In this document: positions 1 through 41,436 of the stretch, in pieces
Position numbering within the stretch: position 1 is the first letter of the stretch
Layout: every line of letters starts with the position of its first letter
NCBI GenBank assembly: GCA_944392625.1
Contig: CALXXG010000079.1
Location: forward strand, 1 to 41,436
Direction of reading: 5' to 3'
DNA: 41,436 nt
DNA from: an uncultured Rickettsiales bacterium
Lineage (GTDB): Bacteria; Pseudomonadota; Alphaproteobacteria; Rickettsiales; UBA1997
Translations under genes and position numbers: made by a program
Notes under the pieces: generated by a model
The model's input: the letters and a program-made list of their open reading frames with translations, nothing else
Told to the model about the DNA's origin: nothing
The model's database searches: none

Positions 1-127
1 TTCTGATTTGTCTTTGACTTCTTTTAGTCATGCAGTGTCTTTTATTAGCATTTTTAAATTTAATCTTTCCTGTTCCTGTTAGTTCAAATCTTTTTTTACA
101 AGAACTGTTTGTCTTCATTTTTGGCAT
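1..127 (-). CDS. rpmI: 50S ribosomal protein L35 (3' part outside window)
   Basis: Manual translation from ATG at 127: [42 protein letters not shown]..., typical bL35 N-terminus. Not in the ORF track. Confidence 0.95.
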
Positions 128-278
128 TTCTTTACCTTAATTATTATAATGTATTATTACTAATAGACTTATATAATAGATAAAATTTTTTATAAATCAA
201 TAAAAATAAGCTAAAATTTGGCTTGATTTTCATTTTAATTCTGCTAAATACTATATTGATAGTTTAAGGAGTATAAAA

Positions 279-1757
279 ATGAGAAAGTTAGATATTGAAA
301 TTAATTTGAATAATATTGTATATAATTTAGAAAAATTAAGAACTATTAGCGGCTGTGGGGATAATGTCATACCAACTGTAAAGGCTAACGCCTACAATAT
401 AGGTATATATTCTATAGTTGATAAACTTTTAACAATTAAAAATCCACAAAAAAAATATTTTGTATTTGATTTAAAAGAAGGTGTTGAATTAAAAAAATTT
501 TTTCCACAACTTGAAAGTATTTTTATATTAAGCGGTATTTTTAAAGGAGATGAAAAATATTTTAAAGAATTTAATCTAACTCCTGTTATAAATAGTTTTG
601 AACAACTAGAAATAGTAAATAAAGCAGATATAAAAGAAATTGTATTGCAATTCAATACAGGGATGAATAGATCTGGTATAAATTTAAATGAAATAGAAAA
701 AATAAAAACCTATATTGATAAAAATAATTTTAAAGTTTTAATGGTTATGAGTCATTTTTCTTGCGCTGATGAAAAAGATAATGAAGTCAATAATACGCAA
801 ATAGAAAACTTTAAAAAAATAATAAAATATTTCCCAGATAAAAATATATTAAAAAGTTTTCCAGCAAGCGATGCTATTATAAATTTTAATTTAGATAAAA
901 TTTCTAATTCCTGCAGACCGGGATTAGCTTTATACGGCTATTATGAAAGCTTAAAACCAGCTTATTCCATAAAATCCTATATAGAAACAGATGGGGTTAA
1001 TTTATATTTGCCAATAGGATTAGCCAATGGTTTTACAAGTAAATATGGCGATGGAAATTCTTACGTTTTATATAATGGCGTCAAGATATTTGTTAATTCA
1101 ATAGAAAAAAATAAAATCATACTTGATACAAATGATAAATCCCTGATAAACAAAGAAGTTGTTTTGCTTGGAGGATCAATTACATATCAAGATTTTGAAA
1201 AAATGTGCGGGACAACAATACGAGATATAGTAGCAAGACTTATGTCAAATACGGATATTAATTCAAAAGAATTCTTTACAAATATTGAAAGAAAAAGAAA
1301 TATTGATGATAATCTACCTTTTAGGGCTGAAATAAAAATTAAAGAGAATGAATTAAAGGCTTTTTATTCAACAATACTTGAAAAAAGAATTGTTGAAGAG
1401 GATGGTATTGCTGGATATAATGCAACAGAAAAAGTTAAAAAGGGTGATACTTTAGCAACATTTTTTGGCGGTTATATTGATGGTATTAGCAGAGATATAA
1501 GCAATAGACAATGCACAGTATTTGTTGAAAATAAATTTGGAAAACTCATAGAATGTGAAATATTTGCTAAAATCTCAATGGATCAAACAATAATAAAACT
1601 TCCCAAGAATGAGTTTGATAATATAGACATTGGTGCAAAAGTTATAATATTTGATGAAAATCATCCGGTTGAAAGATTTGAAAAGGCTACAAATCTAACT
1701 AAGGAAGAACTGTTCTTTATGGCTAATAAAAGCGCTAGAATTAAAAAGATTGACTAA
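279..1757 (+). CDS. alr: Alanine racemase, elongated (duplicated C-terminal domain)
   Basis: PLP-lysine motif VKANAY, NTGMNRSG, MSHFSCAD, RPGLALYG, GYIDG, ISMDQ; AAGGAG RBS upstream; 492 aa. Confidence 0.85.
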   Translation: MRKLDIEINLNNIVYNLEKLRTISGCGDNVIPTVKANAYNIGIYSIVDKLLTIKNPQKKYFVFDLKEGVELKKFFPQLESIFILSGIFKGDEKYFKEFNLTPVINSFEQLEIVNKADIKEIVLQFNTGMNRSGINLNEIEKIKTYIDKNNFKVLMVMSHFSCADEKDNEVNNTQIENFKKIIKYFPDKNILKSFPASDAIINFNLDKISNSCRPGLALYGYYESLKPAYSIKSYIETDGVNLYLPIGLANGFTSKYGDGNSYVLYNGVKIFVNSIEKNKIILDTNDKSLINKEVVLLGGSITYQDFEKMCGTTIRDIVARLMSNTDINSKEFFTNIERKRNIDDNLPFRAEIKIKENELKAFYSTILEKRIVEEDGIAGYNATEKVKKGDTLATFFGGYIDGISRDISNRQCTVFVENKFGKLIECEIFAKISMDQTIIKLPKNEFDNIDIGAKVIIFDENHPVERFEKATNLTKEELFFMANKSARIKKID

Positions 1758-1778
1758 CCATAAAAAATATGATATAAT
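1750..1778 (+). promoter_or_regulatory. sigma70-like promoter
   Basis: TTGACT-17 nt-TATAAT with extended -10 TG. Confidence 0.6.
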
Positions 1779-1892
1779 ATAACGGTATTATTATATTAAC
1801 AAAATTAATAGTTATATTTATATATAATTATTAAAGGAGACTTATGATTTTAGTTAGTTTAGTGATTTTAACAAAGATAATTAGGAAAAAAT

Positions 1893-2831
1893 ATGCCAGG
1901 GAAGATTATAATAAGTGATTATGATGATACAATAGTTGATTATAGTGGGGATTATTTTGATATTGTTTTTACTGCTGTAATAGGTGAAGACGAATATGAA
2001 AAAATGAAAGAATTGACAAAAAAAGGAATAAATTGCGATTTTGTAAATGCATATATAAAAGAAAATAATTATAATAAAGAATGTATCAAAAAATTATGGG
2101 AAAATTTTAAAAAAACAAGTGTATATGAAGAATTAATATCAGCTAATAGCGAAAGAATTAATGGAATATTAGATAAAGGCAACGAAATTCCAGAAAATAA
2201 TGCTACAGAATATTATATGAATGAATTATTAATACCAATAGTTGCTGTGTATGATGTGCTAATTAAACAATGCAAGCCAAATGAAGCTTTTTTTTAATTA
2301 TATCAACAATCAAAAGAAAACGGAGATATTTTTTTAATAAATACGTTTAAAAGTCAAAAACTTATAGAAGCCGAACTAAAAGAATACGTTAATTTAAATA
2401 AAGAAAAATATAAGGCTTTTGAAGAATTAATAAATAAAAAACTTGTTTTAGGCACAACTGATAAAAGTTGTAAAGCTGATGATGACAGGATTAAAACCCT
2501 ATTAAGCAACCTTAATTTAAGCAAAGATAATACTTTAATTGTAATGGGTGATAGCTATACGGATTTAAAAAATTTTGAAGAAGCTTACAATTTAAATAAT
2601 AATTCACAGTTTCTATTTGTTCGCACAAGATTAGATAGACAAATAAAAGATTTTAACGAACAAATAAATTTTCTTAAGGAAAAAGCTGAAAATTTTAAAA
2701 GGGCTAAAAATAAATTAAACAAAGCTGTGAAAGAATTAAATGACGTTGAAAAGAAAAAAGAACAGTTTAAAGCAAATAATTTTAAATCTGGAGAGTATAA
2801 TGAATTAGCAAAAAGTATTTACATTTATTAG
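1893..2831 (+). pseudogene. HAD-superfamily hydrolase-like gene interrupted by a single in-frame TAA (2295-2297)
   Basis: Motif I (IISDYDDTI) in ORF 1893-2297. The same frame stays open after the stop (LYQQSKENGDIFLINTFK...KSCKADD...) into motif IV (VMGDSYTD) of ORF 2544-2831. Confidence 0.7.
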
Positions 2832-4489
2832 AATCTTCTCTGTATATTTTTTGCCTTATCAAAGTCAATTATTTCATAATTGACTTTTTTATTCTCTAAA
2901 TCTTTTATAACTTTAATATAGCCATACCTCGCCATTGTATCATTTCCATTAATATAAAATACATTATCTGGAGTGTTTGGATTTGTTATTGTATAGCCCA
3001 TGATTTTTGCAATTAACAGTCCAAGTTCATGATGGGTTGGTCTGAAAGTTTCTTTTAAGTTATTTTTTATTTCATTATTTTCAGTATATAGCATTATAGG
3101 CACATCACCACCTTCTGGGACTAAAGTTATATGCCCGAAAAGTCCATTTTGTCCTGTTAATTCATTGTGATCTGAGGTTATAAATAAATATAAAGGGATT
3201 TTTGAATTAGCTTTAAAATATTCAATTATTTGGTTTAAAATAAAATCATTGTATAGCATTGCATTATCATAGCTATTGTCAAACCTACTAAATTCTTTTT
3301 TTCTATGGGAATAATTTTTTTCATATGGTGAATGCAAATTTCTTTGATGCAAAACTATAAAATTTTTATCCGTTAATTTCTGTTGTTTTAATATTTGCAG
3401 CAACGCTTCATCTTTATTTTTTTCAAATAAACCCCTTTCATCCTCAAGAGTTATAAAGACATCTATATATTGTCTTCCTAAATTATTCATCAATCCACTG
3501 CTTTGGGCAGAAATAAAAATCGTTCTAAATCCTTGTTCTTTTGCTAATTTAAATAGATTTAACTGTGCTTCGGCCTGCATTCTATAATTTTTCGGCTCTC
3601 TCTGTAAATTGAAAAATGTTGGTATTGACTGTTGTGTTGATACTGCAGTAGATATGCCTTTTTTATAAACAAAATTTTTATCTTTTTTTGAGAGTTCCAA
3701 TAAATTTGGTGTTGTGTTTTTATTATAGCCATACAAACTTTGATTGTAATAGTTAAAACTTTCGCCGTATATTAAAACTAAATTCATTTTATCATTTATT
3801 GGTTTTTCTTTTTTTACTTCATAATCTTTAAATACATGTTCCTCATTATTGTCAATTGTAGATGGCAATATATTGAATAAATAGGCGGAATACATCCTTA
3901 AACCATTATATAACGATGGGTATTGTGGATTTGGAGATAGTTTTGCAATACTTACCTCTCTTATTGCCCTTAATGGCAATAGAGATAAAAATACAAAAAA
4001 TAAAATCCAAGCAAATTTAAATGAAAATAACTTTTCATGATATTTTTTTATTAAGAATATCATGATTCCATAAGGTATCAATACAGATAAAAACGCATAG
4101 TATACTTTGCCAATTGATCCAAAACCAGTTTCACTTATTTCACCAATTTCTTTAAATATTAATGGGATTATTGTTGGTTGTAAATAAGTTCCAAAATATG
4201 ATAAATATATTAATTGAGTTAGTTCAATAAAACCAATTATGGATAATATTGAATATATTAATTTTTTATTACGAATAAATAGAATTAAAATTGAAAGTAT
4301 TAAAGCTAAAGAATAATACTTAAGTGAGAAATGGACTTTATTAATACTATTAAAAAGTTTAAAAATATAATCGTCTGCTATAAAAAGAATTGAAAATATA
4401 AATATAAATAAACACTGAAGTAATATTTTTTGCAGTATTTCTTTATAATTTTTTTGTTGTAGAATGTGTTTTAATTTTTTAAATAGCAT
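2828..4489 (-). CDS. Phosphoethanolamine transferase (EptA-like, sulfatase superfamily)
   Basis: N-terminal TM helices; IYGES, catalytic Thr region (TAVSTQQS), LHQRNLHSPY, YDNAMLYND, TSDHNE. Confidence 0.85.
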   Translation of the reverse strand: MLFKKLKHILQQKNYKEILQKILLQCLFIFIFSILFIADDYIFKLFNSINKVHFSLKYYSLALILSILILFIRNKKLIYSILSIIGFIELTQLIYLSYFGTYLQPTIIPLIFKEIGEISETGFGSIGKVYYAFLSVLIPYGIMIFLIKKYHEKLFSFKFAWILFFVFLSLLPLRAIREVSIAKLSPNPQYPSLYNGLRMYSAYLFNILPSTIDNNEEHVFKDYEVKKEKPINDKMNLVLIYGESFNYYNQSLYGYNKNTTPNLLELSKKDKNFVYKKGISTAVSTQQSIPTFFNLQREPKNYRMQAEAQLNLFKLAKEQGFRTIFISAQSSGLMNNLGRQYIDVFITLEDERGLFEKNKDEALLQILKQQKLTDKNFIVLHQRNLHSPYEKNYSHRKKEFSRFDNSYDNAMLYNDFILNQIIEYFKANSKIPLYLFITSDHNELTGQNGLFGHITLVPEGGDVPIMLYTENNEIKNNLKETFRPTHHELGLLIAKIMGYTITNPNTPDNVFYINGNDTMARYGYIKVIKDLENKKVNYEIIDFDKAKNIQRRF

Positions 4490-4501
4490 TATTATAGATA
4501 G

Positions 4502-4524
4502 AAAAAGGAGGGGGCTCCCCCTCC
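4502..4524 (-). terminator. Rho-independent terminator of rubrerythrin gene
   Basis: GGAGGGG/CCCCTCC stem followed by a T-run on the minus strand. Confidence 0.75.
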
Positions 4525-4536
4525 AAAAATTTAATA

Positions 4537-5118
4537 TTAAAATAATACATCGCTAACTTCAATAAAATACCCCTGTGGATGTCCGCATGCAGGACAAACT
4601 TTTGGAGCGGTTTTTGAAGTGATATGAAAACCACAATTTGTGCATTTCCAAACAACTAGATCATTTTTCTTTAATAACTCTTGAGTTTCAACTTCATTTA
4701 AAAGTTTCTTAAATCTTTCTTCGTGGTAAACTTCTGCTTTAGCAATATTTTCCATAGCAGCTGCGATTTCAGGAAAGCCTTCTTCTTTTGCAATTTTTGC
4801 AAATTCTGGATACATAACAGAATTTTCTTCATGTTCACCATTCATAGCTTCCATTAAATTTTCTGCAGTAGTGCCAATTCTTCCTGCTGGATATGTAGCT
4901 GTAATTTCCAATTCACCACCTTCTTCTAAAAACTTAAAAAGTCTTTTAGCGTGAGCTGACTCATGATTTGCTGTTTCTTCAAATACTGCAGCAATTGCTT
5001 CATAACCTTCTTTTTTTGCTGTTGATGCAAAAAATGTGTATCTATTTCTTGCTTGTGACTCACCAGCAAAAGCTTTTAACAAATTTTCTCTAGTTTTTGT
5101 ACCAATTAATGATACCAT
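4537..5118 (-). CDS. rbr: Rubrerythrin
   Basis: AFAGESQARNRY, ExxH di-iron motifs, C-terminal CxxC...CPxC rubredoxin domain. Confidence 0.95.
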   Translation of the reverse strand: MVSLIGTKTRENLLKAFAGESQARNRYTFFASTAKKEGYEAIAAVFEETANHESAHAKRLFKFLEEGGELEITATYPAGRIGTTAENLMEAMNGEHEENSVMYPEFAKIAKEEGFPEIAAAMENIAKAEVYHEERFKKLLNEVETQELLKKNDLVVWKCTNCGFHITSKTAPKVCPACGHPQGYFIEVSDVLF

Positions 5119-5333
5119 ATGTACCTCTTTTTCATTATTACTAATTAAGTTTTAACTATATATAGTATTTAATTAAAGTCAAGTTTTATTAAATATATTT
5201 TTTATTATATAATATCAAATAAAGCAAAAATATAAAAAACAATCTAATATTTTATTGTTTTTTCTTGCATTTTTTATTTAAAATAGCAATACTTAAAAAT
5301 GATGTATTTGATAATAAATAATTATATTTAATA

Positions 5334-6830
5334 ATGGAAAATATTTTAGATTATGTTAAAGTCTCAGAAACTGCAGATGAGCAGAAGTTGACTAAATTAA
5401 AAGCACTAAAGGATGCTGGTATTAACCCTTACCCACACAACTATAAAAAAGACATTAGCTCTAAACAATTAAAAGAAACCTATGATTATTTGCAGGCTGG
5501 TGAAAAATTAGAAGATAAAGTTTATAAAGTTGCAGGTAGATTAATGCTTAGAAGAGACATGGGAAAAGCTATGTTTCTTGATATTCACGATGAAAATGGA
5601 AAAATTCAAATATACCTATCAAAACCTGAACTAAGTGAAGACGATCAAAAATTATTACCTTTATTGGATATTGGCGATTTTATAGGTATAGAAGGTTTTG
5701 TTTTTAGAACTCATAAGGGCGAATTAAGTATACATTGTAAAAATATTAAACTACTTTCAAAGTCTATAGCAAATTTACCGGAAAAATTTCATGGATTAGC
5801 CGATCAAGAATTAAAATATAGACAAAGATTTATTGATTTGGCTATGGATCCAGAAGTCAGGGAAGAATTTAAGAAGAGAAGCATGATAATAACTACCATC
5901 AGAAAATTCTTAGATGATAGAGGATTTATAGAGGTTGAAACTCCAATTCTTCAACCTATATATGGTGGTGCTAGTGCCGAACCATTCACAACTCATCACA
6001 ATTCGCTTGATATGACATTATATTTAAGAATAAGCGTTGAAACATATCTAAAAAGATTAATTGTTGGTGGTTTTGAAAAGGTTTACGAGATAGGAAGAAA
6101 TTTTAGAAATGAAGGCATGGACACAACCCATAATCCTGAATTTACCATGATTGAATGGTATGAATCCTATAGTGATTATAATGATCAAATGAGAAACGTT
6201 GAAGAATTGTTGGAAACTATAGTTAAAAAATTAAATAATGGTTCAACAATTGTAAAATATAAAGATATGGAAGTTGATTTTAAAGCTCCTTTCAAAAGAT
6301 TGAGTGTATATGATGGATTAAGAGAATATGCAAAAATAGATCCAGAAACAATTTCTAAAAACGAATTAATAAAAGAAATTAGAAAATATACACCGGATGT
6401 TGAAGAGAAAAAATCAAAAGGAGAATTATTATTGCAATTGTTTGAAGAAACATGCGAACAACATTTAGTTCAACCAACATTTGTAGTTGACTATCCAAAG
6501 GAGTCTTCACCATTAACTAAGATTCATAGAAAAAATAGCGAATTAGTTGAAAGATTTGAACTTTTTGCTGGCTGTGTTGAATTAGCTAACTCATACTCAG
6601 AGTTAAACGATCCAATTGATCAATACATGAGATTAAAACAGCAGGAACAAAATAGAGGTTTTGATGCCGAAGCTATGCCTATGGATGAAAATTTTGTTCA
6701 TGCACTTGAAATTGGCATGCCTCCATTGGGTGGTGTTGGCATAGGTGTTGACAGATTAGTTATGTTTATGACTTCAACTCCTAACATAAAGGATGTTCTT
6801 CTATTCCCAACACTTAAAAACAAAAACTAA
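5334..6830 (+). CDS. lysS: Lysine--tRNA ligase, class II
   Basis: OB-fold N-terminus, FRNEGMDTTHNPEFTMIEWY (motif 2), GMPPLGGVGIGVDRL (motif 3). Confidence 0.97.
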   Translation: MENILDYVKVSETADEQKLTKLKALKDAGINPYPHNYKKDISSKQLKETYDYLQAGEKLEDKVYKVAGRLMLRRDMGKAMFLDIHDENGKIQIYLSKPELSEDDQKLLPLLDIGDFIGIEGFVFRTHKGELSIHCKNIKLLSKSIANLPEKFHGLADQELKYRQRFIDLAMDPEVREEFKKRSMIITTIRKFLDDRGFIEVETPILQPIYGGASAEPFTTHHNSLDMTLYLRISVETYLKRLIVGGFEKVYEIGRNFRNEGMDTTHNPEFTMIEWYESYSDYNDQMRNVEELLETIVKKLNNGSTIVKYKDMEVDFKAPFKRLSVYDGLREYAKIDPETISKNELIKEIRKYTPDVEEKKSKGELLLQLFEETCEQHLVQPTFVVDYPKESSPLTKIHRKNSELVERFELFAGCVELANSYSELNDPIDQYMRLKQQEQNRGFDAEAMPMDENFVHALEIGMPPLGGVGIGVDRLVMFMTSTPNIKDVLLFPTLKNKN

Positions 6831-6835
6831 TTATC

Positions 6836-6888
6836 TATAAATAGAAATCATTATACTTCTACAATAAGTATTAAGATTTCTATTTATA
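6836..6888 (+). terminator. Long AT-rich hairpin after lysS (probable terminator)
   Basis: TATAAATAGAAATC...GATTTCTATTTATA inverted repeat with an inner ATACTT/AAGTAT stem. Confidence 0.55.
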
Positions 6889-7008
6889 CCAATACTAATA
6901 TTTCAAATTATTTAAGCTAGAAGAATATCATTATATATTATAAAATTTCTTGACTTATTCTTTATACTAAAATTAAATTAATACTATAATATAAACCTAT
7001 GATAAGTA

Positions 7009-8127
7009 ATGAGAATTGAATATTTTTTAAATAACGATGGTGTTTTAAACATTAAATTAGAAGGCAATTATTTATCATACTCTGATATTAAAGAACAAAG
7101 CAGCTTATTTAAAATAATAAGTTCAAAAAAGATAAAAGAAATTGATGTAGATAGTAAAAAACTTGAAAAATGGAATTCTACACTTGTAGTTGTATTTTAC
7201 GAGATTGTTAAAATAACAAATCAAAAAAATATAAAAATTAATCTTGATACTTTACCCGAAGGTTTTCAGAGACTTTTAAAACTGGCTTTTTCTTCAGATA
7301 GAAAAATGAAAAAACAAGATAAAAAAACGAAAGTTGCTTTTGTAGAAAAAGTTGGAGATTTTACTGTTAGCATTTATACATCGTTCATGGCAGGCTTTAA
7401 ATTTTTTATACAATTAATTAAATCATGCATGAGATTTTTAACTGGAACAGCCACAATGAGAGGTGTTGATTTTATGTTTGCACTTGAAAATTGTGGATAT
7501 AAAGCATTGCCAATTGTATCTTTAATAAGCTTCATGGTTGGACTAATTTTAGCTTTTGTTGGTGCCATTCAGTTAAAAGCTTTTGGTGCACAAATATATG
7601 TTGCTAGCCTTGTTGCTATAGGTATGGTTAGAATTATGGGTCCTGCTATGGCTGGTATTATAATGGCTGGTAGAACTGGTGCTTCCTATGCTGCTACAAT
7701 TGGAACAATGCAGGTTAATGAAGAAATAAATGCTTTAAAAACTATGGGCATTCCAATTATGGATTTTTTAACATTGCCACGATTTTTAGCTTTGACCTTA
7801 ATGATGCCAATCTTAAGCATGTTTGCTGATATATTTGGAATAATTGGTGGTGCTAGCGTTGGAATTACAATGTTGGGTATACCATTGCAAGAATATTGGA
7901 AATTATCAATGGATGCTTTAAGTATGAAAAATTTTTTAATAGGCATTTTCCATGGATACGTATATGGATGGGTAATATCATTATGTGGATGTTATTATGG
8001 CATATATTGTGGAAAAGATGCTGATAGCGTAGGAAAAGCTACAACAATGGCGGTTGTCGCTTCAATAGTATGGATAGTAATAGCAACAGGTATTATTACA
8101 TTTATTTGTCAGATATTTGGTTTATAA
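7009..8127 (+). CDS. mlaE: MlaE-family lipid-asymmetry ABC permease with N-terminal STAS-like extension
   Basis: MGPAMAGIIMAGRTGASYAATIGTMQVNEEINALKTMG and VGKATTMAVV motifs. Confidence 0.85.
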   Translation: MRIEYFLNNDGVLNIKLEGNYLSYSDIKEQSSLFKIISSKKIKEIDVDSKKLEKWNSTLVVVFYEIVKITNQKNIKINLDTLPEGFQRLLKLAFSSDRKMKKQDKKTKVAFVEKVGDFTVSIYTSFMAGFKFFIQLIKSCMRFLTGTATMRGVDFMFALENCGYKALPIVSLISFMVGLILAFVGAIQLKAFGAQIYVASLVAIGMVRIMGPAMAGIIMAGRTGASYAATIGTMQVNEEINALKTMGIPIMDFLTLPRFLALTLMMPILSMFADIFGIIGGASVGITMLGIPLQEYWKLSMDALSMKNFLIGIFHGYVYGWVISLCGCYYGIYCGKDADSVGKATTMAVVASIVWIVIATGIITFICQIFGL

Positions 8128-8191
8128 ATAATAATATATTGTTTTTTAAAAATATTCATAATATTAATAATTATTAATTAAATATATAATT

Positions 8192-8753
8192 AATGGAACA
8201 AAAAATAAATTTATAGCGAATAGCTTAGAATTTAGTAGTGGAGAGGAGATAAATAATTATTTAATAAAAAATAATCTGAAACGCTTAACACAAATAATGA
8301 TGACAAAAAATTAAAAGATTGCGAACTTACGGAAATAAGATTACCATTTGATATTATGGATGGTAAAGGTATTAAATCTTTTAAAATTAGTGGAAATAAG
8401 AATGAAAAACCTTTAGTAATTTTTGTAGACTCAAAAACTGGTAAATATATGATACCAGAGGATTTTTCAAAAGACAAAGCGGAAAAATAGCAAAACAACT
8501 TAAATTAAATGGCAAACCAATAGAATATGCGGGGCAGATAAAAGGATATAAAAGTGAAGATTTTTTGAATATGACCAAAAATGAACTTAGAAATTTTACA
8601 AAATCTATATTTCAAGATAATATTAAAAATAATGGTCTTGAAAAATTATCAACAGCAAATACATCAAATATTATAGACAAACCGATAGGAAATAAACAAG
8701 ATTTTGTCCAGCAGCAAAAACATTCTAATAAGCAAAATGGCTTATTAATATAA
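8192..8753 (+). pseudogene. Frameshifted remnant of an unknown protein gene
   Basis: Protein-like segments in successive frames (NGTKNKFIANSLEF... / SETLNTNNDD...KDKAEK / IAKQLKLNGKP...KQNGLLI*) joined by shifts at A-runs near 8270 and 8483-8487. Confidence 0.5.
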
Positions 8754-9083
8754 TTATTTAATAATAAAAAGACAAAATAAAAATTTAAACCTATTTCACT
8801 ATGGTTTGAACATATTTTAATAATATACAAAATTGACATATAAAAGCTATAATTGATATTGAACATTGGAAATTCGTTTTATAAAATACGGTTTGTAAAT
8901 AATAAATACACAATACAAAATAATATTTTGTTATATTTATACCATTATTATATTTTTTATTATTGTAAAAGTTGATAAGATATATTATAAATTATAACGC
9001 TAATATTTATATAAATTTTTCTTGAAAAAAATAAACTTAATGTTAAACTCAAAACATTATTAATTTTTATAAAATAAGAAAAT

Positions 9084-9854
9084 ATGAAGATGGATTGTTT
9101 TAAAGATATGCCTTGCAATTTAAAGTTTGCTTATGCGTTAATAGCTGTACTTTTTGTATTTAGTGTATTTAACCTATCTAAAATTGAAAAAAATGTTTCT
9201 GAAGGTTCAATAAGCGATGATTATATTGAAACTTGGATTAATGAAAATCCAGAAGTTATCTTAGAATCAGTAAATAGATTTGCTGTACAACAACAGGAAG
9301 AAATGGTTAGACAGCAGAGAGCGCAATCAGCAGAAAATATTAAAAATTTTGATAAAGAATTAAAAGATACTAAGTATGCTGGTGTTTTAAATCCAAAAGG
9401 AACTATTGAAATAATTGAATTCTATGATTATAATTGTGGCTATTGTAAAATGGCAGCTAGAAATATCAAACAATTATTAAAGAACAGAAAAGATGCTAAA
9501 GTTATTTTAAGAAATATTCCTATTTTAGGTCAACCTTCAAGATATGCTGCAGAAGTTGGTATGGCAATATTAATTGAAGATCCAGCTAAATACCCAGAAT
9601 TTCATGAAGCTTTAATGAATGGTTCAGCTAGAAGTAAAGAAGAGGTTAATAAAGCAATTTCTTCTATTGGTTTAAAACCTTCTAAAATTGAAGAAGTTTT
9701 AAAGAAAAATAAAAAAGAAATTGATGCAGCTATTCAAAGTAATATGGAACTAGCTAATAAGATTGGTATCAATGGAACGCCAGCATTCATTATTAATGGT
9801 GAATTAATACCTGGAGCTGTTGATGCACAAACATTAGAAAATATGCTAAAATAG
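9084..9854 (+). CDS. DsbA-family thiol-disulfide oxidoreductase (Com1/ScsC-like)
   Basis: N-terminal TM, ENPEVI helix, EFYDYNCGYCK, GINGTPAFII cis-Pro loop. Confidence 0.9.
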   Translation: MKMDCFKDMPCNLKFAYALIAVLFVFSVFNLSKIEKNVSEGSISDDYIETWINENPEVILESVNRFAVQQQEEMVRQQRAQSAENIKNFDKELKDTKYAGVLNPKGTIEIIEFYDYNCGYCKMAARNIKQLLKNRKDAKVILRNIPILGQPSRYAAEVGMAILIEDPAKYPEFHEALMNGSARSKEEVNKAISSIGLKPSKIEEVLKKNKKEIDAAIQSNMELANKIGINGTPAFIINGELIPGAVDAQTLENMLK

Positions 9855-9877
9855 TACCATAAAAAAATAAATGAATT

Positions 9878-9908
9878 AAGATCCACAAGAAAATAGTGGA
9901 TCTTTTTT
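9878..9908 (+). terminator. Rho-independent terminator
   Basis: AAGATCCAC/GTGGATCTT stem plus T-run. Confidence 0.75.
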
Positions 9909-9986
9909 ATTTTAGTATAATATTTAAGAACTTCCATTTTTTATATATTTTTTTTATGGTTGTTTTGTAAAATAATATTGTACTTT

Positions 9987-10829
9987 ATGAAAAATATAAC
10001 AGACGAATTAAAGAGTATTGTAAATAATAATACAACTAATTTAGTTAAATGTTGGAAACTTATTTTAAAGAACAATAAAATTTTAGCTTTTAGCAATGCA
10101 AGCCAAGATTTTATTTATGAAGAAATAACATATAATCATATTTCTTCTGATGATATTAAAAATATAAAAAATAATTTAGATGTAGAAAACGATTCTTTTC
10201 AAATATCAAATTTAATATCTAGTGATTTAATAAACGCTGATGATGTTTTATCTGGGAAATATGATAGTGCTAAAGTTGAAATATTTATAGTTGATTTGTT
10301 AAATTTAAATAAAGGTAAAGTTTGCTTACTTAACGGAGTAATTTCTGACATACAATTTAAAAATGATGTATTTATAGCCAATGTTAAGGGTCTAAAGAAT
10401 GAAATAAATAAAACTATTGGTGAAGTTTATAGTCCATTGTGTAGATCTTGTTTTTGTGACGGAAAATGTAAGCTAAATAAATCTAATTTTACTTTTACTG
10501 GAATAGTATCAAAAGTAGTTGATAATATAAGCTTTTATACTAACGATAATATAATTTTAAGTAAAGAGAATAGATATTTTGAAAATGGGGTTATTGAATT
10601 TATAAGTGGAAAAAATATTGGACAAAAAACAGAAATAAAACAATTTTCAAACGGTTTTTTTATATTATCCACAGAGTTGCCTTATCAAATAGAATTAAAT
10701 GATTATTTTTTAGTTGTAGCTGGTTGCGATAAAAAATTTAATACATGTTGTTCAAGGTTTAATAATGCTATTAATTTTAGGGGCGAACCTCATTTACCAG
10801 GTATTGATTTGTTATTAAAGGTATTGTAA
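9987..10829 (+). CDS. DUF2163/BR0599 phage- or GTA-type tail hub protein (RcGTA g13-like)
   Basis: C-terminal GCDKKFNTCCSRFNNAINFRGEPHLPG and CRSCFCDGKC motifs. ATG at 9987 preferred over the 9960 start. Confidence 0.85.
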   Translation: MKNITDELKSIVNNNTTNLVKCWKLILKNNKILAFSNASQDFIYEEITYNHISSDDIKNIKNNLDVENDSFQISNLISSDLINADDVLSGKYDSAKVEIFIVDLLNLNKGKVCLLNGVISDIQFKNDVFIANVKGLKNEINKTIGEVYSPLCRSCFCDGKCKLNKSNFTFTGIVSKVVDNISFYTNDNIILSKENRYFENGVIEFISGKNIGQKTEIKQFSNGFFILSTELPYQIELNDYFLVVAGCDKKFNTCCSRFNNAINFRGEPHLPGIDLLLKVL

Positions 10830-11260
10830 TGTTTACTAGAGAGAATATTGTTAATGTAGCTAGAAGTTGGATTGGAACTAGATTTAAATATCAAGGCAGG
10901 GTTAAAAAAAATTTGAATAATAGTGGCGGTGTTGACTGCTTGGGATTAGTTTTTGGCGTTTGTGATGAACTTGGTTATAGATATAATGATAAATTATTAT
11001 CATATTATGATACAATTTTATATTCAAGGCGACCAGATTATACAATATTAATGGATAAATTCTCAAAATTTTTTGCTATTAAAGATATAAAAGATATAGG
11101 CATTGGTGATATAGTTTTAAAGCAAGTTTCAAAAAATCAATTTCATTTAATGTTTTATGCTGGCAATACTTTTATTCATGCTTCAGCTGTTACTTTTAGC
11201 GTTGTTGAACATATGGTTGACAATTTAGATAATTGTATCATTTATTCAATGTTTAAATAA
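10829..11260 (+). CDS. NlpC/P60 cell-wall peptidase (RcGTA g14-like)
   Basis: ARSWIGTRFKYQGR, GVDCLGLV (catalytic Cys), HLMFY, FIHA; TAATG stop/start overlap with the upstream gene. Confidence 0.85.
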   Translation: MFTRENIVNVARSWIGTRFKYQGRVKKNLNNSGGVDCLGLVFGVCDELGYRYNDKLLSYYDTILYSRRPDYTILMDKFSKFFAIKDIKDIGIGDIVLKQVSKNQFHLMFYAGNTFIHASAVTFSVVEHMVDNLDNCIIYSMFK

Positions 11261-11323
11261 AAAAATCTTGAAATAATAAAGTTTGAATATAATAATAAAA
11301 TAAAACCAATAAGTTATTATAAA

Positions 11324-12439
11324 ATGACCAAAAAAATAACATTTATCTCATTTATTCTTTTATTTATTTTTATACTTAAACCTTGTTTTTCAATGACTGA
11401 TGAAGAGCTAAGACAATACGTATATGTAGATTTTTATGATTTAGTAAGTAGCTATAATGTAAGAAATATAAATATTGTTGAAGGTGCTTATAATGAGAAA
11501 AAAATAAGTGTTGGTAATAGTGGTTTTACTACTTATTTAGAAAAAACTAAAAAATATATTACATTTTTAGAATACAGGGGGGCCTCTAGAAGAATAGACA
11601 CTTATCAAAAACCATTTTTATTAGATTGGTTTAAAATTGCAAATAATGCTAGAGAATTTACTTTAGATGATTCTGCGGAAAGCATATTGGCAGATGAAAA
11701 TTTTGGTTTATTTTTTACTTCTACAATGTATTCTACAAGAGGAAAAACATATTTTATAACAACTCAAAAGGCTGTTAATGATTCTATGGAAAAAAATTTA
11801 AAACTAGGAGAAAAAATAAAAGTTTATATGCTAAATTTAGGGCAATTTTCTAACAATATTCCTGTATTTATAATAACTGGATATGAAAAAGCCCCAACTA
11901 TATCTCAGGCTGTTCAAGATGAAATATATTTTAGACAATATTTTCCAGTGTTAAAAGAAGACATATTTAATAGAAGATACGATAAAGCAAAAGGTAATAT
12001 TGAAATGTTACTAAAAAAATATCCTAATAATATTGATTTAAGGTTAAATTTATGTTTAATATTTAATCAAACTAATTTTTTTGACAAATCTATTTCATGC
12101 TATAAAGATGTTCTAAAAATTGATCCAAAAAACTATGACGCCTATTATGGAATATCAACAGCTTATTACAATAGCGCTAGTTCAAACCAAAAAAGTACAG
12201 CAGCTCTTATTATAGAAAATACTACAAAAGCAATTGATATAATAGAGTCTTTAACTGCTAAACCAATTGGAAGTTTAGCAATGATAAAATTTAATTGCTA
12301 TTATTTAAGGGCTATGGCAAAAATTACTTTAAATGATAAAAGCGCTATAAATGATTTAGAAGAGGTTAACAAAAATCATCCTACATTAGTTAGTAGCCAA
12401 GCTATTGATTTATTTAAAGAACAAATGGGAGTTAGATAA
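11324..12439 (+). CDS. Exported tetratricopeptide-repeat protein
   Basis: Signal-peptide-like N-terminus; TPR-type helices (SISCYKDVLKIDPKNYDAYYGIS). Confidence 0.7.
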   Translation: MTKKITFISFILLFIFILKPCFSMTDEELRQYVYVDFYDLVSSYNVRNINIVEGAYNEKKISVGNSGFTTYLEKTKKYITFLEYRGASRRIDTYQKPFLLDWFKIANNAREFTLDDSAESILADENFGLFFTSTMYSTRGKTYFITTQKAVNDSMEKNLKLGEKIKVYMLNLGQFSNNIPVFIITGYEKAPTISQAVQDEIYFRQYFPVLKEDIFNRRYDKAKGNIEMLLKKYPNNIDLRLNLCLIFNQTNFFDKSISCYKDVLKIDPKNYDAYYGISTAYYNSASSNQKSTAALIIENTTKAIDIIESLTAKPIGSLAMIKFNCYYLRAMAKITLNDKSAINDLEEVNKNHPTLVSSQAIDLFKEQMGVR

Positions 12440-12450
12440 AGCATGTAAAG

Positions 12451-12476
12451 ATAAGTAGAGAAATACTCTACTTATT
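12451..12476 (+). terminator. Probable terminator hairpin
   Basis: ATAAGTAGAG/CTCTACTTAT inverted repeat between convergent genes. Confidence 0.6.
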
Positions 12477-12531
12477 ATATAAATATAATTTATACAAATA
12501 ACTTTCTAATTTAACAATACTATATGAAAAA

Positions 12532-12607
12532 TGGTGAGTACGGCGGGAATCGAACCCGCGACAACATGATTAAAAGTCATGTGCTCTACCTACTGAGCTA
12601 CGAACTC
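12532..12607 (-). tRNA. tRNA-Lys(UUU)
   Basis: 76 nt cloverleaf, anticodon arm CATGA-CTTTTAA-TCATG, GTTCGATTC T-loop, encoded CCA. Confidence 0.96.
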
Positions 12608-12700
12608 AAAAATTGAAACATTTAATAGTAAACCACATATAAATTTTAAAGTCAATATTTTTTTTATTTATTTTTACTTTTTTATTATTTTAATTTTATT

Positions 12701-13918
12701 TTAGAAATATGCCCTTAATTCTATCTTAAACGCATCATATTTTCCCTTATATGAATAGTTTGGCGCAGTTATAAAATTTTTTGAATAATTCATTAAAAGT
12801 CTAATATTATTTTCTGGTATCCAAGTTAAACCTATTGTATAGTCATATTTTGTTCCTATATTGTCTAGAAAACCATGACTAGTATCTTTACCATTTGCAA
12901 ATGAATACCTAAATACTGCTTGAAAGGCACCAAAACCACCTTTTGAAATTGGATGATTTACATTAATTTCATCAAAATATCCGGCATTATTATAAGAAGT
13001 TACTTCACCCGTGAGGTTAATAGTAAATTCGCTAGATAATCCATAAAAATTAAATCTATTACCATTAAACCTATCTTTTTCGTATTTGTAATAATTTTTA
13101 ATATATTCATTTGTTAAAGTCATAAATTTATATTTAAATGCTAATTCTAAACCATAATAATAACTTTGAGATATTTGCTCTGGATTATTTATTTTGTCTT
13201 TTTTGTAATTTTGATATGATAAGTCTAAACCAAAATGAACAACATAATTATAGTCTCTAATTGGTGTATAAAATGTTCTGAATGATAAATTGTAATTCAT
13301 ATCATTTTCTAACTCATTTTCATTATTTGTACCATTTCCAAATATACCGGTTGAAAGTCCAAATTTATCACTTTTCCATAAATAATTCAATCCTATTAGA
13401 TATTCTGGAATCCATCCAAGTTGTTCAATAGCATTTGAGTCAATAGTTGCCATTGTATTTGAACTTTTTTCTCTTTCAATAAATGAAGGAGATATTATTT
13501 GCCCAAATTTCAATGTCATTTCATTATTAATTTTATATCCGATAAAAGTTTCCCCTAAATAAGCGTTGTCACCGTCAAAATTTCCTTCAATTTGAAATAA
13601 AAAATTCTTAATTTCTTTTGATATTGTTAATCTTGCTCTTTTTATTGAAAATTTATCATTGTAATCAGAATCGGTATTATAGCTTTTTAATTCTTGATTT
13701 TTTTTATACCAAGAGCCATTTACATGAATTCTACCTTCTACTTTTAATCCATTTATAATATCATTTTTGCTATTTGATTTGTTGCTGTTAATTATTTTTT
13801 TTAATTCATATATTTGTTCCTGCAAATCTTTTATTTTGTAATCATAATCATCAGCTTGTGCAATATTTGATATTACACATAGTAATATTAGTGTTATGAC
13901 AAATTTTAGTTTTTTCAT
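12701..13918 (-). CDS. OprO/OprP-family phosphate-selective porin-like outer membrane protein
   Basis: Signal peptide, short coiled coil, IKRARL, GGFGAFQAVFRYS, YTIGLTW, C-terminal Phe. Confidence 0.75.
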   Translation of the reverse strand: MKKLKFVITLILLCVISNIAQADDYDYKIKDLQEQIYELKKIINSNKSNSKNDIINGLKVEGRIHVNGSWYKKNQELKSYNTDSDYNDKFSIKRARLTISKEIKNFLFQIEGNFDGDNAYLGETFIGYKINNEMTLKFGQIISPSFIEREKSSNTMATIDSNAIEQLGWIPEYLIGLNYLWKSDKFGLSTGIFGNGTNNENELENDMNYNLSFRTFYTPIRDYNYVVHFGLDLSYQNYKKDKINNPEQISQSYYYGLELAFKYKFMTLTNEYIKNYYKYEKDRFNGNRFNFYGLSSEFTINLTGEVTSYNNAGYFDEINVNHPISKGGFGAFQAVFRYSFANGKDTSHGFLDNIGTKYDYTIGLTWIPENNIRLLMNYSKNFITAPNYSYKGKYDAFKIELRAYF

Positions 13919-13984
13919 GGAAAATTTTTATAATTTATCATGAATATATAAATGTGAATTTTAATATCAAGGAAAAAATGTAAT

Positions 13985-14093
13985 AAAAAAAGCTTTGGGA
14001 TACGGAGGCATAAAAATGCAATTTATTTCCATTGAGGTGTTGTATTAAATTGCTATCCCAAAGCTTTGTCAATTACCCATAGGGTGCTTGACA
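13985..14093 (-). ncRNA. Putative structured small RNA or leader of unknown family
   Basis: Two hairpins, a 14-bp closing stem followed by a U-run, and upstream TTGACA (14122-14127)-16 nt-TAATAT. Confidence 0.5.
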
Positions 14094-14275
14094 TATATAA
14101 TATTATATAACAATTTTAAGTTGTCAAGTAAAAAAATAAAAATTTTTTATATGAGTTAAACCCTTATTTTTACAGGTTCTGTCTATATTTATAATACAAC
14201 TAATAATAGAATTTTTTTAAAATATATAAATTTTTTTTAGAATAATAGAAAAAATTATAAAATATAAAATAAAAA

Positions 14276-14362
14276 GCGAGGTAAACAACCTAAACAAACT
14301 TAGTTACGGATGCTTCTTTTCAGACCTGTCCGAATTAGTAAGCTGTCTACCTGTTTACCTCT
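14276..14362 (-). ncRNA. ffs: Signal recognition particle RNA (4.5S)
   Basis: Minus strand GGACAGGTCTGAAAAGAAGCATCC matches the SRP helix-8 signature; terminal stem GAGGTAAACA/TGTTTACCTC; TTGCAA-16-TATAAT upstream. Confidence 0.9.
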
Positions 14363-14429
14363 AATTAAATTATAGATACAGTAATTAATTTTGCAAGATA
14401 TATTTTATTTATTAACTATTTAGTTATAA

Positions 14430-15524
14430 TTAAATTAAAGTTTTTAATTTAATATTTTTAACAAATACACTCTCGCCTATTCTTTTGTTTAAAACAAGAT
14501 TATATTGTCCATGCTCCGCCTTTTTATCTTTTTTCATATTCTCAAGCATATATTGTCTAAAATCTTTAATTTCTTTAAACTCTTTAAGTTTTTCTAAATC
14601 ATCTTGATTAAAAAGCTGCATATTATCAAAATGCTTTAAAACTCGTTTAACTTCAAAACCATTTATCATGTTTAGTTTTTCGCTAGTTATAAAAGCTTGT
14701 CTGATGCCTAGTGCAACGGCTTCTCCATGCAGTATTCTTTTTGAATTAAAATTGACCATTTTTTCATATACATGTCCGAAAGTATGTCCTAAATTTAATA
14801 GAACCCTTGTTCCATTTTTTTCATATGGATCTTCTTTTACAACATTTGCTTTAAATTGGCAGCTTGATTCTATCATTTTTTCACATATATTCATATCAAG
14901 ATTTATGCAATCATTTCCATAGTTTTCGCAATAGTCAAAAAATTTTTCATCAAAAGCTAATCCATACTTTACGATTTCTGCATAACCTGATTTTAAATTT
15001 CTTTTGTCCAATGTTTTTAATGTGTCTGTATCAATTAATACTAGCGATGGCTGATAAAATGTTCCTATTAAATTTTTGCCGGAGTTTGTATTTATTGCAG
15101 TTTTTCCGCCAACAGAACTATCAACTTGTGCCAATAGAGTTGTCGGCATTTGAACTAGTGGAATACCCCTTAGCAATGTTGAAGCTAAAAATCCAGTTAA
15201 ATCGCCAATTACACCGCCGCCTAGCGCTATCAAAAAATCGCTTCTTGTCAAACCGCTTTGCAATATTTTTTCTGCCGTTTTCTGAAAAATTGCAAAAGAC
15301 TTGCTTTCTTCTCCAGCTTTTAAAACTATTTTTTCAACCTGATAATTTTTTAAATTTTCCATCAAAACTTTGCTATAACCGATATTATCAATATTCTCAT
15401 CTGTTATTATAAAACATTTCTTATGCTGCAATGATGGCAAAACTCTTTCTATATATTCATGAGATTTTTTTAAAAGTCCGCTTTCTATAATTATGTTATA
15501 GGTTCCAACATTAATTTTTTTCAT
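14430..15524 (-). CDS. aroB: 3-dehydroquinate synthase
   Basis: ALGGGVIGDLTGF, PTTLLAQVDSSVGGKTAIN, LNLGHTFGH, HGEAV. Confidence 0.97.
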   Translation of the reverse strand: MKKINVGTYNIIIESGLLKKSHEYIERVLPSLQHKKCFIITDENIDNIGYSKVLMENLKNYQVEKIVLKAGEESKSFAIFQKTAEKILQSGLTRSDFLIALGGGVIGDLTGFLASTLLRGIPLVQMPTTLLAQVDSSVGGKTAINTNSGKNLIGTFYQPSLVLIDTDTLKTLDKRNLKSGYAEIVKYGLAFDEKFFDYCENYGNDCINLDMNICEKMIESSCQFKANVVKEDPYEKNGTRVLLNLGHTFGHVYEKMVNFNSKRILHGEAVALGIRQAFITSEKLNMINGFEVKRVLKHFDNMQLFNQDDLEKLKEFKEIKDFRQYMLENMKKDKKAEHGQYNLVLNKRIGESVFVKNIKLKTLI

Positions 15525-16347
15525 TTAGTTTCTCCAAACATTTTTCTATTAAATTTTCTGATATATTCGGTTTGATATTAAACCAAATTTCAAATGCTTT
15601 AACCGCTTGAAACAATAGCATTCCAAGTCCATCAAGAGTTTGCAAATTTAATTCCTTTGCCTGTTTCAACAGCGGAGTTAAAAGCGGAGTATATATTATG
15701 TCATATACAACAGTATTTTCACTAGCACTTTTTAAATCAATATCAAGCGGGCTAGTATTATTCATACCGGCTGATGTCGTATTTATTATTAAATTTCTGT
15801 CTTTTATATACTTTTTTGCATTGCTTAAAATGTCATATTTACAATCAAATTCTTCAGCTAATAATTTAACTTTTTCTCGTGTTCTGTTAAGAATGATTAT
15901 GTCATATATACCAGTATTTTTTAATCCATAGATTACTGCTCTTGTTGCTCCGCCAGCACCAAAAATCAATGCTTTATTGTATATGTTTTTCCAATTGCGA
16001 ATATTTGTGTTCAGATTTTCTATAAAACCATAGCAATCTGTGTTATAGCCAATCATTTTATTATCCTTGAACAATACTGTATTAACAGCGCCTATTTTTG
16101 AAGCTGTATCATCCAATGAATCTAAAAATTTTATTGAATTTATCTTATGCGGTATTGTTAAATTGACGCCTCTATAACCATTGTTTTTTAATTCTTCCAG
16201 CACCTCTTCAAGATTTTTCGGCAAAACAGGCATTGCCCTATAATTTCCGTCAATATTATTTTCTTTCAAGAAAGTATTTTGTATTAGTGGTGATAAACTG
16301 TATTTTTCAATATTTTCTTGGCCTAAAACTGCTAGCTTAATACTCAT
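15511..16347 (-). CDS. aroE: Shikimate dehydrogenase
   Basis: SLSP, GVNLTIPHK, GAVNT, GYNTD, GAGGATRA, DGLGMLLFQA. Confidence 0.95.
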   Translation of the reverse strand: MSIKLAVLGQENIEKYSLSPLIQNTFLKENNIDGNYRAMPVLPKNLEEVLEELKNNGYRGVNLTIPHKINSIKFLDSLDDTASKIGAVNTVLFKDNKMIGYNTDCYGFIENLNTNIRNWKNIYNKALIFGAGGATRAVIYGLKNTGIYDIIILNRTREKVKLLAEEFDCKYDILSNAKKYIKDRNLIINTTSAGMNNTSPLDIDLKSASENTVVYDIIYTPLLTPLLKQAKELNLQTLDGLGMLLFQAVKAFEIWFNIKPNISENLIEKCLEKLNEKN

Positions 16348-17647
16348 ATTTAATATTTGTTCCTATACTTTTCAATAGTTCAAAAAAATTTGGACAGGTT
16401 TTTGATACGCAGGACGGATTGTTTATCACAATTCCGTTTCCTGCCAATCCTAAAATCGCCAACGACATTGCGATTCTGTGATCTTCATGGCTATCAACTT
16501 CTGCATATTGCGGCATTGTTGGATATATTTTTAAACCATCATAATATTCTTCACATTTTATACCAACTTTTTTTAATTCTTCACAAATGGCAGAAATTCT
16601 ATCACTCTCATGATTTCTAATGTGCGATACCCCATGTATCTCTATTGGCGATTTTGCAAATACTGCTGCAGCTGCAAGCGTCATAACCATTTCCGCCATT
16701 TCAAACATATCAACATTAAGATCGCCATTAATTTCGTTTCCATTCAAAACTATTGAGTTATTATTATAAATTACTTTTGCACCAATTTTTTCCAATAATT
16801 GCAAAAACATTAATCCAGGCTGCAATGTATTTTTATTTATATTATTGACTTCTATTTGACCTTTTGTAATCGCCGATAATGTAAAAAAATAGTCCGCAGT
16901 ATTAAAATCAGTTTCTATTGTAAAGTCAACAGCTTTATATTCTTGCGGAGATATGCTATAAATTCCATTGTTATCTCTATAATCTATGCCAAAATCAGAC
17001 ATTGTTTGTAAAGCCATTTTTATATAGGGATGATTTTCACTATTTATATCAAGAGGTTTTATTTTTACTTCGTTTTGCAACAGAGGAGCGCACATCAATA
17101 TTGAACTGACATACTGGCTTGATTCTTTTCCAGAAATCTCAATATATTCACAATTCAATTTTGACGGCTTTATTAATATTGGCAAAAAACCATTTTTTTC
17201 CAAATATTCAATATTTGCACCGCATTTATTTAATGTATCAACCAAAGGTTTTATTGTCCTCTTTTTTAATTGTTCGCTTCCATTTAATATTATAGAAAAT
17301 TTTGTATCACTAACCGTCAATAAAGATGTTAAAAATCTTGAGGTTATGCCAGAAGAACCAGCGAATATTTCTATATTTTCAGTTATAGGTAATTTTCCAT
17401 TGCAGCCGTATATTAAAATTTTGTTGCCGGTTTTTTCTATTTTTATATTCAGTTTTTTTAAAGCATCAATGCAGCTGTTTGTATCATCGCTATTTAAAAT
17501 ATTTCTTATAGTTGATATGCCGTTTCCAAAAGCTCCAAGCAATAAAGCACGAATTGACAAACTTTTGCTACTTGGCAAATCAATTTTGCATTTTATTGGA
17601 CTTTCAAGCTTTTTAATATATACTTTTTTTACATCTCTTAAATTCAT
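16337..17647 (-). CDS. aroA: 3-phosphoshikimate 1-carboxyvinyltransferase (EPSP synthase)
   Basis: PSSKS, SSQYVS, RNHESDR, DHRIAMS, CVSKTCPNF. Confidence 0.95.
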   Translation of the reverse strand: MNLRDVKKVYIKKLESPIKCKIDLPSSKSLSIRALLLGAFGNGISTIRNILNSDDTNSCIDALKKLNIKIEKTGNKILIYGCNGKLPITENIEIFAGSSGITSRFLTSLLTVSDTKFSIILNGSEQLKKRTIKPLVDTLNKCGANIEYLEKNGFLPILIKPSKLNCEYIEISGKESSQYVSSILMCAPLLQNEVKIKPLDINSENHPYIKMALQTMSDFGIDYRDNNGIYSISPQEYKAVDFTIETDFNTADYFFTLSAITKGQIEVNNINKNTLQPGLMFLQLLEKIGAKVIYNNNSIVLNGNEINGDLNVDMFEMAEMVMTLAAAAVFAKSPIEIHGVSHIRNHESDRISAICEELKKVGIKCEEYYDGLKIYPTMPQYAEVDSHEDHRIAMSLAILGLAGNGIVINNPSCVSKTCPNFFELLKSIGTNIKYEY

Positions 17648-18138
17648 ATTCTTTTCAAAATTTTTTCTAAAACATCATTAGGTGAATCATTGCCATTAAT
17701 ATCTATGATAATTTTCGCCTTTTTATAAAATTCCATTCTTTTGCCATATAAATTACTTGCATTTAATTTCCAATTATCATCAGCCAGTAAAGGTCTTTTA
17801 AATCTTTCATTTTCAAGCCTTTCGCACAGAACTTCAAATGGTGCATTCAAAAATATTGTTTTTGCATCTTTTAAAATATTTCTATTTGCATCTCCTATAA
17901 AGGTTCCGCCGCCCAAGTCTAATATTATATTTTGTTTTTTAGATATTTCCAACAATATTTCGCTTTCTTTTTCTCTAAAATATTTTTCTCCAAACTCTTG
18001 AAAAATATCCCTTATTTTCATATTTAGCTTTTTCTCAATTTCTTCATCAAGCGAAATAGCGTCAACAGCAAGTTTTTCAGACAATAATTTTGATATTGTC
18101 GTCTTGCCGCTACCCATAAAACCAACTAAGGCAAACAT
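17644..18138 (-). CDS. aroK: Shikimate kinase
   Basis: GFMGSGKTT P-loop, GEKYFREKE, LGGG, RPLL. Confidence 0.95.
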   Translation of the reverse strand: MFALVGFMGSGKTTISKLLSEKLAVDAISLDEEIEKKLNMKIRDIFQEFGEKYFREKESEILLEISKKQNIILDLGGGTFIGDANRNILKDAKTIFLNAPFEVLCERLENERFKRPLLADDNWKLNASNLYGKRMEFYKKAKIIIDINGNDSPNDVLEKILKRI

Positions 18139-18195
18139 ACATTGACATTATTTTTTGTTTATATTATAAGTAAATAAAAAAATAAATCAAGCACA

Positions 18196-19188
18196 ATGCC
18201 AGGAAATACATTCGGAAATCTATTAAAGCTAACAACATGGGGCGAAAGCCATGGCATAGCTATTGGAGGCGTTTTAGACGGCGTTCCATCAAATATAGAC
18301 CTAGATGAAGACTATATACAGCAATATCTAGATAAAAGGAAGCCGGGACAGCAGAACACATCGCAAAGAAAAGAAGATGATAAAATCAAAATTTTGTCCG
18401 GCGTATTTAATGGCAAAACTACGGGAACGCCAATAGCTTTTATGATTGAAAACAAAGACGCACATTCAAAGGACTATTCAAACATAAAAGATTTGTTTAG
18501 ACCAGGGCATGCTGACTACACCTATTTCAAAAAATATGGCATTAGAGATTACAGAGGCGGTGGCAGAGCATCCGCAAGAGAAACAGCCATAAGAGTTGCA
18601 GGAGGTGCAATAGCCAGAAAAATTATTCCAAATATTGAAATAACAGGAAAACTGATTCAAGTTGGAAATTTAAAAAATAATTGGGATGAATTAATAGAAA
18701 AAGTTAAATCAGAAGGCAATTCAATAGGGTCAAAAATAGAAATTATTGCAAAAAATGTTCCAGTTGGACTTGGCGAACCAATTTTTGACAAGCTTGACGC
18801 AGAAATTGCAAAGGCCGTCATGTCCATAAATGCAGTAAAAGCCGTTGAAATAGGCGAGGGAACCAATGCCGTTAATTTAACAGGACTTGAAAATTGCGAT
18901 CAGATGGCAATGGAAAACAATAATATAAAATTTTTATCAAATCATGCCGGCGGCATTTTAGGCGGCATCTCAACAGGACAGGACATCATAGTAAGAGCAA
19001 CCATAAAGCCAACAAGCTCAATATCAATTCCGCAAAAAACAATCACAACAAACTGCACAAATGCCGAAATTTCCACAATCGGCAGACACGATCCATGCAT
19101 TGGCATAAGAGCAATACCAGTTGCCGAAGCAATGCTTGCACTTGTATTGGCGGATTATTATTTGATTAACAGGGCATATAGAGATTAA
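18196..19188 (+). CDS. aroC: Chorismate synthase
   Basis: [37 protein letters not shown]. Confidence 0.97.
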
Positions 19189-19229
19189 AAATTGAAAATT
19201 GAAAATTGGCCTTCGACAGAAGTGCCAAC

Positions 19230-19366
19230 TTCACCACCCTGTGAAAAGTCTCTCTCAGTCCCTCTTGTGAAATACCCAGCACTAACCACCCCCCTGTGAA
19301 ACCCCCATTTCACCCCCCCTGTGAAGCCCCATTTCACCCCCCTGTGAAGGGGAGATATGGGGGTTC
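19230..19366 (+). repeat. Left array: five copies of a (C)nTGTGAA repeat, ending in a REP-like hairpin unit
   Basis: TGTGAA at 19240, 19266, 19295, 19320, 19343 (spacing 26, 29, 25, 23), each preceded by a C-rich run. Confidence 0.85.
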
Positions 19367-19767
19367 AAAAAGACTGTCTTTATATATTTACACTGCTAAT
19401 ATATTAATAAGAATGAATAGATAAAGAATATTACTATTATATATAATAGTAATAATAAAAAAAGACTTTTATATATATAATATAATGTTACAATTATTAT
19501 TTTCTTAATTATATTAGTTTATAATTAATTTATTTATTATAAATTAATAATTCTTTATTTATAATTTATAATTTTAAATTATAAATTATTTATTCTTAAT
19601 TATTTATTATTATTTTATTCTTTATCTTTTTTATTTTTTAATATTTTTTTTAATATTTTATTATTCTTAATTTTTTTATTTTTAATATTATTTTTATTTT
19701 ACTTTTAGTTTACAATTTCTTTTTGATTCTCTGCTAAGGGATAATTTTTAATTATTAATTTCTTTTA

Positions 19768-19816
19768 TCAACCCACCGTCCCTTCGGGACACCTTCCTTA
19801 CAAATGGAGGCGAACC
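19768..19816 (+). repeat. Second repeat family, copy 1 (GTC-hairpin-GAC element)
   Basis: Inverted homologue at 20229-20279 and a degenerate copy near 20162-20210. Confidence 0.8.
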
Positions 19817-20126
19817 CCCCTTACCCCCCTTCACAGGGGGGGCCGAGAGGGGTCTCTTATCCCCACTTTACAGGGGGGACCGAGAGGGGTCATTCACAGG
19901 GGTGTTGAAGATGTAGTTCCCTCACATGGTGGTCGAGAAGTAGTCTCATTGATGAGTGTAATGTAGAACATCTTCACATGGGGGTGATGTTTGGTGTGGT
20001 TCTTTACAAGGGGGATTGATAAAAACCCTTCACAGGAGAGTTTAGACGGATGATTCCTTCATAGGGTGGGGGCGATTAGTGTGGAAGATCTTCATTAAAG
20101 TTGGTGGAGAAGGAGATTCACAGGAT
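19812..20126 (-). repeat. Right array: about 9-11 copies of TTCACAGGGG-like repeat, inverted relative to the left array
   Basis: TT(C/T)ACA-like cores at 19830, 19867, 19893, 19921, 19973, 20003, 20029, 20058, 20117 (weaker at ~19945 and 20091). Confidence 0.8.
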
Positions 20127-20228
20127 GATGTCGTTAGTTCTTTGTATTTTAGGAGATTGACTTGTTTCAATTCGTAAGGAAGAATGCCAACGAAGCTAAC
20201 AAGTAGTTTAATAATAGAATTAAGAATT

Positions 20229-20279
20229 GGTTCGCTTCCATTCGTAATGGGGGTGTCTGCTCAGCAGACGGTTGGTTGA
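20229..20279 (-). repeat. Second repeat family, inverted copy
   Basis: Reverse complement TCAACCAACCGTCTGCTGAGCAGACACCCCCATTACGAATGGAAGCGAACC aligns to 19768-19816. Confidence 0.8.
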
Positions 20280-20303
20280 AAAAAAGTTAAAATTATAGCT
20301 AAT

Positions 20304-20732
20304 TTAATTATTTATAGCTAAATACTCAATCGCCATTAAATATCCAGTGCTTCCAAAACCTGATATTATGCCGGTAGCAGCCATTGATATATAGGATGTA
20401 TGTCTAAAATTTTCTCTTTGAAAAATATTTGAAAGATGAACTTCTATTATTGGAATGCTTAGCATTTTTAATGCGTCAAGAATTGCAACAGATGTGTGAG
20501 TATAGGCGCCTGCATTGATAATTAATGCGTCATAATTTCCTATTGTATTTTGTATCCATTCAACTATTTGTCCTTCATAATTGCTTTGTTTGAAGTCTAG
20601 TTCAAAACCATTTTCTTTTGCTTTTTTTAGACATTTATTTTCAATGTCTTTTAATGTTTCTTTTCCATAAATTTGTGGCTCACGTTTGCCTAGCATATTT
20701 AGGTTTGGACCGTTTAAAATCAATATTTTCAT
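20304..20732 (-). CDS. aroQ: Type II 3-dehydroquinate dehydratase
   Basis: [39 protein letters not shown]. Confidence 0.97.
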
Positions 20733-20794
20733 ATTTTTACTTGAATTTTTCTTTTAGAATAATAATATCTTTAAAAAAATAATCAATAGATAAA

Positions 20795-21046
20795 ATGGAA
20801 GAATTAAGAGAAAAAATAGATAGCTGCGATAAAATTATAGTTACCGCGTTAGTTGAAAGATTCAAAGCTGTTAAAAAAATTGGAGAATATAAAAAACAAA
20901 ACAATTTGCCAATAATTGATAAAGAAAGAGAAAAGAAGGTTTATGAAAAAATTGAGAGATTGTCAAATGGTGAAATAAATTTTGATATATTAAAAAAAAT
21001 ATATTCAGTGATAATTCAAAGCGCTGTGGAATTGGAAAAAGAATAA
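20795..21046 (+). CDS. Monofunctional chorismate mutase (type II, helical class)
   Basis: LREKIDSCDKIIV...ER...IGEYK...DKERE pattern; located in the aro cluster. Confidence 0.9.
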   Translation: MEELREKIDSCDKIIVTALVERFKAVKKIGEYKKQNNLPIIDKEREKKVYEKIERLSNGEINFDILKKIYSVIIQSAVELEKE

Positions 21047-21047
21047 A

Positions 21048-21869
21048 TCATTTTTTTGCCATTATTTTATTTGTTTCTATTTTATTAAAGTTTTCATCTA
21101 ATATTGAAATCATAAATTGATCTCTATCTTTAAGACTGCTGCATGAAATAATTATGCCTATTAAATCTTTATCATCTTTGTGGGCTGTTGTTGCAAGGTT
21201 GTATCCGGCGGCTTTAGTAAATCCTGTTTTTAAACCTTCTGCATATTTATATTCATTTAATACATGGTTATGGGTTACATATTCTTTTCCATTAAATGTA
21301 AATGTTTTTGTGGCAAATAAAGGATAATATTCTGGAAAATCTTCTTTAATTTTTAAAACTAATTTAGCAATGTCAAATGCAGTTGTTTTTTGATTATTAT
21401 TTGAAAAACCAGTACAATTTGTAAAATATGTATTATCAAGTCCTAATTCTATTGCTTTTTTATTCATTTTTCTTACAAAATTCCATTCGTTGTTATCAAT
21501 TACTTCCGCAAGGGCTACTGCAAAGTCATTAAATGATTTAACTATTATACCAAGAATTGCATCGCGTACTGTAATTACATCGCCTTCTTTTAAATCTGCA
21601 TTAAATTTTGGTTGATTGGCTATTCTGTCCGATACTACAATTTCTGTATCCATTGTTATATTTCCTTTTTCTAAAGATTCAAATGCTAAATATAATGTCA
21701 TGATTTTTGTTAATGAAGCCGGATGTTTTAAATTTTTATCATTATTTTGCTGAAGAATTTTTCCTGTTTTTCCATTAACTACTATATATGACATTTCTTC
21801 ATTACAGTAGGCGAAGGCTTTTATATTCGCTGAAAATATTAAAAATATTGCTAAAAATATCTTCTTCAA
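21048..21869 (-). CDS. D-alanyl-D-alanine carboxypeptidase (peptidase S11)
   Basis: PASLTK (SxxK), SFN (SxN), KTG; signal peptide; TTG start. Confidence 0.92.
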   Translation of the reverse strand: MKKIFLAIFLIFSANIKAFAYCNEEMSYIVVNGKTGKILQQNNDKNLKHPASLTKIMTLYLAFESLEKGNITMDTEIVVSDRIANQPKFNADLKEGDVITVRDAILGIIVKSFNDFAVALAEVIDNNEWNFVRKMNKKAIELGLDNTYFTNCTGFSNNNQKTTAFDIAKLVLKIKEDFPEYYPLFATKTFTFNGKEYVTHNHVLNEYKYAEGLKTGFTKAAGYNLATTAHKDDKDLIGIIISCSSLKDRDQFMISILDENFNKIETNKIMAKK

Positions 21870-21941
21870 ATTTTTTTAAAAAATTATTTGTATATAAGAA
21901 TAAAATATTTTTTAGAATTTTGTCAATATTTTTTTAATTAC

Positions 21942-21970
21942 TTGACAAATAAAAATAAAAGAGTTATAGT
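21942..21970 (+). promoter_or_regulatory. sigma70-like promoter of rpmG
   Basis: TTGACA-17 nt-TATAGT. Confidence 0.65.
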
Positions 21971-22011
21971 GAAACAATGAAAATGTAATTAATAACCATT
22001 AGGGTAATAAA

Positions 22012-22206
22012 ATGGCGGAAAAAACTGCAAAAAGAAAAAGACCAGCAATACTTTTTAAATTGGTAAGTACTGCTGATACTGGTTATTATTATTTAGCAAG
22101 AAGAAATCCTAAAAAAAGACCTAATAAGATGGAATTTTTAAAATATGATCCAATTGTTAGGAAACATGTTTTATTTAAAGAAGAAAAGCAAGGTGGTAGC
22201 AAATAA
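22012..22206 (+). CDS. rpmG: 50S ribosomal protein L33 (Cys-free type)
   Basis: [12 protein letters not shown]...[14 protein letters not shown]. Confidence 0.96.
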
Positions 22207-22404
22207 CCAAAGATAAAAATCATCAACAAATAATAATTTATTATTATTAAACATTGAAATAAATTTTATGTTTTTTAATTAAAGAATTAAAATTTGTTGA
22301 TTTTTTTTATATTTTTTATAAAATTATCTAATAGAATAGTAGAATTCTTTTAACTGAATATTTATTTTTTGTTATTTGAATACTTTTAGTATATTAAGGA
22401 AAAT

Positions 22405-22788
22405 ATGAATAAAGTATTATGTTTTTTATTATTAATTTTAGTTTTGAATGCTTGTACTCCTGTAACAAGTAATAGTTTAAAAAAAATTAATACAAATGAT
22501 ACGGAGGAACAGGTTAAAAAAATTCTCGGAAATCCATATTCTAAGAAGGCATATTATAATAAGACATATTTAGTTTATTATGTTTATGACGACTTTTTTA
22601 GTATATTTGTAAATCTTAAAAAGTTTCCATTTTTTGGTTTTCCACCATTATTAAGAACTGGTGATGAATATTGGATAATTTTAGAAGACAATAGAGTTGT
22701 CGCTTTTGGATTATCAAAAAACTTTGGCAATAATATACCAAGAGCTTTATCAACTCGTGGTGGTACATTGGAGGTATTAAATTTCTAA
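22405..22788 (+). CDS. Small lipoprotein, SmpA/OmlA (BamE-like) domain
   Basis: Lipobox LNAC; TEEQVKKILGNP motif. Confidence 0.65.
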   Translation: MNKVLCFLLLILVLNACTPVTSNSLKKINTNDTEEQVKKILGNPYSKKAYYNKTYLVYYVYDDFFSIFVNLKKFPFFGFPPLLRTGDEYWIILEDNRVVAFGLSKNFGNNIPRALSTRGGTLEVLNF

Positions 22789-24572
22789 TGTATTTTTCTG
22801 ATAAAAAATCTTTAAAACAATATTTATGGAAACTTAATCAAAGTGATGATAGAAAAGTTTTAGCTATTTCGCAAAAGTTTGGTTTTTCAGAAATTTTATC
22901 TAGATTATTAACTATTAGAGGTGTTGAATTAGATAAAATAAATGATTTTTTAAATCCAACATTAAAAAATAGTCTCAAGGATCCAAATCTTCTACTGGAT
23001 ATGTCAAAAGGTGTGAATCTTGTATATGATGCAATTATTAGCAATAAAAAAATATGCATATTTGGAGATTATGATGTTGATGGAGTTTCTTCGTCTGCGT
23101 TATTAAAAAATTTTTTTGATTTAATACATGTTAATTCAATAATATATATTCCTGATAGGGTTGCTGAAGGCTATGGCCCAAATCCTGATGCATTTATTAA
23201 ATTAAAAAAGCAAGAAAATGTTGACTTAATAATAACTGTTGATTGTGGCATATCTGGCTTTGATTCATGTAAGATTGCTAAAGAAATAGGGCTTGAAGTT
23301 GTAATTACAGATCATCATTTAGGTAATAGTACTATGCCTGAAGCTGATGCAATTATAAATCCAAACAGACTTGATGAGACCACAGAATATAAAATATTAG
23401 CTGGCGTTGGTGTTGGATTTTTATTTCTTATAGCTCTTAATAAAAAACTTAGAGAAACTGGGTTTTTTAAAGAAAATAAAATAGAAGAACCTGATCTGTT
23501 AAATTTTCTAGATTTAGTTGCATTAGGAACTATATGCGATGTTGTTCCTTTAGTTGGACTAAATAGAGCGTTTGTTAGGCAAGGATTAAAGGTGATAAGA
23601 AAGAGGACTAATGTTGGCATTAAGTCTTTAATAGACGTATCTGAGATAGATGAAGAGATTAATGCATATCATATTGGATTTATATTAGGGCCACGAATTA
23701 ATGCTACAGGTAGAGTTGGCGAGGCTGACTTATCAAGTAAACTATTATATTTAAAAGATAGTTTTGAAACCATGCAAATTGCTAAAAATCTTGATATATA
23801 TAATAAAGAAAGGCAAAGTATTGAAAAAGTAGTATTGGATGAAGCTTTAAAACAAATATCTATTAAAGGGCTTGATAAAGAGAACATAATATTTATTGAA
23901 GGTGAAGGTTGGCATGAAGGTGTTATAGGTATTATAGCCTCAAGAATTAAAGATAAATTTGAAAAACCGACGATTGTATTATCAAAATTAGAACATTGTT
24001 ATCGCGCATCATGTAGATCTGTTAATGGTGTTGATTTAGGCAATGCAATAATTGAGGCAAAACTTAAAAATTTAATTAAAGATGGTGGTGGGCATGCTAT
24101 GGCTGGAGGTTTTAGTGTTGAAGAAGACAAACTTGATGAATTAAAAAAATTTTTTAAAGAAAAATTAAATAAAGATGTTGAATATTTTTTAAACAATAAA
24201 GAAAAAGATGTTGATTTAGTTTTGGAATGCAAAAGTTTATCTATAAAACTTGCAAATGAAATAGACAAATTGGGGCCATTTGGTGCTGGAAATCATAAAC
24301 CTAAAATAATTTTAAAAGATGTAGTTATTGTAAGATCTGACTTAATAGGTAAAAATCAAAATAATTTAAGACTTATTATCTGTGACAATGATTTAATTCA
24401 TTTATCAAAAGGCATAACTGCTTTATGTTTTAGAGTTAATAAAGAAGATAAAATTTTTTCAACACTTTCAAAAATAGGACACAGAATAAATCTTTTAGGG
24501 GAAATAAATATAAATAAATGGCAAGGTCAAGAGAGTGTTCAATTTATAATTGAAGATGCTATGGAACCATAA
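22788..24572 (+). CDS. recJ: ssDNA-specific exonuclease RecJ
   Basis: GDYDVDG, TVDCG, TDHH, GPRINATGR, GGGHAMAGG. Confidence 0.97.
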   Translation: MYFSDKKSLKQYLWKLNQSDDRKVLAISQKFGFSEILSRLLTIRGVELDKINDFLNPTLKNSLKDPNLLLDMSKGVNLVYDAIISNKKICIFGDYDVDGVSSSALLKNFFDLIHVNSIIYIPDRVAEGYGPNPDAFIKLKKQENVDLIITVDCGISGFDSCKIAKEIGLEVVITDHHLGNSTMPEADAIINPNRLDETTEYKILAGVGVGFLFLIALNKKLRETGFFKENKIEEPDLLNFLDLVALGTICDVVPLVGLNRAFVRQGLKVIRKRTNVGIKSLIDVSEIDEEINAYHIGFILGPRINATGRVGEADLSSKLLYLKDSFETMQIAKNLDIYNKERQSIEKVVLDEALKQISIKGLDKENIIFIEGEGWHEGVIGIIASRIKDKFEKPTIVLSKLEHCYRASCRSVNGVDLGNAIIEAKLKNLIKDGGGHAMAGGFSVEEDKLDELKKFFKEKLNKDVEYFLNNKEKDVDLVLECKSLSIKLANEIDKLGPFGAGNHKPKIILKDVVIVRSDLIGKNQNNLRLIICDNDLIHLSKGITALCFRVNKEDKIFSTLSKIGHRINLLGEININKWQGQESVQFIIEDAMEP

Positions 24573-24648
24573 TTATATAATGGGTTGTATTAATTAATTG
24601 TTGATAATTAAATATAGTGATTATATATTTTAGTTTATAATACAACAA

Positions 24649-25935
24649 ATGATTTACAAAGTCATGAAAACAGATTTATATCAAAAATATATTCAGTTAT
24701 TAAGAAAAGAAATGGTTAAAGCGTTGGGTTGTACTGAACCAATTGCAGTTGCGCTTGCTGGAGCTAAAGCTAGAGAAGTTTTAGGAAAGATGCCTGAAAA
24801 AATAGTAATTAAATGCAGTCAAAATATAATTAAAAATGTCAAAGGTGTTACAGTTCCAACTACTGGCGATATGAAAGGAATAGATACAGCCTGTATTTTA
24901 GGCGCCATTGCTGGAAATCCAGACTTAGAATTGGAAGTATTAAACGATGTAAAAGATAGCGATATAAAACAACTAAAGGAATTATTAGCAAAAAATATTT
25001 GTAAAGTTGAGCAACTTGACTCTGGAGATAATCTACACATAATATGCTATGTAGAAAATGGAAAAGACAATGCTGAAGTTGAAATTTTGCATTCACACTC
25101 AAATATTGAATCTATAAAGAAAAACGGTAAAGTTATTTTTCAAAATAAAGATACAAACAAAGATTGTTCTAATAAAACAGATTCATGTGCTTTAAAATTT
25201 GACGATATATATGAATTTGTAAATACATTTAATATAAATGATTTAAAAGACTTATTTGATTTAGAAATTAAATGTAATAATGCAATAGCAGAAGAAGGTT
25301 TAAAAAATGATTGGGGTGCAAATGTTGGAAAAACAATATTAAAAAATGGTGGTGATAGCATAAAAGAAAAAACAAAAGCCTATGCTGCAGCTGGATCTGA
25401 CGCTAGAATGAGTGGGTGCAATATGGCTGTTGTTATAAGCGCCGGAAGTGGAAATCAAGGCATGACTATATTGTCAACAGTTTATCAATATGCAAAATAT
25501 TTAAAAGTTTCAGATGAAGAACTTTATAGAGCATTAGCAATGGCTAATTTACTTGCTTTATGGCAAAAAGCTGGTATTGGCAAATTATCAGCATTTTGTG
25601 GTGCAGTTAGTGCAGCAAGTGCTGCGGGTGCAGCAATTACCTATATGAAAGGTGGAACAAAAAAACAAATAGAAAATACAATTATTAATGCATTAGCCTC
25701 AGCTGGCGGCATTGTATGCGATGGTGCAAAGCCTTCATGTGCTTTAAAAATAGCTATAGCTGTTGATGCTGCAATAATGGCGAGCGAAATGGCTATGAAT
25801 GAAAATGTATTTAAAGATGGTGAAGGATTGGTCAAAGGAGATATTGAAAGCACTGTATCAGCTATATGCAGAATGGCAAAAGATGGTATGAAATCAACAG
25901 ATCAAAAAATTCTTGAAATAATGTTAGAAAAATAA
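24649..25935 (+). CDS. UPF0597/YhaM (CyuA-like) serine-dehydratase-alpha family protein, probable L-cysteine desulfidase
   Basis: ALGCTEP, AAGSDARMSG, GSGNQG, LSAFCG, CDGAKPSCALK. Start may be ATG 24664. Confidence 0.85.
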   Translation: MIYKVMKTDLYQKYIQLLRKEMVKALGCTEPIAVALAGAKAREVLGKMPEKIVIKCSQNIIKNVKGVTVPTTGDMKGIDTACILGAIAGNPDLELEVLNDVKDSDIKQLKELLAKNICKVEQLDSGDNLHIICYVENGKDNAEVEILHSHSNIESIKKNGKVIFQNKDTNKDCSNKTDSCALKFDDIYEFVNTFNINDLKDLFDLEIKCNNAIAEEGLKNDWGANVGKTILKNGGDSIKEKTKAYAAAGSDARMSGCNMAVVISAGSGNQGMTILSTVYQYAKYLKVSDEELYRALAMANLLALWQKAGIGKLSAFCGAVSAASAAGAAITYMKGGTKKQIENTIINALASAGGIVCDGAKPSCALKIAIAVDAAIMASEMAMNENVFKDGEGLVKGDIESTVSAICRMAKDGMKSTDQKILEIMLEK

Positions 25936-25956
25936 TTTTTATGATATTTTAAATTA

Positions 25957-25988
25957 TGGCCTGTTAAATCTATTGGCGGGCCATTTTA
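25957..25988 (+). terminator. Rho-independent terminator
   Basis: ATGGCCTGTTAA/TTGGCGGGCCAT stem (with G-U pairs) plus T-run. Confidence 0.7.
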
Positions 25989-26289
25989 ATGTAAAAAATA
26001 ATCCATTAATTAGTATTGTTTCACAGAAGTGAAGTTTTTATAGCATTATTAGTAGAGTTTATTATTTAATATTAATAAAATTATGAAGATAGTAATAACC
26101 ATAGTTTATCATATAAATGGATATATATTATAAATATTATAAATTAGTTTATAATTTATTAATATTAAATAAAGAAAAATCAAATTATAAGTATAAGTTG
26201 TCAAGTCAAAATAAAGTTTCATTTTTTAATATCAAACACTTGTTTGTTTATTGTGCAAAATATTGATAAATGAAAATAAATGTATTAAA

Positions 26290-26730
26290 AGTATGTCTTT
26301 CATGGAGTCGGTAATAGTAAAATTTGCTAAATATCAAGCTACTAAAAATTGAAGAACCTTGATTTGTTTTAACTTTGTGCTTTAGTAAAGGTTTGGAATA
26401 AAATTAATCGCCGATGATTCAAAACAATTTTAAACTTATACAATAATTTTAAGTTATTGGTCTACAAAGTATGAAATAGTTAAATGAAGACAAATATAGA
26501 TTCAAATATTATATAGATACAAAAGGAAAAGATATAATAAGAATTGTAAAATAAATTCAATATCAGTTAAAATAAGATAGGGAAGTTTATTAGTTATAAT
26601 TAGATTTGATAATGCTTTTAATAAAGGTATCAAGTAAATTATTTATACAAAATAGAGAATAAATTAATCTTCAGAGTGCACTATTAGAATAGTCATATTG
26701 GTGTTTATAAATACAATCAGCTTAGTTAGT
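26290..26730 (+). pseudogene. Heavily decayed gene remnant, possibly Y-family (UmuC-like) polymerase
   Basis: Stop-riddled fragments GVGNSKI..AK, VKVWNKINRR, IYT-NR, GVYKYNQL in UmuC-like order. Weak. Confidence 0.25.
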
Positions 26731-26785
26731 GTTATTACTCTTTTGTATATAATTTTATCGTGTTAAGGAGCACATAGATAAAAAA

Positions 26786-26819
26786 TATCATATGAATAAT
26801 ATAATATTTTCATATGATA
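26786..26819. terminator. Hairpin downstream of U32 gene, flanked by A-runs
   Basis: TATCATATGAA/TTCATATGATA inverted repeat. Confidence 0.55.
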
Positions 26820-26826
26820 AAAAAAT

Positions 26827-28248
26827 CTAAGAATTCTTACATGTACCATTTAAAATTTCTTCTTTAAAAGATATTTTATCATTTTTTATTCTTTCTATTT
26901 CTTTTTCAGTTAATATTTTTTTCTTTCTTATTAAAGTTAATGGCGGAAGATTAATCATGATTTTATCTTTTGTCATTTTTGCTTTTTCAAACCATTCGAG
27001 CGGTATTTTAATAACTGGATCCTGACCCGCATGAATGACATCAGTTATTTCGTCGGTTTTTGCATTTATAAAAGAATCTAACTTTAATTTTATAATTTTA
27101 TCATCAATTGGCGAAATAAATTCAAGTTCATCACCCTTATCAAGTCTATTTTTTACAGCAACATTTATATAATCATTTCCCCAACTTTCAACATATCCAG
27201 CAAATTCATATTCACTTAGAGATTTTGTCATACCATAATTAGTTGCTAGGTCTGTTGGACTTTCATGGGCAAATGCTAGTGAAAAGCCCCTATTTGAAAT
27301 AGTATATAGTTCATCAAGATATTTATTATAATTCCACTTTTCTGGATTTTTAAAATAATCATCTATAGCTTTTCTATAAGTCCTAGCAACCATGCCTGCG
27401 TAATATTGGGTTTTATTTCTTCCTTCAATTTTTAAACAATCTATACCTATTTGTAAAAATTCCGGCAATACTGGCAATAAACATAAATCTTTTGAATTCA
27501 TTAAATAAGTTCCATTATCTGTTTCTTCGACTTCAAGAAAATCGTTTGGTCTAGTCTCTTCTTCTAAAAGAAAATCAAATAATTCTTTTGTATCCTTATT
27601 TAATAAAATTTCTTTTGAAATATCTTCTTTTAACTTTAAATGTAATTTATAGTTCCATCTACAAGAGTGTGCACATTTTCCTTGATTTGCTCCTCTACCA
27701 GTAAAATAATTAGAAAGAAGACATCTTCCAGAGTAGGACATACACATAGCACCATGTATAAATGTTTCTAGTTTTATATCAGGACATTTATCTCTAATCT
27801 CTTTTAATTCTTCAAAACTTAATTCCCTAGCTAAGACGCACATTTTAGCACCTAAATCTTGCCAAAATTTAACTCCAAGCCATGAAGTTACACTTGCCTG
27901 AGTTGAAACATGCAAGTTTAATTCCGGTGCGTGCTGTCTCAAGTATGTAAAAATTGCGGGATCTGCAACTATTACACCGTCGGGTTTAGCTTGTTTTAAA
28001 ACATCAAGATATTCTGGTAGTCTTTGTATATCAGTATTATGGGCAAATAAATTTACAGTTAAATAAACCTTTTTACCTCTTGAGTGTGCAAAATCTATAC
28101 CATCCAATACTTCTTCTAAAGTAAATTTTGATTTTGCTCTTAAGGACATCGTTGGTGTACCACAATAAACTGCATCAGCTCCATATAAAATTGCTGTTTT
28201 TAGTCTTGCTAATGAACCAGCTGGTACAAGCAGCTCTGGTTTTTTCAT
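26827..28248 (-). CDS. U32 family protein, TrhP/YegQ-like tRNA hydroxylation enzyme
   Basis: PELLVPAGS, HGAMCMSYSGRCLLS, GKCAHSCRWNY, KIEGR. Confidence 0.9.
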   Translation of the reverse strand: MKKPELLVPAGSLARLKTAILYGADAVYCGTPTMSLRAKSKFTLEEVLDGIDFAHSRGKKVYLTVNLFAHNTDIQRLPEYLDVLKQAKPDGVIVADPAIFTYLRQHAPELNLHVSTQASVTSWLGVKFWQDLGAKMCVLARELSFEELKEIRDKCPDIKLETFIHGAMCMSYSGRCLLSNYFTGRGANQGKCAHSCRWNYKLHLKLKEDISKEILLNKDTKELFDFLLEEETRPNDFLEVEETDNGTYLMNSKDLCLLPVLPEFLQIGIDCLKIEGRNKTQYYAGMVARTYRKAIDDYFKNPEKWNYNKYLDELYTISNRGFSLAFAHESPTDLATNYGMTKSLSEYEFAGYVESWGNDYINVAVKNRLDKGDELEFISPIDDKIIKLKLDSFINAKTDEITDVIHAGQDPVIKIPLEWFEKAKMTKDKIMINLPPLTLIRKKKILTEKEIERIKNDKISFKEEILNGTCKNS

Positions 28249-28256
28249 TTTATCTC

Positions 28257-31200
28257 CTATTTTTGTTCATCTTCATTAATATCATCTTCTATTATTCTAA
28301 TATCATGTTCAGTTTTCTTCTTTTCATCTTTTAACTGTTGAATTAAAGCTTTATCTTGCTGAGAAGGATCTTTAGCTTCTTCTATTGCCAATTGAAATTC
28401 AATACTCTTTTTATTCATTTGAGCAATTTTTAATCTTTGTTGATGCATAACTAAATTTGAATCATGTTCTACAGGTTGTTCATTTGTAGCGGAAGGCATT
28501 AATTCTAAATTACCATCTCCAGATAACATTTCTATAGCTTTTCCACTGCCAAAGAAATCGTCTTGTATACCTTGAACACCAAAGCTATCATCTATACCTT
28601 GTAAAATTAACTCTTGTTGTATTTTTTGTTTTTCACCGTCATCTCCCAAATATCTATCATTTAAATCTTTAATTTCTTGTTGAAGTCTTTCGTAATCTTG
28701 TCTGTACTGTGCGTCTTCCAAGAGTCTTTGTCTATTTTCTTCAAATTCAAGCTGCTGTTTTTGTAAAGAATTAATATAATCATTCTCTAATAATTTTAAT
28801 TTTAAATACTTTTCTCTTTCTTGTCTCTCTAAATCTTCTATTTCTTTATCTCTATCTAATTTTTTTTCATTTTTACTAGCAACTCTTGATTTTTTCTTTA
28901 ACTCGTCTATTCTAGCTTTTCTTAATTCTTCTTCTTTTATCTTTGTTAATCTTCTTTCTTCTGCTAGATAAGCTTCTTTTGTTTGTTTTAGTTGTAGTTC
29001 TAATTGTTGCTTTTCACTATCAGAAATAGCATTCCTTATCTTTTTATTAATTTCATCAACATCTTTATTGTATCTATTTCTATTTTCCTGTAATTGCTTA
29101 TTATATAAATTAATGTCTTTGTTGTAATATTTTTTATATAATTCTGCACGTTTAGCTTCATCTTTCTTCAAATCTTCAGCTAATTTTTTTTGTACTTTAA
29201 TAAAGTCAGCATTCGAACCATTTGTTAATTCTGAGTTTTTGATTCCAAGCTCGTTTGCCATTTTCAATACCATAAATCTTCTATTAAATTCTTCTCTCTG
29301 ATCCTTAGTCATTTCTCTATTTCCAATAGAACCTTTATCCTGTGACATTGATAAAGCGTATTTAGAAGATTTAAAGTCGCCAATACCTGAATAGATATCT
29401 TGAATTTCTTTTAATTCTTTATCAGAACCGGAAGTTAGCAGATTTTTTCTTGCAAAATCATCTAAATGTTTAGACATAAATTCTTGTGCTGTATTCTTGT
29501 CCATATTCATTCCCGTTTTTTTTGCCAAATCTATTGCTTTTGATATTTCTTTTTTCAATGGTTTTTTTATCATTTTATCTATAGCATTAGTTCTAAATGC
29601 TTCTGTCCTTCTATTTATTTCACTAGAACTAATTCCACCTTTCTGTTCTAATTCTTTTCTAAATTCGTTAGTAGCCCAATTTACAGCTTCCATTCCTTTC
29701 AAGCCTTTTCCACCTCCGGTTTTAGCTGTTGCTTGAGATAATAAATCTGAACGTGTCATTGCATCGCCAACTTTATTAGGAACTATTGAAAGCAATTGTT
29801 TTGCACCTTTTCCAATATCTCTTCCTATATCTTTTGCAAAATCTTTTATAGGTTTTGAAATTCTTCCACCATCACCTCCGTCAATATTTTTTTTCAATGC
29901 TTGACCAAGTGTTGGCAAATCTCCGCCAAGTTCACTTTTTCCACCCTTTAATCCACCACCACTTTCACCACCTATATCTATCATACTGTCAACAACATCA
30001 GGCACTTTTTTCATCAATTGTCCAAATAAGTATATTAGAATAAATAAAAATAACAATGAAAGACAAAAATCAAAGAATTTAGGTTTTCCGTTATAAAAAT
30101 TAGCCTTCCATACTTTTAATCCAAAAGAAAAGAATGATAGAACATTATTTAATAATTTACTTTCATCTTCTGTTGAAAATACAGCAGTAAGTAAGGGAAC
30201 TTTACAAACTTCAAAATTTAAAATTTTTTCAAACTGTTCTTTTATAATTGTTGCAAAACTGAAGAAAAATAAGAAAAAGAACGCCATATTTGCAAATCTA
30301 GCTCCAACAAACGCTAACCAATTTTTAAATAAATGTTCTGTAGGTTTAAATAAATAAAAGCATATAAATACTGGTCCTATAATTAATCCTATAATAGCCT
30401 GAATAAACATTAATATATAAGGAAATAAAGCATTTAGTAATTGCCATATATAATAAAGTATTAAAATATATATTAAAGGTATAACTATAAATCCATACCA
30501 TACACCAAAACAAAGACCTAAAATTCTTAATGTAGTAGTTTCAGAAAATAGATATTTTATTAAATTATCAATAAACGCAAATTTAGCAGACATAGAATCA
30601 CTCGCAATATCAACTGCATTTGGATCAAATATTCTATTACTGATATTTGCTATCATTACTACAATACTAGAAAATCCATCAACAAAAAATCTAACTACAA
30701 AATAGTCATAGGTATCCCAACTTGTTATAGTTGTAAAACCTAAAATAAATGTTAGTTTTAATAAAATACCCATTAATTCTTTTGTTGAGTATTCTAGACT
30801 ACCCATTGCAAATTGTAATCCTAAAAATACCATATATAACACTATGAACATTCTAACTGTCCATGCAAACATTGTATCTCTTATTATATAGGTATAAAAT
30901 TGTTTTAGAATACCACCTTCTAAATCACCATATTCATTTCTTTTTCCAACAAAAACTTCTTCTAAGTCTCCTAATATTTTTTCTATTAAACCAGGCTCAC
31001 CTGGAGCTGTAGCACCGCCTCTTATATCTACTATATATTGTCCAGAATTATCATTATAATAGGTATCATATATTAAAAATTTTATTCTTTCATTTTTTCC
31101 AACTTTTTGTGGATTGCCGCCGGATAGTCTTTTATATAAGTAATCGGCTATAAATGTAAAATATATTTTATTAACTTTGTCAATTACATTTCCATTATCA

Positions 31201-32225
31201 TCTTTTATTTCTTGATAACAATTATTTATACCAATTTTATTTTTTACTTTTGATAATGTTGTTACATTTCCATCATTATCATGAAGAAAACCATCATCAC
31301 ATCTTGGATATGCTGTTATATAGTTATTTGGTTTATATGCTATATAATATGCCATATTTGGTCCATTTGTACATGTAGTTTCATTATCTTTAGTAGAACA
31401 TTCAACTTGATAACATTCATCTGGTGTTATGAGTCCATCATCATTTTTATCTGAATAATATGGTTCATCACACATAATTACCGCAGATTTAAGATGAGTT
31501 GCTATATTTGGAAGCGTTACGCCGTTTGCTCCGAAAAATGCTATATACAATCCTTCACCACCAGTCATCCAACAAGGTTTTTGCTGTTCCGGGTTAAGTA
31601 TTTGTGTTTTACATTTACCATTTCTATCTGGATCTGGTTCACATACATTATCACTGCTATATTTTAAACAATTATATTCTTTACAATTTTGGTTATCGTC
31701 ATATTCTATACATCTTTTTCCACGTTCTTCACATTTTCTTTTTAAAGTGTATGAGGATCTAAGATAATCAAATTCACCGTTTATACCATATACTTCTGTG
31801 CCATAATTTTGTGGTTTTGAGCAATAATGAGAATCTGAATTCTGACAATTATAATCAGTTGAATCTTTATTCTCTGTAACTAATGTGCATAATTGTGATT
31901 CTTTTGCCTGTAGAAAACTATTGGCCGCATCTAAATCACCAAAAAATGGTGTCCACATTCCAGAAATATCAAAAATAAAAGATGAACCAGTTGTATATAA
32001 ATTTGTATCTATCCATGTAGATCTTTGAGATAAAACATCATGTTGATAACCATTATTTGTAGACAAAGGAGGATTTGCTGGAACAGTTATTCTATACTCA
32101 CTTCCTTCAGTATATGCTGAAATACATTCGCTTGCCCTTGCTTGAGAAACAAGTAGCATCGTTAACAATGCATAAAAAAGATTGCGAAATGTGTTCATAA
32201 AACTAGAATAAAATTTACTCATCAC
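28257..32225 (-). CDS. virB6: Large Rickettsiales-type VirB6/TrbL type IV secretion protein
   Basis: Signal peptide, large soluble N-domain (DTYYNDNSGQY), central polytopic region (IIGPVFICFYLFKPTEHLFKNWL), long charged coiled-coil C-tail; 1322 aa. Confidence 0.8.
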   Translation of the reverse strand: MMSKFYSSFMNTFRNLFYALLTMLLVSQARASECISAYTEGSEYRITVPANPPLSTNNGYQHDVLSQRSTWIDTNLYTTGSSFIFDISGMWTPFFGDLDAANSFLQAKESQLCTLVTENKDSTDYNCQNSDSHYCSKPQNYGTEVYGINGEFDYLRSSYTLKRKCEERGKRCIEYDDNQNCKEYNCLKYSSDNVCEPDPDRNGKCKTQILNPEQQKPCWMTGGEGLYIAFFGANGVTLPNIATHLKSAVIMCDEPYYSDKNDDGLITPDECYQVECSTKDNETTCTNGPNMAYYIAYKPNNYITAYPRCDDGFLHDNDGNVTTLSKVKNKIGINNCYQEIKDDNGNVIDKVNKIYFTFIADYLYKRLSGGNPQKVGKNERIKFLIYDTYYNDNSGQYIVDIRGGATAPGEPGLIEKILGDLEEVFVGKRNEYGDLEGGILKQFYTYIIRDTMFAWTVRMFIVLYMVFLGLQFAMGSLEYSTKELMGILLKLTFILGFTTITSWDTYDYFVVRFFVDGFSSIVVMIANISNRIFDPNAVDIASDSMSAKFAFIDNLIKYLFSETTTLRILGLCFGVWYGFIVIPLIYILILYYIWQLLNALFPYILMFIQAIIGLIIGPVFICFYLFKPTEHLFKNWLAFVGARFANMAFFFLFFFSFATIIKEQFEKILNFEVCKVPLLTAVFSTEDESKLLNNVLSFFSFGLKVWKANFYNGKPKFFDFCLSLLFLFILIYLFGQLMKKVPDVVDSMIDIGGESGGGLKGGKSELGGDLPTLGQALKKNIDGGDGGRISKPIKDFAKDIGRDIGKGAKQLLSIVPNKVGDAMTRSDLLSQATAKTGGGKGLKGMEAVNWATNEFRKELEQKGGISSSEINRRTEAFRTNAIDKMIKKPLKKEISKAIDLAKKTGMNMDKNTAQEFMSKHLDDFARKNLLTSGSDKELKEIQDIYSGIGDFKSSKYALSMSQDKGSIGNREMTKDQREEFNRRFMVLKMANELGIKNSELTNGSNADFIKVQKKLAEDLKKDEAKRAELYKKYYNKDINLYNKQLQENRNRYNKDVDEINKKIRNAISDSEKQQLELQLKQTKEAYLAEERRLTKIKEEELRKARIDELKKKSRVASKNEKKLDRDKEIEDLERQEREKYLKLKLLENDYINSLQKQQLEFEENRQRLLEDAQYRQDYERLQQEIKDLNDRYLGDDGEKQKIQQELILQGIDDSFGVQGIQDDFFGSGKAIEMLSGDGNLELMPSATNEQPVEHDSNLVMHQQRLKIAQMNKKSIEFQLAIEEAKDPSQQDKALIQQLKDEKKKTEHDIRIIEDDINEDEQK

Positions 32226-32242
32226 GATTTCTTCTGTTAATT

Positions 32243-32327
32243 TGGTACCCGTGGCCGGACTTGAACCGGCACGAACTAAGTTCCACAGATTTTAAGTCTG
32301 TTATGTCTACCATTCCATCACACGGGC
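32243..32327 (-). tRNA. tRNA-Leu(UAA)
   Basis: 85 nt, anticodon arm ACAGA-CTTAAAA-TCTGT, long variable arm, CCA. Confidence 0.96.
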
Positions 32328-32513
32328 AATCATATTAGACAATATAACATATATCTAAATTAAATTGCAAGAAAAAAAATAAAAATTTGTATTTTTTTTC
32401 AAGAGATAGAAAAATTTATTTATAGTCATAAATTAAAAGCTTTTATTTATACTAAAAATCACTTGTAAAATTACAAAGCAATATAAATAATTTATTCTAT
32501 TTTTAAAAATTAT

Positions 32514-32789
32514 TTATAATCCTAATCGTTTTCTTCTTTCTTCGGCTGTAGTTTTTATAATTGAATATGAGGATGGTCTTTTGATATTTAAATTTTTTCT
32601 ATCTTTTGCTGACATTAAACTATCAATATCATATTTTGATTTGTTTTTTCTACTCATTTTTATTTTTTTATTATTTAATAAATTTTTTTTAATAGTAATT
32701 TTTGATTTTTTATGATTTTTTTCTATAATTTTTTTATTTAAATCTTTAATGATAACATCTTCAACTCTTTCATTTATCTTATAATGCAT
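32514..32789 (-). CDS. Small basic hypothetical protein
   Basis: 91-aa ORF with GAGGAAG upstream; no recognisable motif. Confidence 0.45.
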   Translation of the reverse strand: MHYKINERVEDVIIKDLNKKIIEKNHKKSKITIKKNLLNNKKIKMSRKNKSKYDIDSLMSAKDRKNLNIKRPSSYSIIKTTAEERRKRLGL

Positions 32790-32918
32790 TTTTTAATTAT
32801 CTTCCTCTTTATTTCTACATATATTAAATAATTAACATATAATCCAAACTCCCACATTAATATATTCAATCTATACAATCATTAAAGCAAAATTAATTAG
32901 AATAATTATGTGATAAAT

Positions 32919-32995
<77 letters not shown>

Positions 32996-33076
32996 TTAAA
33001 AAGCTTTAAGCCTTTAAAATTATAAATCATATAAAATTAATTTTCAAGTTTTATTTTATAATATAAAAAAATTTTA

Positions 33077-34360
33077 TTAAATTAATGATTCGTATACTCC
33101 ATTTTTTGTTTTTTTAATTTTAATTCTATCTTTAAAAGTTGCTGTTTTGTTGTTATTTTTTGGGAAACATGCAAAAAGACCGGTAAAAAATTTTTTAACA
33201 TTGTTAATTTTTTTATCATATTGTTTCACTTCATTTGATATAGCGATATTATTTAAAATTGTTTCTTCTAACGTATTTGATATTTTTTCTTCTTGAATAA
33301 CTGTTTCTTCAGATTTTTCTTCTAATGATTCATATATTGGTTCTAAAGCTAAAATTGGTTCTTGTTTTGGCTTTATATAATTTTGATATGCCTTATTTTG
33401 TCCCAAAGAAAATTCTAGTTCATCTAAAATATTAGGCTTTGATTCTAATATTGTATATATATCCATCGTTAAACTATCTATAATTCTATCAATTAAAATT
33501 TTTCTCTTTTGATCAAAATCAATATCGGTTCTATTATATAAATCTGTATCCTTCATATGTTCATCTGAAATATTTATATAATATATGCCGTGTCTAAATG
33601 TCGTTCCAACCCCATTTAATTCTATATTTTTATGTTCAAAATTAAAACTTTTAAAATATTCTAAAACTTCAATTTTATTTTCAATATCCAATATTTCATG
33701 AATTTTTTTATGAGTTTCTTTACTTAAAAAAACTAAAAATCTTGGATCTTCTGATGATCTATCTAATTTGGCATGATGACTTTCTTTATTGTAAATTGAA
33801 TAATCTTTTTCATAAAATTCTTCAAGTATTTTACGGTAATTTTCACTTCTTGGAGCTGTACTTTCATGGGCATAAAAAACAGAATCATCTGAATTGATTC
33901 TATAAAATTTTATATTTGAAATCTTATCTTTTTCTGTATCTATGAATTTTATAATAGAGTTAAATTTATTTGAATAATTAATAGATTTGTTATAACAATT
34001 ATTAATATTTGAAAAAATTTTTATTTTTTGTTTTGTTGGTGATGCAAACTCTTCGTTTGATGCTATATTGTCTTTTGTTTTACATGTATTAGAATTGTTT
34101 TCTGTTTCATTATAACTACTATTACTATAGTTTAATTTGTTATAACTATTTTTTGGAGTAATGTAAGAAGAAACCCTTGCATTTTTAATGGCAAGGGTTT
34201 CGTTATTTATATCTTTACTATTTATTTTTGCTTTAATATTATTATTGCGTGTGCGAGAATTTCGAACTGTTACTTGTTCATCACAGTAACTTTTGTTATT
34301 TTTTAAAAAGTATTTATTCTTTACTTTTTTATTAGTAAAACTTTGGCGACCTTTTCCCAC
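33077..34360 (-). CDS. Hypothetical protein with HNH-like His motif
   Basis: 427-aa ORF, GTG start after GGGGGA; HH-x12-L-x4-H-x3-H-like segment SHHAKLDRSSEDPRFLVFLSKETHKKIH. Confidence 0.65.
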   Translation of the reverse strand: MGKGRQSFTNKKVKNKYFLKNNKSYCDEQVTVRNSRTRNNNIKAKINSKDINNETLAIKNARVSSYITPKNSYNKLNYSNSSYNETENNSNTCKTKDNIASNEEFASPTKQKIKIFSNINNCYNKSINYSNKFNSIIKFIDTEKDKISNIKFYRINSDDSVFYAHESTAPRSENYRKILEEFYEKDYSIYNKESHHAKLDRSSEDPRFLVFLSKETHKKIHEILDIENKIEVLEYFKSFNFEHKNIELNGVGTTFRHGIYYINISDEHMKDTDLYNRTDIDFDQKRKILIDRIIDSLTMDIYTILESKPNILDELEFSLGQNKAYQNYIKPKQEPILALEPIYESLEEKSEETVIQEEKISNTLEETILNNIAISNEVKQYDKKINNVKKFFTGLFACFPKNNNKTATFKDRIKIKKTKNGVYESLI

Positions 34361-34588
34361 TTGATCCCCCGATTATGGTTAATATTTCCGCTTGTATTAT
34401 TAAACATTTTTATTTATTTTCAAGCATTTTTTTAGTTTTCTTTTAAATAAAATATAATTAAAAAATATTTATATATATAATATAATTTGTATTTAAATAT
34501 AATAGAATTTTAAAATTGAGTTTTAAAATTTAATTGACTTTTTTTTCAGTATTGTTAAGCTTAACTAAGTTAAAAAATAGGAGTAAAA

Positions 34589-35326
34589 ATGTTTGATGTA
34601 AAGAATAAAAAAGTATTAATAACAGGCGCTTCTGGTGGCATAGGTTATGCTATGGCAAAGTTGTTTTCAGAACATGGTGCTATTGTTGGTCTTTCAGCAC
34701 GAAATGAGGATAAATTAAAAGAATTAGCATCGCAACTAAAGGGTACTAGTTATATCTTCAAAGTTGATTTAGGTAATCTAGAGAGCATTGAAAATTTTAT
34801 AGCAGATGCCGATGAAGGAATGGGTGGGATAGACGTGCTAATATGTAATGCTGGAATAACAAAAGATACTCTAAGTATGAAAATGAAAACTGAAGATTTT
34901 AAAGACGTTATAGATGTAAATTTAACTTCAACTTTTATACTAAATAGAGATATGGCTAGAAAAATGATGAGAAGAAAATATGGCAGAATAATAAATATGT
35001 CTTCAATAGTTGGGGTTATGGGAAATCCGGGACAAGCTAACTATTGTGCTTCAAAAGCCGGCATGATTGGTATGACAAAATCAATAGCGCAAGAATATGC
35101 GTCAAGAGGCATTACAATAAATTGTATAGCTCCAGGTTTTATAAAAACACCTATGACGGATGCTTTAACTGATGAACAAAAAGCGGCGATGCTAGCAAAA
35201 ATACCAGAAGGCAGGTTCGGAAATCCTGAAGATATAGCTAATACAGCATTATTTTTAGCTAGTGATGAAGCATCATATATAACTGGCCAGACAATTCATG
35301 TGAACGGCGGAATGATAATGATATAA
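34589..35326 (+). CDS. fabG: 3-oxoacyl-ACP reductase
   Basis: TGASGGIG, NAGITKD, GNPGQANYCASK, ITGQTIHVNGG. Confidence 0.95.
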   Translation: MFDVKNKKVLITGASGGIGYAMAKLFSEHGAIVGLSARNEDKLKELASQLKGTSYIFKVDLGNLESIENFIADADEGMGGIDVLICNAGITKDTLSMKMKTEDFKDVIDVNLTSTFILNRDMARKMMRRKYGRIINMSSIVGVMGNPGQANYCASKAGMIGMTKSIAQEYASRGITINCIAPGFIKTPMTDALTDEQKAAMLAKIPEGRFGNPEDIANTALFLASDEASYITGQTIHVNGGMIMI

Positions 35327-35364
35327 TTTTATGTTGCCCCAATTATCAATATTTTTTAAAAATA

Positions 35365-35402
35365 AAAATCAACTATAAAAAATATTTTTTATAGTTGATT
35401 TT
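35365..35402. repeat. Perfect 38-bp AT-rich palindrome
   Basis: AAAATCAACTATAAAAAA-TA-TTTTTTATAGTTGATTTT. Confidence 0.8.
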
Positions 35403-35447
35403 AAAAAAATATGTCATATAATAAATAAATGTACTTTAGTAATTAAT

Positions 35448-35475
35448 AAAAAAAGGTTAGATTCTAACCTTTTTT
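35448..35475. terminator. Bidirectional terminator between fabG and serS
   Basis: A-run, GGTTAG-ATT-CTAACC, T-run. Confidence 0.75.
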
Positions 35476-35486
35476 ATAATAAATAA

Positions 35487-36755
35487 TTATTTCTTTTTTA
35501 TAATCGTCTGACCGCCCATATAAGAAACTAGAACATCTGGAACTTTTATAGAACCGTCTTTCTGCTGATAGTTTTCCATAATTGCAATTATTGTTCTTCC
35601 TATTGCTAAAGCTGATCCATTAAGGGTGTGTAAATATACAACCTTGCCATCTTTAGTTCTGTATCTTCCGTTCATTCTTCTAGCTTGGAAATCTCCGCAG
35701 TTAGAACAGCTTGAAATTTCTCTATATTTTTGCTGACCCGGCAGCCATACTTCATGGTCATAAGTTTTTGTAGCCCCAAAACCTGTATCTCCTGTTGACA
35801 ATACAACTGTTTGATAAGGAATGCCTAAAGATTTTAAAATTTCGCTTTCAATTTGACTCATTCTTTCATGCTCTTCTTTAGATTTTTCTGGAGTTGTTAT
35901 AGAAACCATTTCTACTTTTTTGAAGTGGAATTGTCTTAACATACCTCTTGTATCCTTTCCTGCGGATCCTGCTTCGCTTCTAAAACATGATGTGCATGCA
36001 GTTAGTCTAAGTGGCAATTCATCTTCAGATATAATTTTATTTGCGACCCAATTAGTCATTGTAACTTCAGATGTTGGAATTAACCAATAGCCTTCTGTAG
36101 TATGAAAAGCATCTTCTGCAAATTTTGGCAATTGTCCTGTTCCGAACATTGCAATCTCCTTTACTAGTGGCGGCATTGAAGTTTCAATATAACCATATTT
36201 TGCAACAAAATCTATGAAGTAGTTTGATAAAGCTCTTTCTAATTTTGCTAAATCATCAAGCAATATTGTAGATCTGCTGCCATGCAAATAGGCTGCTTGT
36301 TCAAAATCCATCATGCCTAAATTTTCGCCTAACTCATAATGTGGTTTAGGTTCAAAGTCAAATTTTGTTTTTTCGCCCCAAGTTTCAATAACTTTGTTAT
36401 GGCTCTCATCTCCATCAGGAATTCCTTCTTCTAGAATATTAGGTATTCTGATGAGAATTTGATACAATTCATCAGCTTCTTTATTATCTTGAAGTTCTTT
36501 CAATTCATCCATTTTTTTAGCTATTTCATCGGCTTTTTTCATAAGCTCGCTTGCATCTTTCTTCTGTGATTTTAATACGCCGATTTCCTTAGAAATGGAA
36601 TTTCGTTGAGATTGTAATTCTTGCAATTCTGTAATATTTTCTTTTCTTTTATTATTTAATTCAATGATTTTACTAGCCTTCAAATCATAATTTCTTCTTT
36701 CCATCGCTCTGTCGAAAGCTTCAGGATTCTCAACTATCCATTTTAAATCTATCAT
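35487..36755 (-). CDS. serS: Serine--tRNA ligase
   Basis: GTGQLPKF, LIPTSEV, CFRSEAGSAGKDTRG, YREISSCSNC, HTLNGS. Confidence 0.98.
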   Translation of the reverse strand: MIDLKWIVENPEAFDRAMERRNYDLKASKIIELNNKRKENITELQELQSQRNSISKEIGVLKSQKKDASELMKKADEIAKKMDELKELQDNKEADELYQILIRIPNILEEGIPDGDESHNKVIETWGEKTKFDFEPKPHYELGENLGMMDFEQAAYLHGSRSTILLDDLAKLERALSNYFIDFVAKYGYIETSMPPLVKEIAMFGTGQLPKFAEDAFHTTEGYWLIPTSEVTMTNWVANKIISEDELPLRLTACTSCFRSEAGSAGKDTRGMLRQFHFKKVEMVSITTPEKSKEEHERMSQIESEILKSLGIPYQTVVLSTGDTGFGATKTYDHEVWLPGQQKYREISSCSNCGDFQARRMNGRYRTKDGKVVYLHTLNGSALAIGRTIIAIMENYQQKDGSIKVPDVLVSYMGGQTIIKKK

Positions 36756-36823
36756 AGTTTTATAACATTATTAATACCATTATTAATATTACTTTAAAAA
36801 ATATTAATGTAAAGTTTTTAGTG

Positions 36824-37567
36824 CTATTTTTTGTAATTCTTTACTTCTCTATCATTAATTCTTGTCATTTTATTTAACGATTTTTCTAAAGTTGAATTGA
36901 TTTTTTTTATATTTTCGTCATCTTTTATTTCAATCAAATCACCATAATCAATAATTATGGTATTAAATGGAAAAGCTAGTTGGAAAAAATCCCATGTTTT
37001 AAATTGATACTTATTTTTATATGAAATAGAAACGCAGGCTATACCTGTTTTTGTTTTTTGTACGATATCTGTAATTTTGGTATTTAGTCTAAAGGCTGGT
37101 CCGCGTGGTCCATCTGGAGCCAGTACGCAAATTGTACCATTTTTTAACGCTCTCATTGTATTTCTTAACGAGCTTAAACTTTTTTTATTTTTTGCACTTC
37201 CTTTTTTTGGATTGATTGTTGACCCTTCAATAACGCCTATATTGAATGTTGACATTGCCTTTGCTGCTATTTTTCCGTCTCTATGAATAGATGACAAAAC
37301 AACAATTTTTTTATTCTTCTTTAATTCTTCTAAAAATAGCCTATTTAACTCAACAGGAGATATCAAAGAACGTCCATGCCATGTAAATAGAACAATACCT
37401 TTTCCACTATTAACATATTCTTTTATTTTACTATAATCACCTTTAATTATTATTTTAGAAGTTTTATATACAAACCAAATATAAATATGCAATAACCACG
37501 CTATAATTGTTCTTGTTATATTATTATTAAATAAATTTTTAAAAAAATCTTTCATCTCTCTCTCCAA
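36824..37567 (-). CDS. DUF374 acyltransferase (LpxJ-like lipid A late acyltransferase family)
   Basis: TWHGR, SIHRDG, GS, PDGPRGP, WD motifs; directly downstream of msbA. Confidence 0.85.
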   Translation of the reverse strand: MEREMKDFFKNLFNNNITRTIIAWLLHIYIWFVYKTSKIIIKGDYSKIKEYVNSGKGIVLFTWHGRSLISPVELNRLFLEELKKNKKIVVLSSIHRDGKIAAKAMSTFNIGVIEGSTINPKKGSAKNKKSLSSLRNTMRALKNGTICVLAPDGPRGPAFRLNTKITDIVQKTKTGIACVSISYKNKYQFKTWDFFQLAFPFNTIIIDYGDLIEIKDDENIKKINSTLEKSLNKMTRINDREVKNYKK

Positions 37568-37581
37568 ATACTAATTCTCAA

Positions 37582-39396
37582 TTAAATTGCCTTTTCAAAC
37601 TGTTTTCTATAAAGGTTAGCATATAATCCATTTTTATTTAATAATTCTTCATGATTACCTGCCTCCATCAGATTTCCTTCCTGTAATACGAATATATTAT
37701 CACAGTTTTGCACAGTTGTTAATCTATGAGCTATAATTATAGTTGTTCTATCTTTCATTAGACTATTTAGAGCCTTTTGTATCAATTTTTCAGAAATTGG
37801 ATCTAAAGCTGATGTAGCTTCATCCAATAACAATATTGGAGCATTTTTCAAAACAGCTCTAGCTATGGAAATTCTTTGCTTTTGTCCGCCGGACAATAAG
37901 CAGCCGTTAGGGCCAAGAATTGTATCATAACCATCTTCTAATTCGTTAATAAATTCGTCAGCATTAGCTATTTTACAAGCTTCAATTACTTGTTCATCTG
38001 TAGCATCAAATGTTCCATATCTAACATTATCCTTGACGCTAGCATTAAAAATTAAAACATCTTGGCTAACAACAGATATATTGTCTCTTAATGATTTTAT
38101 AGTAACATCTTTTATATCATGATTATCAATGCTTATAGTTCCGCTTGTCGGATCATAAAATCTTAATAAGAGGTTGAAAATAGTTGACTTTCCACTTCCT
38201 GAATGTCCAACTAAAGCATTGCTTGTCCCGTGTTTTATAGTCAAACTTATATCATTTAAGGCTGATTTATCGGATAGTTTGCAAGTATTTTCTAAAGTTA
38301 CTAATGGTTCATCCTTATCATGAAAAGGATAACAAAAAGAAACATTTTTAAAATCTATATCGCCTTTTATATTTTTTAAGGTTATTGCATCATCTTTTTC
38401 TTTTAAAATATTTTCTTTATCCAAAACTATAAATAATCTTCTTGCGGATACTAAAGCCGTTTGCATTTGAATATTTAAACCGGCAAAAGATTTAGCGGGT
38501 TTGTATATACTTAATAGGGCAGTAATAAATGTAAAAAAAGATCCAGTAGTCATTGCACCATTTATAACCAAAAGACCACCATACCAGATAACCCCAGCAA
38601 AACCAATAGTTCCAGCCATTTCCATCATTGGTGAAGTGATTAGAGATTTTCTAATCATTTTTAATGATAATTTATGACTCGTATGAGCAACTTCATCAAA
38701 TTTTTTTATTTCGTTTTCTTCACAATTATTTGATTTAACTAATTTTATTAAACTAAGACTTTCACCCATAGTTGCACTTAATACTCCAGATAACTCTCTA
38801 CCTTTTGCTGCAAGTGCTCTAAGTTTTTTTCCTATATAAAAAATTGGATAAATTATTATTGGAAATCCAATAAAAGCCATACAAGCAAGAGAAATACTTT
38901 GATTAAACATTAAAATCACTAATGAGACTATAGTAAGAAATTGCCTAATTAAACCTGTTAAAATTAAATTCAAAGCCGTTATTAAGCCATTTATATCGCC
39001 AAACTGATCCAATATCTTATGTGAAGTTTTATTTTGAAAATAATCCATATCAAAGTTAATGAGTTTTGAAAATAGTTTTCTTTTATAATCTAAACTTATA
39101 TCTTCAGTTGTCTTACTCATTATATAATTTTCTAAATAAGTTGTCACCCCAATAATAACTGCCACAGCTATTAATTTTAATGGTATAATAATAAGTGCCG
39201 TTGTATCTTTATCTAAAAATACTTGATCAATAGCTGGTTTAATTAAATATGCCCTGTAGGCAACAGAACCAGCACCTATAAGCATAAAAACAATAGCTAT
39301 AATAAAATAAGGGACATTAGGTAAAAAAACTTCCTTGAACACCCTTCCATAAATACTAAAATTATTATTATAATTAAACTTTTTACTCATTCTCAA
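37582..39396 (-). CDS. msbA: Lipid A export ABC transporter MsbA
   Basis: TMD plus GHSGSGKS, LSGGQKQR, LLLDEATSALD; adjacent to DUF374. Likely start ATG 39390. Confidence 0.85.
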   Translation of the reverse strand: MRMSKKFNYNNNFSIYGRVFKEVFLPNVPYFIIAIVFMLIGAGSVAYRAYLIKPAIDQVFLDKDTTALIIIPLKLIAVAVIIGVTTYLENYIMSKTTEDISLDYKRKLFSKLINFDMDYFQNKTSHKILDQFGDINGLITALNLILTGLIRQFLTIVSLVILMFNQSISLACMAFIGFPIIIYPIFYIGKKLRALAAKGRELSGVLSATMGESLSLIKLVKSNNCEENEIKKFDEVAHTSHKLSLKMIRKSLITSPMMEMAGTIGFAGVIWYGGLLVINGAMTTGSFFTFITALLSIYKPAKSFAGLNIQMQTALVSARRLFIVLDKENILKEKDDAITLKNIKGDIDFKNVSFCYPFHDKDEPLVTLENTCKLSDKSALNDISLTIKHGTSNALVGHSGSGKSTIFNLLLRFYDPTSGTISIDNHDIKDVTIKSLRDNISVVSQDVLIFNASVKDNVRYGTFDATDEQVIEACKIANADEFINELEDGYDTILGPNGCLLSGGQKQRISIARAVLKNAPILLLDEATSALDPISEKLIQKALNSLMKDRTTIIIAHRLTTVQNCDNIFVLQEGNLMEAGNHEELLNKNGLYANLYRKQFEKAI

Positions 39397-39570
39397 AAAA
39401 TTATTTACATTATATATATAATATTTTATTTTTTTGTGTCAATATAATTTTTTTAAATGTCTAAATTAATGTATTTCTCACAAATTTTGTTTTTTTTCAT
39501 ATAAACAGATTGATTTTTACTAAAAAATAGGATATATTATTAGATTTGTTAATAAGTATAATATTTAAAA

Positions 39571-41067
39571 ATGATTGAAGATAAAGCGATTATAGAGCTT
39601 ATTACAAATGATATAAATTTTGATATTAATCAACCAATTGTTAATATATTAGGAAAAAATTCTACAAATTATAATGATGAAACATTTTTTAAATATGCAA
39701 TTAAAAATTTTTCTAAAGAAGATATTATAAATATAATAAATAAGTCTTTGAACAAAAATATATTAAAATCAACATTATATAAAGACAATAAAGGTAAAAA
39801 TTATTTAATAGATATTATAGAAAGAAAAGATCCTGATATATTTTATAATTTTATTAAAAAGATTTTTAGTTGTGAAGAAAAAGATTTTCCATTAAGCTTT
39901 AAAATAAATTTTATAAATTTTAAAGATAACAGCAATAAATCTCCATTAATGTATGCAGTTGAAGCTAATAATATGGAATTTATAGAATGTTTAATTAGTT
40001 TAGGGGCTGATCTTTATAATATTGATAACAATGGACAAAATATAATAGCCTATGCCTGCAAAAATAATAATAACAAAATATTAACATTATTATTAAAGTC
40101 AATTGATTTTAATAAAAGAAAAGAAATAATAAATCATTATGATAATAATCGATATATACCATTAATATATTCTATAGAAAATAATAACTTAGAAGCTATT
40201 TATATCATAATGCAATATGGTGCTGATCTTAACAGGAAAATTTTTAATAATATGACACCATTGATGTATGCCATTGATAAAAACAATATAGATATAATTT
40301 CTGCTTTATTATCCTTAAATGTTGATATTTATAGTATTGATGATTTTGGTAGAAATATAATAATGCATGCATCTTTTAACAGAAATATTGAAATACTTAT
40401 ACTATTATTAAATAGAATTACACCATCTAAAAAATATAAAATGATAAATTGTATAGATAATATGTTTAATACTCCTTTAATTAACTCAATAAAACTAAAT
40501 GATTTTGATTCATTCAACGCTTTAATAGAGCATGGTGCTAATATTAATCAATTTGAACAAGAAGTTATAGACAATAATAACAGAATAAGTAAAATTAAAT
40601 CACCAACTCCAATTTTAGAACTATTGCAACATAATCCAAACAATTTAGAAATGTTAAATGAATTAATTAATAGAGGAAAACTAGATAATAAAAATAAATT
40701 AGATTTTTATGCTGATGATAATAAAATTATAAATAGTGAAGATTTAATATTGGAAAATAATAGAAGATTGACTGTTTTTGACTCGTTGCTTATTTCAAAT
40801 AACATTAATGGGGCTAAAATATTGATAAATAAAATTGACAGTATGCCAGAATATAAGTCTCTTATTAAAAAACATATTATAAATGCTTTGAAAATTATAG
40901 AGAATGGTGTTGAAAATGAAGTTGTAAAGTTTTATTCTGATATTGTAAATAATATATCAAATAATATTGATGATAAAAAATTTACAAAAAATAAAAATAA
41001 TGCATATAAAAATATTAATAATATAAATTATAATAAATCAAATAAAAATAAGACTTTATTAAAATAA
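39571..41067 (+). CDS. Ankyrin-repeat protein
   Basis: Repeats SPLMYAVE..GADL, IPLIYSIE..GADL, TPLMYAID, TPLINSIK..GANI. Confidence 0.9.
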   Translation: MIEDKAIIELITNDINFDINQPIVNILGKNSTNYNDETFFKYAIKNFSKEDIINIINKSLNKNILKSTLYKDNKGKNYLIDIIERKDPDIFYNFIKKIFSCEEKDFPLSFKINFINFKDNSNKSPLMYAVEANNMEFIECLISLGADLYNIDNNGQNIIAYACKNNNNKILTLLLKSIDFNKRKEIINHYDNNRYIPLIYSIENNNLEAIYIIMQYGADLNRKIFNNMTPLMYAIDKNNIDIISALLSLNVDIYSIDDFGRNIIMHASFNRNIEILILLLNRITPSKKYKMINCIDNMFNTPLINSIKLNDFDSFNALIEHGANINQFEQEVIDNNNRISKIKSPTPILELLQHNPNNLEMLNELINRGKLDNKNKLDFYADDNKIINSEDLILENNRRLTVFDSLLISNNINGAKILINKIDSMPEYKSLIKKHIINALKIIENGVENEVVKFYSDIVNNISNNIDDKKFTKNKNNAYKNINNINYNKSNKNKTLLK

Positions 41068-41122
41068 TTTTTTTGTATAATTTTACTAGACTTTTAAAAT
41101 TTAATATTGTAAAATTGATGAC

Positions 41123-41212
41123 GGATAGGTGGCTGAGCGGTCGAAAGCTCTGGTCTTGAAAACCAGCGAGGGCGCAAGTTCTCCGGGGGTTCGAATCCCT
41201 CCCTATCCGCCA
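41123..41212 (+). tRNA. tRNA-Ser(UGA)
   Basis: 90 nt, anticodon arm CTGGT-CTTGAAA-ACCAG, long variable arm, CCA. Confidence 0.96.
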
Positions 41213-41257
41213 CTGATACAAATAATCTTTATTTTTTTTTCAATTTTTAATAGACTA

Positions 41258-41381
41258 AAGGATGAGAACCCCAGGGGTTCGGGCCGAAACGAAGTGTAGG
41301 CAACGTTGAATGCAACCATAATCCACTAGCTAGGCTAGTGGTTCACAAAAGCGAAGCTTTTGCAACACTACCAGCGGAGCT
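41258..41381. repeat. GC-richer multi-hairpin element downstream of tRNA-Ser
   Basis: GAACCCC-A-GGGGTTC, CCACTAGC-TAG-GCTAGTGG and CAAAAGC-GAA-GCTTTTG hairpins. Confidence 0.6.
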
Positions 41382-41436
41382 TATCATTTAATATTAATAA
41401 ATTATGAACAGAACTATTGGGTTAATTTAATATATA

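Follow-up and report, generated by a model that had tools for sequence, protein, structure and literature searches.

A mosaic hairpin-repeat element between aroC and aroQ of an uncultured Rickettsiales bacterium as a possible nuclease-less derivative of DUF559 cassettes

REP-like repeats are, to our knowledge, common in bacteria, and RAYTs make up the only enzyme family that we know to be tied to them; we also know of no REP family with long arrays of same-orientation units that decay outward. BIME repeats alternate in orientation. RPEs have units of about 150 bp, and we are aware neither of an enzyme that serves them nor of an established mode of spread for RPEs and other palindromic repeats that lie in frame. 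Iteron origins and parC-type centromeres, with their inverted arrays on either side of an AT-rich core, are similar in appearance to the locus described here. Among published descriptions, the relevant sections of PMC3733652 assign to REP/REPIN-RAYT systems a conserved GTAG or CGTC head by the palindrome, and those of PMC10969869 present RPEs as palindromic repeats inserted in frame in unrelated genes, whose reading continues through them. Passages of PMC3424549 unite Vsr, DUF559, and the homing endonuclease I-Bth0305I in one PD-(D/E)XK group. The ShiLan-type insertion of actinophage DNA methylases, as portrayed in excerpts of PMC11855218, is in-frame, non-splicing, and endonuclease-bearing, and is thought to loop out of the host protein. 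The hairpins of PMC2677866 are 5'-UTR translational hairpins and not element ends.

We analyzed a window of 41,436 nucleotides (contig CALXXG010000079.1, assembly GCA_944392625.1; genome G000, with G006 and G008 as sister genomes). One copy of a repeat element occupies positions 19184-20279, intergenic between the convergent aroC and aroQ. The eight annotated flanking ORFs comprise shikimate-pathway genes, a D-Ala-D-Ala carboxypeptidase, RecJ, and one unknown, with no cas gene among them. The features are as follows.

18196-19188, plus strand: aroC (chorismate synthase; NCBIfam NF003793, E 1.6e-130), flanking gene outside the element
19184-19225, plus strand: module A, (GAAAATT)n followed by the GGCCTTCGACAGA hairpin, adjoining the outer end of the left array
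19234-19336, minus strand: left array, four CCCCCCTGTGAA-type units with linker, read as TTCACAGGGGGG on the minus strand, decaying leftward (outward)
19337-19366, no strand assigned: IR-L, left 30-nt inverted repeat, degenerate, with 4/30 positions off the family consensus (15 aligned cores)
19367-19768, plus strand: polar AT-rich core (alignment of 15 cores from G000 and G006)
19769-19811, plus strand: module B, consisting of CAACCCACC, hairpin 1 (GTCCC-TTC-GGGAC), ACAC, and hairpin 2 (CTTCCTTACAAATGGAGG)
19812-19841, no strand assigned: IR-R, right 30-nt inverted repeat GAACCCCCCTTACCCCCCTTCACAGGGGGG, exactly the family consensus
19842-20127, plus strand: right array, eight further CTTCACAGGGGGG units with G/A-rich linker, decaying rightward (outward)
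20229-20279, minus strand: inverted module B copy at the far right end, its hairpin 1 stem different and compensated (GTCTGC...GCAGAC)
20304-20732, minus strand: aroQ (type II 3-dehydroquinate dehydratase; NCBIfam NF003806, E 7e-66), flanking gene outside the element

With up to three mismatches, CTTCACAGGGGG matched 20 times in the window versus 5.34 ± 2.11 times in 100 shuffles, none of which reached 20. Fourteen of these matches fell within 19235-20127: five on the minus strand on the left (19235, 19261, 19290, 19315, and 19338; spacing 26, 29, 25, and 23) and nine on the plus strand on the right (19829, 19866, 19892, 19920, 19972, 20002, 20028, 20057, and 20116; spacing 37, 26, 28, 52, 30, 26, 29, and 59). 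The gaps of 52 and 59 each hold one extra, very degenerate unit, which brings the right side to about 11 units. The five left and roughly 9-11 inverted right units reported in the preliminary description were thus borne out in their positions, and the innermost 30-nt inverted pair that it named, 19337-19366 and 19812-19841, was found to be 87% complementary. Each 30-nt IR consists of a further C6 run and, after it, a C6-loop-G6 hairpin. The IR-R hairpin folded at -8.2 kcal/mol with z = -1.42 versus shuffles; such z-scores are uninformative for the IR hairpins because shuffles of G/C runs fold nearly as well. The values for module A were -7.6 kcal/mol and z -3.05, and those for the inverted module B copy -8.2 kcal/mol and z -2.95; the two module B copies have 29-nt arms (19788-19816 and 20229-20257) at 83%. 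The array units are hairpins related to the IR hairpin, with a G/A-rich linker where the IR has its first C6-TTA part, and hence are not simple copies of the 30-mer. The length of the C-run at 19336 differed between metagenome samples.

The linkers had been described as mostly different, which proved incorrect: neighboring units have GGGGGGNCCGAGAGGGGTC in common, and TRF reported a period of 37 at 88% and, for 2.7 copies in the left array, a period of 24 at 90%. As the linkers share motifs, they are decayed duplicates and not spacers. The arrays are like CRISPR arrays in their short repeats, fairly regular period (mode 27 nt over 47 IR-anchored arrays), and better-kept units at one end. In contrast to CRISPR arrays, the conserved unit comprises only 12-13 nt, the linkers are homologous down to a G/A-rich consensus, two arrays stand as mirror images, and units are translated inside genes; no cas gene lies among the eight annotated flanking ORFs. 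A CRISPR-like reading of the arrays was rejected, the linkers being decayed duplicates.

The outward degeneration of the copies held both in the window and beyond it. Going outward, the window units had 0, 0, 1, 3, and 2 mismatches on the left and 0, 1, 2, 3, 1, 2, 2, 2, and 3 on the right. The 47 IR-anchored arrays of G000 and G006 were then surveyed with units accepted up to four mismatches; at least one outward unit was present in 46 of them (median 5, maximum 19), and the inward control gave units in 9/47. Mean mismatches by rank climbed from 0.4 at the IR through 1.33 and 1.8-2.0 to 2.4-2.6 at ranks 6-7, a modest gradient that is curtailed by the four-mismatch limit and falls to 1.91 at rank 8. 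The GC content of the 27-nt unit fell outward from 0.68 through 0.59, 0.54, and 0.54 to 0.48.

Unit numbers differed between G000 and G006 at two orthologous loci. At the first, G006 holds one extra 24-nt unit in the left array, and its right array is longer by 82 + 31 nt past the second unit. At the second, the two genomes differ most midway along the left array, and G006 is without the entire right array. The differences in unit number resemble deletions between repeated CCGAGAGGGG motifs. The mid-array differences and the loss of a whole array are better fitted by recombination between units than by strictly inner-end growth. The polarized addition of units at the inner ends, proposed from the window, agrees with the mismatch and GC gradients and with the tandem perfect IR copies of G006; the two orthologous comparisons, with units gained or lost at inner and middle positions and one array gone, make it no more than a candidate mode of growth. 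We infer from the gradients that the arrays may have grown at their inner ends.

The layout of array, IR-L, core, module B, IR-R, and array recurs on other contigs of G000 (C30, C41, C12, and C196) and in the two sister genomes, in G006 at many loci. With up to three mismatches, the 30-nt IR occurred 102 times in G006 and 32 times in G008, where the copies carry their own loop variant TTATCA, and was absent from G001, G004, and G007 (0 copies each); a reversed-pattern control gave 0 matches. A looser pattern found four copies in G000 and was positive in 7/126 genomes of the family, belonging to 2/17 genera. At least 27 IR copies of G006 are perfect, with non-orthologous cores only 69-93% identical. 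The 15 cores of G000 and G006 aligned in the same block order at 69-98% pairwise identity. A conserved block (AAAAAGACTGTCTTTATATATTTACACTGCTAATA...) begins at 19367 and another, near 19455-19500, gives way to AT tandem repeats that vary; the block near 19722-19750 resembles an inverted module A, which is itself a separate dispersed repeat family with 15 copies in G000. Hairpin 1 of module B covaries, as 32 of 34 distinct copies keep a perfect stem of at least 5 bp with at least six different stem sequences among the 34.

No ORF of at least 60 aa was found in 19367-19811, so that the window locus combines terminal inverted repeats with no coding capacity, as MITEs do. More broadly, it resembles BIME, BOX, and MITE elements in being a mosaic of IR units, module A, and module B in variable number, with inverted ends, no ORF, and dispersal within the genome. 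Unlike BIMEs, its arrays hold same-orientation units. No DDE-transposase IS came to light as a parent; the sole gene found between the same ends is DUF559, which is not a known transposase. The element was absent downstream of aroC in all four other genus genomes examined. A BLAST search of the locus matched 24 of 41 relatives, mostly through the AT-rich core at 68-75% identity, and these matches were treated as low-complexity and not as evidence of the element. No clean pair of filled and empty sites, from which a target-site duplication could be read, was found for the IR-core-IR unit: the candidate, with G000:C120 as the empty and G006:C50 as the filled side, turned out to be rearranged, judging from the other flank (G006:C71), and so did G006:C88 versus G000:C172. 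Pairs of IRs 2.6 kb apart in G008 (C21, C7) were considered as autonomous copies and discarded, since they merely flank ordinary genes.

In G008:C14 and G006:C46, the space between IR-L and IR-R is taken by DUF559 (PF04480), and the bracketed domain is read in frame inside recG. The frames are open for 1001 aa (G008:C14) and at least 1107 aa (G006:C46) and contain RecG_dom3_C, Helicase_C, and a DEAD domain broken into two parts. The IRs that surround DUF559 in G006:C46 have exactly the IR-R sequence of the window, and module B forms the end repeats of another DUF559 cassette, located in leuS of G006 and G001. The C-run/loop/G-run repeats of the window thus also bracket DUF559, which is the sole protein found inside the IR-bracketed unit; its closest solved relative is 3hrl (E 5e-9). 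In G126, an IR doublet adjoins the DUF559 ORF. The leuS gene of G000 lacks DUF559 and the inner hairpins but retains the decayed units farther out; a shared TCCATT marks the junction. In priA of G000 and G006, about 165 aa are inserted in frame, an insert missing from four of nine genus genomes, and in both priA and recG, repeat units are translated as part of the host frame. Pfam searches of the recG and leuS frames returned host domains and DUF559 only; because no intron/intein (Hint) domain appeared, the cassette is most simply taken to be read through.

The window core has no Vsr/DUF559-fold nuclease by ORF content or tblastn. The idea that the AT-rich core is a decayed DUF559 gene was dropped after a tblastn of four insert proteins against the 15 cores, in which only the parts encoded by the IRs and module B matched. 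DUF559 was not found in G000, which is 69% complete and whose recG contig (C148) begins within the in-frame array, so that a trans-acting nuclease in the organism of the window is an assumption. The earlier suggestion that the arrays are ends of a mobile nuclease element with amplified termini is accordingly retained for the ends, which bracket DUF559 in G006 and G008; the window copy is without the nuclease, and its mobilization is what we infer. The absence of an associated protein, which would have favored a neutral minisatellite, applies to the window locus only.

DUF559 homologues occurred in 43 of the 126 family genomes against the seven with the IR, which means that most DUF559 copies must use other ends or none. 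Across phyla, at least 120 loci matched the IR pattern; six among those hold DUF559, in all six cases at most 60 nt from the IR. Different phyla and many unrelated proteins carry the IR-DUF559-IR cassette; in Poribacteria and Paludibacter, it occupies an identical site in one and the same methylase. Longer homologues amounted to 133 proteins at E <= 1e-20, in which DUF559 is fused to methylases, RecG, LeuS, PriA, Mfd, RNase HII, and others. Among the 120 listed of these 133, all 12 proteins examined have a PPDKGG-type stretch before the domain, and 10 of the 12 a PPLSGG- or SPLIRG-type stretch after it; the other two (P0103, which is the SelD fusion of the cultured Methylococcus sp. Mc7, and P0097) end with the domain. 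No published description of the IR-DUF559-IR cassette was found in the main texts of mainly open literature.

Compared with REP/REPIN-RAYT systems, the family has similar short hairpin-forming repeats in tens to about 100 copies per genome, found as single copies, in mosaics, or, in G126 and GC-rich MAGs, as inverted doublets, and one or a few nuclease-type genes bracketed by the same repeats in inverted orientation. It differs in its enzyme, which is DUF559 of the Vsr fold and not a Y1 HUH transposase (no PF01797 in G000, G006, and G008), in an IR without the GTAG/CGTC head, and in the many copies, the enzyme included, that lie in frame inside genes. The in-frame insertion of palindromic repeats in AT-rich Alphaproteobacteria is common to RPEs and to this family, which shows it in priA, recG, and leuS and not at the window locus; unlike RPEs, the repeats here are 30-nt hairpins with arrays and are linked to a nuclease gene. 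The likeness to Vsr-like (EDxHD) homing endonucleases of the I-Bth0305I type lies in the nuclease fold group, to which passages of PMC3424549 assign DUF559 and DUF2726 as well, in the recurrence of the insertion site between genomes, and in cassette host genes that belong mostly to DNA metabolism. Those endonucleases reside in group I introns, inteins, and 'fractured genes', whereas Pfam showed no Hint/intein domain here, and the cassette has its own hairpin inverted repeats and many nuclease-less progeny at unrelated sites. With the ShiLan-type insertion, it has in common the in-frame, unspliced, homing-type, and endonuclease-carrying character. According to the excerpts of PMC11855218, the ShiLan-type nuclease is HNH, encoded out of frame, and found in phage, and these excerpts make no mention of hairpin inverted repeats, arrays, or nuclease-less copies.

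Altogether, we consider it probable, at roughly 60%, that the window locus is a dispersed, mosaic, non-coding selfish element, a nuclease-less derivative of the DUF559 cassette that is refreshed in trans by the nuclease. The locus would then be a non-autonomous derivative of the IR-DUF559-IR cassette, and the DUF559 nuclease, linked to the hairpin repeats by association in the genomes compared, a putative mobilizer of these repeats. The nuclease could copy or refresh nuclease-less copies in trans: it would nick or cut at the hairpin ends, after which repair templated by a further copy would re-create a perfect IR next to the core. Each event in which repair goes out of register, the end is duplicated in tandem, or a nested re-insertion is followed by a deletion might add one hairpin unit. 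The older a unit, the farther outward it would be displaced and the more it would be worn down by AT-biased mutation in this 27% GC genome, and recombination between units would also shrink and grow the arrays. Nuclease, repeats, and nuclease-less derivatives are seen here side by side in closely related genomes, and a hairpin repeat family is tied to an enzyme other than RAYT, namely a DUF559/Vsr-fold nuclease. If the nuclease acts on the hairpins, this would account for the widespread and odd annotation of DUF559 inside methylases, RecG, PriA, LeuS, and other proteins, offer a mechanism for in-frame selfish DNA without splicing, yield a nuclease whose target is defined and recognized by sequence or structure, and turn the outward-decaying arrays into a rare internal clock of element activity.

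A broader suggestion, which we put forward tentatively and with considerable doubt, is that DUF559 hairpin cassettes form a distinct class of mobile elements, with a start- and stop-less Vsr-fold nuclease, repeats that serve as Pro/Gly linkers, unspliced residence in essential proteins, REP-like progeny, and arrays that are a time-ordered record. The hairpin repeats around the nuclease would be read as Pro/Gly linkers and so allow the cassette to reside in essential proteins without splicing. Every time the nuclease drives repair or re-homing in this AT-rich lineage, one hairpin unit would be added beside the core, and the mirror arrays would grow in a CRISPR-like manner, if from the element's own ends.

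Part of the same evidence could be read without the nuclease, an explanation that we regard as unlikely. Hairpin repeats might spread by replication stalling at G/C runs, slippage, unequal recombination, and ectopic gene conversion, with DUF559 as cargo or neighbor, and the locus would be a hairpin minisatellite seeded by a repeat family with another or a host mobility enzyme. The deletion-like differences between CCGAGAGGGG motifs, the entire array lost at the second orthologous locus, the variable C-run at 19336, the lack of a DUF559 match in G000, and the 43 versus seven genomes all fit such a history. Slippage, however, cannot put the same 30-mer at about 100 dispersed sites, nor does this history account for at least 27 perfect copies in a 27% GC genome while neighboring units decay. 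The IR-DUF559-IR arrangement is also constant (6/6 listed loci, with an upstream IR-type stretch in 12/12 examined proteins), and no protein other than the nuclease was found within the unit. A host function is improbable on the evidence at hand. The arrays might be bound by a host protein or have been adopted by the host, for instance to terminate transcription from both sides or insulate aroC from aroQ, or to serve as an iteron site like that of an origin or centromere, and the position between convergent genes, at a local minimum of the cumulative GC skew and kept at the orthologous site in G006, would suit this, as would the general resemblance to iteron origins and parC-type centromeres. 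Against it, there are many copies per genome, some in frame inside priA and recG, the units decay instead of staying conserved, the element is missing downstream of aroC in the four other genus genomes, the skew minimum coincides with a switch of gene orientation, and terminator-like sites number 1 versus 1.5 expected. A replication origin (oriC or archaeal ORB-type boxes, given the skew minimum near 19.0-19.5 kb) was rejected because the element is multi-copy, the skew turn equals the gene-orientation switch, and the SRP RNA is bacterial.

The remaining readings find still less room beside a nuclease-less DUF559-cassette derivative. A divergently transcribed repeat-spacer or structured RNA locus, with promoters in the AT-rich core and outward transcripts processed to units of about 27 nt, would suit the G-rich strand that runs 5' to 3' outward on both sides, the UUCG-type hairpin of module B with its covarying stems, and 13 promoter-like sites versus 7.4 ± 2.8 expected. 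It appears highly improbable, as the linkers share motifs and a consensus and are hence not unique spacers, units of this kind are translated as part of priA and recG, a DNA cassette in leuS likewise ends in the covarying hairpin, and no Rfam family reached the gathering score (the best hit in E-value mode, where matches were at chance level only, had 17.3 bits against a threshold of 58.6). The repeat-spacer RNA array of the preliminary description fails on the decayed, motif-sharing linkers and the lack of an Rfam match. No tRNA or tmRNA was found in the region, and the promoter and terminator scan is uninformative in such AT-rich DNA. Hairpin ends without an ORF generally recall REP and IS200 ends, and yet a decayed IS200/IS605-type insertion sequence or a REP-RAYT relic is hardly credible, since PF01797 (Y1_Tnp) was not found in G000 (69% complete), G006 (91%), and G008 (96%), is present in G001, which has none of these IRs, and the IRs are without a GTAG or CGTC head. 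An assembly artefact of a repeat-rich metagenome bin, to which we assign next to no probability, would be in keeping with the 200 contigs of G000, many of which break at these repeats, and with the fact that no metagenome contig from four runs spans the entire element; the uncovered middle of the core (19623-19693, skipped as a repeat; other uncovered parts vary by run) carries no weight. It is countered by the independent genome G006, which has the same structure at the same locus with 83% identity over all 1115 bases, and by contigs from four runs of two studies, which join aroC to the left array and the start of the core, and the right array to aroQ. For practical work, it is relevant that these repeats break metagenome assemblies in this group. 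In the four metagenome runs, the depth of the contigs with module A ranged from 100 to 1500.

The feature in the window belongs to a hairpin-repeat family linked to DUF559 nucleases (PF04480, a Vsr-fold domain); it is a mosaic copy lacking the nuclease, with end arrays that are unusually long, mirror-image and outward-decaying. It lies in the 1115-nt gap separating two convergent genes:

18196-19188, + strand, aroC, left flanking gene
20304-20732, - strand, aroQ, right flanking gene

The genome of the window (G000) is bacterial, with 27.2% GC and 1.49 Mb in 200 contigs, and is 69% complete. With up to three mismatches allowed, CTTCACAGGGGG matched the 41.4-kb window 20 times versus 5.34 ± 2.11 times in shuffled sequences, and none of 100 shuffles reached 20. 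Fourteen of the 20 matches were within 19235-20127, the left five on the minus strand and the right nine on the plus strand, and the innermost units were part of a 30-nt inverted pair (19337-19366 and 19812-19841, hereafter IR-L and IR-R) that is 87% complementary. Unit spacing was 23-29 nt in the left array and 26-37 nt in the right one, where two double gaps of 52 and 59 nt each held one very degenerate unit. The motif search against shuffles confirmed the preliminary description of the units as to positions, two opposed orientations, spacing and innermost inverted pair. The linkers, considered there mostly different, are not so, because neighbouring units share GGGGGGNCCGAGAGGGGTC; Tandem Repeats Finder reported a left 24-nt unit with 90% matches and a right 37-nt unit with 88% matches. 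A CRISPR-like system was rejected on account of the shared GGGGGGNCCGAGAGGGGTC. The length of the C-run at window position 19336 varied among samples, one or two additional C being present in contigs of the metagenome runs X1 and X3; the runs holding the stretch are gut metagenomes. Cumulative GC skew in the window turned at 12500, 19250, 27000 and 39500. Near 19250, gene orientation changes at the same place as the skew (ORFs listed for 16-24 kb), and this turn was not read as a replication origin.

In G000, TTCACAGGGG occurred 13 times, five times at the window locus and otherwise on contigs C30, C41, C26 and C183. Reading of these contigs revealed the same architecture as at the window locus, in this order:

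array of CCCCCCTGTGAA units
IR-L, CCCCCCTGTSAAGGGGGGWWWGGGGGGTTC
conserved start, AAAAAACTGTCTTTATATATTCACACTGCTAATA
AT-rich core, 300-530 nt
module B: CAACCCACC, hairpin 1 (TTC(G) loop), ACAYC, hairpin 2 CTCCCTTACAAAGGGAGG
IR-R, GAACCCCCCTTACCCCCCTTCACAGGGGGG
array of CTTCACAGGGGGG units

An alignment of 15 cores, drawn from G000 and its sister genome G006, showed one and the same block order, with pairwise identities of 69-98%; the two highest values belong to orthologous pairs. Next to the left array, at 19184-19225, lies module A, (GAAAATT)n AGCCTTCGGCAGA, a separate repeat family with 15 copies in G000; one block of the AT-rich core resembles inverted module A. At least three repeat families thus make up the mosaic at the window locus. 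The module A family, also given as (GAAAATT)n AGCCTTCGGCAGAGAATCATATAGAAATT, was often tandem with a unit of ~57 nt and occurred also on G000 contigs C15, C104, C193, C120, C144, C50, C88, C36 and C26; in four metagenome runs its contig depth was 100-1500.

The 30-nt IR, with up to three mismatches, was present in 102 copies in G006 (at least 27 perfect among the matches listed) and in 32 copies in the second sister genome, G008, where the loop variant is TTATCA. None were found in G001, G004 and G007, and the reversed pattern, used as a control, gave 0 matches in every genome searched. A looser IR pattern matched 7 of the 126 genomes of the family and 2 of its 17 genera, so the distribution is patchy. 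G006 carries an element at the same aroC-aroQ locus with 83% identity across all 1115 bases, the flanking proteins being 98.8% (AroC) and 97.2% (AroQ) identical; downstream of aroC in all four other genus genomes examined there was no element, and another gene followed within ~30 nt. The same IR variants were also seen in public genomes labelled uncultured Rickettsiales bacterium, and in the public genome collection the IR pattern marked at least 120 stretches in many phyla, often as inverted doublets ~80 nt apart. In G006 and G008, many IR matches lay no more than a few hundred bases from a contig end; short-read assemblies of this group are evidently broken by these repeats.

The arrays were walked outward from 47 IRs in G000 and G006 DNA with a cut-off of four mismatches to the 12-mer. 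At least one unit was met in 46 of them (median 5, maximum 19), versus 9 of 47 in the inward control walk; the commonest unit spacing was 27 nt (range 24-31), and a further mode lay at 52-58 nt. On average, the units differed from the 12-mer at 0.4 positions at the IR, 1.33 at rank 1, 1.8-2.0 over ranks 2-5 and 2.4-2.6 over ranks 6-7, a gradient that is noisy at later ranks and truncated by the cut-off. From the IR outward, the GC content of the 27-nt unit was 0.68, 0.59, 0.54, 0.54 and 0.48. The unit consensus was (C)CCTTCACAGGGGGG plus a G/A-rich linker; thus the units are hairpin-plus-linker copies and not full 30-mer copies.

At the aroC-aroQ locus, G006 had one additional 24-nt unit among the inner left units, 82 and 31 additional nt beyond the second right unit and a core 42 nt shorter than in G000, the outer units being collinear. 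A second locus with orthologues in both genomes (G000 C30/C196 and G006 C63) was collinear in its outer eight and its inner left units; the middle differed by ~330 nt and the right array of ~500 nt was wholly absent from G006 C63. These differences, together with tandem perfect IRs 41-43 nt apart in G006, indicate that the arrays are dynamic. The array data fit renewal beside the core and recombination between units, and they fall short of proving strictly polar growth.

PF01797 (Y1_Tnp, the RAYT-type transposase) had no match in G000, G006 and G008 and was found in G001, which has no IRs; a reading of such loci as IS200 relics was not confirmed. One of the at least 120 IR-pattern stretches was directly upstream of a DUF559-like ORF. 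The question of the gene between intact inverted ends, raised in the preliminary description, was answered in the related genomes: a PF04480 search of the genus placed the domain exactly between IR-L and IR-R in G008:C14 and G006:C46. The domain lies there inside open frames, 1001 aa and at least 1107 aa long, that Pfam identified as RecG with the DEAD domain split into two stretches. A second DUF559 was in frame within leuS of G006 and G001, flanked on both sides by stretches reading QPPADFVSTPLTKGG, which at the DNA level are module B. Both hairpin types of the window element, IR and module B, are thus ends of nuclease cassettes. DUF559 was not found in G000 (69% complete, with the recG insert partly unassembled). 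Its leuS (C23 ~4395-4589) is without nuclease and inner hairpins and keeps the outer decayed units, with TCCATT shared at the junction in comparison with G006 and G001; this state reflects a deletion or else an empty site.

Other copies also lie within genes. G000:C86 25620-25990 carries IR-R and a decaying array of 30-nt period in frame within priA, adding ~165 aa absent from PriA of G001, G002, G003 and G005 (872 aa in G000 and 880 aa in G006 versus 706-713 aa in these four). In G008, where PriA is 973 aa long, an IR-R-type array occupies that same position and an IR-L-type array follows further on. The G000 recG contig (C148, 1-260) starts within an in-frame decayed array, and the inner insert part, where G006 and G008 have DUF559, is absent from the assembly. 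In the IR the C6 and G6 runs are kept and the loop varies (TTCACA, TTGACA, TTAACA, TTATCA, TTGTCA). Among 34 distinct copies of module B hairpin 1 in the DNA examined, 32 had a perfect stem of at least 5 bp, and at least six different stem sequences surrounded a TTC or TAY loop. That perfect C6/G6 runs serve as Pro/Gly codons in a 27% GC genome points to constraint at the DNA level, and the hairpin structures are read as selected.

The IR-DUF559-IR cassette is general. DUF559 was present in six of the 120 IR-pattern loci listed (custom HMM, E <= 1e-43), each time within 60 nt of the IR: in Omnitrophota, Paludibacter, a Firmicutes MAG, an unclassified MAG, Poribacteria and a Rickettsiales-labelled MAG. 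The Poribacteria (L197, 1180-1594) and Paludibacter (L110, 101-619) MAGs have IR-DUF559-IR at the same site of a nearly identical DNA methylase; the same methylase and site in two phyla suggest that the host gene was transferred with the cassette, or that the cassette homed into a conserved site. The Omnitrophota MAG has the cassette joined to the N-terminus of an RseP-like protease. A search for longer homologues gave 133 proteins of 243-1753 aa (E <= 1e-20), with N6_N4 methylases (the majority), RecG, LeuS, PriA, Mfd, RNase HII, NUDIX, HsdS/HsdM, SelD, UreG and others as fusion partners. Flanks were inspected in 12 of the 120 matches listed (133 in total): a PPDKGG-type stretch preceded DUF559 in all 12, and a PPLSGG- or SPLIRG-type stretch followed it in 10, the remaining two proteins ending with the domain. 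These stretches correspond to IR-L and IR-R translated in frame. A DUF559 homologue occurred in 43 of the 126 family genomes, and 28 of the 56 listed matches were in open frames of 570-1208 aa; the closest solved structure was 3hrl (E 5e-9). SelD of a cultured Methylococcus isolate (P0103) carries the cassette at its C-terminus with several IR-type stretches ahead, and this isolate would be a tractable organism.

We favour, with a probability of about 0.6 as a whole, an explanation in which the DUF559 nuclease would act on the hairpin ends and drive copying of full cassettes and nuclease-less elements alike. Repair from another copy would renew the IR beside the core, end duplication, or nested insertion followed by deletion, would leave old hairpin units outside, and AT-biased mutation would erode them there. 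The explanation starts from the observed architecture, copy numbers, decay gradient, turnover, in-frame copies and IR-DUF559-IR association, to which nuclease action and copying are added by inference. The main rival, in which hairpin-driven slippage and recombination would act and the nuclease is a passenger, seems to us unlikely. Perfect IRs stand against cores with an identity of only 69-93%, a contrast that argues for an ongoing process at the IRs rather than recent bursts alone, and the tandem and nested arrangements fit self-targeting.

In a literature search of mainly openly available papers, no printed description of a DUF559 hairpin cassette was found. Closest in print is the ShiLan element, an in-frame endonuclease insertion in phage methylases that does not splice; its nuclease is an out-of-frame HNH, and hairpin repeats go unmentioned in its abstract (PMC11855218). 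Vsr-like homing endonucleases have a similar fold and choice of host genes (PMC3424549, PMC2677866, PMC9403480), and Rickettsia palindromic elements are likewise translated through inside genes (PMC10969869). REP/REPIN-RAYT systems share the working plan of repeats and a repeat-bracketed enzyme, but the element differs from them in both defining features, the enzyme (RAYT) and the sequence head. The hairpin motif also forms long palindromes as inverted doublets (IR-R, ~25-50 nt, IR-L) in GC-rich MAGs (L081, L088, L089, L123, L125, L126) and in genome G126 (L075, L201); these doublets are REPIN-like, and a nuclease is lacking near most of them.
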